From the NCBI GenBank assembly GCA_963828735.1, contig CAWHFW010000005.1, positions 128,001 to 192,000 on the forward strand: 64,000 nucleotides of DNA, read 5' to 3'. Positions within the stretch are counted from its first letter, which is position 1; every line of letters begins with the position of its first letter. Positions 1 through 64,000 of this stretch are shown piece after piece. The position numbers were made by a program, and so were the translations under genes. This DNA is from an uncultured Gemmatimonadales bacterium (lineage in GTDB: Bacteria > Gemmatimonadota > Gemmatimonadetes > Gemmatimonadales > GWC2-71-9). The notes under the pieces were generated by a model. The model ran no database searches, was not told the origin of the DNA, and saw only the letters and a program-made list of their open reading frames with translations.

Positions 1-489
1 CAGCAGCGAGTCGACGCTCTCGGGTGTCGTGGCAGCCGCCAGCGCGGAGGGCAGCAACGAGACGAGGTCCTCGGTGTCGGCATCAGGACGCTGGATCAGG
101 AGGAGCGCGTAGCGCTCCGTGCCGCGCTCCGGGGCGATCGCCTGGAGTCCTGTCACGACCTCTTGCAGGACATCCGCATTGCTTTGACGCTCGGCCGCGC
201 GGGCGACGCCCTCGAGCCCCTCGGCGGCCTCCGCGCGGCGTGTCGGGTCTTCACCCGCCAGGCGGACGTACGCATCGGCGCTCTGCCGAAGCTCGCCGGC
301 ATGCAGCGCGGCGGCGCCAAGCTTGGCCAGGCGGGTGGCTTCCGGTTTCGCCTCGACGGCCTCCCGGTATTCGGCGACGGCGTCCGTGTACCTCGCCTCA
401 CCGTACGCCCGGTCGCCCAGCCGCTCGTGGTCGGTCCGCCCGCCGCAGGCCGCGGCGACCACCGTCGCCAGCGCGAGTCGCGCTCTCAC
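1..489 (-). CDS. TPR-like lipoprotein, partial (runs off window start)
   Basis: Read by hand: GTG at 489 overlapping the upstream TGA (GTGA); MRARLALATVVAAACGGRTDHERLGDRAYGEARYTDAVAEYREA.. has a lipobox AAC and TPR-like helices. Confidence 0.65.
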   Translation of the reverse strand, partial: MRARLALATVVAAACGGRTDHERLGDRAYGEARYTDAVAEYREAVEAKPEATRLAKLGAAALHAGELRQSADAYVRLAGEDPTRRAEAAEGLEGVARAAERQSNADVLQEVVTGLQAIAPERGTERYALLLIQRPDADTEDLVSLLPSALAAATTPESVDSLL

Positions 490-1193
490 GCCCCCGTGCG
501 GCCCAGCATCGCGAGGTAGGCTTCCACCCTCGCATTCTCCGGGCGGCGCGACAGACAGGCCTTCCACACCTCGCGCGCACCGAGCCCGTCGCCGGACAGG
601 AAGTGCGCCAGCCCCAGGGCCGCCTCGGCGTCCACGAAGTTGGGCCGCGCGTTGAGCACTTCCTCGAGGGCTTCCCGCGCCTCGAGCGCGCGCCCCGCCT
701 CGAGCATCACCCGCGCCATGCGATAGCGCAGGTCCTGGAAGCCGGGGCCAAGAGCGAGGGCGTGCTCGTATTGCTCGATGGCCCGGGCGAGTGCGCCCGC
801 CTCGGCGTACGCGTCGGCGAGCTCGGCGTGCTGGTTCGCGAGGCGCGCCGCGACCGGCGCCGGCAGGCCCGCCGTCGGAGGCGCCACACTTTCCGCGGCG
901 CGCCGGAACGACTCCTCGGATTCCCGCATCCGGCCCATCTCGCTCAGCACCAGGCCCTGGTGGATGAGCGCCTCCAGGTATCGCGGATTGAGCTCCAGCG
1001 CCCGGCTGAACTGGGTCAGCGCTTCTTCGGACCGTCCCAGGAGCGAGAGACTCACGCCGATCAGATGATGCACGTCGGCGAAGGCCCGTCCCGATGCGAC
1101 GATCTCCTCGAGCAGGTAGATCGCGCCGTAGTAGTCCTGCACGGTGAACCGGTCGCGCGCGCGGGCCAACAGGCGCTCAGTCTGACTGGCCAT
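486..1193 (-). CDS. Tetratricopeptide repeat protein
   Basis: Repeated TPR patterns (EEALTQFSRALELNPRY, AIEQYEHALALGPGF). Confidence 0.85.
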   Translation of the reverse strand: MASQTERLLARARDRFTVQDYYGAIYLLEEIVASGRAFADVHHLIGVSLSLLGRSEEALTQFSRALELNPRYLEALIHQGLVLSEMGRMRESEESFRRAAESVAPPTAGLPAPVAARLANQHAELADAYAEAGALARAIEQYEHALALGPGFQDLRYRMARVMLEAGRALEAREALEEVLNARPNFVDAEAALGLAHFLSGDGLGAREVWKACLSRRPENARVEAYLAMLGRTGA

Positions 1194-2145
1194 AAGCCTC
1201 CCTGAACCAGGCGGCGAACCTCCGGATGCCCTCGGGGAACGGCGTCTTCGGCGCGTAGCCGAGAACCGCGCCGGATTTGGTGAGGTCGGCCGCCGTCTTC
1301 TGCACGTCCCCCGCCTGCATCGGTCCCCACTGCAGTTTGGGCTCGATGCCGAGTGCCCGCGAGATCTCCGCCACCATGTCGCCGGTGCGGACGGACCGGT
1401 TGCCGCCCAGATTGAACGCCTCCATCCCGATCGGTGCCGAGTCGGTCCAGTCGATGGCGGCGGTCACGCCGGCGACGATGTCGTCGCAATATGTGTAGTC
1501 GCGCGCCTGGGTGCCGTCGCCGAAGAGCGTGATCTGCTCTCCCGCCGCCATCCGGCGCGCGAACGCGTGGATCGCGAGGTCGGGGCGCTGGCGCGGGCCG
1601 TAGACCGTGAAGAACCGAAGCGCCGCGCTCCGGAATCCGTAGATCGGCGCGACCGAGAGCAGCAGCAGCTCGGCCGCCCGCTTCGTCGCGGCGTACACGG
1701 AGACCGGCTCCATCGCGCTCGCGTCCTCGCGAAACGGGACCGGGGTGGTGTCCCCGTAGATCGACGAGGACGAGCCGAATGCGATGCGCGACACGCCTGC
1801 CCGGCGGGCCGCCTCGAGCACGGCGGCCGTCCCGGTCACGTTGGCCTCGGCGTACCCCACCGGATCCGCGAGCGAAGGCCGCACGCCCGCCTTGGCCGCA
1901 AGGTGCACGATGACCGTGTCCGGCGTGAGCCTCGCGCGGAGCGCCGCCACGTCCAGCATGTCCTGCTCGTGGAACTGGAACCCCGCCAGGCGTCCTATCT
2001 CCCCGAGGTTCCGCTCCTTCATCGCTCGGGGATAGAAGCCGTCGAAGTTGTCGATGCCCACGACCTCGTCGCCCCGGCGCACCAGCGCCTCGACCAGGTG
2101 AGAACCGATGAACCCCGCGGCCCCGGTCACGAGAATACGGCTCAC
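1177..2145 (-). CDS. NAD-dependent epimerase (UDP-glucuronate 4-epimerase-like)
   Basis: GAAGFIG, HLAAKAGVR, YAATK, RFFTVYGP motifs. Confidence 0.9.
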   Translation of the reverse strand: MSRILVTGAAGFIGSHLVEALVRRGDEVVGIDNFDGFYPRAMKERNLGEIGRLAGFQFHEQDMLDVAALRARLTPDTVIVHLAAKAGVRPSLADPVGYAEANVTGTAAVLEAARRAGVSRIAFGSSSSIYGDTTPVPFREDASAMEPVSVYAATKRAAELLLLSVAPIYGFRSAALRFFTVYGPRQRPDLAIHAFARRMAAGEQITLFGDGTQARDYTYCDDIVAGVTAAIDWTDSAPIGMEAFNLGGNRSVRTGDMVAEISRALGIEPKLQWGPMQAGDVQKTAADLTKSGAVLGYAPKTPFPEGIRRFAAWFREAYGQSD

Positions 2146-3452
2146 CGCCGTCCCCGGCCGATTCCGTGGTACTCGAAGCCGAGCGCGGTCATGCGGCTCG
2201 GATCGTAGAGGTTGCGGCCGTCGATGAGCAGCGCCCGCCGGAGCAGCTTTCGCACCCGCTCGAAGTCAGGGTTCCGGTAGACCAGCCACTCGGTCATGAC
2301 GAGCAGGGCGTCCGAGCCGTGCACGGCACTGTACGGGTCGGCGGTGTAGATGACCCGGTCGCCGAAGATCGCGCGCGCCGAGTCCGTGGCCTTGGGATCG
2401 TGCGCCTGCACGCGCGCGCCTGCCGCGAGCAGCCCCTCGATGAGCGGAATGGTGGGGCTCTCGCGCATGTCGTCCGTCTCGGCCTTGAACGCGAGGCCCC
2501 AGATGCCGACGGTCTTCCCGCTCAGGTCGGGGCCGAGGTACTTGAGCGTCTTCTGGAGCACCACCCGCTTCTGCGCCTCGTTCACCTCTTCGACCGCCTT
2601 GAGTACGTCGAGCGACAGCCCCAGCGACTGCGCGGTGCGGATGATCGCCTTCACGTCCTTGGGAAAGCACGACCCGCCATACCCCGGCCCCGGGTACAGG
2701 AACGCCCGGCCGATCCGCTGATCCGAGCCGATGCCGCGCCGGACGTTGTGGACGTCGGCGCCGACCAGCTCGCAGAACTGCGCCATCTGATTCATGAACG
2801 AGATGCGGGTGGCGAGCATGGCGTTCGCCGCATACTTGGTGACCTCGGCGGAGGCGATGTCCATGAACAGGACCCGCTCGCCGCCCTGGCGGGTGAACGG
2901 AGCGTACAGCTCGCCCATCACCGCCTTGGCGTCCTCGTCGTCCACGCCGATCACGACGCGATCGGGCTTCATGAAATCCTCGATCGCGGCGCCTTCCTTG
3001 AGGAATTCCGGGTTGGAACAGACGGCGAAGGCCTGGGTCGTTTCGCTCCGCACGGCCGCGCGCACCTTTTCGGCCGTGCCGACCGGCACCGTGGACTTGG
3101 TGACGACCACCTTGTGGCCGTTCATGTTCCGGCCGATCTCTCTCGCCACGGCCAGCACGTGCTGCAGATCCGCCGAGCCGTCCTCCCCCGGCGGCGTGCC
3201 CACCGCGATGAACACCACGCGCGCCGCGCGGACGGCCGCGCCGATGTCGGTGGTGAAGGTGAGGCGACCCTCCGCCTGATTCCGGCGCACCATCGGCTCG
3301 AGTCCAGGCTCGTAGATCGGGACCTCGTTCTTCTGCAGCCGCGCGATCTTGTCCGCGTCCTTGTCGACGCAAACGATGTCGTTGCCCGTCTCGGCCAGGC
3401 AGGCGCCGGCCACGAGGCCGACGTAGCCGCTCCCGATCACCGCCACGTGCAT
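2142..3452 (-). CDS. ugd: UDP-glucose 6-dehydrogenase
   Basis: GSGYVG, NPEFLKEG, GYGGSCFPKD. Confidence 0.93.
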   Translation of the reverse strand: MHVAVIGSGYVGLVAGACLAETGNDIVCVDKDADKIARLQKNEVPIYEPGLEPMVRRNQAEGRLTFTTDIGAAVRAARVVFIAVGTPPGEDGSADLQHVLAVAREIGRNMNGHKVVVTKSTVPVGTAEKVRAAVRSETTQAFAVCSNPEFLKEGAAIEDFMKPDRVVIGVDDEDAKAVMGELYAPFTRQGGERVLFMDIASAEVTKYAANAMLATRISFMNQMAQFCELVGADVHNVRRGIGSDQRIGRAFLYPGPGYGGSCFPKDVKAIIRTAQSLGLSLDVLKAVEEVNEAQKRVVLQKTLKYLGPDLSGKTVGIWGLAFKAETDDMRESPTIPLIEGLLAAGARVQAHDPKATDSARAIFGDRVIYTADPYSAVHGSDALLVMTEWLVYRNPDFERVRKLLRRALLIDGRNLYDPSRMTALGFEYHGIGRGRR

Positions 3453-3453
3453 C

Positions 3454-4740
3454 TCAGTCCTCTTTCGGCATGGCGTTGCGCGTATCGACCACCAGCTTTG
3501 CGTTCCGCCGGATCATGGAATAGTCCACCGAGGAGTGATCGGTGACGATCATGATGCAGTCCGCGGAGGCCACCGTCTCGGGATCGAGCGGCACCGAGCG
3601 AAACTCCTGTCCGTCCTCCGAGAACGCTGGCACGTGAGGATCGTGGTAGCTGACTCGGGCGCCCTGGTCCTCCAGCAGTCGGATGATGTCCAGGGCCGGA
3701 CTCTCGCGGATGTCGTCGATGTCGCGCTTGTAGGCCACCCCCAACACCAGCACGGACGCGCCCCGGACGGCCTTGCCCTGCCCGTTCAGCGTCTCGGCCA
3801 GCTTCCGCACCCAGAACAGCGGCATCTCGGTATTGAGCTCGCCGGCGAGGTCGATGAAGCGGGTCTTGTAGTTGAGCCCCCGCATCTTCCAAGCGAGGTA
3901 GTGGGGGTCGATGGGAATGCAGTGTCCCCCGAGTCCCGGACCGGGCAGGAATTTCATGAAGCCGAACGGCTTCGTCGAGGCGGCCTCGATGACTTCCCAG
4001 ACGTTCACACCGAGCTTGTCGCAGACGATCGCCATCTCGTTCACGAGCCCGATGTTCACGCTGCGGAAGGTGTTCTCGAGCAGCTTCACCAGCTCGGCGG
4101 CCTCAGTGGTCGAGACCAACACCAGCGTCTCGATGGCCGGCTGGTACAGCGCCATCGCCACTCGGCTACAATCGCTCGTGATGCCGCCCACCACCTTGGG
4201 CGTGTTCCGGGTGCCGTAGTGGGGATTGCCCGGGTCCACGCGCTCGGGGCTGAAGGCGAGGAAAAAATCCTCGCCCACGGCGAGACCGGTGCTCTCGAGC
4301 GCGGGCAGAAGGATCTCGCGGGTGGTTCCCGGATAGGTCGTGCTCTCGAGGATGATGGCCTGGCCCCGCCGCAGCGTTCGCTTGACCGCTTCGGTCGCCG
4401 CGACGATGTAGCTGACGTCCGGATCCTTGAACTTCGACAACGGCGTCGGCACGCAGATGGAGACCGCATCGGCCTCCGCGAGGCGAAGCATGTCGGTGGT
4501 GGCGCTGAAGCGCCCGGCGGCGACGACGGCCTGGAGCTGGGCGTGGCTCACGTCCTTCACGTGCGAGCGCCGCGCGTTGAGGCCGTCCACGACGTTCTCC
4601 TGCACGTCGAAGCCCAGCACGCGGTAGCCCGCCTCGGCGAGCTCGACCGCCAGGGGCAGCCCGACGTAGCCGAGCCCGACGATGCCGAACAGCAGATCGC
4701 GCCGCTCCGCGCGGGCGATCAAGTCCTGGGCCACGGTCAC
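3454..4740 (-). CDS. Nucleotide-sugar dehydrogenase (UDP-GlcNAc 6-dehydrogenase, WbpA/WecC family)
   Basis: GLGYVGLP, FSPERVDPG, GGHCIPIDP; GTG start at 4740 overlaps upstream stop. Confidence 0.9.
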   Translation of the reverse strand: MTVAQDLIARAERRDLLFGIVGLGYVGLPLAVELAEAGYRVLGFDVQENVVDGLNARRSHVKDVSHAQLQAVVAAGRFSATTDMLRLAEADAVSICVPTPLSKFKDPDVSYIVAATEAVKRTLRRGQAIILESTTYPGTTREILLPALESTGLAVGEDFFLAFSPERVDPGNPHYGTRNTPKVVGGITSDCSRVAMALYQPAIETLVLVSTTEAAELVKLLENTFRSVNIGLVNEMAIVCDKLGVNVWEVIEAASTKPFGFMKFLPGPGLGGHCIPIDPHYLAWKMRGLNYKTRFIDLAGELNTEMPLFWVRKLAETLNGQGKAVRGASVLVLGVAYKRDIDDIRESPALDIIRLLEDQGARVSYHDPHVPAFSEDGQEFRSVPLDPETVASADCIMIVTDHSSVDYSMIRRNAKLVVDTRNAMPKED

Positions 4741-5852
4741 GCGTAGAACCCCAGGATGGCGTCGATCACCGTCTCCTGCTGCTCGAGGCTGAGCTCGGGA
4801 TAGACCGGGAGGGAGATCACCTGCTCGGTGGCCGCCTCCGAGATCGGCAGGCTGCCCTTGGCGTAGTCGAGGTACGCGAAGCACGGCTGCAGATGCAGCG
4901 ACAGCGGGTAGTAGATCGAGTTCCCGATCTGCTTCGACTTGAGGTGCGCCTGCAGCGCGTCGCGTTGGGACACGCGGATCGTGTACTGGTTGAAGATGTG
5001 CTCGTTGGCCGGGTCGGTCCGCGGGGGACATACCTCGGGATGGTTCCCGAAGGCCTCGGTGTAACGCGTGGCATTGCGGGCGCGCGCCGCGCTCCAGTCG
5101 GCGAGGTGCGGGAGCTTGGCCAACAGGACGGCCGCGTGCAGCGTATCGAGCCTGCTGTTGAATCCCACCTCGTCATGGTAGTACTGCCGGGCGCCGCCGT
5201 GGAGCCGCAGACGCTGCAGCCGGGCGGCCAGAGCGTCGTCCTGGGTCACCATCATGCCGCCGTCGCCGTAGGCGCCGAGGTTCTTGCTGGGAAAAAACGA
5301 CAGCGTGCCGACCGTGCCCAGCTCACCGGCCACGCGCCAGACGCCGTCCACCTTCCGCCGGGCGCCGATCGACTGCGCCGCGTCCTCGATGAGCGCGACG
5401 CCGTGCCGTGCGGCGATCGGCCCCAGGGCTTCCATGGCCGCCATCTGGCCGAACAGGTGGACCACGACGATGCCACGGGTCCGCGGGGTGATCGCGGCCT
5501 CGACGGCCGCCGAGTCGATGTTGAAGGTTCCGGCCTCGATGTCCACGAAGACCGGCTTGCCGCCGGCATTGTGGATGGCTCCCGCGGTCGCGAAGAACGT
5601 GAAGGGCGTGGTGATGACCTCGTCGCCCGGCTTGAGGTCCAGCGCCTTGAGCGGCAGCAGGAGCGCGTCGGTCCCGCTCGCGCAGCCGACGGCGTGCTTC
5701 GCATGAGACAGCGCCGCCACCGCAGCTTCGAGCTTCGCGACCTCGGGGCCCATGATGAAGCCCTGGCGCTCGATCACGGCCATCACGGCCTCGAGCACCT
5801 CGTCCTTGATGTCGCGGTACTGCGCGACCAGGTCCAGCAGAGGAACGTTCAC
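4737..5852 (-). CDS. DegT/DnrJ/EryC1/StrS aminotransferase (WbpE-like)
   Basis: SGTDAL, IEDAAQ, SFFPSKNLGAYGDGG. Confidence 0.93.
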   Translation of the reverse strand: MNVPLLDLVAQYRDIKDEVLEAVMAVIERQGFIMGPEVAKLEAAVAALSHAKHAVGCASGTDALLLPLKALDLKPGDEVITTPFTFFATAGAIHNAGGKPVFVDIEAGTFNIDSAAVEAAITPRTRGIVVVHLFGQMAAMEALGPIAARHGVALIEDAAQSIGARRKVDGVWRVAGELGTVGTLSFFPSKNLGAYGDGGMMVTQDDALAARLQRLRLHGGARQYYHDEVGFNSRLDTLHAAVLLAKLPHLADWSAARARNATRYTEAFGNHPEVCPPRTDPANEHIFNQYTIRVSQRDALQAHLKSKQIGNSIYYPLSLHLQPCFAYLDYAKGSLPISEAATEQVISLPVYPELSLEQQETVIDAILGFYA

Positions 5853-5945
5853 CGGTGCAGTCCATGTAGAAAGCGCCCGCGCATCGGCCAGGGCGGCCGG
5901 ACCGCGGGCGCGGTAAATAGACGGAACCCTTGGCAGCCGTGTAAC

Positions 5946-6551
5946 TTAGACGCGTGGCGCAGGTGGGTCAATCTGGCGGAGCAACCCGCCCTCCTCGCGG
6001 TAGCGGGCCCCGCAGGCGGCGCATGTCGCGGCCCCTCCTGTGAGCTCGAGGCGAACGCCGCACTGACACATCCACCCGACCCGACGCGCCGGAACCCCCA
6101 CCATCAGCCCGAAGGCCGGCACGTCGTCGGTCACCACGGCCCCGGCGCCGACGAAGCTGTACTCACCGAGGGTGACGCCGCAGACGACGGTGGCGTTCGC
6201 CCCGATGGTGGTCCCCCGCCGGACCAGGGTCGCGCGATACTCCGATTTCCGCGAGACATGGCTCCGGGGGTTGGTGACGTTGGTGAATACGCAGCTCGGG
6301 CCGCAGAAGACGTCGTCCTCGAGGGTCACACCCTCGTAGATCGAGACATTGTTCTGGACCTTCACGTTGTTCCCGAGGCGCGTCCCACCCATCACGACGA
6401 CGTTTTGGCCCAGATTGCACCGCTCCCCGATCACGGCGCCCGGCATGACGTGGCAGAAGTGCCAGATCCTGGTACCGTCGCCGATGACGGCACCGTCGTC
6501 GATGTAGCTGGATTCGTGGGCGAAGTAATCGGGCATGAGACGCCTGGTCAC
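5946..6551 (-). CDS. Hexapeptide-repeat N-acetyltransferase (WbpD-like)
   Basis: [24 protein letters not shown]-terminal CxCG..CxxCG; start could be ATG at 6536. Confidence 0.9.
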
Positions 6552-7503
6552 GACTCGGGATTGAGGTACTCACCCAGGGACCCGATCAGTTTCACCTCGG
6601 GCTCGAGCTGCACATCGAACCGCGTCTCGACCTCGCGCTGGGCGCGCTCGATGAGGGCCCGGACGTCGGCGGCGGTGGCGTCGCCGGCGTTGACGAAGTA
6701 GTTGGCGTGCATCGGCGAGACCTGCGCGCCGCCCATGCGCACGCCCTTGAGGCCGGCCGCCTCCACGAGCTGCCCCGCGGTGCGCGGGCCGCCTTCCCGC
6801 TTCCAGCTCGGGCCGGCCGGATTCTTGAACACGCTTCCGCAGCACGGCTGGTTGAATGGCGTGCCCCGCTGCCGCCATTCGAACATCTCGGTGATCTGCT
6901 CGTCGAGCCGAGCCTGCGCCTCAGGGCGGAGGCGCACGGTCGTGTCGAGCACGATGCGGCCGTCCAGGCCGCTCCGCCTGTAGGTGAACGGCACCTCGCT
7001 CCGGCCGAGCACCTGGTCGTTTCCTCTTCCGTCCACCACCGTCACCTGCTCGACGACCTCGGACCAGTCGCCGCCATGGCACCCCGCGTTCATGTACACC
7101 CCCCCGCCGACGGTACCCGGCACGCCGACGAAGATGTGGAGCCCGGCGAAGCCAGCCCCCGCGGTCTTTCGCGCGGCGAGCGGCGCCGGCAGTCCCGCCC
7201 CGATGGTCCAGCGCTCGCCGTCCTGGCGGAGGCTGTCGAGGCCCTTCCCCAGACGAATCACGAGCGCGTCGAGCCCGGTGTCCGGTAGCAGGATGTTCGA
7301 GCCGAGACCGACGGCGAACCATGGGACGCCCGCCTCGTTCGCCGTCCGAAGAGCCTCGGCGACGTCCTCGGGCCCGGCCGGCAGCACCACCGTGGCGGGC
7401 CCGCCGATCCGGTAGGTGGAGTACCGCGCCAGCGCCTCGCGTTCCCGCACCTCGCCGCGCACCTTCGCCCGGAGCTTCTTGGCGAAGGCCGGGTCGCGCG
7501 CGG

Positions 7504-7516
<13 letters not shown>
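6548..7516 (-). CDS. murB: UDP-N-acetylenolpyruvoylglucosamine reductase
   Basis: [44 protein letters not shown]. Confidence 0.93.
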
Positions 7517-10807
<3,291 letters not shown>

Positions 10808-10824
<17 letters not shown>

Positions 10825-11761
10825 CAACCAGTTCCTGGAGCGTCTGTTCGAGTGAGATCGCCGGCGCCCACCCTGTGGCGCGACGGAGTTTAGTCGGATC
10901 CCCGACGAGATGCGGGATGTCGGCCCGCCGCATGAGCGCGGGATCGGGGGTTGCCGCCGCCGTGGTTCCCACCAGGGCTGCGAGCCGTCGGAACACCTCC
11001 TCCAGCGACAGCCCTTCGCCTCGCGCGACGTTGTAGGCTTCGCCGGCGGCCCCGAGCGTCAACAGCTGGCGGTAGGCGGCGACCACATCCCGCACGTCCA
11101 GCAGGTCGCGTACGGGCGTCAGGTTGCCGGTCGGGACTCGCACCGCGCCGTTGGCCCGGGCCACCTTGAGCCGCCGAGCGAATGCCGGAACGGCGTAGTC
11201 GGGGCTCTGGCCCGGTCCGGTGTGCGGGAACGGCCGGGCGACCACCACCCTCAGGCCCGTCCGCCGATATGCCTCCATCGCCGCCACCTCCGCCCCCAGC
11301 TTGCTCGCCGCGTAAGGCGAGAGCGGCAGCAGCGCATCGGTCTCGCGTCGCGGCGCATCGGAGCCCGCGCCGTACACTTCACCGGAAGAGATCAGCAGGA
11401 CCACCGGATCCAGGCGTGCCGCCTGGAGCAGCGAGCCGGCCGCACCGGTGAGCCTGGCCGTGCCCACCGCATTCACGATCCAGGCCGCGCCGGGATTCTC
11501 CCGCGCCTGCCGCACCGAGGCCACGGCGGCCAGATGCACCACGGCATCGGGCTGCCACTCGAGCGCCGCGCGAACGGAGGCGTCATCCGTGATCTCGAGC
11601 GGAAGCACCGTCACCCGTGCGCCGGCCGGTGCGCCGTTCGACCAGTCCACTGCAGGGCCGCCGGGCCGGCACCCCGCCGCCACTTCGTCGCCCGCCTGGA
11701 GAAGATGTCGCACCAGGTGGCGGCCGACGAATCCGTCCGCCCCGGTGACGAGCACCCTCAC
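10808..11761 (-). CDS. GDP-4-keto-6-deoxymannose reductase-like extended SDR (Rmd-like)
   Basis: [29 protein letters not shown]; directly downstream of gmd. Confidence 0.75.
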
Positions 11762-11771
11762 GCGTGGCCCG

Positions 11772-12806
<1,035 letters not shown>

Positions 12807-12874
12807 TACGGGCTTTCCGGCGATCGGGTGGCCGGCGCAAAACCAGCATCCCAGACACGACCAAAGGTGGAGCT

Positions 12875-13087
12875 ATGGCACGGGTGTGCTCCGTGTGCGG
12901 CAAGGGGCCGGTCACCGGCAACAACGTCAGCCACGCCAACAATCGAACCAAGCGTCGCTGGTATCCGAATCTGCAGACCGTCCGGGTGCTGGTCGAGGGT
13001 GCGCCCAAGCGCGTCCGGGTGTGTACGCAGTGCCTGAAGAGTAACCGGATCACCAAAGCGCCCAAGGCGGTCGCCGCCGCGGTCTGA
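12875..13087 (+). CDS. rpmB: 50S ribosomal protein L28
   Basis: [37 protein letters not shown]. Confidence 0.97.
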
Positions 13088-13108
13088 CCGATCGGCGCGA
13101 GCGGTCAT

Positions 13109-13138
13109 GAAAAAGGGGACCCCAGGGTCCCCTTTCTT
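13109..13138. terminator. Bidirectional intrinsic terminator between convergent rpmB and rplQ
   Basis: aaaaaggggacc-ccag-ggtcccctttctt hairpin with A and T tails. Confidence 0.8.
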
Positions 13139-13161
13139 GTTGCGCGGAAGCAAGGCGCCGG

Positions 13162-13518
13162 TCACTCGGAGAGCAACTCGATCCGGGCGATGTCCGCGCC
13201 GTCGCCGTCGCGGTGGCCGAGCTTGAGGATGCGCGTGTAACCGCCGGGCCGCGCGGCGAACCGCGGGCCGATCTCGGCGAAAAGGCGGGACAGCGTTTCC
13301 CGGCTCTTGATCTTCCGCTCCACCAGCCGGCGCGCGTGCAGATCGCCGCGGCGGGCCAGCGTGATGAGCTTCTCGGCGAACGGCCGGAGCTCCTTGGCCT
13401 TGGCCTCGGTGGTGATGACACGGCCATGCTCGAACAGACTGGTGGCCATGTTGTTGAGCATCGCGCGACGATGGCTCGAGGTGCGGCTCAGCTGCCGGCC
13501 TTTGGCGCGATGACGCAT
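13162..13518 (-). CDS. rplQ: 50S ribosomal protein L17
   Basis: MRHR..GRQLSRTSSHR, ITTEAKAKE, RPGGYTRILK. Confidence 0.97.
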   Translation of the reverse strand: MRHRAKGRQLSRTSSHRRAMLNNMATSLFEHGRVITTEAKAKELRPFAEKLITLARRGDLHARRLVERKIKSRETLSRLFAEIGPRFAARPGGYTRILKLGHRDGDGADIARIELLSE

Positions 13519-14583
13519 TTACTGGATCTCCCCGGTCCCGGCGGAGGGATGCGCCATCGGCGGAGTGCCCGAGCGGAGCACGCGCAGCTCCCCGTCGCTC
13601 TCCTCGAACGCCATGCCGAAGTTGAGCCCTTCGCGCTGCAACAGCTCGGCGATCTCGCTCAGCGCCTTCTCGCCCACGTTCTTGACCTTGAGCAGATCGT
13701 CCTCGCTGAACTCGACCAGATCCTTGAGGGTCCGGATGTTCGAGTTCTTGAGGGAGTTGAGCGACCGCACCGAGAGGCCGAAGTCGTCGATCGGGCGCGC
13801 CAGCCGCTGGCGCAGGTTGGTGCCGTTGCCGGCGCCGGCCGCCGCCCCCGCGTCCCGCATGGTGGGAACCTTGCCGAAGTCCACGAAGTACTGGAAGTGG
13901 ACCTGGGCGAGCGCCGCGGCGTACGCGATGGCGTCTTCGGGCGTGATGGTCCCGTTGGTCTCGACCTGGACCGTGAGCCGGTCGTAGTCGGTGCGCTGGC
14001 CGACGCGGGTTTCGGCCACCGCGAAATTGGCACGGCGGACCGGGTTGTAGATGGCGTCGATCCGCACCAGGTCCACCGGCAAGGAACGGTCGGCCGGGTG
14101 CATCTCGGCCTCGACGTAGCCCCGCCCCTTGTTCACGTACAGCTCCATGCTGACGTCGCGGTCATCCTGGAGGGTGAACAACAGGTGGTCCGGGTTCTTG
14201 ACGGTGACGGCGCCATGTTCCTGGATGTCGCGGGCGTAGACCGGCCCTGCGCCATCGCGGCGGATGTGGAGCACGGCCTCGTCGACGTCCTCGCTCAGGA
14301 CCAGCGTGAGCGCCTTGAGTCGCTGGACGACCTGGTGCACGTCCTCGAGCACGCCCTGCACGGTCTGGTGCTCGTGCACCACGCCGTCCAGGCGGAAGCC
14401 CCACACCGCGCTGCCGCGGAGGGAAGAAAGGAGAAGTCGGCGAAGCGAGTTGCCGAGGGTGTAGCCGAAGCCCCGCTCCAGCGGCTGCAGGCGGAACTCG
14501 GCGGCGTTGGGATTGTCGTCCCGCTTCGTCATCTCGACGAGATGCGGACGTACCAACCCGGTCAGGTCAATGGTCATGGTCAC
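13519..14583 (-). CDS. rpoA: RNA polymerase subunit alpha
   Basis: PLERGFGYTLGNSLRR, RVGQRTDYD, LSVRSLNSL; start may be ATG at 14577. Confidence 0.97.
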   Translation of the reverse strand: MTMTIDLTGLVRPHLVEMTKRDDNPNAAEFRLQPLERGFGYTLGNSLRRLLLSSLRGSAVWGFRLDGVVHEHQTVQGVLEDVHQVVQRLKALTLVLSEDVDEAVLHIRRDGAGPVYARDIQEHGAVTVKNPDHLLFTLQDDRDVSMELYVNKGRGYVEAEMHPADRSLPVDLVRIDAIYNPVRRANFAVAETRVGQRTDYDRLTVQVETNGTITPEDAIAYAAALAQVHFQYFVDFGKVPTMRDAGAAAGAGNGTNLRQRLARPIDDFGLSVRSLNSLKNSNIRTLKDLVEFSEDDLLKVKNVGEKALSEIAELLQREGLNFGMAFEESDGELRVLRSGTPPMAHPSAGTGEIQ

Positions 14584-15215
14584 TTCGAGTAGAGCTCGAC
14601 GATGAGCTGTTCCTGGGCGTTGATCGGGATCGCCTCGCGGGTGGGCCGCTCCGTCATGCGGCCGGCCGCCTTGTCGGCGTCCACCGAGAGCCAGGCCACC
14701 GGCTGCCCACGCGAGGCGGCTTCCTGGGCCAGCTTGACGGACACGAGCTCGCGGCTGGCGGGCGCGACGCGCACCTCCTCGCCCGGGGCGACCCGGTACG
14801 CGGGGATGTCCACGCGGTGGCCGTTCACTTCGATGTGCCCGTGGGCGATGAATTGCCGCGCGGCCTTGCGGCTCGACGCGAAGCCCATCCGGTGCACGAT
14901 GTTGTCCAGCCGGCTCTCGAGGGCGATGAGCAGGTTGGTGCCCTTCACGCCGGGCTCGCGGGTCACGGCGTCGAACGTGTTGCGGAACTGCCGCTCGCTC
15001 AGGCCGTACATCCGCTTCACCTTCTGCTTCTCACGCATCTGCTTCGCGTATTCGGACGCCTTGCGCGGCCGCCCACCGGTCTGGCCGTGCTGGCCGGGCG
15101 CGTACGCGCGCCGCTCCACCGGGCACTTCTCGGTGAGGCACTTGGTGCCCTTCAAAAACAGCTTGGTCCCCTCGCGGCGGCAGAGGCGGCAGCTTGGTCC
15201 GACGTATCGTGACAT
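14580..15215 (-). CDS. rpsD: 30S ribosomal protein S4
   Basis: CRLCRREG, REKQKVK, LESRLDN, EQLIVELYSK. Confidence 0.97.
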   Translation of the reverse strand: MSRYVGPSCRLCRREGTKLFLKGTKCLTEKCPVERRAYAPGQHGQTGGRPRKASEYAKQMREKQKVKRMYGLSERQFRNTFDAVTREPGVKGTNLLIALESRLDNIVHRMGFASSRKAARQFIAHGHIEVNGHRVDIPAYRVAPGEEVRVAPASRELVSVKLAQEAASRGQPVAWLSVDADKAAGRMTERPTREAIPINAQEQLIVELYSK

Positions 15216-15218
15216 TGA

Positions 15219-15632
15219 TCAGACCCGCCGTTTCTTCGGAGGACGGCACCCGTTGTGAGGAATCGGGGTGACGTCACGAATGGACACGACACGAAGCCCG
15301 ACCGAGGCCAGCGCCTGGATGGCGGACTCGCGGCCGCTGCCGGGACCCTGCACGCGCACGTGCACCCGCCGCAGCCCGAGGTTCATCGCCTCGCGGCCGC
15401 AGTTCTCGGCCGCCACGGTGGCGGCGAACGGGGTGGACTTCTTGGAGCCCTTGAAGCCGGCCTTGCCCGCCGATCCCCACGCGAGGGTATTGCCCTTCAT
15501 GTCGGTGATCGTGATGAGCAGATTGTTGAACGTCGCCGAGATGTGGGCCACGCCCTCGGACTCGACGACCTTCTTGCCGCGCTTCGCGCTCGGCGCCTTT
15601 GCAGGAGCGGGAGCGGGAGTCGGTGCAGTCAT
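15219..15632 (-). CDS. rpsK: 30S ribosomal protein S11
   Basis: [31 protein letters not shown]. Confidence 0.97.
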
Positions 15633-16012
15633 TACTTCTTGGTCACTTTCTTCTTGCCGGCGATGGCGCGCCGCGGACCCTTCTTGGTCCGGGCATTGGT
15701 GTGCGTCCGCTGGCCGCGGACCGGCAGGCCGCGCCGATGGCGGATGCCGCGATAGCTCCCGATATCCATCAGGCGCTTGATGTTCATGGCGACTTCGGTC
15801 CGGAGGGAACCCTCCACCTTGACCGAGCGCTCGATGACCTGCCGAAGGCGCGCGACCTCCGCGTCCGAGAGGTCCCGGACCCGGGTATCGGGGCTCACGC
15901 CCGTTTCGCCGAGGATGCGGCTGCTCGTGGGCTGGCCGATCCCGAAGATGTACGTGAGGGCGACTTCGACGCGCTTCTCGCGCGGAAGGTCAACGCCAGC
16001 GATACGCGCCAT
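15632..16012 (-). CDS. rpsM: 30S ribosomal protein S13
   Basis: [28 protein letters not shown]. Confidence 0.97.
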
Positions 16013-16014
16013 GA

Positions 16015-16131
16015 TCAGCCTTGCCGCTGCTTGTGCTTGGGATTGCGCTTGCAGATGATGCGAGTCACGCCCTGTCGCTTGACGACCTTGCAGTGCTCAC
16101 AAATCGGCTTCACGCTCGAACGAACCTTCAC
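16015..16131 (-). CDS. rpmJ: 50S ribosomal protein L36 (missing from ORF track)
   Basis: Hand translation from [41 protein letters not shown]. Confidence 0.97.
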
Positions 16132-16166
16132 ACGACTCTCCAGGGCCTGTTAGGGACTAGCTGTCC

Positions 16167-16195
16167 AATATATCGAGGGATGGAAAGTCATGCAA
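16167..16195 (-). promoter_or_regulatory. Sigma70-like promoter of the rpmJ-alpha operon
   Basis: TTGCAT-17 nt-TATATT on the minus strand, about 35 nt upstream of rpmJ. Confidence 0.65.
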
Positions 16196-16334
16196 GGAGG
16201 GGACTTCGCCTGCGACGCCCAGCCCGCCGTTCAGGTCGCCTCGACGGTAGCGAACGCGTTCCTCTTCCCACTATAAACTCCCAACAAACCCCGGTTCCCG
16301 GGTCACCCCAGGGCCGGCCCCCGGGGGCCTCCCG

Positions 16335-16754
16335 TCAACCGACTACGCGCAACTCCACCAGACTCCAACCGGTCGGCGTCTTCCGGTAGCCCAACAGGAG
16401 CCCCTGCACCCGAATCTCCTGCGTGCCGGCGATGCGATAGCTCCGCTGCAGCTCGACGTACCCCCGACCGGGCTCCGTTTCCCGCGCCGCCCGCACGACG
16501 GTTTCGACCTCCTGGGCCGACGAGAAGAAATCCGACAGCAGGGCCGCCGCCTGTTCCGGGCCGAGGGCGGCCGACGGGTCGGCCCCCGGAAGCTGGACGA
16601 GGAGACGGGGGCTGTCCGCTACCAAGGCGGCCGCGTTGTGGGCGAACCAGGCGCGTCGCGCCTGCTCGGCCGCCGCGTCCAGCCCGACGTCGGCCACCTG
16701 GGCGCTGGCCGTGAACGGGACGAGGAGGGCGATGACCGTCAGGAGCCGATACAC
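16335..16754 (-). CDS. Hypothetical exported protein
   Basis: GTG start with GGAGG RBS; signal peptide VYRLLTVIALLVPFTASAQ. Confidence 0.65.
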   Translation of the reverse strand: MYRLLTVIALLVPFTASAQVADVGLDAAAEQARRAWFAHNAAALVADSPRLLVQLPGADPSAALGPEQAAALLSDFFSSAQEVETVVRAARETEPGRGYVELQRSYRIAGTQEIRVQGLLLGYRKTPTGWSLVELRVVG

Positions 16755-17431
16755 TGGGCCTCCTCCTGAAACCCTCGAAATGCCGCGGACGGATCTCCCG
16801 CCTGGAGGATCGGGCGGCCTACCACGAGGTGGGTGGCCCCGGCGGCGACCGCGTCGCCTGCAGTCGCTACCCGGACCTGGTCGCCCCGCGCGTCGCGGGC
16901 TCCCCGGATCCCGGGAACCACGATGAGCGCCTCCGGTCCGACGGAGCGACGTACCATGGCCACCTCGTGCGGCGAGCAGACCACCCCGGCCAGGCCGGCA
17001 CGCACTGCTTCCCCACTCTGCCGCTCGACCTCGCGGGCGAGATCCACTTCGCGCCGCCCGACGGCGCGCGCGTACGCGGCAGGGTCGTGCGACGTGAGGA
17101 CCGTCACGCCAACCAGGCTCAGGCGCCCGCCGGCGGCGACCGCGGCCGCTTCCATCATCGCGGCGCCGCCGAGGGTGTGGACCGTGGCCATCGAGACCCC
17201 GAGGCCCCGGGCCGCCGACACCGCCTCCGCGACGGTGTTCGGAATGTCGTGCCATTTGAGGTCGAGGAACACCCGCAGCCCACGATCGGTCAGCACGCGA
17301 ACGAGGTCGGGGCCCTCACGGGTCATCAGGATCGATCCGACCTTGACCCAGCGCGCCTCCGGCAATCGGTCGAGGAGACGGATAGCCTCCGAGCCGCTCG
17401 GTAGATCCAGCGCGACGATCACTTCAGCCAT
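16739..17431 (-). CDS. pyrF: Orotidine 5'-phosphate decarboxylase
   Basis: IVALD, FLDLKWHDIPNTV, VTVLTS, VPGIR, DQVR, VVGRPI. Confidence 0.95.
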   Translation of the reverse strand: MAEVIVALDLPSGSEAIRLLDRLPEARWVKVGSILMTREGPDLVRVLTDRGLRVFLDLKWHDIPNTVAEAVSAARGLGVSMATVHTLGGAAMMEAAAVAAGGRLSLVGVTVLTSHDPAAYARAVGRREVDLAREVERQSGEAVRAGLAGVVCSPHEVAMVRRSVGPEALIVVPGIRGARDARGDQVRVATAGDAVAAGATHLVVGRPILQAGDPSAAFRGFQEEAQCIGS

Positions 17432-18308
17432 GCCCACGCTCCAGCTCCCGAATGATTCGTTCCGGCAGTCTTGGATCGGCGAGGGCGGCCGTGCCCACCC
17501 CCACCAGCGACGCCCCGACCCGAAGGTACTGCCGCACATCGTCCGCCGAGCGGACACCGCCGACCCCGATCACGGGCATCCCCTCCGTCCGTTCCACCAC
17601 CCTGGCCACCGCGAGAACTCCGATCGGCAGCAGGACCGGGCCACTCACCCCGCCGTTGCCGTTCCCAAGTCGGGACGCGGTGCCCTCCTCCGCAAAGAGG
17701 AGGCCGGGCACGGTATTCACGACGGAGATCGCATCGGCCCCGGCATCGCGAGCAACCAGGGCCATGGCCGGGATGTCGGGCAGGACAGGAGAGAGCTTGG
17801 CGGAAATGGCCAGCCGGGTGCGTGTCCGGCACGAGGCGACGATCCGGCGCACGCACTCGGGATCGGCCCCGAATTCGATCCCGCCCGCGCTCGTATTCGG
17901 GCAAGACAAATTGAGCTCGTAGCCCGCGATCCCGGCGACTCCGTCGAGTCCGGCCACGACCTCGGCGTACTCCTCGACCGTGAAGCCTACGACGTTGACG
18001 AGGACCTGGACGCGGCTCACGTGACGCGCGAGCCATGGGAGCAGCTCCGCGCGCACCCGCTCCAGCCCGGGGTTGGCCAGGCCGACCGAGTTGAGCATGC
18101 CGCCCCGAAACTCCGCCACGCGAGGGGGAGCGTTCCCCGCTCGCGGCGCCAGCGAGACGGCCTTGGTCACGAGCCCGCCGAGCCGATCCAGGTCCATGAC
18201 GCCGGCGAGCTCGCGGCCGAAGCCGGCCGTGCCGGCCGCGAGGACGAGCGGATTCTGAAAGTGACGACCGAGGATGGTTCGGGAGAGATCGCGCGAGGCG
18301 ACGGTCAC
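17424..18308 (-). CDS. pyrD: Dihydroorotate dehydrogenase, class 1B-type catalytic subunit
   Basis: MLNSVGLANPG, ELNLSCPN, AKLSP, GGVSGP. Confidence 0.9.
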   Translation of the reverse strand: MTVASRDLSRTILGRHFQNPLVLAAGTAGFGRELAGVMDLDRLGGLVTKAVSLAPRAGNAPPRVAEFRGGMLNSVGLANPGLERVRAELLPWLARHVSRVQVLVNVVGFTVEEYAEVVAGLDGVAGIAGYELNLSCPNTSAGGIEFGADPECVRRIVASCRTRTRLAISAKLSPVLPDIPAMALVARDAGADAISVVNTVPGLLFAEEGTASRLGNGNGGVSGPVLLPIGVLAVARVVERTEGMPVIGVGGVRSADDVRQYLRVGASLVGVGTAALADPRLPERIIRELERGHG

Positions 18309-19789
18309 GGCTCGAGGCCGTGACGCGGCGGCGGCGGGGTGCCTCCAGGCGATTCGACGCCGCGCCGCGGCTGCTGCCCGTTCGCCGGCGTAGGGACCCG
18401 CGCTCCGGGCGACGGGCGTGCCCGGACATCCGCCCCACCCCGACGCGGCACGATCACGGGCTGGGCCGCCGCGAAGGCTTCGAGCGAATCCTCGAGCACC
18501 CGGTAGGCCGGCGAGTCCTCGCCGCGAACCAGCGCCAGGTAGGGACTATCGCGATATAGGCTGTCGAGACGAAGGCGCGTTCCATCCGGATCCGACGGGT
18601 CGAGCAGCTCGGCCGCCAGGAGCGCCTTGGGCGCGTAGGGCGACGCGGGCCATTCGTCGCCAAGGCGGCGGAAAAGCGTCGCCGAGAGCGCGCGGGCGTG
18701 GAGCGTATCCCGCGCGGCCTCGGCGCCGAGAAAGAGACGAAGGTCTCCGAGCGGCACCTCCGGCACAGCCGAGTCGTTCAGCTGGCGGAGCTGCGCCACC
18801 ATCGCCGCCAGCGCGGACGCTTCCAGCCCCGCGTTGGTGGGATGCGCGGCCAGGGCCACAAGGGAATCCCCGACCGGCGCAAGCTCCTCGAGGCTGCGCG
18901 CCCCGCTCAGCGAGGTACGCAGCAGGCGGAGCCGCGCGCGATCGCTGCCGTCGGTTGATCCCGGAATCCGCGCCGCCTGCTGCAGGCGGGCCAGTGCCGC
19001 CGCAGAATCCACCCCTATCAGACGCACGCCATCGTCGTACAACCGACGCGCCCGCAGCTCGGCCGGCGTGTGGGGATCGCCGTCAAGGCGGGTCACGATC
19101 GCGGACGCGGCCCGCGGATCCCGCCCTCCGATCGTCGCGACGACGCTGTCCCACACGAAGCTGGAATCGTTGCGCGCGAGCATCGAGTCGGCGAACGCGA
19201 GCGCCTCGTCCGTCCGACCGCTTGCCGCGAGCGAGACCAGCAGGTCCTCTCGTGCGCGCGCATCGGGGTTCTCGCGCAGAAGGGTCAGTGCCTCCTCGTA
19301 TGCGCCCGTCATCCGCAGGGCGCGGGCGTGGCGAAGGCGCGCCTCATGGCGGCGGGCCGAATCCGCGCTGTTGAGCACGCGCGCGAATGCGAGATCGGCG
19401 AGCGCGGGGTCCCCGAGCTGCAGCTGGCAGCGGCCGAGTGCCATGGCGGACTCTTCCGCGAGATCGGTGGGCAGGTCCGCCATGCTCAGTCGGCCGAGCG
19501 AACCGACCGCTTCCTGGCACTGGTTGAGCCGCGCGAGCGCGAGCCCGCGCAGGACCGTCGCCTGATCGGCGTACTTGCTGGTGGGATGCCGAAGCACCAG
19601 CGAGTCTGCCCGGGTGATGACCTGACCCCACAGGCTCTGCGCCTCGAACTGCCGCCCGTCGCGCTCGGCCTTCCGGGCCGATTTGGCGAGACGGTTCGTG
19701 TTGTACATCCCGTTGTAGTAGACGCAGCCGCCGAGCAGCAGGACGCCCGCGATGAGCGAGAGGCGCGCGGCGCGACCGGGGCGGCTCAC
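18305..19789 (-). CDS. Hypothetical TPR-like lipoprotein
   Basis: Lipobox LGGC then VYYNGMYN; helical repeats; coupled to neighbours by 4-nt overlaps. Confidence 0.7.
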   Translation of the reverse strand: MSRPGRAARLSLIAGVLLLGGCVYYNGMYNTNRLAKSARKAERDGRQFEAQSLWGQVITRADSLVLRHPTSKYADQATVLRGLALARLNQCQEAVGSLGRLSMADLPTDLAEESAMALGRCQLQLGDPALADLAFARVLNSADSARRHEARLRHARALRMTGAYEEALTLLRENPDARAREDLLVSLAASGRTDEALAFADSMLARNDSSFVWDSVVATIGGRDPRAASAIVTRLDGDPHTPAELRARRLYDDGVRLIGVDSAAALARLQQAARIPGSTDGSDRARLRLLRTSLSGARSLEELAPVGDSLVALAAHPTNAGLEASALAAMVAQLRQLNDSAVPEVPLGDLRLFLGAEAARDTLHARALSATLFRRLGDEWPASPYAPKALLAAELLDPSDPDGTRLRLDSLYRDSPYLALVRGEDSPAYRVLEDSLEAFAAAQPVIVPRRGGADVRARPSPGARVPTPANGQQPRRGVESPGGTPPPPRHGLEP

Positions 19790-20994
19790 CGCGCGGCCCC
19801 CGAGTCGGGCGACGTGCCGGTCTTCCGCTCGTACTCGAGCAGATATTCGACGATAGCGTCGGCGATCGAGGAAGCCATGGCCTTCTGGCTGCTCCGGGCG
19901 GTGAGAAACTGGCCGTCCTGCGGATTCGTGCTGTAGCCGAGCTCGACCAGGATGGCTGGGCGGCGCGCGGTGGTGAGCACCATGAAGCCCGCCTGTTTGA
20001 CGCCGCGGCTCTCGCCGGTGTGCACAGTCGCGAGGTCGCGCTGGACCAGCTCGGCCAGCCGGGCCGACTCGCGCAGGTGCTCGTTCAGCTGCAGGTCCTT
20101 GAGGATAAAGTCGAGGCCGCCCACGGTGCCGGCGGTGCCCTGGTCGGTCTCGAAGCGGACCGCGTCATTTTCCATCTGCGCGACGCGCGCCGCGTCCTCG
20201 GTCCGCGCCTCGGCCAGGAAGAAGGTCTCGAATCCGCGGACGTCGGTATAGCCCCGTCGCCGGGCCAGCGAGTTGATGTGGAGGCTCACGAAGAGATCGC
20301 ACGCCTCGGTACAGAATCCGCCGCGGTCGCCGAGCGCGATGAGCGTGTCGGTGGTGCGCGTCATCCGGACGCCGATCCCCCGCCGCTTGAGCTCGTCCCG
20401 CAGCCGAAGGCCCACCTGCAGGGTGACATCCTTTTCCCGGACCCCGCGCGGAAAGAAGGTGCCCGGATTGCCGGGATCCACGCCGCCGTGGCCGGGATCG
20501 ACGGCGACGACGTGACCCGGCCGGAGCCCGTTGGGCAGGCGCGCCGCGCCACCGGCCGCCCGACCCGCCAGCGTCGTCGTCCGACGGCGAAGCTCCTCGA
20601 GTCGCGCGCGTCGGCCGTCCCAGCGGTACTGGTCCGCCAGGTAGTACGGAAGGATCTCGGCCAGGAACTGATACGGGAGGAAGAGCGAGTCGCCCGAGAG
20701 GGATGCCGCGCCGGCGAGAGGCCTGAGCTGACTGCTGAACTGGAACAGGGGCGCCCCGAGGAGGAACCGGAACGGCTGTCGAGCAACCACCACGTCGGCC
20801 CACCCGGAATCGACGTGCAGCTCCCCGCCGAGTGCCGTGAGCAGCGGCGCGGCCGGAACGACGGGCGACCCGGCCGGGTCGAGCCGGACCGGGATCCGGG
20901 CCTCACCGTGGAGCGTGGCCACGGTGACTTCCTGCGGGAGCGCCCCGCGCGGCCCGCCGATCAGCACGCCCGCCAGAACGAGCGCTGCGATCAC
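19786..20994 (-). CDS. N-acetylmuramoyl-L-alanine amidase (Amidase_3)
   Basis: [29 protein letters not shown]. Confidence 0.92.
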
Positions 20995-21476
20995 CGGCGT
21001 CCTCGGACGGAGACGGCGCGGGCCGTCTCGCGCTCGATCGCGCGCCGCTTGAGGTCCTCGCGTTTGTCGTACTGCTTCTTGCCGCGACCCAACGCCAGCG
21101 CCACCTTGGCGCGTCCGTTCCGGAAGTAGAGCTCCAGGGGCACCAGGGTCAGCCCCTTCTGCTCGACCGAGCCGATCAGCTTCTCGATCTCTTTTCGGTG
21201 GAGGAGCAGCTTTCGTGTCCGGACGGGGTCATGGTTGTAGCGGTTGCCTTGCTCGTAGGGCGTGATGTTCATACCGTCGAGGAAGACCTCGCCGTTTCGG
21301 AGCCTGGCATACGCCTCCTTGATGGAGGCCTTTCCGCTCCGGAGCGACTTGACCTCGGTGCCAGTCAACACGATGCCGCATTCCCAGGTCTCGAGAATGT
21401 GGTAGTCGTGAGTCGCCTTGGGATTGCGGGCGACGCTCTGTTTACGCTCGGCTGGCGGGGAAGAATCGCGGGTCAC
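20991..21476 (-). CDS. smpB: SsrA-binding protein
   Basis: [34 protein letters not shown] start after AGGA. Confidence 0.95.
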
Positions 21477-21494
21477 GTCGTCATTCCTAAGCAA

Positions 21495-21523
21495 ATGATA
21501 GGCCACCACTTCGGGGGGGTCAA
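21495..21523 (-). promoter_or_regulatory. Sigma70-like promoter for the smpB operon
   Basis: TTGACC-17 nt-TATCAT. Confidence 0.7.
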
Positions 21524-21637
21524 CCCGACGACAATCCGGGCTGTCGACGTGGCCGTGCCGGTCGACGTGGGGCCGCGAGAGCATGTTCGCTCGGGAGACG
21601 GGCGGGAGACCTCGGCAGGACAACGGGCCTGCGGGCG

Positions 21638-21666
21638 TTGATTCCACCCTCCCGGCGCGCTAGCTT
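21638..21666 (+). promoter_or_regulatory. Sigma70-like promoter for tRNA-Leu
   Basis: TTGATT-17 nt-TAGCTT, 9 nt upstream of the tRNA. Confidence 0.65.
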
Positions 21667-21675
21667 TGCGCCCTC

Positions 21676-21759
21676 GCCGAAGTGGTGGAACTGGTAGACG
21701 CGCTGCGTTCAGGGCGCAGTGGGCGCAAGCCCGTGCGGGTTCGAGTCCCGCCTTCGGCA
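21676..21759 (+). tRNA. tRNA-Leu(CAG)
   Basis: Acceptor GCCGAAG/CTTCGGC+A, D-loop GGTAGAC, anticodon arm CTGCG-TTCAGGG-CGCAG, long variable arm, GGTTCGAGTCC; CCA not encoded. Confidence 0.95.
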
Positions 21760-21921
21760 CTACTCGCCTACGGCAGTACTCTTCGGCACGGCTCAAGGAC
21801 AGTCCGCCGTTGGACGGTCGGAACATACGAACGGGCGGAGAGGAAATCCCTCTCCGCCCGTTGCAGTTCACCCCTTTTGTCAGCGCCCGGAGAACCACCC
21901 CCTACGAACTCCGATCGCGGC

Positions 21922-23355
21922 TCAATACCGTACCATTCCCGGTTCCACCCGCTCCGCCCACGCGTCGATTCCTCCAGCCAGACTGCGAACCTTGCCGAAC
22001 CCCGCACCCTTGAGGATCTCGAGCGCCTTGAGGCTTCGCGCGCCGTGATGGCACTGGGTAACGATCTCCGCGTGGCCGTCGAGCTCGTTGAGACGGTCGG
22101 GCAGCTGGCTCAGCGGGATGAGCCTGGCGCCCTCGATGTGGACGATCTCCCACTCGTGGGGCTCGCGCACGTCCACGAGAATTAGCGCGTCGCCCTTGGC
22201 CTCGCGTTCGCGCCGGAATTCGTCCACGTCGATCTCGAGCCCCTCGTAATCGGGTTCCGCCCCGATGCCGCAGAAGGCCTGGTAATCGATCAGCTCGTGG
22301 ATCGTCGGGCGGTCCCCGCAGATCGGGCAGCTCGGGTCCTTCCGCAGCTTGAGCTCGCGGAACCGCAGCTTGAGCGCATCGAACAGCACGAGGCGGCCGA
22401 CGAGCGAGTCTCCCGCGCCGATGATCCACTTGATCGTCTCGAGGGCCTGGAGGCTGCCGATGATCCCGGGCAGGACGCCGAGGACACCGCCCTCGGCGCA
22501 GCTCGGCACCAGTCCCGGAGGCGGCGGCTCGGAGTAGAGGCATCGATAGCACGGCCCTTCCTTGGCGTAGAACACCGACGCCTGGCCCTCGAAGCGGAAA
22601 ATGCTGCCGTAGACGTTCGGCTTGCCGAGCAGCACGCAGGCATCGTTCACGAGGTAGCGGGTCGGGAAATTGTCCGTGCCATCGACGACGATGTCGTACT
22701 CCCTGATGATGTCGAGCGCGTTCTCCGAGGTGAGCCGCGCCTCGTGGCCGATGACATTGACGTTGGGGTTGAGATCGGTGAGTCTCGCCTTGGCCGATTC
22801 GAGCTTGGAATGGCCGAGGGTGCCGGTCCCGTGGACGATCTGGCGCTGGAGGTTGGTGAGATCGACCACGTCGAAGTCCACGATCCCGATGGTCCCTACG
22901 CCCGCCGCCGCCAGGTAGAGCGACAGCGGCGAGCCCAGCCCGCCGGCGCCGATCGTGAGGACCCGCGCGGCCTTGAGCTTCCGCTGCCCATCGACGCCCA
23001 CCTCGGGCAGGAGCAGGTGCCGTGAATACCGCAACACCTCCGCGTGGCTCAGCTTGGGAAGCGCGGTCTCGGTGGCGGGACTTCCGCCCGCGATGCTGGG
23101 CACGATCGTGAGCACGTCTCCCGAGGCCACCCGCGTGGCGACGGACTCGAGCTGCCGAATGTCCGTGTCGTTGAGGTAGAGATTCACGAAGGTGCGGAGG
23201 CGCCCATCGTCCTGGACGAGGTGGCGCTTGAGCCCCGTGTGCGCGGCGAGCAGTTCGTCGAGCACTTCGCCGACGGTGGCCCCGGAAACGTCGACCGCAT
23301 CGCGGCCGCCGGTGAAGTTGCGGAGCGGGGTCGGAATGGCAACGGTCACGGACAT
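21922..23355 (-). CDS. Fusion of ThiS/MoaD-like sulfur carrier, MoeB/ThiF adenylyltransferase and rhodanese (MoeZ-like)
   Basis: N-terminal IPTPLR..FVNLYLN..IVPSIAGG; then RYSRH, GAGGLG, DLTNLQRQ, CYRC, PSCAEGGVLG, CPIC; C-terminal DVREPHE..CHHGARS; alternative GTG start at 23361. Confidence 0.92.
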   Translation of the reverse strand: MSVTVAIPTPLRNFTGGRDAVDVSGATVGEVLDELLAAHTGLKRHLVQDDGRLRTFVNLYLNDTDIRQLESVATRVASGDVLTIVPSIAGGSPATETALPKLSHAEVLRYSRHLLLPEVGVDGQRKLKAARVLTIGAGGLGSPLSLYLAAAGVGTIGIVDFDVVDLTNLQRQIVHGTGTLGHSKLESAKARLTDLNPNVNVIGHEARLTSENALDIIREYDIVVDGTDNFPTRYLVNDACVLLGKPNVYGSIFRFEGQASVFYAKEGPCYRCLYSEPPPPGLVPSCAEGGVLGVLPGIIGSLQALETIKWIIGAGDSLVGRLVLFDALKLRFRELKLRKDPSCPICGDRPTIHELIDYQAFCGIGAEPDYEGLEIDVDEFRREREAKGDALILVDVREPHEWEIVHIEGARLIPLSQLPDRLNELDGHAEIVTQCHHGARSLKALEILKGAGFGKVRSLAGGIDAWAERVEPGMVRY

Positions 23356-23357
23356 CG

Positions 23358-23786
23358 TCACACCTCGCTGAAAACGTCGAGCGGTTCGGGCAGCATGTGA
23401 GGGCGGTCGTCGTCGAGCACCCAGCTCGCCAGGTCGCGGCCGTGTCCCCGGTCGATCCGCACGATCACATAACTGTACCACGGCCACGCGTGGTCCGCAT
23501 CGAATGCCGACGGCGCGGCCGGGTGGTCGGGGTGGGAATGGTAGTACCCGACGATCTCGAGGCCGAGCGAGCGCGTCTCGAGCTCGAGGCGGCGGAGGTC
23601 GTCGGGGGCGATGAGATACCGGTGCGGGTCATCCGTCCGCCGGTTCACGGCCGGCACGACACGAACCACGTCCTTCGCCCCGCCGTCCACCCTCCCCACG
23701 AGGGCGCCACAGCATTCCGCAGGATAGGCCGCCTCCCCGTGACGCCGGATCTCGTCCGCGAGCGTGCCGGGCAATCGGAGGCTCAC
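23358..23786 (-). CDS. JAB/MPN+ (M67, Mec-like) metallopeptidase
   Basis: YPAECCG and the JAMM motif YHSHPDHPAAPSAFD. Confidence 0.92.
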   Translation of the reverse strand: MSLRLPGTLADEIRRHGEAAYPAECCGALVGRVDGGAKDVVRVVPAVNRRTDDPHRYLIAPDDLRRLELETRSLGLEIVGYYHSHPDHPAAPSAFDADHAWPWYSYVIVRIDRGHGRDLASWVLDDDRPHMLPEPLDVFSEV

Positions 23787-24709
23787 GGTCCCATCCAGCG
23801 ATGCGGCTCGCTCAGGTAGCGGGCCCCGGTATCGCAGCCGACAGCGACCACACACGCGTCCGGATTCTTCCGCGCGAGGTCGATCGCCACCGAGACGGCA
23901 GCGCCCGCGGACCATCCGACCAAAAGTCCCGTGGCCCGGGCAAGCCACCGGGCGCTCCCGTCGGCCACCTCCGTCGGGACCTCGGCTACGAGGTCGGGAA
24001 CCCGCGGATCGTACAGCGCCGGCGGCTCCGTCGTCGTGGCGAGATGCTTGAGCCCCTCGAGACCGTGGTACGGCGAGTCAGGCTGGACGCCGACGAGGGT
24101 GACCGACGGATTGCGCTCCTTGAGGTAACCACCGGTGCCCATCATGGTGCCGGTGGTGCCCATCGCGGCCACGAAGTGCGTGATCCGGCCATTGGTTTGC
24201 GACCAGAGCTCGGGTCCGGTCGACTCCCGATGCGCCCGCGGGTTCGCCGGGTTGCTGTACTGGTCGGCGTAGAAGTATCGGTCCGGGTCGGCCGCCACCA
24301 TCTCGCGCGCGCGTCGCACCGCCCCCTCGGTGCCTTCCATCCGGTCGGTGGTCACGACCTCGGCCCCGTATACCTCGAGTAACGCCCGACGTTCGGGGCT
24401 CGCATTGGCGGGCAGGCATATGGTCACGCCGACGCCGGCCGACGCACCGAGCATCGCGTAGGCGATCCCGGTGTTGCCGCTCGACGCATCGAGCAGGCGG
24501 CGCCCCGGCAGGAGTCCTCGCCGCAGACCATCACGGAGGATCGCTCGCGCGGCGCGATCCTTCACGCTGCCGCCGGGGTTGAGCCATTCCGCCTTGAGCC
24601 AGAAGTGCCCGCCACCGTCCGGCAGCGACACCGGCAGGAGCGGTGTATTGCCCACGGCCTGCCAGAGTGCCGGCTCTCCGATCCCGACGCGCTCCTCGAC
24701 TGCAATCAT
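23783..24709 (-). CDS. cysM: PLP-dependent cysteine synthase (CysM-like)
   Basis: VGNTPL, NPGGSVKDR, SSGNTG, QYSNPAN, MGTTGT. Confidence 0.85.
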   Translation of the reverse strand: MIAVEERVGIGEPALWQAVGNTPLLPVSLPDGGGHFWLKAEWLNPGGSVKDRAARAILRDGLRRGLLPGRRLLDASSGNTGIAYAMLGASAGVGVTICLPANASPERRALLEVYGAEVVTTDRMEGTEGAVRRAREMVAADPDRYFYADQYSNPANPRAHRESTGPELWSQTNGRITHFVAAMGTTGTMMGTGGYLKERNPSVTLVGVQPDSPYHGLEGLKHLATTTEPPALYDPRVPDLVAEVPTEVADGSARWLARATGLLVGWSAGAAVSVAIDLARKNPDACVVAVGCDTGARYLSEPHRWMGP

Positions 24710-24721
24710 CCCGTGTCTCCA

Positions 24722-24752
24722 AATGAAAAAACCCGACCGGAGGGGTCGGGTT
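24722..24752 (-). terminator. Intrinsic terminator-like hairpin between rrf2 and cysM
   Basis: Minus strand aacccgacc-cctcc-ggtcgggtt followed by ttttcattt. Confidence 0.65.
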
Positions 24753-24776
24753 CCAAGCGACGACCAGAGGGCGACG

Positions 24777-25235
24777 CTAGCTCGCGGACGAGATCCCGAC
24801 CAACTCCACGACTTGCGGCTCCTGCTTCATCAGATCGGCGAGGGAAATGCTCGCCAGCAGCTCGTCTACGCGCTGCTGCAACGCGTGCCAGACGGGCCGG
24901 ATGCTGCAGGTGGAGTCGGGGCTACATCGCGCCGCGTCCACGGGATGGGTCTCGCAGTTCACCTCGAACGTCTGGTGCTCGGAGGCCGTCATGACGTCCC
25001 GCACCGAGATGGTGGTGGGTTCCTTCGCGAGCAGGTAGCCGCCCTTCGCGCCCCGCACGCTTTCCACCAGGCCGGCGCGTCGGAGACGCAGGAGGATCTG
25101 CTCGACATAGTCGGCGGGGAGCCGTTCGGCGTCGGCGAGCTCGCGCGCGGCCACGGGGCCGCCGCCGGTCCGGCTGCGGCGGGCCAGATGGATGGAGATG
25201 ATCAGGCTGTACTCGGTCCAGGTGGTGACCCGCAT
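24777..25235 (-). CDS. Rrf2-family transcriptional regulator (IscR/CymR-like)
   Basis: EQILLRLRRAGLVESVRGAKGGYLL; three Cys (C..C..C) before IRPVW. Confidence 0.92.
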   Translation of the reverse strand: MRVTTWTEYSLIISIHLARRSRTGGGPVAARELADAERLPADYVEQILLRLRRAGLVESVRGAKGGYLLAKEPTTISVRDVMTASEHQTFEVNCETHPVDAARCSPDSTCSIRPVWHALQQRVDELLASISLADLMKQEPQVVELVGISSAS

Positions 25236-25242
25236 GGAACTG

Positions 25243-25271
25243 AATATGCGCGGCCGGAGGTTGGGATTCAA
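25243..25271 (-). promoter_or_regulatory. Candidate promoter giving a near-leaderless rrf2 transcript
   Basis: TTGAAT-17 nt-CATATT ending 7 nt before the ATG; no SD sequence. Confidence 0.45.
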
Positions 25272-25289
25272 TGGCCGCGCGGCGTCGCC

Positions 25290-26090
25290 TTAGCGCTTAT
25301 CCGCCGAGGTCCAGCGCGCCACTTCCTCCGCACTCAGCGAGCCGTAAGGGCGGATGCGGGCATCGCGAAAGCTGCCGCCGAACACATCGCCGAGATACTG
25401 CGACCAGGACAGGAGCGTGCCGTAGCAGACCGGATCCTCGGCGTCCGGCGCATCGACCTCGGTGGCCACCCGGCCCAGCAGCTCATGCATGAGCCAGCCT
25501 GGCACGCGCGAGCGGGCGCTCGGGAAGATGAAGCCGAACAGGACCAGGTGCGTCAGCAGTACGCGCCAGTGCGCGCCGAACCGCTCCAGCAACCGGTACC
25601 AGTCGAGGCGGTCCCCGTAGGCCAGGATGATGTGCGCCACATCGGCCCCGTCGAATCGTTCGCGTTCCATGACGAACGCCTTGGACCAGATGCTCTCTTC
25701 GGCGGGTGCGACCAGCACGTTGAGGCCAAGCACGTTCTGCTCGGTCGCGTGGTCGAACCACGGGTCGTCCACGACGGCGATCCCGTTTCCCGAGCTGAAG
25801 ATCACGTCGATGAATCCGTCGGAAGACCGCACCTTGGCCAGCCAGTGCGAGAACACGAGCTCGGCCTCGTATCCCGCCGCCGCGCATACCTCGAGCAGAC
25901 GGTGCACGTCGGCGGGCCGTACGAAGATGTCGAGGTCCTTGGTCGAACGGTCGATGCCCGCCTGGTGCACGAAGGCGAATGCCCCGCCGACCAGGAAGGG
26001 AACATCACCGCGTCTCAGGACCTCCATCGCCTGCCGGTAGAAGGCGCGCGAGGGGGTTTCGACCAAGGACTGGGTAGGCGCGAGGGCCAT
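25290..26090 (-). CDS. Uncharacterised nucleotidyltransferase-family protein
   Basis: FLVGGAFA..STKDLDIFV (GG..DxD minimal NTase motif), FIDVIF, ERFDGAD; GGAGG RBS. Confidence 0.8.
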   Translation of the reverse strand: MALAPTQSLVETPSRAFYRQAMEVLRRGDVPFLVGGAFAFVHQAGIDRSTKDLDIFVRPADVHRLLEVCAAAGYEAELVFSHWLAKVRSSDGFIDVIFSSGNGIAVVDDPWFDHATEQNVLGLNVLVAPAEESIWSKAFVMERERFDGADVAHIILAYGDRLDWYRLLERFGAHWRVLLTHLVLFGFIFPSARSRVPGWLMHELLGRVATEVDAPDAEDPVCYGTLLSWSQYLGDVFGGSFRDARIRPYGSLSAEEVARWTSADKR

Positions 26091-26188
26091 GGCGCTGCCT
26101 CCTGGATCGGCTAGCATAACTGCTGTCCCGCCGGGGGGTTGTGGCCGGGATCACCGCTCGGCCCTCCGTCGCCGGATTGATTGGGCGT

Positions 26189-26947
26189 ATGGCCAAGTCC
26201 TCACAGACGGTTCGGATCGCCGCGGTGGCCGACCTCCATTTCGGCCGAACAGGTTACGGTCCGCCGCTCCGGGCACTCTTCGACGGCCTCGGGGAGCGGG
26301 CGGACGTGCTCGCGATCTGCGGCGACCTCACCGATACCGGCGACCCCGAGGAGGCCCGGGGGCTCGCCAGGGTGCTCGGCGGGGCCACCGTGCCCACGGT
26401 GGCCGTGCTCGGGAACCACGACTACGAGTCGGGGAAGGTCGCCGAGCTGAGCCGGATCCTGTGCGACGTGGGTGTGCACGTGCTCGATGGGAGCACGTTC
26501 GAAATACGCGGGGTCGGGTTCGCGGGGGTGAAGGGGTTCGCCGGCGGATTCGGGCGGCGGGCCCTGGGCCCGTGGGGGGAGGAGACGATCAAGCTCTTCG
26601 TACAGGAGGCGTTGAACGAGGCACTCAAGCTGGAGACCGCGCTGGCCAAGATCCGTGCCTCCCGCCGCGTCGTGCTGATGCACTATTCGCCGGTCGAGAG
26701 CACCGTGGAGGGGGAGCCGAAGGAGATCTATCCGTACCTCGGCTCGAGCCGGCTCGAGGAGCCGCTCACCCGCTATCCGGTCGACGCCGTCTTCCACGGC
26801 CACGCGCATCACGGCGCGCCCGAGGGACGTACGAAGACCGGCGTGCCGGTCTACAACGTCTCGATCAATCTGCTCCAGCGCGTGCACCCCGACGGCTGGC
26901 CGGTGCGGCTGCTCGAGCTCGCCGTGGACGGGGAGGGGCCCGCCTGA
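26189..26947 (+). CDS. Calcineurin-like metallophosphoesterase
   Basis: ADLH, GDLTD, LGNHD, MHY, HGHAH. Confidence 0.92.
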   Translation: MAKSSQTVRIAAVADLHFGRTGYGPPLRALFDGLGERADVLAICGDLTDTGDPEEARGLARVLGGATVPTVAVLGNHDYESGKVAELSRILCDVGVHVLDGSTFEIRGVGFAGVKGFAGGFGRRALGPWGEETIKLFVQEALNEALKLETALAKIRASRRVVLMHYSPVESTVEGEPKEIYPYLGSSRLEEPLTRYPVDAVFHGHAHHGAPEGRTKTGVPVYNVSINLLQRVHPDGWPVRLLELAVDGEGPA

Positions 26948-28373
26948 TCACCCGCCCCCGGGAATCCCCTTCCCGCCCGGCACGCCGAGCTCGGTCATCG
27001 CCCGAAGGTTCAGAATCTCGTCGAGCTCGCGACCCGCGAGCAGCTCTTTCTTCACCACCAGCTCCTTGACCGTGAGCCCGGTGGCGATCGCCTCTTTCGC
27101 CAGCTTGGCCGCCTCGGCGTAGCCGATCTTCGGCGCGAGGGCCGTGACCAGCGCCGGGCTCCGCTCGAGCCAGTACGCGCACTGCCGTTCGTCGGCCTCG
27201 ATCCCGTCGACGCACCGCTCGGCCAGGACACGGCTCGCGTTGCCCACGATCTGGAGGCCGAACACGATGTTGTGGGTGATGACCGGCATCATCACGTTGA
27301 GCTCGAGCTGTCCGGCCTCCGCCGCCAGCGCCACGGTGGTGTCGAGACCGAGGGCCTGGAAGCACACCTGGTTCACCATCTCGGCGATCGAGGGATTCAC
27401 CTTGCCCGGCATGATGCTCGATCCCGGCTGCACGGCCGGGAGCATGATCTCGGCCAGCCCGGTGCGCGGGCCGGACGCGAGCAGCCGGATGTCGTTGGCG
27501 ATCTTGTTGAGGTCGAGCACGTACGCCCGGAACGCACCGCTGCAGCGTGGCGATGTCGCCCATGCGACTGCATGAGCTGGATCCGGTCGCGCGCTTCGCG
27601 GAGGTCGAGCCCGCTCACCTCGGCGAGGTACTTCACCATCAGCGACGGGATAGATGGGCTCGGCGTTGAGGCCGGTGCCCACCGCAGTGCCGCCGATGTT
27701 CAGCTCGCGGAGCCAGTCCGCCGCCTGCGCGAGCTTCTCGCGATGGCGCTGCACCGTGTGCCCGTAGGCGGTGAACTCCTGGCCCAGTCGGATGGGCGTG
27801 GCATCCTGCAGGTGCGTGCGGCCCGACTTGATGATGTCGTCGAACGCCGTGCCCTTGGCCAGCAGCGAGGTCGGCGAGGACATCGAGCGCGCCGAGAACG
27901 GACGGAAGCGTGGCCAGCATCGCGAGCCGCATCGCCGTGGGGATCACGTCGTTGGTGCTCTGGGCCATGTTGACGTGATCGTTCGGGTGGACCGGCGCGT
28001 ACACGCCGCGCGCACCGCCGAGAATCTCGTTGGCCCGGTTCGCGAGCACCTCGTTAACGTTCATGTTGTGGCTCGTGCCCGCGCCCGCCTGGTACACGTC
28101 CACGATGAACTGGTCGCGATGCCGCCCGCCGAGCACTTCGTCGGCCGCCTGCACGATGGCGTCGGCCAGGCGGTGCCTCGAGTCGGCCGGTCTCCTTGTG
28201 CGTGAGCGCCGCCGAGCGCTTGATCCAGACCACCGCGTCCACGAAAGCGGCAGCGGACGCAGGCCGGAGATCGGGAAATTCTCGGCGGCGCGCAGCGTCT
28301 GGATGCCGTACAGCGCGTCCTCGGGGACGGCCTTTTCGCCCAGGGGATCACGTTCGATGCGGGGGCTGGTCAT
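26948..28373 (-). CDS. aspA: Aspartate ammonia-lyase (fumarase superfamily), several frameshifts in this sequence
   Basis: Pieces in different frames: LYGIQTLRAAENF, QAGAGTSHNMN, QSTNDV, GRTHLQDATP, GSSIMPGKVNP; five or more frame switches. Confidence 0.8.
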
Positions 28374-28463
28374 GGTCGGGGCGGTCCTGTGGGCATCGAG
28401 TGGGGCGGTGAGCATGCACGCGGAGCGACGGGAATGATACCGGGCGCGGAGGGCCGACAACCG

Positions 28464-28789
28464 ATGAGCGACCATTTCCGCCAGATCTCCGACGCCGCGG
28501 CGTTCGACGCCGACCGGGCTACCAAGGCCGACCTGTTCCGCGGCGGGCACCTGTTCGCTCGGGCTCAACTGCTTCGAGCCGGGGCAGGCACAGCACATGC
28601 ACGCGCACGCCGGAGCGGACAAGTTCTACTTCGTGCTCAGCGGGCAGGCGCGAATGACGGTGGGCGATGAAACGCGGGAGGCCGAGGCCGGGCACGGTGG
28701 TGTGGGCGCCGGCCGATGTGCCGCACGGCGTCGACGAGGCGCTGGAGCGGACGGTGCTGCTAGTGGGGATCGCCCCACCGCCCGGCTAG
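28464..28789 (+). CDS. Cupin domain protein (frameshifted)
   Basis: Joined frames: MSDHFRQ..GLNCFEPGQAQHMHAH..KFYFVLSG..ADVPHGV. Confidence 0.7.
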
Positions 28790-29648
28790 CTGCCGGAGCG
28801 CCGGGCCCACCCCTGTAGACTGCGAGCCGGCCGTAGTGCGGATGCAGCCAGACGCCGAGCACCACACCGACGCCGTTGGCGTAGATCCGCCAGGCCAGCA
28901 GCAGCCAGCCTTCGTCGGCGCCGAGATCGCCGGCGGCGCCTCCGAGGAAGCCGAGCTCCACCGCACCCGCGCCCGAGGGCGTGGGCAGGATGAGTTGGCG
29001 TAGAGCAGCGCGAACGAGCCCAACGCGAGGGGGCCCATCGGCGGCGGATCGGGCAGCGTGAGCGCCAGGACGGGCAGGATGGCCACGCGCGTGACCAGGT
29101 TGACGAAGGGTCAGCGGCACGCTCGCGACGAGCGGCCATCGCGGCATCCGCCGCCAGTAGACCATCGCGCGTCGGACCGGGCGACGGAGCTGGCGGGCCG
29201 CCGGCGACCCCACCATCCTCCGCGCCGATCGCCACGCGAGCAGGCTCAGGATCGCCACCACCAGCACCCACGGCCACGCCCCCGCTGCCGCGGTGGTGAG
29301 TCGGGGCCCCGCCTCGTGCCACCATTCCGGCGCGTACTGCCACGCGAGCCACCCCGAGGCCAGGATGATCACGGGCCAGGCGGCCAGGACCTCGAGGCTG
29401 ATCGCCACGAACGCCGCCGGTGCGGGCACGCGGCTCCGCAGCATCCCCGCCAGCCGCGCGGGCTCCCCGCCGATGCGCAGCGGCGTGAGTGCGCACGCGG
29501 CGTCGCCGAAGGCGTTCAGCACGAACGAGTCCCAGAGCGACATCCGGTGGCCGAGCCCCTTCACGATCCACTGGATCCGCCAGGCACGCGCCAGGAGATC
29601 GGCGGCCACCAAGCCGACGCAGATCAGATGCGCATGCAGCGGCGTCAT
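28790..29648 (-). CDS. Lysylphosphatidylglycerol-synthase TM / flippase-like membrane protein (frameshifted, 3' end uncertain)
   Basis: RAWR, LTPLRIGGEP, PTPSGAGAVE, LLAWR motifs; hydrophobic. Confidence 0.7.
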
Positions 29649-30364
29649 CCGCGGAGCGCGGTATAGGTGACGGGGCGGTGACGCGCGAGCCAGCGGTCGA
29701 GGGTGGGGCCGATCGACGCCGCCGTCGCGGGGTGCGCGAGGTCCTGGGGATGCAGGGCAATCCGCGCGAGCGGCGCGCCGCCCTGGAGGGTCCAGCGGGC
29801 CCGGGCGACGGCCACGGAGCCCCACGCGCGAACCGGGCTTCGCGCGCTCCAGCGGACGGCCGGCGCCGGGACTCGACGCCCGGACGGGAACAGATGGATC
29901 ACGCGGTCGTCCTCGCTGAAGGCGAGGCCCGTACCGCCCGCGGCGCGATGGACGTCGTCGTGCGCGAGCCAGGCGGGCGGCACGAAGCCGACGGGCTCCA
30001 GGCCCAGGGCCTGGAGTCGCGCGCGACCGCGCACGATGCGCTCGCGGGCGGCGGGCCCGTCCAGGGTCAGGAACTCGCCTTCCCGCGCCGTCCGCCCCCA
30101 GGCACGAAGCGTATCGACGAGTCGACGCGGCGCACCCGCCTCATCGTGGCGTTCGCCATGGAGCACGATCTCGGCGCCGTCGTCCGCGCGAGCCCGAAGC
30201 CACGCGACAAACGCGGCGTGCCTCTCGAGCGGCCATTCGCCATGCCAGTCGGGAACGACCAGCAGAGCGGGTCTGAGCCCCCGCGCGACGCACAGCGCCC
30301 ACAGACGCTCGACCCCAGTCGCGTGCGCCGGCGTCACGTCGTGAATGGAGACGAGCAGGCTCAC
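29645..30364 (-). CDS. Polysaccharide deacetylase-like protein (DUF2334 type)
   Basis: VSIHDV, IVLHGERH, GEF, GFVPPAW, RIALHP. Confidence 0.8.
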   Translation of the reverse strand: MSLLVSIHDVTPAHATGVERLWALCVARGLRPALLVVPDWHGEWPLERHAAFVAWLRARADDGAEIVLHGERHDEAGAPRRLVDTLRAWGRTAREGEFLTLDGPAARERIVRGRARLQALGLEPVGFVPPAWLAHDDVHRAAGGTGLAFSEDDRVIHLFPSGRRVPAPAVRWSARSPVRAWGSVAVARARWTLQGGAPLARIALHPQDLAHPATAASIGPTLDRWLARHRPVTYTALRG

Positions 30365-31629
30365 GTCCGGAGAATGTCCCGGTATATGCCGAAGATCCGG
30401 TCGAGCGCGGCGTCCCAGCCGTGGTACGTCTCCGCGTACCGCCGCCCCACGGCGCCCAACTCGGCGAGGTTGCCCTTGAGGAGGTATTCCGCCTGCTCGG
30501 CGAGGGCGCCAGCGTCACCGGAGGCGAACAGGGCGCCGGCCCCCGAGCGGCCCACGGTTTCCGCGACGCCGCCGCGGTCGGCGGCGAGCACCGGGGTTCC
30601 GCACGCCAGCGCCTCGATGGCCGACAGGCCGGCGGTCTCGGTCGAGGAGGGTGCCACCGCGAGGTCCGCCGCGGCGAACAGTGCCGCGACGCGCTCGCGG
30701 TCGTGCTGGAACGGCACCCAGAAGATGCGCTCGCTGCCGGGACACCGGTGGAGACGCCGTCTCGCCGGGCCATCGCCCACGACGGCGAGCCGCGCGCCCG
30801 TGCGTCGCTCGACCTCCGGCCAGGCGGCGAGCAGCAGGTCCACCTCCTTGTCGCCGGCCAGCCGCCCGACGTACATCGCGAGCGGGCCCTCCGGCAGGCC
30901 GTGACGCCGTCTGGTGTCGGCGGCCTGCTCGCGATAGCGTGGATGGAATTGCAGCAGGTCGACGCCGAGCGACACGCGGACGACCCGCTCCACGCCCACC
31001 CGCTCGAGCTCCTGCGCCATGTGATCCGAGGGCGCGAGCGTGGCGCGCACCATACGTCCCAGCCGGCGAACGTACCGCCAGGCGAGCTCCGCCGCCTGGC
31101 GGCGCACCGCCCCCACCCGCTCCGGCCACGGAGCGATGATCCTCGGAAAATTGCTGTGGTAGAACCAGGCCACCGGTACATCGATGCGACGCGTCGCGAG
31201 ATGCACCAGCCACGGCGCGAACCAGGTGCTGCCGACCTCGATCAGGTCCGGCGACTCGTGCGCCACGATTCGGCTGGTCGATCGGGTCGCGAGCATGAAC
31301 CGGTACGGCTTCTGGGTGGGCACGCTGGGGCCATGAAGGCGGTAGCACCGGACACCGCTCGCCTCGAGAATCTCATCGCGCGCTCCGGGCACCACGATCG
31401 CCTGGCGGAGCTCGGGACGGCGCTGCACGTAGCGCGCCTTCTGCAGGAGATAGGTGCGGACGCCTCCGGTGGTCTCCCCGAAGAACTCGGTGATGTCGAG
31501 GACACCGAGGTTGGCGGCGGGACGCAGGCGTGGTGGCAGCTCAAGGCGTGAAATGTCGAGCGAGGCGCGCGCGCCGGCCGGCGCCACCACCTCGAGGTCG
31601 AGCAGGCCTCCCGCGGTGGCGTCAGTCAG
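30361..31629 (-). CDS. Glycosyltransferase family 4 (start uncertain, possibly CTG at 31629)
   Basis: GGVRTY, YVGRLAGDK, VGDGP, ETAGLSAIEALACGTPV. Confidence 0.85.
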   Translation of the reverse strand: MTDATAGGLLDLEVVAPAGARASLDISRLELPPRLRPAANLGVLDITEFFGETTGGVRTYLLQKARYVQRRPELRQAIVVPGARDEILEASGVRCYRLHGPSVPTQKPYRFMLATRSTSRIVAHESPDLIEVGSTWFAPWLVHLATRRIDVPVAWFYHSNFPRIIAPWPERVGAVRRQAAELAWRYVRRLGRMVRATLAPSDHMAQELERVGVERVVRVSLGVDLLQFHPRYREQAADTRRRHGLPEGPLAMYVGRLAGDKEVDLLLAAWPEVERRTGARLAVVGDGPARRRLHRCPGSERIFWVPFQHDRERVAALFAAADLAVAPSSTETAGLSAIEALACGTPVLAADRGGVAETVGRSGAGALFASGDAGALAEQAEYLLKGNLAELGAVGRRYAETYHGWDAALDRIFGIYRDILRT

Positions 31630-31840
31630 AGCAGTCCCCGAGTGGGTACACGGTGCCGCAGTTGGCGCAGGGGTTCTTGCAGCCCCGGGCGCGGAGGGAG
31701 ACCTCGAAGCCGCAGCGGTTGCAGGTCGGGCGAGCGGGTCGACCGGCGATTCCTCGATCGGGGTGCCGGCCGGGCGCGCCATCGTCGGTCCCTTCGATCG
31801 CCCGCCCGTCCGACCCGCGGATCGCCAGCGCGTCACCCAA
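31622..31840 (-). CDS. Small Cys-rich zinc-finger-like protein
   Basis: CNRCG..GCKNPCANCG..GDCSD*; overlaps both neighbouring genes. Confidence 0.6.
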   Translation of the reverse strand: MGDALAIRGSDGRAIEGTDDGAPGRHPDRGIAGRPARPTCNRCGFEVSLRARGCKNPCANCGTVYPLGDCSD

Positions 31841-32480
31841 CGGGAAATGCTCCCGTCAGAAACGGGTTGGTCAGCCGCTCCACGCCGATCGTGGTGTCCG
31901 GGCCGTGCCCGCTGTGGACGACGGTCGAATCGGGGAGCGACAGGAACTGGGATTGGATGGTGCTCATCAGCGTCGCGTAGTCGCCGCCGGGGAGGTCGGT
32001 ACGACCGATCGAGCCATTGAACAGCACGTCGCCGCCGAACACGCGGTCGTGCCCGACGAAGCTCACGCTGCCCGGCGAATGGCCGGGCGTGTACCGCACG
32101 TCGAAGGCGAAGCGACCGACCCGCACCGCCGTGCCCGGCTCGAGGTCCACGTCGGGCGGGGGCGGTGGCTCCAGCTGCATGCCCACCCACGCGCCGAACT
32201 GAGGCAGGGCATCGTAGATCCCGCGGTCGAGCGGATGCAGGTGGATAGGAACGCCGGTGGCTTCCCGGATCGCGCCGACGCCCAGAATGTGGTCCACGTG
32301 CGCGTGCGTCAGCCAGATCGCCCGGAGATGCCAGGCGCGAGTATCGAGCTCGGCGAGAAACATCGCGGGCTCTTCACCCGGATCGATGATGACCGCCTCT
32401 CGGGTTTTGCGGTCGGCCACGAGATAGCAGTTTTCGGCGAACTGCCCGTTGGCAAGCGACACCACCTCCAGCTCAGACAC
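31833..32480 (-). CDS. MBL-fold metallo-hydrolase (glyoxalase II/YcbL-like)
   Basis: THAHVDH, TPGHSPG, GDVLF, SGHGPDTTIG. Confidence 0.93.
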   Translation of the reverse strand: MSELEVVSLANGQFAENCYLVADRKTREAVIIDPGEEPAMFLAELDTRAWHLRAIWLTHAHVDHILGVGAIREATGVPIHLHPLDRGIYDALPQFGAWVGMQLEPPPPPDVDLEPGTAVRVGRFAFDVRYTPGHSPGSVSFVGHDRVFGGDVLFNGSIGRTDLPGGDYATLMSTIQSQFLSLPDSTVVHSGHGPDTTIGVERLTNPFLTGAFPVG

Positions 32481-33438
32481 CGACCTGCGCCCCCACCGCG
32501 CCCGTCCGCCGGTCCTTGAGGAATTTCTCGACCGCGATCGCCGCCGTGGTGGCGTCGCCGACGGCGGTGGTGACCTGCCGGGTCAGCTGGACGCGGAGGT
32601 CACCCGCCGCGAACAGGCCGGGAATGGACGTCATCATGCGGTCGTCCGTGACCAGGTAGCCGCTAGCATCGTGGGTGACGTGCTGGGTCACCAGGCCGGA
32701 GTTGGGGCGGAAGCCGATGAACACGAAGCAGCCGGTCGCCCGGAGGGACTGGCGCTCGCCCGTGACGGTGTCTTCCGTCTCGATGGACTGCAGACCGGCC
32801 GGTCCGCCCTTGAGCTCGAGCACGCGCCGGTTCCAGATCACCTCGATCTTGGGATTCGCGAACAACCGCTCCTGCAGGATCCTGGACGCGCGGAATTCGT
32901 CGCGGCGGTGGATCACGTACACCTTGGCCGCGTAGCGCGTCAGATACTCGGCTTCCTCGACCGCCGCGTCGCCGCCGCCCACCACCGCGATCGTCTCGCC
33001 CTTGAAGAAGGCGCCGTCGCACACCGCGCAGTAGGACACGCCCCGACCCGCATACTCGAGCTCGCCGGGCACCTCGAGCTTGGTGGGCGTGCCGCCCGCC
33101 GTGAGAATCACAGCCGGGGCCTCATACACGGTGCCGTTCGTGGTGCTGACCTCGAAGATGCCGTCCTCGCGCCGGCTGATCGTCTCCACATTCTCCTGCC
33201 GGATGTCGGCGCCGAACACCTTGGCGTGAGCCGCCATCTTGTGCGCGAGCTCGCGGCCGAGGACGTGCTCGAAGCCCGGGTAGTCGTCGATCCATTCCGT
33301 ATTGTTGAGCTCGCCGCCGGGCAGGCCGCGCTCGAGCAGGACCGCCTTGAGCATGCCGCGCCCCGCGTACATGGCGGCACAGAGGCCCGCCGGGCCTCCG
33401 CCCACGATGATCAGCTCGAACTCCTCGGTACGACTCAT
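32473..33438 (-). CDS. trxB: Thioredoxin-disulfide reductase
   Basis: GGGPAG, GVSYCAVCDG, GGGDAA, HRRDEFRA, FAAGD. Confidence 0.95.
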   Translation of the reverse strand: MSRTEEFELIIVGGGPAGLCAAMYAGRGMLKAVLLERGLPGGELNNTEWIDDYPGFEHVLGRELAHKMAAHAKVFGADIRQENVETISRREDGIFEVSTTNGTVYEAPAVILTAGGTPTKLEVPGELEYAGRGVSYCAVCDGAFFKGETIAVVGGGDAAVEEAEYLTRYAAKVYVIHRRDEFRASRILQERLFANPKIEVIWNRRVLELKGGPAGLQSIETEDTVTGERQSLRATGCFVFIGFRPNSGLVTQHVTHDASGYLVTDDRMMTSIPGLFAAGDLRVQLTRQVTTAVGDATTAAIAVEKFLKDRRTGAVGAQVGV

Positions 33439-33599
33439 CGCATCCCCGTCGTGTGGTTGGACAAATATAGAACGCTCAGGGGTTCCCGCACCCGCGTGTC
33501 GCGGCGGCGGCCGCGCACGCCGCCAGGCGCCGAGCACCCGATCGGAACGCCCACCAAGGCCGGCACGCGTACGCTCGTATGCCCTGCGTGGGCAACGTC

Positions 33600-34376
33600 T
33601 TACGAATGGGCCGCCGAGGAGACCGGCGGCCCAAGGTGCAGCAGGCTGGCCGCGCCGTGGCAGGAGGAGATCGTCCCCACGAGCACGTCGGTGGGCTCCA
33701 CCGCAGCGCCGGCCCGCGCCACGACCGTGTCCCCCTCGAGCACGGTCGAGACGTCGAACATGCCCACCCCGTACACGCGGTGACGGCAGGTGAACAGGAC
33801 CGGCCCGGCGGTGGGGGTGTTTCGATTGAGCCGTCGAACGAGCTCCTCCATCGCCTCGGCCATCTCCCAGGTCCGCGGAGCGCGGATCACGGGACAGGTC
33901 GCCGGCTCGATGCAATGGGTGGGACACAGCCAATCGGCGAACGACACATAGCGCGTGCCGTCGGGCGCCCGCACGTCGTACGGCGTGCCGGGGCCCATGG
34001 CGACCGGGTGCGGCTCGACGACGCGCCCGGGCCAGCGCGCGCGTGCGCGCCGGACCAGCCAGTCGTACATCAGATGAGGCATGAGGGGCGACGGTACGAT
34101 GGCGTCCGGAGGGCCCGAGCGATCCACGGCCGCGGCGAGGTAGCGATCGAAGAACGCGCCCCACTCTTCGACGACGATGTCGATGCCGGGCGCGGCGCCG
34201 AGCTCGACCGCCGCCCTGCAGCGGGGATCACGGTCCACCACCAGCAGGCGCTTCCACTCCGCCGCGCCACGCTCGCGGGCCTTGAGAAGCTGGCCCGCGT
34301 AGAAGCGGCCGTAGCAGCCGCCCCCGACGATCACGACGTCGCCGAGCGCGACGCTATCGGATGAGACGGCCGCCAT
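33600..34376 (-). CDS. Hypothetical protein with Rossmann-like N-terminus and Cys/His-rich C-terminus
   Basis: VIVGGGCYG; CPTHCIEPATCP, CRH, SCHG. Confidence 0.7.
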   Translation of the reverse strand: MAAVSSDSVALGDVVIVGGGCYGRFYAGQLLKARERGAAEWKRLLVVDRDPRCRAAVELGAAPGIDIVVEEWGAFFDRYLAAAVDRSGPPDAIVPSPLMPHLMYDWLVRRARARWPGRVVEPHPVAMGPGTPYDVRAPDGTRYVSFADWLCPTHCIEPATCPVIRAPRTWEMAEAMEELVRRLNRNTPTAGPVLFTCRHRVYGVGMFDVSTVLEGDTVVARAGAAVEPTDVLVGTISSCHGAASLLHLGPPVSSAAHS

Positions 34377-35085
34377 CCACTACCAACACCTCCCCCGTCA
34401 CATAATCGCCGCCCTCGAGCAGGTAGAGCAATGCGGCGGTCGCATCGGCAGGTGTGCCCAGCCGTTCGAGCGGCGTCGTGCGCGCGAGGCGCTCGCGCTC
34501 GTCCGCGTCGTACTCCTCCGGCACCAGCACGGCGCCCGGCGCGATGGCGTTCACCGTGACCTCGGGGGCGAGCGCACGGGCGAGCACGCGCGTCAGCATC
34601 ACCACCCCGGCCTTGCTGACCGAATGCGCGGCGAAGCCGGGCCAGGCCTCGAGGCCGCTCAGATCCGCCAGGTTGACCACCTTGCCGCGAGCCGCCCGCA
34701 GGGCCGGCGCCGCGCCCTGGGTGCAGAAGAAGACCGACCGGAGGTTCAGGCTCAACACCGCATCGTACAGCGCGGGGGTCGTGTCCTCGAACGAGACCCG
34801 GTGCATCACCGCCGCCGAGTTGACGAGCACGTCGAGGCCGCCCAGCTCCGCCACCACGCGACGAGGGAGCTCGGCCGCGGCGGCCGCATCGGTGAGGTCC
34901 GCCGCGAAGCAAGCGGCACGACCGCCCGCGGCGGTGATCTCGTCGCGGAGCGCCGTCGCGCCTGCGCCCGAGCGGTGATGATGGATGGCCACGGTCATGC
35001 CGCGCGAGGCGAGGGCGCGTGCCATCGCCTGACCCAGCCGGCGACCGGCGCCGGTCACCAGCGCGATCCGGCCCGGAAGCTCCAT
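34354..35085 (-). CDS. SDR oxidoreductase, pteridine reductase/FolM-like
   Basis: TGAGRRLG, LVNSA, HSVSK in place of YxxxK, VNAIAPG. Confidence 0.8.
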   Translation of the reverse strand: MELPGRIALVTGAGRRLGQAMARALASRGMTVAIHHHRSGAGATALRDEITAAGGRAACFAADLTDAAAAAELPRRVVAELGGLDVLVNSAAVMHRVSFEDTTPALYDAVLSLNLRSVFFCTQGAAPALRAARGKVVNLADLSGLEAWPGFAAHSVSKAGVVMLTRVLARALAPEVTVNAIAPGAVLVPEEYDADERERLARTTPLERLGTPADATAALLYLLEGGDYVTGEVLVVDGGRLIR

Positions 35086-35816
35086 CAGCCGGCGGCGCGC
35101 GGAGCGATCGGCCGGATCTCCCCGGTGGGCGCGGAGGGACCGGACACCGCGAGCGCCAAGACGCCGTTCGTCAGGTCGTCCATCTCGACGTACGCCGCGC
35201 CTTCCCCCGCGGAGGCGACGTTGTCGCCGGTCCGGGCCATGCCGGGGGCGACGGCGTTGACGCGGATCTGCCGATCGGCCAGCTCGAGGGCCAGGCTGCG
35301 CGTGAAGCCCGCGACCGCCGCCTTGGCGGCGGAGTAGACGGCCATCGGGCTCTGCGGATCGAAGTAGGCGATGGACGCGAAGTTGATGATGCAGCCGCGC
35401 GTGGCGGTCAGCGCGGGTATGGCGGCCTGGGACACGAGCACCGCGGTCTTGAGATTGATCGCCAGCTCGCGGTCGAGGTCCTGCGCCGTGAGCTGCTCGA
35501 TCGGTCCGTAGGTGGTGAGCCCGCCCGCGACGTTCACCACCACGTCCAGCCGGCCGAAATGGCGGAGGGCGATCTCGACGGCGAGGGCCGCGAGGTCAGG
35601 CTGAGTCAGGTCGCCGGCGCAGGGCCTGGCGTCGACGCCAAGCGCCGCGAACTCGCGGACCCGCTCGGCCACGCCCACGGCATTGACGTCGCACGCCACG
35701 ATCCGGGCGCCAGCATGGCCGAACGCCAGCGCCACCGCGTTGCCGATCTGCCCCGGCCGGCCCACGCCGGTCACGAGCGCCACCTTGCCGCTGAAGTCGA
35801 ACGCCGGTGCCGTCAT
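35085..35816 (-). CDS. SDR family oxidoreductase
   Basis: TGVGRPGQIG, YSAAK, VNAVAPG. Confidence 0.88.
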   Translation of the reverse strand: MTAPAFDFSGKVALVTGVGRPGQIGNAVALAFGHAGARIVACDVNAVGVAERVREFAALGVDARPCAGDLTQPDLAALAVEIALRHFGRLDVVVNVAGGLTTYGPIEQLTAQDLDRELAINLKTAVLVSQAAIPALTATRGCIINFASIAYFDPQSPMAVYSAAKAAVAGFTRSLALELADRQIRVNAVAPGMARTGDNVASAGEGAAYVEMDDLTNGVLALAVSGPSAPTGEIRPIAPRAAG

Positions 35817-35819
35817 GTC

Positions 35820-36257
35820 TCACCTCAGTGCTGCGAGCACGATCTCCGCGCCGGGGGCACCCGCCTGGCTGTAGGCCACCCTCCCGTCCTCGTCGATCAC
35901 GACCACCGAGCGCGCGATGGACGCTCCATCGGGCCGGAGCGCGCCGTAGGCCCCGGCGATGGCGAGCCCAGGATCCGACAGGAGCGGAAACGGCAACCGG
36001 AGCCGAGCGGCGTAGCCCGCGTGACTCTCCGGGGACGCGGGGTTCACGCCGAAGGGATGAACCCGCTTGTGCTCGTAGAGGGGCAGGTCGTCGCGCACGG
36101 CGGACAGTTGCCGATTTCAGCCGGGCGTGTCGTTGCCCGGATAGAACGCCAGCAGCACCCGGTGACGGGCGAGCAGGTCGTGCAGCACGTATGTCCGCCC
36201 GTCCGACGCCTGCGCGGAGAATGCCGGCGCGATGGTGCCCACCGCGACGAGGCTCAC
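35820..36257 (-). CDS. Peroxiredoxin (AhpC/TSA, BCP-like) with in-frame TGA at the peroxidatic site; probable selenoprotein
   Basis: Continuous frame VSLVAVGTIAPAFS..LAFYPGNDTPG[TGA 36119-36117]NRQLSAVRD..FPLLSD..AYG..RSVVVIDEDG. Confidence 0.85.
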
Positions 36258-37105
36258 GAGACGACCGGTGCGGCGCGCCCGGCCCGCAGCTCTTCCAGGC
36301 GCTCCAGCCACTCGAGCGGCACGTCCTGCGACCCCAATGCGCCGTGGGTCTCGCCCGGCTCGGGATCGCCGTGCCAGTCGCTGCCGCCGGTGCGGAGGAG
36401 GCCGAGCTTCAGGGCGATGCCGGTGAGGCGCGACCGGAGATCGGCGTCGTGACTGGGATGCCGGACCTCGACCGCATCGAGACCCTCGCGCTTGAGCCGC
36501 TCGAGAAACGCCCGGGTGCCGCGCTCCTTGGGATGGGCGAGCGACACCATGCCGCGAACCGAGTGCACCACGTCGGCCACGTCGCGGAACCCGGGCAGGA
36601 TCTTGTCCACGAAGGCCGGGCGGCCGCGGCCGATGTAGCGGTCGAACGCGTCGGAGATGTCGATGGCGCTGCCCTGGCTGACGATCGCTCGGGCGACGTG
36701 GGGCCGGCCCACCGCCCCGCCCTTCGACTGGAGCAGCACGTCGTCGAACTCGAGATGCACGCCCAGATGCTGCAGGCGGCTCACCATCTCGCGGCCGCGC
36801 CGCACCCGGTCGGCGCGGCGCCGCTCCAGAAACGCCTCGAGCTCAAGGGATTCGGACGGCAGGAAGTAGCCGAGCACGTGCATCTCGCCCCAGGGCGCGG
36901 CGCAGCTGAACTCGCAGCCACCGACCACGCGGAGCCCCACGCGGTCGCCGGCAGCGGTGGCCGCGGCCACGCCCGCGACGGTATCGTGATCGGTGAGGGC
37001 CATGGCCGAAAGGCCCGCCGCGTGCGCCCGCCCCACCACGGCTTCCGGCGGAAGGCTTCCGTCGGACGCCGTGGAGTGCACGTGGAGATCGACCACGCCG
37101 GCCAC
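36254..37105 (-). CDS. PHP domain phosphoesterase (TrpH/YciV-like)
   Basis: DLHVHSTASDG, TDHD, GRPH, AHP, GGSDWHG. Confidence 0.92.
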   Translation of the reverse strand: MAGVVDLHVHSTASDGSLPPEAVVGRAHAAGLSAMALTDHDTVAGVAAATAAGDRVGLRVVGGCEFSCAAPWGEMHVLGYFLPSESLELEAFLERRRADRVRRGREMVSRLQHLGVHLEFDDVLLQSKGGAVGRPHVARAIVSQGSAIDISDAFDRYIGRGRPAFVDKILPGFRDVADVVHSVRGMVSLAHPKERGTRAFLERLKREGLDAVEVRHPSHDADLRSRLTGIALKLGLLRTGGSDWHGDPEPGETHGALGSQDVPLEWLERLEELRAGRAAPVVS

Positions 37106-37122
37106 CAGCGCGCCGGTGGCGG

Positions 37123-37389
37123 TCAGCGGCGGTACCCCATCTCGGGCGCGGTCCAGGACGGTTGCGAGTGCGCCAGCAGATCCCTGAGCTCCTGCTCGCT
37201 CAGCTGGCTCAGCGACAGTTCACGACTCTTGGCGCCGAGCGGGGTGTAGCGCACCACGCGCTGCTCCCGGTTCGGGCCGGTGCCTTTGCTGAAGACCAGG
37301 CCGAACTCGTCCTTCGTGTACTGGGTGACCCGACCGCTGACGGCGACCTCCCACGGCTCCCCGTCCACCTCGATGATACGTCTCGGCAT
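37123..37389 (-). CDS. Hypothetical protein
   Basis: MPRRIIEVDG..VTQYTKDEFGLVF; GC3-rich codons; TAATG coupling to upstream gene. Confidence 0.7.
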   Translation of the reverse strand: MPRRIIEVDGEPWEVAVSGRVTQYTKDEFGLVFSKGTGPNREQRVVRYTPLGAKSRELSLSQLSEQELRDLLAHSQPSWTAPEMGYRR

Positions 37390-37691
37390 TACGCGTCGCT
37401 CCTCACTTCTTCCCACAGGTCCCAGGCGCCGGAATCGTAGTCGGCGACGGCGCGGATCGTGGCTTCCAGCCGCCGCTCATCCTCCGGCGGCGCCGCCACC
37501 GCCCGGTGCGTGACCTCGTCGCGGCTCTCGCTGCACTCGAGAAACTGGTCCGCCCGTCCCGCGCGGCGGAATACCCAGAGATGCCGCCCGCGCGCCTCGT
37601 GCAGCGCGGCCAGCGCGCGCACCGCCGCCAGGTATTCGTCCTCCCGCCCCGCACGCACCCTCACCCGCGACACGGTGAGCGTGCGGGGCAC
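37389..37691 (-). CDS. Hypothetical protein (dimeric alpha/beta-barrel-like)
   Basis: In-operon ORF: RVRVRAGREDEY..HLWVFR..FLE. Confidence 0.6.
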   Translation of the reverse strand: MPRTLTVSRVRVRAGREDEYLAAVRALAALHEARGRHLWVFRRAGRADQFLECSESRDEVTHRAVAAPPEDERRLEATIRAVADYDSGAWDLWEEVRSDA

Positions 37692-39113
37692 TCAGACCGC
37701 GCCTTCCGGGAACTCCTGCAGGGAACGCTTGACTTCGGCCATGAACCGGTCGGCGTCGGCCCCGTCCACGATCCGGTGGTCGAAGGCGAGGGACAGCATG
37801 CCCTTGGTCCGGATCGCCAGGGTGTCGCTCCCATCCACGGTGATCACCGCCGGCTGCTTTTCGATTGTACCGACGCAGAGGATGGCCGCCTGGGGCTGGT
37901 TGATGATCGGGGTGCCGATCACCGAGCCGAACACGCCCGGGTTGGTGATGGTGAAGGTGCCTCGCTGTACGTCGTCCGGGCTCAGCTTCTTGGTGCGGGC
38001 GCGCTCGCCGAGGTCGTTGATGGCCCGGGCGATCCCGATCAGGGACAGCTCGTCGGCGTGCTTGATGACGGGGACGATGAGTCCCCAGTCGAGCGCCACG
38101 GCGATGCCGAGGTTGATGTCGCGCCGAAAGACGGTGCTCTCGCCGCTCACGGCGGAATTGACGCTGGGGTGCTTCCGCAGCGAGTCCGCCACGGCCTTCG
38201 CGATGAACGCCAGGTACGTGAGGCTCACGCCGCGATCGGCGTATTCCTTCTTCGCCTTGGCGCGGATCTGGGCCACCCGCGTGTAGTCGATCTCGAAGAT
38301 GGTGTTCACGTGCGGCGACACTCGCCGCGACATCACCATGTGTTCGGCCGTGAGCTTCCGGATCCGCGACCACGGCTCGACCCGGTCGCCGGGCCACGCC
38401 TCGACAGCGGGCGCGGCGGCGGGCACGGATGTGGAGGGCGCTGCGGCCGCGGGCCGGGGCGCGCTCGCCGGCGCGACGGCGGGCGCGGCCGAGGGGGCCG
38501 TGCCCGGGCCTCCTTCGATGTAGCTCAGGATGTCGTTCTTGGTGACCCGGCCGGCGAGACCGGACCCGGGAATGGCGCTCAGATCGAGATTGTGCTCGGC
38601 CGCGATCTTCCGAACGAGCGGCGTCGACTTCCGCCGAAGGCGCTCCTCCGCGCTCTCCACGCCGTTGCCGGCGGCGGCATCGCCCGGCGCACGTCCGGTG
38701 GCCTCGGCGGCCGCCCGTGTCGCCGGCGCGGGAGCGGCCGGCACCGGGGTCGGCCTCGGGGGCGCCGAGGCGGCCGGAGTCGGGGTGGCCGCAGTCGGGG
38801 CGGAGGCCGCGGCAGGCGGAGCTGGTGACGCGCTCGGCGCGGGGGCCGACGGCGTCGTAGCCGGCGCGGCCGCCTCGGTCTCGATCGTCGCGACGACCGT
38901 TTGCACCGCGACGGTCTGTCCCTCGGTCACGAGGATCTCGGACAGCACGCCGGCCACCGGCGAGGGAATCTCCGCGTCCACCTTGTCGGTCGAGATCTCG
39001 AAGATCGGCTCGTCGCGTTTGACGGGCTCGCCCACCTTCTTGATCCAGCGCGAGAGGGTGCCTTCGGCGATGGACTCGCCCATCTGCGGCATGATCACTT
39101 CAATCTTGGCCAT
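37692..39113 (-). CDS. 2-oxoacid dehydrogenase E2, dihydrolipoamide acyltransferase
   Basis: Lipoyl domain EISTDKVD, E3-binding GSGLAGRV, catalytic FDHRIVDG. Confidence 0.93.
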   Translation of the reverse strand: MAKIEVIMPQMGESIAEGTLSRWIKKVGEPVKRDEPIFEISTDKVDAEIPSPVAGVLSEILVTEGQTVAVQTVVATIETEAAAPATTPSAPAPSASPAPPAAASAPTAATPTPAASAPPRPTPVPAAPAPATRAAAEATGRAPGDAAAGNGVESAEERLRRKSTPLVRKIAAEHNLDLSAIPGSGLAGRVTKNDILSYIEGGPGTAPSAAPAVAPASAPRPAAAAPSTSVPAAAPAVEAWPGDRVEPWSRIRKLTAEHMVMSRRVSPHVNTIFEIDYTRVAQIRAKAKKEYADRGVSLTYLAFIAKAVADSLRKHPSVNSAVSGESTVFRRDINLGIAVALDWGLIVPVIKHADELSLIGIARAINDLGERARTKKLSPDDVQRGTFTITNPGVFGSVIGTPIINQPQAAILCVGTIEKQPAVITVDGSDTLAIRTKGMLSLAFDHRIVDGADADRFMAEVKRSLQEFPEGAV

Positions 39114-39126
39114 GGTCGGTCTCCAG

Positions 39127-40104
39127 CTAGTACGCCGCGAGCCAGCGCGCGGCCCGCACGATGTCCGGGGTCTGCGGCAGCACGAAGTCCTCGAGCTGCG
39201 GCGCGTACGGAAGCGGCACGTCGTGCGCGGCCACGCGCCGCACCGGCGCGTCCAGCCACTCGAAGGCCTGCTCGTTGATGCGGGCGGTGATCTCGCCGGC
39301 GATCCCGCCGGTCGCCGTATCCTCGTGGACGATGAGCACGCGATTGGTCTTCTTCACGGTGGCGAGGATCGCCTCGTCATCCATCGGCAGCAACGAGCGC
39401 AGATCGAGGACCTCCACGGAGAGGCCGTCTTCCCGCTCGAGCTGCTCGGCGGCCTCGAGCGCCTTCCACACGGTCGCCGCGTAGGTGATGATGCTGAGGT
39501 CGCGCCCCTCGCGGGCCAGCCTCGCCTTGCCGATGGGCACCACGTGATCGCCCTGGGGCAGCTCTTCCTTGATGCGGCGGTACAGGTACTTGTGCTCGAA
39601 GAACAGCACGCAGTCGTCGTCGCGGATGGCGCTCTTGATCAGGCCCTTGGCGTCGCTCGCCGTCGCGGGATAGACGATCTTGAGCCCGGGCGTGTGCAGG
39701 AAGGCGGCCTCGGGGTTCTGCGAGTGGAACGGTCCGCCGCGCACGTACCCGCCGCTCGGACCGCGCACGACCATGGGGCACGGGAGGAAGGCGCGATAGC
39801 GCGCCGTCGCCACATAATTGGTCAGGATGCTGTACGCGCACGAGACGAAGTCGATGAACTGCATCTCGCACACCGGGCGCATCCCCATGTGCGCCGCCCC
39901 CGCGGCCGCCCCGACGAAGCCGGTCTCGCTGATGGGCGTGTCGACCACCCGCTCGGCGCCGAACCGGTCGAGCAGTCCCTCGGTGACCTTGAACGCGCCG
40001 CCGTACGCGCCGATGTCCTCGCCCAGGCAGAAGACGCTCGGATCCCGCTCCATCTCCTCGAACAGGCCCTGCCGGATCGCCTCGAGAAAGGTCGCCTCAG
40101 CCAT
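39127..40104 (-). CDS. 2-oxoacid dehydrogenase E1 beta subunit
   Basis: GEDIG, DTPISE, EMQFIDF, GPFHSQ, FFEHK. Confidence 0.93.
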   Translation of the reverse strand: MAEATFLEAIRQGLFEEMERDPSVFCLGEDIGAYGGAFKVTEGLLDRFGAERVVDTPISETGFVGAAAGAAHMGMRPVCEMQFIDFVSCAYSILTNYVATARYRAFLPCPMVVRGPSGGYVRGGPFHSQNPEAAFLHTPGLKIVYPATASDAKGLIKSAIRDDDCVLFFEHKYLYRRIKEELPQGDHVVPIGKARLAREGRDLSIITYAATVWKALEAAEQLEREDGLSVEVLDLRSLLPMDDEAILATVKKTNRVLIVHEDTATGGIAGEITARINEQAFEWLDAPVRRVAAHDVPLPYAPQLEDFVLPQTPDIVRAARWLAAY

Positions 40105-41200
40105 CGTGCGTCCCCCAGCTCGCCGGGCGCTCGTGCCGGTCCACGGCGGCCCGGATCCCCGCGCGATACCACAGCGCCGGAGCCTCGGGCGGGTCGGCAT
40201 AGATGCCGACCAGGCAGTCTCGCGGCTCGGGCGGCGGCGACCGCTCGGCGAGGTCGGTCGCGTCGTCGATCTCCGTCTGCACCCGCGCATCGATCGCCGC
40301 CAGCTCCTCGGTGCCGATCGCCTCGGTCGTCGTGAGCCGCTGGGCGTAGCGGTGGAGCGGGTCGTTCTCGCGGGCCCACCGGTCGATCTCGCCGCCGGGA
40401 ACGTACGACTGGTTGTCGTGCTCGGCGTGTCCCTTCCGGCGGTAGGTCATGAGCTCGATCAGCGTGACGCCCTCGCCGCGCCGCGCGCGGGCCACCGCGT
40501 CCCGGGTCACCTGGTAGGCCGCGATCACGTCGTTCCCGTCGGCGCGCACGCCGGGAATGCCGTAGCCCGCCGCTTTGTCGGCCAGCCGCTCGGCGGCGCA
40601 CTGCTTCGACGTGGGCGTGGAGTAGGCGTAGCGATTGTTCTCGATGATGACCACCAGCGGGCAGCGCTGGACCGCGGCCAGGTTGATCCCCTCGTGGAAG
40701 GCGCCGGTGGAGGTGGCGCCGTCGCCCACGTAGACGAGACCGACGCGCGGCTGCTTCCGCATCTTGAAGGAGAGCGTGACTCCGGCCATGACCGGCACCA
40801 TGTCGCCCAGATGGGAGATCTGGCCGATGAAGTTCCGCTCCTCCACGTCGCCGAAATGGATGTTGAGCTCGCGGCCCCGGGTCGGGGAGTCGCCCTTGGC
40901 CATGTACTGCCGCAGCACCTCGAGCGGCGCGGCGCCCTTGACCAGCATCGAGCCGAGGTTCCGGATCAGCGGGGACAGGACGTCCTCGCGTCCCAGCGCG
41001 TACGCGGTCCCGACCGCGCAGGCCTCCTGCCCCAGCGAGCGGAACAGTCCGCCGACGACCTTGGTCTGACGGTAGAGGTTGACCAGCCGCTCTTCGAGCG
41101 ACCGGGTCAGGCGCATCCAATAGTAGAGTTCGAGGAGTTGTTCCCGCGACAACCCCGCCCGGGCGGCCGGATCGGAGGCGAGAGTGCTGGTGACGGCCAT
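40097..41200 (-). CDS. 2-oxoacid dehydrogenase E1 alpha subunit
   Basis: GQEA, TPP motif GDGATS..ENN, TYRRKGHAEHD. Confidence 0.93.
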   Translation of the reverse strand: MAVTSTLASDPAARAGLSREQLLELYYWMRLTRSLEERLVNLYRQTKVVGGLFRSLGQEACAVGTAYALGREDVLSPLIRNLGSMLVKGAAPLEVLRQYMAKGDSPTRGRELNIHFGDVEERNFIGQISHLGDMVPVMAGVTLSFKMRKQPRVGLVYVGDGATSTGAFHEGINLAAVQRCPLVVIIENNRYAYSTPTSKQCAAERLADKAAGYGIPGVRADGNDVIAAYQVTRDAVARARRGEGVTLIELMTYRRKGHAEHDNQSYVPGGEIDRWARENDPLHRYAQRLTTTEAIGTEELAAIDARVQTEIDDATDLAERSPPPEPRDCLVGIYADPPEAPALWYRAGIRAAVDRHERPASWGTHDG

Positions 41201-41365
41201 GCAAGTCCCGGTTGGAGGAGGCGTATTCCGGGCTGGAAAATCCACACCCGCAGGAGGAGAGTCAAGCGAGCGGCGCGCGCTGCCACGGACCGTCCGACTG
41301 CATAGTTATCTGGTCGCCTGCATATGCCGAACGGCCGCGCGAACGCCCGGTGCTCGGAGCCGCCG

Positions 41366-43018
41366 TCAGGCGAGCGACGGGAGGAACTGCGGCGCCTTCC
41401 GGTGGGTGGTGATCTGCTCGAACGCGAACGCCAGCCCGATGAGCACGGGCTCGCTCCAGACCGGGCCGATGAAGGAGAGATTCACCGGCAGGCCCCAGGC
41501 GTACCCCATCGGCACGCTGACGCTGGGGTAGCGCGCGACCGCCGCGGGCGTCGAGCTGGAGCCGGTGAAGTGGTCGCCGTTCACGAGATCGGTCGGCCAG
41601 GCCGGGTTCCCGGTCGGTGCGACCAGCGCGTCGAGGCGATGCTTCGCGATGACCACATCGAGTCCCTGCGCTCGCGCGAGCCGGCCGCACGTGGCCAGCG
41701 CCTTCTTGTAGCCCGCCTCGCTCAAGGGGCCTTTCGCCTCGGCCTGCACGAACAGCTCCTGCCCGAAATACGGCATCTCGCGCTCGCGCTCCCGCTCGTT
41801 GAACGCGATGACGTCGGCCAGCGAGCGCACCGGCGCCTTCGGGCCCAGGGCCGTGAGGTAGGCGTTGAGGTTGGCCTTGAGCTCGTAGAGCAGCACCTCC
41901 AGCTCGGCCGCGTCGTACTCGCCGGCGTGTGGAATGTCGGCCGGGTCGATCACGACCGCCCCTTCCCGTCGAAGAACCTCGATGGCCGCCTCGGCCAGGC
42001 GGTCGGTGACGTCGCTGTACCCGAAGAACTTCGCGCGCGCGACGCCGATGCGCGCGCCGCGCAGACCATCCTTCTTGAGGAACGCCGTGTAGTCCGCCTC
42101 GACGTGCCCGGTGGCGGCCGAGGTGGACGTGTCGCGCGGGTCGGCGCCGGCGAGCGCACTCAGCAGCGCCGCGGCATCGCTCACCGTCCGGCAGAGCGGA
42201 CCGGCCGTATCCTGCGTGTGGGAGATCGGGATGATTCCGGCGCGGCTCACGAGCCCGACGGTGGGCTTGATGCCGACCACGCCGTTGGCGGACGCGGGGC
42301 ATACGATCGAGCCGTCGGTCTCCGTCCCCACCGCCACCGCGCCGAAGTTGGCCGACACCGCCGCCGCCGAGCCGGAGCTCGAGCCGCAGGGATTGCGATC
42401 GAGCACGAACGGGTTGCGGCACTGGCCGCCGCGCGCGCTCCAGCCGCTCGACGATCGGTTGGACCGGATGTTGGCCCACTCGCTCATGTTCGCTTTGGCG
42501 AGGAGGACCGCGCCGGCCGCGCGGAGGCGCTCGGCCACGTGCGAGTCCTGGGTCGCGATCGAGCCCTCGAGGGCGAGGGACCCGGCCGTCGTCGTCATCC
42601 GGTCAGAGGTGTCGATGTTGTCCTTGAGGAGCACCGGAATACCGTGGAGCGGCCCCCGCGGCCCCTTCGCCGCCCGTTCCTCGTCCAGCTGCCTGGCCAG
42701 CTCGATCGCGTCCGGGTTGGTCTCGATGACGGCCTGGACCGACGGTCCGGTCCGGTCCATCGCGGCGATACGGGCGAGATACTGCTCCACGACGCCCCGC
42801 GCCGTGTAGCGACCCGAGGCCATGCCCGCCTGCAACTCGGCGACGGTGACCTCCTCGAGCTCGAACGGCGGCGCCGCCGGAGGTGAGTACGGAGGCGGCG
42901 CCGCCTCGGCGTTCGCGCGCGCGTCGGGTACTCCGATGCCGCCGGCCGCCGCCGCGCCGAGGACGGCCACGTGATTCAGGAACGCACGGCGGGCGAGCGG
43001 CTCGCGCGGATCGGGCAT
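41366..43018 (-). CDS. Amidase-signature family amidase with Tat signal
   Basis: ARRAFL twin-Arg; LKDNID, GSSSGS, GTETDGSI..PAS. Confidence 0.9.
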   Translation of the reverse strand: MPDPREPLARRAFLNHVAVLGAAAAGGIGVPDARANAEAAPPPYSPPAAPPFELEEVTVAELQAGMASGRYTARGVVEQYLARIAAMDRTGPSVQAVIETNPDAIELARQLDEERAAKGPRGPLHGIPVLLKDNIDTSDRMTTTAGSLALEGSIATQDSHVAERLRAAGAVLLAKANMSEWANIRSNRSSSGWSARGGQCRNPFVLDRNPCGSSSGSAAAVSANFGAVAVGTETDGSIVCPASANGVVGIKPTVGLVSRAGIIPISHTQDTAGPLCRTVSDAAALLSALAGADPRDTSTSAATGHVEADYTAFLKKDGLRGARIGVARAKFFGYSDVTDRLAEAAIEVLRREGAVVIDPADIPHAGEYDAAELEVLLYELKANLNAYLTALGPKAPVRSLADVIAFNEREREREMPYFGQELFVQAEAKGPLSEAGYKKALATCGRLARAQGLDVVIAKHRLDALVAPTGNPAWPTDLVNGDHFTGSSSTPAAVARYPSVSVPMGYAWGLPVNLSFIGPVWSEPVLIGLAFAFEQITTHRKAPQFLPSLA

Positions 43019-43159
43019 CGGAGTCTCCTGGTGGGGCCGGCTCACGGGGGTGATGCTCCAAGATACACGTCGCAACGGAACGAAGGGGATGCGCCCGACG
43101 GGCACACCCCCTTCACTCCGTTCACGCTGGCGCCGCGGATAGCGCGGCGCGTCCCGCCG

Positions 43160-45695
<2,536 letters not shown>

Positions 45696-45739
45696 CGGGT
45701 AACGCCTCCTGAGAAAGTGCGGTCGTGCGGGTACGGAAA

Positions 45740-46031
45740 TCAGTAGGCACCGATCGGACGGTGCGTCGGCTCTGCCATCGTGTGCACCACGGTCAGAAAG
45801 CGCTTGGCCAGCTTGTCGGCCTCGCTCTCCCCCACCTGGTTGGTCTCCACCGTCACGAGCAGGTAGTGGCCGCCATCGGCCTGGGCGGTGACGGCCGACC
45901 TGGCCGATGGTGCCGGTGAAGCGCCGGCGCCGGGCCTGCTCCTCGACCGGCGCCAGCCGCGCCCCGAAGAACTCGGTTGCGCGCGCCAGCACGGCGTCGG
46001 TGGAGAGGTGCGTGCGGTGGAAGTATTTCAC
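45740..46031 (-). CDS. Hypothetical protein (one frameshift)
   Basis: MKYFHRTH..GTIGQV / AVTAQADGGHY..ETNQVGESEADKLAKRFL..GAY*. Confidence 0.55.
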
Positions 46032-46051
46032 GGTGCTCCTCGACCCGAGGC

Positions 46052-47382
46052 TCACGCCTCCTGGTAGTACTCGATGCCCAGGTGCGTGATCTGCTCCTCG
46101 CCCATCATGAATCGGAGCGTGTTCTTGAGCTTGGTCTGCTGGATGAAGAGGTCGTGCTCGGGGTACAGCCCGGGCGCCACCTGCGGGCTCTTGAAGTAGA
46201 AGGAGAGCCATTCCTGGATCCCGCTCAGGCCCGCGCGCTGCGCCAGGTCGAAGAACAGGGCCAGGTCGAGCACCAGCGGCGCGGCGAGAATGGAGTCGCG
46301 GCAGAGGAAATCGACCTTGATCTGCATCGGGTAGCCCAGCCACCCGAAGATGTCGATGTTGTCCCAGCCTTCCTTGTTGTCGCCGCGGGGCGGATAGTAG
46401 TTGATCCGCACCTTGTGGTACATCTCGCCGTAGAGCTCCGGGATACAGCTGCGGCTGCAGGATGTACTCGAGCACGCCGAGCTTGCGACTCTTCCTTGGT
46501 CTTGAAGCTCTCGGGATCGTCGAGCACCTCGCCGTCGCGGTTGCCCAGGATGTTGGTGGAGTACCATCCGGACACGCCCAGCATCCGCGCCTTGAACATC
46601 GGCGCGAGGACGGTCTTGATCATGGTCTGGCCGGTCTTGAAGTCCTTGCCGCCGATCGCGACGCCCTTCGACTTGGCCAGCCCTTCCATGGCGGGGAAGT
46701 CGCAGGTGAGGTTGGGCGCGCCATTGGCGAACGGGATGCCCTCCTGGATCGCGGCGTAGGCGTAGAGCATGGACGGGGCGATGGTCGTGTCGTTCGCGTC
46801 CATCGCCTTCTCGAACGCCTCGAGCGTCCAGTGGGCGGGTCCCGGGCTGATGAAGATCTCGGTGGACGCGCACCACACCATGACCAGCCGGTCGCAGCCC
46901 TGCTTGGCCTTGAAGTCGCGGATGTCCTTCCGCAGGGCCTCGGCCAGCTCGCGCTTGGTCTTGCCGGTCTTGACGTTCTTGCCCTCCAGCCGCTTCACGT
47001 AGTTCTGGTCGAACACCGCTGGCATCGGCTTGATGGCCTTGAGGAAGTCGGCGATCGGGTCGAGGTGCTCGTGGCGGTCCAGCACGCCCGCGTGGCGGGC
47101 GGCGGCGTACGCGTCGTCCGGCACCGGGTCCCAGGCGCCGAAGACGAGGTCCTTGAGATCCGCGAGGGGAACGAAGTCGCGGATGAGCGGCGCGCGGCCT
47201 TCGGTCCGCTTGCCGAGCCGGATGGTCCCCATCTGGGTGAGCGATCCGAACGGCTTCGCCGCTCCGCGCCGGATGTTCTCGACGCCGGCGATGAACGTCG
47301 TCGCCACGGCGCCCAGTCCGACGCAGAGCACTCCGAGCTTCCCCTTGGCCGGCGTGATGCGCCGGGCCGTCTGGTCAGGCAC
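46052..47382 (-). CDS. ino1: Inositol-3-phosphate (myo-inositol-1-phosphate) synthase, two frameshifts near 46440-46490
   Basis: VGLGAVATT, GKDFKTGQT, STNILGNRDG, GDNKEGWD, RDSILAAPL, SFYFKSP. Confidence 0.9.
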
Positions 47383-47385
47383 TGG

Positions 47386-48063
47386 CTAGCGTCCTTTCGC
47401 GAGAGTATCAAGCGGCACCCCGGCATCCCGCGTAGGGGACGGCACCTGGGGCGCGTCGGCGTTCCGGTAGACGTATACGAATCGCTGCACGACGGTGATC
47501 ACGGATGCCGCCGCGAGCAGGGCCACGATGCCCTCGAGCACCAGCGCGTGCGGGCCGGCGCCCACTGCCAGCGAGAACAGCCCGACCAGCAGGATCCGTT
47601 CGGCCCGCTGCGCGATGCCCACCTTGCAGTCGATGCCGAGCCCTTCGGCGCGCGCCCGGGCGTAGCTCACGAGCAGCGAGCTCAGAATGGCGACCATGCA
47701 CGCGATGGCGGCAGGAACCCGGTAGGCGACGTCCGGCGCGGTGAGGAAGAAGGCGCCGATCCCGATGAACGTGGCGCCGTCGCCCACCCGGTCGAGCGTC
47801 GAGTCGTAGAAGGCCCCGAACTTCGTGACCATCGCGCCGCCGCGCGCCACCTGGCCATCCAGCGTGTCCGCGATGCCGCTCACGAGCAGCAGCAATCCCC
47901 CGAGGCGGACGTGGCCGAGCCCAAAGGCCAACGCCGACACGAGCACGAGGCCGGTGCCGATGGTCGTAATCGTGTTCGGCCGCACGCCGGACCGGATCAG
48001 CCACGCCACGAGCGGATTCACCGTCGCGTAGAACGGCCTCTCCAGCGCACCCAGCAGCTTCAC
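47386..48063 (-). CDS. CDP-alcohol phosphatidyltransferase (PgsA/PIP-synthase-like)
   Basis: PNTIT, DTLDGQVAR..GAFYDSTLDR, VSYARARAE, GIAQRAER. Confidence 0.9.
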   Translation of the reverse strand: MKLLGALERPFYATVNPLVAWLIRSGVRPNTITTIGTGLVLVSALAFGLGHVRLGGLLLLVSGIADTLDGQVARGGAMVTKFGAFYDSTLDRVGDGATFIGIGAFFLTAPDVAYRVPAAIACMVAILSSLLVSYARARAEGLGIDCKVGIAQRAERILLVGLFSLAVGAGPHALVLEGIVALLAAASVITVVQRFVYVYRNADAPQVPSPTRDAGVPLDTLAKGR

Positions 48064-48186
48064 GTCGTTGCGTCCCCCGGAGAGCGTGATTCCGGCCGGA
48101 CCCCGGGTGGGCGGCCGGGCGAAAGGATAACCGTGAGAACCGCTTAGGGCAATCGGACGATGGGCGACGATGCAGGTGGGTCGCGA

Positions 48187-49422
48187 TCACTCCGGATAGA
48201 TCAGAAACGGACGCCGCCGATCGACGAACCGGCGGAGTTCCGGCGCCCAGCTCGCGACGATCGAAGCGGGCGGCGCTCCCTCCTCGATCTGCTTCCTGAG
48301 CGTCGGTCCACCGGCCAGCCGATCGAAATGCACGGGAATCCAGGCGAACCGTGCGCCGCTCACGCCATACACGGCCGCGAGCAGGTGAACGGCGGTGGCC
48401 GTGGGATCGTAGCGCTCACGGTCCGTGACCGCGAGCCGGATACCGACGACGGCCGTGTCGGCGTACTTCCCGTCGCCTGGCCCGCTCGGCGTGAAGGTGA
48501 CGCCCTCGAATCGGACGCCGGGGAGTCCGTCACTTCGCACACGCGCGAGCACCGCGGCCGTGTCGAGCCACGGCGCCCCGATCTGCTGGAACGGCGCCTC
48601 GCTGCCCCGCCCCACGCTCAGGTTCGTGCCCTCGAAGAGGCAGAGACCGGGATAGTGGTAGAGCGCCTCGACCGCGCGGAGGTTCGGACTCGGCGGGATG
48701 AAGGGCAGCCCGGTGGCGTCGAGCGGCACCGCGCGCCGCCAGCCGGCGACCGGCACGACGCGGAGATCCGTCGTGAGCCCGAGGTCGGACCGGGCGAGAC
48801 GGGCGAGCTCTCCCAGCGTCATGCCGTAGCGCATCGGCACCGCGAGCTGGCCGACCGGCGTTCGATACGCGGTGTCCAGCACGTTGCCCTGGACCGCGCC
48901 GCCGATCGGGTCCGGACGGTCGAGGACCACCACGGCGACGCCACGGGCAGCGGCCGCGCGCATGACCTCGATGGTCGTGAACAGGTAGGTGTAGTAGCGC
49001 GCGCCGGCATCGGGCAGATCCACCAGCAGAATCTCGAGGCCCGCGAGCATCGTGTCGGTGGGGGCGGACGTTCGGCCGTAAAGACTGTAGATTGGAAGAC
49101 CGGTGGCCGAATCGATGGACGAGGCAACCGCGGCGCCCGGATCGGCCGCGCCTCGAAACCCGTGCTCGGGGCTGAACAGGGCCACGAGCCGCACCCCGGC
49201 CGCCTGTAGTCGCGCCACGTCGCTCACCCCTCGGGCATCCACACCCGCCTGGTTGGTCACGAGACCGATCCGGCGGCCGCGCACGACCGCGAGGCTGTCG
49301 CTCAGCAGGACGTCGATGCCCGGGCGCACCGCTCCGGACGCCGACGCCTGGGCCGCGGGGGCGTGCGTGCCGCAGCCGAGCGACCATCCGCAGAGTCCCA
49401 GCACCACGAGAGATCTGTGCAC
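48187..49422 (-). CDS. namZ: Exo-beta-N-acetylmuramidase NamZ (YbbC/DUF1343) lipoprotein
   Basis: RIGLVTNQ, FSPEHG, SLYG, GARYYTY, LDRP, GMTLGELA, PSPN, EGTNLSVGRG; lipobox LGC. Confidence 0.85.
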   Translation of the reverse strand: MHRSLVVLGLCGWSLGCGTHAPAAQASASGAVRPGIDVLLSDSLAVVRGRRIGLVTNQAGVDARGVSDVARLQAAGVRLVALFSPEHGFRGAADPGAAVASSIDSATGLPIYSLYGRTSAPTDTMLAGLEILLVDLPDAGARYYTYLFTTIEVMRAAAARGVAVVVLDRPDPIGGAVQGNVLDTAYRTPVGQLAVPMRYGMTLGELARLARSDLGLTTDLRVVPVAGWRRAVPLDATGLPFIPPSPNLRAVEALYHYPGLCLFEGTNLSVGRGSEAPFQQIGAPWLDTAAVLARVRSDGLPGVRFEGVTFTPSGPGDGKYADTAVVGIRLAVTDRERYDPTATAVHLLAAVYGVSGARFAWIPVHFDRLAGGPTLRKQIEEGAPPASIVASWAPELRRFVDRRRPFLIYPE

Positions 49423-51162
49423 TCCAAGTACCTCGCCCTGGTAGTGATCCTGCTTGGCGCCTGCGGGCAGCCGTCCGGCGTGGCCACGCCGTCGCCGATT
49501 CCAACGGCGGCGGAGGTCGGTCCCAAGACCGACGTCTCGACGCTGCTTGGCGAGCTGTCGGTGCGCGACAAGATCGCGCAGCTGGTGATCCCGTGGATTC
49601 CCGGCACCTACGCCGCCTACGACGACGGCGGGTTCGAGCGCGCCGAAGCCTGGGTGGACTCGCTGCACATCGGCGGCGTCATCGTCTCGATCGGCTCGCC
49701 GCTCGACGTGGCGGCCAAGCTCAATCGGCTTCAGCAGCGCTCCGCGTTGCCGCTGCTCGTCGCCTCCGACTTCGAGGGTGGCACCAGCCTTCGTCTCAAC
49801 GGCGGCACGCTCTTCCCTCCCAATATGGGCGTGGGCGCCACCGGGAGCGACAGCGCGGCGTACGACATCGGCCGGATCACGGCGCTCGAGGGCCGCGCGG
49901 TGGGAGTGCACCTCGCCTTCGCGCCGGTGGCGGACGTCAACAACAATCCGGCGAACCCGATCATCAATACGCGCGCCTTCGGCGAGGATCCGGTCCAGGT
50001 CGGCCGCATGGTCGCGGCGGAGGTGCGCGGCCTGCAGGACTTCGGCATGCTCGCGACGGCCAAGCACTTCCCCGGGCACGGCGACACCGGCACCGACTCG
50101 CATCTCGCCCTGCCCGTGATCTTCTCGTCGTGGGCGCGGCTCGACTCGGTCGAGCTGGTGCCGTTCCGGGCGGCCATCGCGGCGGGCGTGGACGTCGTGA
50201 TGTCGGCGCACATCGCGCTCCCGGGCCTCGACTCCGGCCTGGTGCGCCCTGGCACGGTGGCCCCCAACATCCTGACGGGCCTCTTGCGCGACTCGCTCGG
50301 CTTCCGGGGCATGATCGTGACCGACGCCCTCAACATGGCCGGCGTCGCCGATGCCTACGGGGCGGAGGCGGGGGTCCGCGCCTTCCTCGCGGGCGCCGAC
50401 CTGCTGCTGCAGCCCGCCGACCCGCGCGCCGCCATCGACGCGATGGAGCGGGCCGTAGCCCGCGGTGAGATCACGTCCGAGCGGCTCGACCGGTCGGTCC
50501 GGAAGCTCCTCGAGGCCAAGCGCGGCCTTGGCCTCTTCGTCCGGCGCACCGTGCCGCTCGACAGCATCCCCGCGGTCGTGGGCAGCGCGGCGTTCCAGGC
50601 GGACGCGGCGGCCATTGCCGCGCGCTCGATCGTGATGGTCAAGGATTCGGCCGGCGTCATCTACGGCCTTCGCGGCGCGCGGCCGCCCCTGACGCTCGTG
50701 ACCTACGCGGAGGAGGAGAACCGCACGGTCGGGTCGGCGCTCGCGGCCGAGCTCCGGGCGCAAGGCTTTCCCGTCTCGGTGGCACGGATCTGGCCCGCCA
50801 GCGGTGCCGCCAGTTACGATTCGGCCGCCGCCGCCCTCGGCCGGACGGCGGTGGCCGTGTTTGCGACGGCCGACCGACCCATCGCGGGACGCGGCACGAT
50901 CGGCTTGCCGGCGGCGCTCACCGATCTCATCGCCAGGACGGCCCGCGCGCGGCCGGCGGTGCTCGTATCGCTCGGCAACCCTTATCTGATCAGCGGCCTG
51001 CCCGAGGTGGGCTCGTACCTGATCGGCTGGCGCTCCAACGCGGTGACCGAGCAGGCTGTGGCTCGCGCGCTCGCCGGAGCGGCGCCGATCACCGGCCGTC
51101 TCCCGATCGCCCTTCCACCCGCCTATGCGCGTGGCTGGGGTCTGCAGCGCCACGTGCCGTAG
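49417..51162 (+). CDS. nagZ: GH3 beta-N-acetylglucosaminidase lipoprotein
   Basis: ASDFEGG, APVADVNNNP, KHFPGHGDTGTDSH, MSAH, TDALNM; lipobox LGAC. Confidence 0.88.
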   Translation: MHSKYLALVVILLGACGQPSGVATPSPIPTAAEVGPKTDVSTLLGELSVRDKIAQLVIPWIPGTYAAYDDGGFERAEAWVDSLHIGGVIVSIGSPLDVAAKLNRLQQRSALPLLVASDFEGGTSLRLNGGTLFPPNMGVGATGSDSAAYDIGRITALEGRAVGVHLAFAPVADVNNNPANPIINTRAFGEDPVQVGRMVAAEVRGLQDFGMLATAKHFPGHGDTGTDSHLALPVIFSSWARLDSVELVPFRAAIAAGVDVVMSAHIALPGLDSGLVRPGTVAPNILTGLLRDSLGFRGMIVTDALNMAGVADAYGAEAGVRAFLAGADLLLQPADPRAAIDAMERAVARGEITSERLDRSVRKLLEAKRGLGLFVRRTVPLDSIPAVVGSAAFQADAAAIAARSIVMVKDSAGVIYGLRGARPPLTLVTYAEEENRTVGSALAAELRAQGFPVSVARIWPASGAASYDSAAAALGRTAVAVFATADRPIAGRGTIGLPAALTDLIARTARARPAVLVSLGNPYLISGLPEVGSYLIGWRSNAVTEQAVARALAGAAPITGRLPIALPPAYARGWGLQRHVP

Positions 51163-51260
51163 CGGTCGCGACGCAGCTTCGAACCGAGCCACCTGGGTGT
51201 CGAGCCGGCACTCGCCGCCCAGGGTGAATCGAGCGGAATCCCTCACACCCGGGACCTCAG

Positions 51261-53060
51261 ATGCATCTCGTCTTCTCCGACTGGCTGATCATCGCGCTCT
51301 ACTTCGTGGTATCCGCTGCGATCGGCCTTGCCTACACGCGGAAGGCCGGCCAGTCGCTGGCGGACTACTTCGTTTCGGGAAGGTCCTTGCCGTGGTGGCT
51401 CGCCGGCACGTCCATGGTGGCCACCACCTTCGCTGCGGACACGCCGCTGGCGGTGGCGGGCCTCGTGGCGAAGTACGGCGTGGCCGGCAACTGGCTCTGG
51501 TGGAACGGCGCGGTGTCGGGCGTGCTGACGGTGTTCTTCTTCTCGCGCCTCTGGCGGCGCGCTGGCGTACTGACCGACGTGGAGTTCGCCGAGCTGCGGT
51601 ACGGCGGGCGACCGGCCGCAGTGCTTCGGGGATTCCGGGCGCTCTATCTCGCGTTGCCCATCAACCTCATCATCATGGGCTGGGTGACGCGCGCCATGGT
51701 CACCATCCTCCAGATCAGCCTCAACATCGATCCGTGGAAGGCCGCGCTCTTTCTCTTCGGAGTGACGGCGGTGTACAGCGTGTTCGCCGGACTGTGGGGC
51801 GTCATCGTCACCGACCTGTTCCAGTTCATCTTCGCCATGGGCGGCTCGATCCTGCTGGCGGTGCTTGCCGTCCGATCGGAAGGCGGCCTCGACGTGCTTA
51901 CGGCCAAGACCGCCGCACACTTCGGCTCGCCCGAGGCCGCGTTCGGCGTGATTCCACCGCTCGACGCCCCGTGGCTCCCGATCACGACCCTGATCGTCTG
52001 GCTCGGCGTCCAGTGGTGGGCGGCATGGTATCCGGGCCAGGAGCCTGGAGGTGGTGGGTACGTCGTGCAGCGAATTCTCTCCGCCAAGGATGAGCGCCAC
52101 GGCCTGCTCGCCACCCTGTGGTTCACGATCGCGCACTATGCACTGCGGCCGTGGCCGTGGATCCTCGTCGGGTTCGTGGGCCTGATCCGGTATCCGGGCC
52201 TCGCCAACCCCGAGGAAGGCTACGTACGGGTGATGGTCGACATCCTTCCGTCGCCCTTCAAGGGCTTGCTGCTAGCCGCCTTCGCCGCGGCGTACATGAG
52301 CACCATCAGCACGCACCTCAATTGGGGAGCGTCCTACCTCGTGAACGATGTCTACATCCGGTTCCTCAAGCCGGACGCGAGCCCTCGGGCCCAGGTGAGG
52401 GCCTCGCGCGCGGCGACGGCGCTGCTCATGGTGTCCTCGCTGATCGTGATGGGATTCCTCGGCAGCGTCGAGCAGGGCTGGAAGCTCCTCATCAGCCTCG
52501 GCGCCGGCACCGGCCTCGTCTTCATTCTCCGCTGGTACTGGTGGCGGGTGAACGCCTGGTCCGAGATCAGCGCGATGGTGGCGTCGTTCGTGACGTCGAT
52601 CGCGCTGACCCGCTTCGGGCACTCCATGGGCGACCCCGGCTCCCGCGACTACGCGTTCACGATGGTGACCACCGTCGGCATCACCACCGCCGTCTGGCTG
52701 GCGGTCACACTGCTGACCTCCCCCGAGGCCGACGAGACGCTGGACCGGTTCTATCGGCGGGTCCGCCCCGGGGGCCCCGGCTGGCGCCGCGTGGCCGAGC
52801 GGCTGGGATACGGGCAGGACCGGATTCCGGGCGGGGCCCTGTCCTGGGTCAACTGGCTGGCGGGGATTGTGGCGGTCTACACGGCGGTATTCGCCGGCGG
52901 TGCATTCGTGACCGGCGAGCCGCGTCGGGGCGTGGTGTACGGCCTGGTGGCGATAGGGGCTTTCTTGTTGATCCAGCGTAACTTGCGTGCTGATGAGGGC
53001 CTGGCGGCCAGCGTTGACACAGCCCTCGACCCCCGGTTACGTTTGGAGCCAGGAGAATGA
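51261..53060 (+). CDS. Sodium:solute symporter family protein
   Basis: DYFVSGRSLPWW, SMVATTFAADTP, QRILSAK, AAYMSTI. Confidence 0.92.
   Translation: MHLVFSDWLIIALYFVVSAAIGLAYTRKAGQSLADYFVSGRSLPWWLAGTSMVATTFAADTPLAVAGLVAKYGVAGNWLWWNGAVSGVLTVFFFSRLWRRAGVLTDVEFAELRYGGRPAAVLRGFRALYLALPINLIIMGWVTRAMVTILQISLNIDPWKAALFLFGVTAVYSVFAGLWGVIVTDLFQFIFAMGGSILLAVLAVRSEGGLDVLTAKTAAHFGSPEAAFGVIPPLDAPWLPITTLIVWLGVQWWAAWYPGQEPGGGGYVVQRILSAKDERHGLLATLWFTIAHYALRPWPWILVGFVGLIRYPGLANPEEGYVRVMVDILPSPFKGLLLAAFAAAYMSTISTHLNWGASYLVNDVYIRFLKPDASPRAQVRASRAATALLMVSSLIVMGFLGSVEQGWKLLISLGAGTGLVFILRWYWWRVNAWSEISAMVASFVTSIALTRFGHSMGDPGSRDYAFTMVTTVGITTAVWLAVTLLTSPEADETLDRFYRRVRPGGPGWRRVAERLGYGQDRIPGGALSWVNWLAGIVAVYTAVFAGGAFVTGEPRRGVVYGLVAIGAFLLIQRNLRADEGLAASVDTALDPRLRLEPGE
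53014..53043 (+). promoter_or_regulatory. Internal promoter candidate for the A-type carrier gene
   Basis: TTGACA-18 nt-TACGTT inside the 3' end of the symporter gene. Confidence 0.5.
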
Positions 53061-53098
53061 CGTCCACCAGCGCCCGTTTTGTACGGAAGGAGCACCGC

Positions 53099-53464
53099 AT
53101 GAGCATCGAACAGCAGGCCCCGGCGGGGGGCTTCGCCATGACCCTCACCGAACGGGCGGCTGAAGAGGTGCAGAAGTTCATCGCCTCGGAGCAGGTCCCG
53201 GTCGAGACTGCGGGCTTGCGGGTGAGCGTGCTGCCGGGCGGCTGCTCGGGATTCAAATACAGCCTCAACATCGAGGAGCGCGCGCTCGACGACGACCTGG
53301 TCCAGGAAGTCAACGGCATCCGCGTCTTCATCGACGGCTTCAGCGCCCAGTATCTGGCCGGCATCACCATCGACTACGTCAGCTCCATGCAGGGCGCGGG
53401 GTTCACCTTCAACAACCCCAATTCGACGGGCGGCTGCGGGTGCGGCAGCAGCTTCACCGCCTGA
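53099..53464 (+). CDS. A-type Fe-S carrier (IscA/ErpA/HesB)
   Basis: GGCSGFKY, FTFNNPN..CGCGSSF; AAGGAG RBS. Confidence 0.93.
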   Translation: MSIEQQAPAGGFAMTLTERAAEEVQKFIASEQVPVETAGLRVSVLPGGCSGFKYSLNIEERALDDDLVQEVNGIRVFIDGFSAQYLAGITIDYVSSMQGAGFTFNNPNSTGGCGCGSSFTA

Positions 53465-53485
53465 GCACGATCCTCCGCTGACATT

Positions 53486-53528
53486 CGGGGCCCACCGCCG
53501 AGAGGCGCGTGGGCCCCGTTTTTCTTTC
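53486..53528 (+). terminator. Intrinsic terminator
   Basis: cggggcccac..gtgggccccg followed by tttttcttt. Confidence 0.8.
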
Positions 53529-53545
53529 CATCCCGTGAGGCCGGC

Positions 53546-55045
53546 CTGCATCGTCTCGACCTGATCGTCGTCGGGCTCTACTTCGTCTTCACGCTCGGCG
53601 TCGGCCTCTGGGTCTCGCGCCACCAGCGGAGTGCGTCGGACTATTTCCTCGGCGCGCGCGACCTGCCGGCGTGGGCCATCCTGCTGTCCATCGTCGCCAC
53701 CGAGACGTCGGCGCTCACGGTCATCTCGGTCCCCGGCATCGGCGCCCGCGGCGACCTGACCTTCCTCCAGCTCACCTTCGGCTACCTGCTCGGCCGGATC
53801 GGCGTGGCCCGCTGGCTCCTGCCCGGCTATTTCCGCGGCGATCAGGAGACGGCCTATGCGCGGCTCGAATCGCGCTTCGGTGTCGGCACGCGGCGGCTCA
53901 CCTCGCTCATCTTCCTTGTCTCGCGCTTCCTCGGCGACGGGGTGCGCGTCTTCGCGAGTGCCATTCCGCTGGCCCTGGTCACGGGCTGGAGCGTGCCGAC
54001 GGCCATTGTCGTGATGGGCGTCGTCACGATGATCTACACCTGGTTCGGCGGCTTCAAGGCCGTCGTCTGGACCGATGTGCTTCAGCTCTCCGTCTATCTG
54101 GCGGGCGGGGTGGGCGCCCTGCTCATCGCGTGGCACCTTGGCGGCGGTGGACACGCCGCGCTGGCGCGGGCCCACGATGCCGGGAAGCTTCGGCTGATCG
54201 ATCTCGAGCCGAGCCTCACGCACACGTACACCTTCCTGAGCGGGATCGTCGGCGGCGCGCTGCTGTCGGCGGCGTCGCACGGGACCGACCATCTCATCGT
54301 GCAGCGCCTCCTCGCCACCCGTTCGCTCCGCGACGCGCGGGTTGCGCTCGTGGGGTCCGGTATCATGGTCGTGTTTCAGTTCACGCTCTTCCTGCTCGTC
54401 GGCTCCGCGATCTGGGCCGCGGGCCTCGCTCCGGCGGAGACGCCGAGCGATCAGCTCTTCCCGGCATTCGTGGTGCAGCACCTGCCGGCCGGCCTCGCGG
54501 GGCTCGTGATCGCCGGCATTCTCGCGGCCGCCATGGGCACGCACAGCTCGGCGATCAACTCGCTGGCCTCGTCGGCGACCCACGATCTCTACGCCTCGTG
54601 GACAGGCCGGCGCGATCCCGCGCACCTCCTCCGCGTCGGGCGCATGATCTCGGCGGGGTGGGCGCTCGGGCTCATCGCGGGGGCCCTGTTCTTTCACGGG
54701 TTGGCCGGCGGTGGACAGACTCCTGTCGTGGTGCTGGCCCTTTCCATCGCGTCGGTGACCTACGGGCCGCTCCTCGGCACCTATGTCCTCGCCGGCCGCT
54801 GGCCCCGGGCCCGCGGGCGTGACGTCGTCGGCGCCGTCGCATTCACGGTCGTCGTGATGCTGGCGGTGATTTTCGCCAAGCGACTGTCCGCGACGCTCGG
54901 CCTCGAATGGTTGGAGCCGGTGGGACGGCTCGCGTGGCCGTGGTACGTGCCGCTGGGCACGCTACTCGCGGTCGGCAGTGGCGTCGTGCTGAGCTATCTT
55001 CCGGGTCGAGATGCCCTCACTTCTGCGAGCGTGAGTCAACCGTGA
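53546..55045 (+). CDS. Sodium:solute symporter family protein (N-terminus extends beyond ORF track; apparent CTG start)
   Basis: In-frame LHRLDLIVVGLYF..DYFLGARDLP..SIVATETSALT; GGFKAVVWTD, VQRLLA. Confidence 0.88.
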   Translation: MHRLDLIVVGLYFVFTLGVGLWVSRHQRSASDYFLGARDLPAWAILLSIVATETSALTVISVPGIGARGDLTFLQLTFGYLLGRIGVARWLLPGYFRGDQETAYARLESRFGVGTRRLTSLIFLVSRFLGDGVRVFASAIPLALVTGWSVPTAIVVMGVVTMIYTWFGGFKAVVWTDVLQLSVYLAGGVGALLIAWHLGGGGHAALARAHDAGKLRLIDLEPSLTHTYTFLSGIVGGALLSAASHGTDHLIVQRLLATRSLRDARVALVGSGIMVVFQFTLFLLVGSAIWAAGLAPAETPSDQLFPAFVVQHLPAGLAGLVIAGILAAAMGTHSSAINSLASSATHDLYASWTGRRDPAHLLRVGRMISAGWALGLIAGALFFHGLAGGGQTPVVVLALSIASVTYGPLLGTYVLAGRWPRARGRDVVGAVAFTVVVMLAVIFAKRLSATLGLEWLEPVGRLAWPWYVPLGTLLAVGSGVVLSYLPGRDALTSASVSQP

Positions 55046-55942
55046 CCCGCATCCTCATCGGCGCCGACGTCGGCGGCAGCAAGACCGCGGTCGGTGTCTC
55101 CGACGGCAGCGGGATCATCGCGCGAGCCGACGGCGCGGGCGCCGCGGTGCGCCCGGGACGCGCGCTGGTGTCCTCGGCGGTCATCGCGGAGGTCGTTCGG
55201 CAGGCGCTCGCCAAGGCAGGACGGCTGAGCGGCGACGTGCTCTACGTCGGCGCGGCCGGCGCGGGTCGCGAGCCGGAGCGCGACGAGCTGCGCAAGGCGC
55301 TTCGCGGCGAGAACCTCGCGACGACCGTGGTGGTGTCCACCGACATCGAGATCGCGCTGGCCGCGGCCTTCGACGAAGGCCCGGGCATCGTGGTGAGCGC
55401 CGGCACTGGCAGCGTGGCGGTGGGACGTGACCGAGCCGGCAAGCACCACCGGATCGGCGGCTACGGCTGGCAGATGGGCGACGAGGGAAGCGGCTATGCC
55501 ATCGGGCGGGCCGCCCTCGGCGCCGTGAGTCGCGCGGCCGACGGTCGGAGCCCGCGCACCGCGTTGAGCGAGCGCGTGCTGTCGGTTTCCCGGAGCGAGA
55601 ACTTCGACGCGCTGGTGCGATGGGCGGCCGGGGCGTCGCCCGCGGAGGTGGCCTCGCTCGCGCCGCACGTGTTCGACGTGGCGGCGCACGGCGACCCGCT
55701 GGCCCAGGGCATTCTCGACTACGCCGCCCGCGAGCTGAGCCAGCTCGCCGTCTGCCTGATTCCGGCGATGGACCTCGAGCCGCCGGTCGGCGTCGCGCTG
55801 ACGGGCGGACTCCTCACCGCGGAGGGACCGCTGCGCCGAAGCGTGCTCGCCCGGATCCGCGAGAGACCCCGGCCTCACGCCGGTCGAGGCCCGGGTGGAC
55901 GCCGTCGAGGGCGCGATTCTGCTGGCGGGGAAGACGAACTAA
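55042..55942 (+). CDS. BadF/BadG/BcrA/BcrD-type amino-sugar (GlcNAc/MurNAc) kinase; frameshift near 55865
   Basis: GADVGGSKT, GAAGA, SAGTGS, GGYGWQMGDEGSG; C-terminus VDAVEGAILLA in another frame. Confidence 0.82.
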
Positions 55943-56068
55943 AGGAGAGGGATGGAGAGCGATTCGAAGACAGCGTGACCCGACAACTTTCCCCGAGCCA
56001 CGCCCGGGCCCCAAGCCCGTTAGGCAGATGCCCGCGTCGCTCGGGACGACCGCCTCACCGCTCGACGA

Positions 56069-57625
56069 TCATCTCCCGGCGGCCGACACGGCTTGCGCCT
56101 TCCTCGCCAGCCGGCTGTTCCTGACCCCGTACGTGAAATAGATCCCCAGCCCGAGCAGCAGCCACAGGCCGAACCGGATCCAGGTCAGCCGCGGCAGCTG
56201 CAACATCAGATACAGACACGTCAGAATCGAGATGATGGGCGTGATCGGGACCAGCGGCGCGCGGAACGGCCGCGGCCGGTCCGGCTCCAGCCTCCGCAGC
56301 ACGATCACCCCCGCCGAGACCAGCACGAACGCGAACAGCGTCCCGATGTTCGTCAGGTCCACGACCTCGGCGATGTTGGCGAAGGCCGCGAACGTCGCGA
56401 CGAACAGGCCGGTGATGATCGTGCCGATGTAGGGCGTCTTGAACCGCGGATGGACCCGCGCCAGGAACGGCGGCAACAGGCCGTCCCGGGACATCGACAT
56501 GAAGATCCGCGGTTGGCCCAGCTGGAAGACGAGCAGCACGCTGCTCATCGCGATGACCGCGCCGAGCGAGACGATCAAGCGCGACATCGTGAGCAGGCGC
56601 GGCGATCCGTCGGCCAGCGCGAGCGCCGTGATCATCGGCTCCGCGGTGCCGAGCTTCTGCCACGGCGCCATCCCGGTCATGACCAGCGCCAGCACGATGT
56701 AGAGCACCGTGCACACGACGAGGCTCATAATGATGCCGAACGGCATGTCGCGCGCGGGGTCGCGGGCCTCCTCGGCGGCCGTGCTGGTCGCGTCGAATCC
56801 GATGTAGCTGAAGAAGATGATCGCCGCGCCCGCGCTGATGCCGGCGAAGCCGTTGGGGGCGAAGCCGCCCATCGCCGGATCGTTCCAGTTGCCCGGCTTG
56901 ACCAGCGTCACGCCCACCGCGCAGAAGAACAGGATGATGCCGATCTTGAGCAGCACCATCGCGTTGTTCGAGTTGGCGCTCTCGCGAATGCCGATCACCA
57001 GGATCACGGTGATGAGGGCGACGATGAGGAACGCAGGCAGGTTGGCGATGACGGGGAAGCCGAACAGGTGGGGCGCCGTGCTGAGCGCGGAGGCGAGATA
57101 CTGATTCGTCGCGTCCGTCGCGCCGCCGGCGACCGCCTCCGCGGCCATGTGCGCCGACCGGAAGTCGGTCGCGAGCCAGGCGGGCATCGCGACCCCGAAA
57201 TGGCTCAGCAGCTCGCGGAAGTATCCCGACCAGCCGATCGCGACGCCGATGTTCCCCACCGCGTATTCGATAATCAGGTCCCACCCGATGATCCACGCCA
57301 CCAGCTCGCCCAGCGACGCGTAGGCGTAGGTGTACGCCGAACCCGAGATCGGCACCATCGCCGCGAACTCGGCATAGCAGAGGGCCGCGAATCCGCACGT
57401 CAGCGCGGTGAGCAGGAACGAGAGGACGATCGCCGGCCCCGCCCCGGGCCGCAGCGAATCGCCGACGATCGCGGTGCCGGTCGTCGCGAAGATTCCCGCA
57501 CCAATCGTGGCGCCGACGCCGAGCGCGGTCAGGTGCCACTTGCCGAGCGAGCGCTTGAGCCCGCCGCGCTCGAGGATGTCGTCTTCGCAGTCCTGCACGG
57601 TCTTCCGGAGTAAAAGCCGGCTCAT
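56069..57625 (-). CDS. Amino acid permease (APC/CAT family)
   Basis: GATIGAGIF, YAEFA..SGSAY, FFSYIGFD, AEEA, QPRIF..RDGLLP. Confidence 0.94.
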   Translation of the reverse strand: MSRLLLRKTVQDCEDDILERGGLKRSLGKWHLTALGVGATIGAGIFATTGTAIVGDSLRPGAGPAIVLSFLLTALTCGFAALCYAEFAAMVPISGSAYTYAYASLGELVAWIIGWDLIIEYAVGNIGVAIGWSGYFRELLSHFGVAMPAWLATDFRSAHMAAEAVAGGATDATNQYLASALSTAPHLFGFPVIANLPAFLIVALITVILVIGIRESANSNNAMVLLKIGIILFFCAVGVTLVKPGNWNDPAMGGFAPNGFAGISAGAAIIFFSYIGFDATSTAAEEARDPARDMPFGIIMSLVVCTVLYIVLALVMTGMAPWQKLGTAEPMITALALADGSPRLLTMSRLIVSLGAVIAMSSVLLVFQLGQPRIFMSMSRDGLLPPFLARVHPRFKTPYIGTIITGLFVATFAAFANIAEVVDLTNIGTLFAFVLVSAGVIVLRRLEPDRPRPFRAPLVPITPIISILTCLYLMLQLPRLTWIRFGLWLLLGLGIYFTYGVRNSRLARKAQAVSAAGR

Positions 57626-57728
57626 TGCGATCCTCAGAAGGGACGGAGTCGTGCGGGGTCCCGGGTCGTGAGCTGCCGCTTGGCGATCGTCGCTCGCGAC
57701 TCACCACCCAGGACCACGACTACTCGGA

Positions 57729-58571
57729 TCAGGAGCTGCGTTTGCCGGGGAGCGTGAACGTCACTGTGGTCGTCCCGGCCACCGTCCGGCCGTCGGGCGT
57801 GCGGGCCGGGGTAAAGCGGAATGCGCGGATCACTTCGTCGAACTTCCTGGCGTAGTCGCCGTCCGCGATGGCGGGGTCGACCTCGTAGCGGTCCACTCGA
57901 CCATCCACCCGGACCCAGAACGTCACGGCGAGCGAGGCGCCGCGGAGCTCCTTCGGCGGTGTGTCGAACGGGAAGGCGAGGTCGCGGAGCTCGGGCGGCC
58001 GAATCGCTCCGCCTGCCCCACCGCCGCCAGTGCCGGGGCCGGTGCCTGGTCCGTCGCCGGGCCCGATACCCTGCCCGGCACCGCCGCCGGCTCCTCCACC
58101 GGCGCCCGGCCCGGTGCCCGGACCCGTCGCGCTCGCGGGGCCCGGCGCGCTCGCCGCGGCGGCGGGTGGGACCGAATCCGTGGGCGGCGGCGCTGGATCG
58201 GGGACCTCGGCCGCAGGCTTGGGCGGGGGCGGTGTCGGGATCGGCTTCGGCTCGACGCGCGGCCGCACCACCGGCGCCGTGATCGTCGTCTGCCGAGGCG
58301 CCACCGGCTCGGGGATCGGCGGCAGGGTAATATAGGCCACCCGTGGGCCACCGCCACCGCCGCCACCACCACCGCCCGGCGCCAGTGCCGGGTCCCCTGG
58401 CGCGAGCGTCCGGGACCACACCCGTTCGCCGCTCCGCACCAGCAGCAGGATGAGCGCGCCGTGCACCGCCAGCGACACCAGGAGTCCGCCGTAGCGGCGG
58501 CGGGAGGTGGGGAGGGTGAGGCGGGGTAAGGCTGGCGCGCGCGTGGGGCCCCCGGAATGGATCGCGTGCAT
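57729..58571 (-). CDS. TonB-like protein (TM anchor, Pro/Gly linker, TonB_C-like domain)
   Basis: SLAVH anchor, Pro/Gly-rich region, DGRV..FRFTPARTPDG. Confidence 0.65.
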   Translation of the reverse strand: MHAIHSGGPTRAPALPRLTLPTSRRRYGGLLVSLAVHGALILLLVRSGERVWSRTLAPGDPALAPGGGGGGGGGGPRVAYITLPPIPEPVAPRQTTITAPVVRPRVEPKPIPTPPPPKPAAEVPDPAPPPTDSVPPAAAASAPGPASATGPGTGPGAGGGAGGGAGQGIGPGDGPGTGPGTGGGGAGGAIRPPELRDLAFPFDTPPKELRGASLAVTFWVRVDGRVDRYEVDPAIADGDYARKFDEVIRAFRFTPARTPDGRTVAGTTTVTFTLPGKRSS

Positions 58572-58694
58572 CAAGGGCGAAAGATAACGGGCGGGACGGC
58601 ACCGCCCCTGCCCGAGAGACGTGCCGCCAACCCCCGAACGCACGCGCGGGGACCAAGCTTCGGCCCCCGCGCGGCGTACGGTCGGCGATCCGCT

Positions 58695-59116
58695 CTACTT
58701 CGAGGCGTTCGCCTCTTGCGGCGTGAAGCCGATGATCTGTACCCCGGCTCCGCGCGCGACGTCCATCGCCTCGACGATGTCCTGGTAGATCCGGTTCGGC
58801 CCGGCCTTGATGAACAGCAGCTTCGCCGGACGTTGATCGTAGATCGCGTGGATCTGCGTATCCAGCTGGTCCTTGGGGACCGGCTGCCCGTTGATCGAGT
58901 AGCTGCCGTCGTCCGCCAGCTCGAGCACGATCTGGTTGGGCGGCGGCGTGTTGGTCTTGGTCTCGTCCGGCGGCGGCACCTGCACGTCCATCGCCATCCG
59001 GCTGAGCGGCTGCGTGATCATGAAGATGATCAGCAGCACGAGGAGCACGTCGATCATCGGCGTCACGTTGATATCGGACTGGACGCCCCCACTGGATGCC
59101 CCGGCGGTCATGGCCA

Positions 59117-59117
<1 letters not shown>
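58695..59117 (-). CDS. exbD: ExbD/TolR family protein
   Basis: INVTPMIDVLLVLLIIFM. Confidence 0.9.
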
Positions 59118-59558
<441 letters not shown>

Positions 59559-59578
<20 letters not shown>

Positions 59579-60308
59579 TGCCGGTCACCGCTTTCTGGGC
59601 CTGGAATTCCTTCGTGAAGATCGAACGCCCGAACTCGCTCCCCACGCTCTTGATCAGGTAGTCGATCAATTCCTTCGAGGTGTAGGTCATCTCGACGGTC
59701 AGGTTCTCGATCTTCGTGGTGAAGTAGTTGTACGCCCACACCGCCGGAATCGCGACCATCAGACCGAACGCCGTCGTGATCAGCGCCTCGGCGATACCGG
59801 CCGAGATGCCCGCGAGGCCGCCCGACGCACCCTGCGCCGCCATGCCCACGAACGCGTTCACGATACCCATCGTGGTGCCGAGGAGGCCGACGAACGGCGC
59901 CGTCGAGCCCACCGTGCCGAGCACGCCCAGGCCGCGCTTGAACTCTGACAGCACGATCAGCATCTGGCGCTCCACCGCCCGCTCGGCCGAGTTGATGTCG
60001 GCGGCGGTGATGGTGGCGCGGTCACGCAGCAGCGGCTTCACTTCGGCCAGCGCCTCGCCCAGCACGCGGGAGACGTGACTCTTCTTGTTCTTCTCGGCCA
60101 GCGAGATGGCCTGGTCCAGGTTCTCCTCCTGGATCGCCCGCGAGAACTGGGGCGCGAACTTCCGCGTCTCCGACTCGCTCCGCTTGAGCTGGATGAGCTT
60201 GGTGAAGACGATCGTGAGCGAGTAGATGGACATGATCGCCAAGATGAAAACGATGCCCTTGGCGAACGCGCCCATCTGGGCCCACAGTTGAAGCAGATCG
60301 AGACTCAT
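59559..60308 (-). CDS. exbB: MotA/TolQ/ExbB proton channel
   Basis: APFVGLLGT, GIAEALITTAFGL..AIPA. Confidence 0.9.
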
Positions 60309-60338
60309 GTTGCCGTGCCTCCTGGGCAGGGTAATGGC

Positions 60339-61040
60339 CTACTGGCCGACCTTGAACGAAATGCGCTGCTGGACCAACTGGCGAACGGGCTGGCCCTTGA
60401 ACTTGGCCGGCTTGAACACGCCCTTCCGGATCGCTTCCTGGGCCGGTTCGACGAATGCCGGGTGCGTCGTCTTGAGCACCTTGAACGAGTTCGGCTCCGC
60501 GTGGCCCGTCGTATCGACGACGTACTGCAGGTCGACGGCGCCGGCGATCCCGGCGCTCTGCAGCACCGGCGGATAACGCGGCGTCGGGATGGAGATCGGC
60601 TGGACCGGATCGTCCAGCTGCGCCTCCAGGAACACCTCACCGCTCACCGGGCCGGTCCCGCCCACGACGCCGGTGGAGATGCCGCCCTCGACGCCCTTGC
60701 CCGTGAAATCCTTCGGATCGAACGGCTTCTCGTTCAGATCGATCGGAGGGATGTCTTTCGGGATGTCGGTCGGCGCCACGACCGTCTGAAACCCCTTGGG
60801 CGGGGGGTTCGCGGAGACGATGACGTCCGGTGGCGGCTGATCGGGTGGCGGCGGGGGAGGCGGCGGCGGCTTGAGGAACACCATCGTGGTGTCGACCGGG
60901 CGATTCTTGATCGTCTCGGCCACACCCTGGGTCGCTTTGACGGCGCCGAAGATGATGGCGCCGTGGACGAGAAAGGACAGGATCGTCTGTCCGATCGTCC
61001 GCTGACCCTTCTGCTTGGACTCGATCAGGTTTTCGAACAC
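60339..61040 (-). CDS. tonB: Energy transducer TonB
   Basis: SFLVH anchor, poly-Pro, YP..GAV..VDTTG, FKPA..GQPV; GGAGG RBS before GTG. Confidence 0.88.
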   Translation of the reverse strand: MFENLIESKQKGQRTIGQTILSFLVHGAIIFGAVKATQGVAETIKNRPVDTTMVFLKPPPPPPPPPDQPPPDVIVSANPPPKGFQTVVAPTDIPKDIPPIDLNEKPFDPKDFTGKGVEGGISTGVVGGTGPVSGEVFLEAQLDDPVQPISIPTPRYPPVLQSAGIAGAVDLQYVVDTTGHAEPNSFKVLKTTHPAFVEPAQEAIRKGVFKPAKFKGQPVRQLVQQRISFKVGQ

Positions 61041-61119
61041 GCAACTACCTCCGTCAGGGGAGGAATGATCGTGCCGCGAGAAGCTACAACTCCCCTCATG
61101 GCTCGTCAGTAGCCCGAAC

Positions 61120-61137
61120 ATGACAATTCGATGACAA
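61120..61137 (-). promoter_or_regulatory. OmpR/PhoB-type direct repeat upstream of tonB
   Basis: Minus strand TTGTCAT-cgaa-TTGTCAT, 11-bp period. Confidence 0.5.
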
Positions 61138-61213
61138 GCGAATTAGCCGTTTCGTAATGATGGCGGGATGTTCGGGATGGCGTTCAGGCTCGAAACGGGC
61201 GTGCGGCGACGCG

Positions 61214-62672
61214 TCAACTCTGGACCGGCAACGTTCCGTTCCGGGGCAGTCGAACGGTGAAGATCGTGCCCCGGCCCGGGCCGGCTCTGCACGGTGATGG
61301 CGCCACCGTGTGCCTCGGCAATCCACTTGGTGATCGCGAGACCGAGGCCGGTCCCTGGCCGATCGCCCGTGCGCGAGCGCGCGGGGTCGGCCCGCCAGAA
61401 GCGGTCGAAAATGTGAGGCAGATCACCAGGGGCGATGCCGATGCCCGTATCGCGCACGGTGATGCTGACCGCCTCCTCGTGGTCCGCGAGGGAGAGGTCG
61501 ATCGTCCCGCCCTGCGGCGTGTACTTGATCGCGTTGGTGACGAGGTTGAGGAGCATCTCCCGGATCCGCTGCCGATCCACCGCCAGCCGGACGGGATGCC
61601 GGGGCATCATGCTCGTAACGCTGACGCCGGAGCCTTCGCCCAGCATGCCGGCCGTTTCAACCACGTCGCCGAGGAGGTCCCGCAGGTCCGATTCCTCGAC
61701 GGCGAGCGGCGCCCGGCCCTCGTCCGCGCGAGCGAGCGTCAACAGGCTTTCCACCAGCTCGGTCATCTCGTTGATCTGCGCGAGCGTCTCGTCGAGCGAT
61801 TGCATGATCTCGGCGGGCACGCCAGGGTGCACCAGCGCGCGCTCGACGCCGGCCCGGAGCACCATCAGCGGGGTCTTGAGCTCGTGGCTCGCGTCCGCGG
61901 TGAACCGATGCAGGCTCGCGAAGCTCTGCTCCAGCCGGGCGAGCATGCCGTTCACCGTCAGGGTGAGCCGGCTCATCTCGTCGCCGGACATCGGCACCGC
62001 GAGCCGCCGGTGCAGGCTCCGCCCGTCGGAGATCGCCTTGATCTCGTCCATGATGCCCTGGACCGGACGGAGGAATGTCCCCGCCAGCCAGTAGCCCACC
62101 AGGGCCGAGGCGAGCAGGATGACCGGCGCAATGATCAGCATGGACCGGAGCAGATCGCCCGGGCCGAACGCGATCTGGCTGATCGGCGTCGCGACCATGA
62201 GACCGCCGATCTCGGGCCCCGCGGCCTCGACGCGCACGGCGAGCCAGCGCAGCGAGCCCGCGTCGGCGCCCAGGTTGATCGTGCCCGCACGCTTGGGCAG
62301 GCGGAGGGAGTCGAGCGGAGCGGTGAGACGCTGGAGCGCGTCGGCGCTGAGCGAGCGCGACGCCTCCGAGAGCGCCAGAACGTTGCCGTTGGTGTCGCTG
62401 ACGACGACGTAGTCGCGCACCGCCTCGAGGTAGGCGCTGATGCCAGGATCGAGCGACGGACTGGTGCCGGCGGTCGTGACGATGCGGCCCAGCACGTTGT
62501 AGGACTCGCTCAGCCAGCGATTCGCGAGGTCCGCCTCGAGGCCGAGGCGCTGATCGAGCTCACGGACGCTGGACTGACGCCGCTCCAGGTACAGCAAGGT
62601 CCCGAAGGCCGCGATCGTGATCCCGAGCGCGACCGTGTACCAGATGGTCAGCCGCTGCCGGATCGTCCGCAC
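61214..62672 (-). CDS. HAMP-domain sensor histidine kinase (frameshift near 61270)
   Basis: Two TM segments, DASHELKTPL, NAIKY, DTGIG, GTGLGL; natural end GRGTIFTVRLP lies in a second frame ending at 61214. Confidence 0.9.
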
Positions 62673-62673
62673 G

Positions 62674-63342
62674 TCAGGCCTTCACGACGTATCCGACGCC
62701 GCGCACGGTATGCACCAGCTTCTGCGCGTGACCCGAGTCCACCTTCTTGCGAAGCCGGTTGATCACCACGTCGACGATGTTGGTGCCGGGGTCGAAGTGA
62801 TAGTCCCAGGCGTACTCGGTGATGAGCGTGCGCGACATGACCCGGCCGGCGTGCCGCAGGAGATACTCCAGCACCGTGTACTCCTTGGGCGTGAGGTCGA
62901 TACGCTCGCCCGACCGCCGGACTTCGCGGGTGGCCGTGTCGAGCTCGAGGTCGCCGACGCGCAGCACCGGATCTTGGATCGCCTGGGGGCGGCGCCCCAG
63001 CGCCTCCACCCGCGCCAGCAGCTCCTCGAACGCGAAGGGCTTGGTCACGTAGTCGTCGGCGCCCGAGCGCAGCGCCTGGACCTTGAAGTCCACCGCGTCC
63101 TGCGCGGTGAGCACCAGGATTGGCGTGGTGAGTCCGCGGTCGCGCAACGTGCGCAGGACCTCGAGGCCATTCATGCCGGGCAACCGGAGGTCGAGCACCA
63201 CCAGATCGTACCGCCCGCCCGACGCCAGCCGCAGCCCTTCCATGCCCTCGTCCACCAGGTCCGCCTGAAAATGGTGCTCCTCGAGGCCGCGCTTCACGTA
63301 TTGGCCCACCGTGCGATCGTCCTCGATGACCAGGATCTTCAT
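62674..63342 (-). CDS. OmpR-family response regulator
   Basis: ILVIEDD, LDLRLP, GADDYVTKPF, LTPKE, HTVRGVGY. Confidence 0.95.
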   Translation of the reverse strand: MKILVIEDDRTVGQYVKRGLEEHHFQADLVDEGMEGLRLASGGRYDLVVLDLRLPGMNGLEVLRTLRDRGLTTPILVLTAQDAVDFKVQALRSGADDYVTKPFAFEELLARVEALGRRPQAIQDPVLRVGDLELDTATREVRRSGERIDLTPKEYTVLEYLLRHAGRVMSRTLITEYAWDYHFDPGTNIVDVVINRLRKKVDSGHAQKLVHTVRGVGYVVKA

Positions 63343-64000
63343 GCGGCCACCGGCAGGAAGACCCGGAAGGTCGCGCCGCGCCCGGGAGCGCTGTCCACCT
63401 CGATGCGTCCGCGGTGGTCGGCGACGATGCCGTAGCAGATGGACAAGCCGAGGCCGGTCCCCCGCCCCGGCGGCTTCGTCGTGTAGAACGGCTCGAAGAT
63501 CTTGCCGTGCTCGGCGGCGGGAATGCCCATGCCGGTATCCTCCACTTCGACGACGACCTCGTCGGACCGGTGGGGGCTGAGTCTCGTGCGCACGGTGAGC
63601 TGGCCACCCTGCTCCATCGCGTCGAGGGCGTTCAGCATGAGCGCCATGAGCGCCTGGATCAGCTGCTCGGCACTCCCGGTCGTCTCGGGGAGTCCGGGCG
63701 CCAGGGCCCGTACCACCTGGAGCCGCTTGAAACGCTGGTGATGCTTGAGCAGAAACAGCGTCTCGTCCACCAGGGTGTTGAGGGCGACCGGGCGCCGCGG
63801 CGTGGCCTTGGGCCGGCTGAAATCGAGCAGCCCGTCCACGATCCGGCTGCAGCGATCGACCTCCCGGTCGATCGTCTGCAGGTACTCCTCGGCCCGCGTG
63901 GTCTCCGGCCCCGCCGGCAGGCGCCCCTCGATCGCGGCGACGCACGCGCTGATCGTGGCCAGCGGGTTGTTGATCTCGTGCATGACGCCGGCGGCGAGCT
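63339..64000 (-). CDS. NtrB-like histidine kinase, partial (starts beyond window end)
   Basis: AAGVMHEINNPL, NALDA, DTGMG, FYTTK..GTGLGL. Confidence 0.9.
   Translation of the reverse strand, partial: LAAGVMHEINNPLATISACVAAIEGRLPAGPETTRAEEYLQTIDREVDRCSRIVDGLLDFSRPKATPRRPVALNTLVDETLFLLKHHQRFKRLQVVRALAPGLPETTGSAEQLIQALMALMLNALDAMEQGGQLTVRTRLSPHRSDEVVVEVEDTGMGIPAAEHGKIFEPFYTTKPPGRGTGLGLSICYGIVADHRGRIEVDSAPGRGATFRVFLPVAA

Follow-up and report, generated by a model that had tools for sequence, protein, structure and literature searches.

A probable selenocysteine peroxiredoxin gene, recorded as two fragments, in an uncultured Gemmatimonadales bacterium

Results

Organization of the locus

The window, i.e. 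the whole 64,000-nucleotide stretch of contig CAWHFW010000005.1 (assembly GCA_963828735.1) that was analysed, belongs to an uncultured Gemmatimonadales bacterium. The features considered here are listed below.

36254..37105, minus strand: PHP-family phosphoesterase gene, upstream of the peroxiredoxin gene in 80/80 loci (the best 80 of 340)
35820..36257, minus strand: putative selenocysteine (Sec) peroxiredoxin gene, BCP/PrxQ-like, 145 aa, predicted Sec at residue 47
36117..36140, minus strand: PxxxTxxU active-site motif (Pro40, Thr44, putative Sec47)
36117..36119, minus strand: codon 47, an in-frame TGA at the site of the peroxidatic residue, putative Sec codon
36087..36105, minus strand: bacterial SECIS-like hairpin, +12 to +30 after the UGA
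35910..35912, minus strand: Arg116
34354..35816, minus strand: two SDR oxidoreductase genes (35085-35816 and 34354-35085), an SDR gene being downstream in 76/80 loci (the best 80 of 340)
32473..33438, minus strand: trxB, thioredoxin reductase (TIGR01292, 353.6 bits, over cut-off), candidate upstream reductant

Two listed ORFs, 36117..36311 and 35820..36098, are the halves of one minus-strand frame of 145 codons, which in the ORF reading of the window runs from GTG 36257 to TGA 35822-35820 and is interrupted only by the TGA at 36119-36117 (codon 47), in the context FYPGNDTPG*NRQL. An earlier note, made from the sequence of the window, had described the two ORFs in this way and had placed the TGA at the peroxidatic Cys site of a protein with no other Cys; the PxxxTxxU alignment and the 145-aa translation, from which Cys is absent, bear this out. 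The GTG start shares 4 nt with the stop of the PHP gene (GTGA) and the next gene begins 4 bases past the peroxiredoxin stop, so that the full 145-codon frame fits the gap exactly. The Pfam AhpC-TSA domain (PF00578) is matched at 99.4 bits (cut-off 26) over residues 6-129, across the TGA.

The predicted structure of the protein (pLDDT 95.6) has Bcp1 (3drn) as its best fold match, with a TM score of 0.84 and an rmsd of 1.4 A. BCP/PrxQ proteins head the matches in NCBIfam, in PDB sequences and in the fold comparison, and AhpE follows closely. No NCBIfam cut-off was reached, the equivalogs NF006960 and NF053650 giving 57.5 vs 140 and 56.2 vs 260 bits, respectively. Judging from its best matches, the protein would work like a BCP; its filing in the BCP NCBIfam equivalogs is not supported. 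Pro40, Thr44, position 47 and Arg116 are invariant in 13/13 aligned orthologues. The active-site motif aligns with those of 5enu and 3drn. Arg116 is matched with an Arg in both structures and stands where peroxiredoxins have their conserved catalytic arginine.

Support for the TGA and its conservation

A 276-nt contig of run X9 covers 35992-36267 with 0 other letters, TGA included. The TGA is likewise covered by contigs of run X4 (647 nt, 1 other letter) and of the RNA run X15 (682 nt, 11 other letters), neither of which lists a difference at 36117-36119; run X2 gave short pieces only over the site. The TGA is thus supported, as the earlier note had suggested checking, at the level of contigs rather than reads; the window itself may derive from one of these runs, and the contig from the RNA library is not evidence of transcription. 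The runs holding the stretch are mostly soil or rhizosphere metagenomes.

A search of 61 genomes (the bacterium's own and 60 relatives, including the unpublished G003) gave 39 matches in 38 genomes at E 4.2e-33 or better, the next best match being at 1e-20. Exactly one TGA was present in each of the 39 close matches (30/30 orthologues and 9/9 more), always at codon 47, and in the 30 orthologues the 3' part was open for 98-100 codons. One genome, G036, has two TGA-bearing copies (G036:C37 and G036:C67). Codon 47 was TGA in 78 and TGC in 2 of the 80 genome_contigs loci, these being the best 80 of 340 relative-encoding stretches, a sample biased to near relatives and overlapping the 61-genome set. 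By their titles, 78 of these loci are assigned at the level of Gemmatimonadota or Gemmatimonadales, one (a 1.8-kb contig) to Acidimicrobiia and one to 'bacterium HR33'.

Of 201 genomes drawn evenly from the phylum, 58 carry the orthologue, and 53 of these have one TGA and 5 have no stop, all five with TGC; these counts include the unpublished G102, G194 and G217, and the picture is unchanged when unpublished genomes are omitted. Fifteen further TGA loci that were fetched all have the TGA at codon 47. The 139 loci reduce to 113 distinct contexts, 107 with TGA and 6 with TGC. Members of different families, with identities as low as 41%, share the TGA, and both halves of the protein are conserved in them. 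The TGC forms L176 and L177 lie at the same locus, with the PHP gene upstream and an SDR gene downstream, so the alternation of TGA and TGC that the earlier note had proposed looking for does occur, at the same codon and the same syntenic locus. Among the full-length database homologues listed, 119/120 have C at the site and 1/120 has R; such lists can contain only stop-free forms, and C was checked against DNA for genome loci only.

A SECIS-like hairpin downstream of the TGA

The conserved hairpin consists of the pairs 12-30, 13-29, 14-28, 15-25, 16-24 and 17-23, counted from the UGA, with a 2-nt bulge at +26/+27. Its loop, CGUGC (36099-36095), has G at position 2 followed by U, and databases wrongly start the C-terminal fragment at the GUG within this loop (36098). 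The Ser, Ala, Val and Arg codons at +5 to +8 show a synonymous diversity of 0 in 30 orthologues; in 45 further conserved codons of four- or sixfold degeneracy, the median is 0.56 and the lowest value 0.13. In the +12/+30 register, 99.4% of the cells of these orthologues are paired, and 0/500 shuffles scored as high. The +12/+30 pairing itself holds in 30/30 orthologues through a C-G/G-C swap (22 vs 8 sequences), a compensatory change that represents one evolutionary event (one clade, support 100), and four of the six pairs never vary.

Across the distinct contexts, the loop and a Watson-Crick 12-30 pair are kept in 106/107 TGA forms (86 C-G, 20 G-C), whereas none of the 6 TGC contexts keeps the loop and none keeps all six pairs. 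The sole divergent TGA form, L183, belongs to another class of the phylum and is 41% identical; its hairpin is of a different kind, with the loop AGUU. By these comparisons, the hairpin is under RNA-level selection only in TGA forms, and the disappearance of so position-specific an element from TGC forms points to SelB-dependent decoding.

The earlier note had proposed a SECIS-like hairpin after the TGA; such a hairpin exists, in a register other than the one proposed. The proposed gtc/gac register (+12 with +27, loop CGT) fails in its outer pair in 22/30 orthologues, and 87.2% of its cells are paired, a value equalled or exceeded by 462/500 shuffles. In this one sequence, energy favours that register (-6.0 vs -3.8 kcal/mol for the conserved register alone), and both expose the same G-U. 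Folding energy by itself did not pick out the SECIS: over four folding windows the hairpin was not stabler than shuffles (z from +0.70 to -1.63), and orthologues do not share one minimum free energy (MFE) structure.

The bacterial SECIS model given in PMC13188914 has a loop of 3-9 nt with G in the first two loop positions, at 16-37 nt from the UGA, and a stem of 4-16 bp with an MFE of at most -7.5. Compared with that description, the hairpin found here has a 5-nt loop with G second, 17 nt from the UGA, and 6 pairs. The 40-nt stretch folds at -11.8 kcal/mol, against just -3.8 for the isolated hairpin, and the N1-N2 loop pair, which the model treats as optional, is absent (C-C). In a literal search of the genome for the hairpin pattern after any TGA, all tested pairs were present in the peroxiredoxin gene only.

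Sec and Cys forms of the gene

Cys rows are scattered among Sec rows in the tree, with 13 changes by parsimony, 4 of them forced by well-supported branches, outgroups included. The tree was built with FastTree from 144 columns and holds 65 of the 115 genome rows, 16 database rows and 3 outgroups; 36 of its 81 inner branches are open, and neither the root nor the number of Sec/Cys switches is fixed by it. One form with TGC, L179, comes from a genome without Sec machinery and yet keeps 5/6 hairpin pairs, as a relic would. Repeated reversion from Sec to Cys is the likely reading of these comparisons.

Position +5 is Ser in 30/30 Sec forms, and a Cys is found near residue 119 in 17/30 of them. Among the 120 Cys homologues listed, 25 have a second Cys at +5 and 90 have no other Cys. 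A Cys codon at +5 would break pair 14-28, so that the hairpin and a +5 resolving Cys would probably be in conflict in this lineage.

Selenocysteine machinery and frameshifts in the assembly

The Sec machinery that the earlier note had named as a check was found in the genome: selA, selB and a selD of the Cys type are over cut-off, and a tRNA-Sec(UCA) lies at C2:68777-68874 (65.2 bits). SelD is of the Cys type in this genome (L020, G000) but has a TGA at the same site in G040 (L075). In the genus, selA was matched in 34/36 genomes. It is present in 50/53 TGA carriers, the other three having selB together with tRNA-Sec or selD. G217 (unpublished) and G220 lack a selA match and have selB and tRNA-Sec. 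G040 has the TGA gene, selB and selD with its own in-frame TGA; selA and tRNA-Sec were not found in its assembly of 240 contigs. Of the five TGC carriers, three have selA, and in G153 and G148 selA, selB and tRNA-Sec were all not found. As selA occurs in 162/201 genomes of the phylum anyway, and in every genome of several families, its co-occurrence with the TGA is supportive but weak.

In this assembly, selA (C2:304867-306146) lies in three frames and selB (C2:157206-159039) in two. A comparison with three relatives places two net +1 shifts in selA, at about C2:305620 and C2:305900; the change of frame in selB falls at about C2:158110. Contig C2 and the region around C5:58-61 kb are where frameshifts are concentrated. 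A membrane pyrophosphatase gene in the window (43288-44933, minus strand) occupies two or more ORFs; frameshifts thus set in right at the border of the region that the earlier note had described as clean.

Other candidate Sec genes

A family scan found in-frame TGAs at known Sec sites in two further genes of the genome, one for a formate dehydrogenase alpha subunit (C5:2563615, minus strand) and one SelW-like (C5:2254951, plus strand). Their hairpin loops are GGUCU and (A)GUU, respectively. The other Sec genes of the genome use different hairpins, and there is no shared SECIS at the sequence level. Dicodon-model mining for TGA read-through was noisy, giving 132 candidates that were mostly gene junctions. 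Five other candidates were examined: the two genes above were borne out by the family scan, and C5:1025697, C3:260071 and C5:2343894 were set aside, being gene ends or shadow frames as judged by eye.

A second peroxiredoxin-like gene of the same genome (G000, C5:2110131, minus strand; L221, with relatives L095-L097) has a TGA at the catalytic site, in the motif FFFKARTSG*TVQM, which lacks the usual Pro. It has an N-terminal extension and a different conserved downstream hairpin, and is likely to represent a second Sec peroxiredoxin lineage. In a third lineage, L093 (G041) and L094 (G053) are canonical BCP-type genes in which a TGA occupies the peroxidatic position; both have a strong hairpin (about -20 kcal/mol), and one keeps the +5 Cys.

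Discussion

Interpretation of the TGA

On the comparative evidence, 36257..35820 is very probably an intact selenocysteine peroxiredoxin gene of the BCP/PrxQ type, and the 'stop' in its active site almost certainly codes for selenocysteine. The recoding of UGA as Sec that the earlier note had put forward is backed by the alternation of TGA and TGC, by the Sec machinery and by the selection on the hairpin in TGA forms. Public records (NCBI, JGI, ENA and Logan) carry the TGA form as two fragments, and all ten fragments looked up are separate protein records, e.g. MBA3344373.1 (47 aa) and MBA3344374.1 (94 aa). This, the indel errors in the assembly and the in-frame GTG at 36098 would fit a pseudogene, a sequencing error or a true split into proteins of 46 and 92 aa. 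We consider this extremely improbable: the same TGA recurs across families with both halves conserved, the X9 contig matches exactly, a halt at codon 47 would remove the catalytic residue itself, and GTG 36098 is the loop of the SECIS-like hairpin. Just as little probability is given to a suppressor or reassigned tRNA that would insert Cys or Trp at the UGA. Homologues do have Cys at the site and UGA-decoding Cys tRNAs have been reported in some bacteria, but the only UCA tRNA in the inventory, which is the list given by ARAGORN at default settings, is of the Sec type, tRNA-Trp(CCA) and tRNA-Cys(GCA) being ordinary. TGA is moreover the normal stop of the peroxiredoxin gene in most orthologues, and the position-specific hairpin is gone in TGC forms. 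Insertion of Cys, which the earlier note had kept as an alternative, is unlikely on the evidence of the tRNA list.

A further explanation would accept the selenoprotein family as real and have the Sec system of this strain in decay, the gene giving only a 46-aa stub. Both key genes, selA and selB, are hit by the frameshifts described above, and these breaks, if real, would leave the strain unable to insert Sec. However, 14 of 233 scored orthologous ORFs (about 6%, with selB itself and probable shadow-frame duplicates among the 14) are likewise split across frames in the assembly, 11 of them on C2, the contig of selA and selB. The three selA pieces are without internal stops, and in selB the identity is 66-77% before as well as after the shift. 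Assembly indels are therefore the likelier cause of the breaks. The tRNA-Sec, selD, the formate dehydrogenase gene, the SelW-like gene and the hairpin are all intact, and selA was matched in most genomes of the genus, as given above. Decay is accordingly improbable, though less so than the two preceding explanations, and an intact Sec peroxiredoxin gene is the reading followed below.

Relation to known peroxiredoxins

Sec peroxiredoxins with TxxU have long been listed, and the kind of enzyme is already known. They appear as a bacterial selenoprotein family under PF00578 in PMC13188914 and as COG1225 Bcp in PMC9312934; 12 such genes are given in PMC1794560, and 91 in 78 organisms in the 2016 survey PMC5029168. 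Like this family, the gene described here has the PF00578 domain spanning the UGA, the UGA at the peroxidatic position of PxxxTxxU, a single predicted Sec, a bSECIS-type hairpin and Cys orthologues in relatives (107 TGA vs 6 TGC contexts; C in 119/120 database proteins listed). Its host has all four of selA, selB, selC and selD, the first two being frameshifted here and intact in most relatives. It differs from the listed Sec peroxiredoxins in forming a distinct orthologous group in Gemmatimonadota with the motif YPGN[DN]TPG-U-NRQLS, this copy being without any Cys. The peroxiredoxin entries in PMC1794560 are Cys-to-Sec conversions only, whereas here Cys forms are scattered among Sec forms.

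With the BCP/PrxQ proteins (Sulfolobus Bcp1, 3drn; Burkholderia 5enu) it shares sequence similarity (E 4e-26), a length of about 145-150 aa and the active-site Pro, Thr and Arg. In contrast to these, Sec would replace the peroxidatic Cys, and Ser stands at +5, the place of the resolving Cys in many BCPs; with no resolving Cys in the chain, it is not an atypical 2-Cys PrxQ. Like the 1-Cys peroxiredoxin AhpE (1xvw, 1xxu; E 2e-20, TM 0.84), it has a single redox residue and no resolving Cys, but in AhpE that residue is Cys, and the PDB title links the enzyme to mycothiol. PrxU of Eubacterium acidaminophilum is the experimentally studied precedent of a Sec peroxiredoxin. The host of PrxU is a strict anaerobe. 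The PrxU model NF040737 is 233 positions long, and our protein scores 33.5 bits against it, below its cut-off of 270. A Cys BCP paralogue is present in the genome at C5:1396972 and a separate AhpE-like paralogue, so labelled from its motif, at C5:196245.

Proposed mechanism

According to the established SelB mechanism, SelB-GTP with Sec-tRNA(UCA) would bind the loop 17 nt past the UGA and insert Sec47. In keeping with the chemistry of peroxiredoxins, Sec47 would then act as a selenolate, held in place by Pro40, Thr44 and Arg116, that reduces H2O2 or organic hydroperoxides and becomes a selenenic acid. As there is no Cys in the chain, an outside thiol would be needed to resolve the oxidised Sec47, in a cycle of the 1-Cys type. 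The least certain step is the identity of this thiol, for which thioredoxin fed by the neighbouring TrxB is most likely, or else a small-molecule thiol, and we hold this assignment with only modest confidence. When selenium is short, translation would halt at codon 47 and the ordinary Cys BCP of the genome would take over.

The earlier note had located the gene a few genes upstream of trxB, and trxB indeed starts at 33438, three genes downstream of it. In 18/20 relatives, trxB is on the same strand, 0.5-3 kb downstream of the peroxiredoxin gene, and in 2 it follows directly. This synteny suggests a thioredoxin-dependent recycling of the peroxiredoxin. Between the SDR genes and trxB lies the gene of a conserved 258-aa protein (33600-34376, minus strand) with several Cys/His motifs and no Pfam or NCBIfam family match; it is at the same place in 11/20 relatives.

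Selenium use in the Gemmatimonadota

The listings of the literature searches showed no paper on Sec in Gemmatimonadota or on this peroxiredoxin lineage, although subscription papers and most supplements, which were outside their scope, could hold one. In the five supplementary files of PMC5029168, a search turned up one genome of the phylum, negative for all selenium traits. The phylum, whose members are mostly soil bacteria, is without an earlier record as a selenium user in the surveys compared.

Our results point to a phylum whose use of Sec has been overlooked and some of whose members respire oxygen (two coxA genes are over cut-off in this genome). A wider reading, which we put forward tentatively and as the less probable outcome, is that the Gemmatimonadota possess a widespread, unannotated antioxidant selenoproteome (selA in 162/201 genomes, at least three Sec peroxiredoxin lineages), that in the lineage described here the SECIS stem took over the codon of the usual resolving Cys (+5) and left a Cys-free 1-Sec peroxiredoxin, and that Cys reversion occurred repeatedly and left SECIS relics. 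If this were true, the Cys-free enzyme would have to return to the reduced state by a route of its own: the neighbouring thioredoxin system might reduce it directly, or a selenenylamide might form, as it does in glutathione peroxidases. An antioxidant selenoproteome of this kind would also run against the statement, in the 2026 review PMC13188914, that aerobic bacteria rarely retain selenoproteins.

For annotation, the correction of a gene that is split in two in public databases is well supported. As the hairpin is present in TGA forms and missing from TGC forms, it would offer a short SECIS for which nature supplies the control, and a reporter could test it directly.
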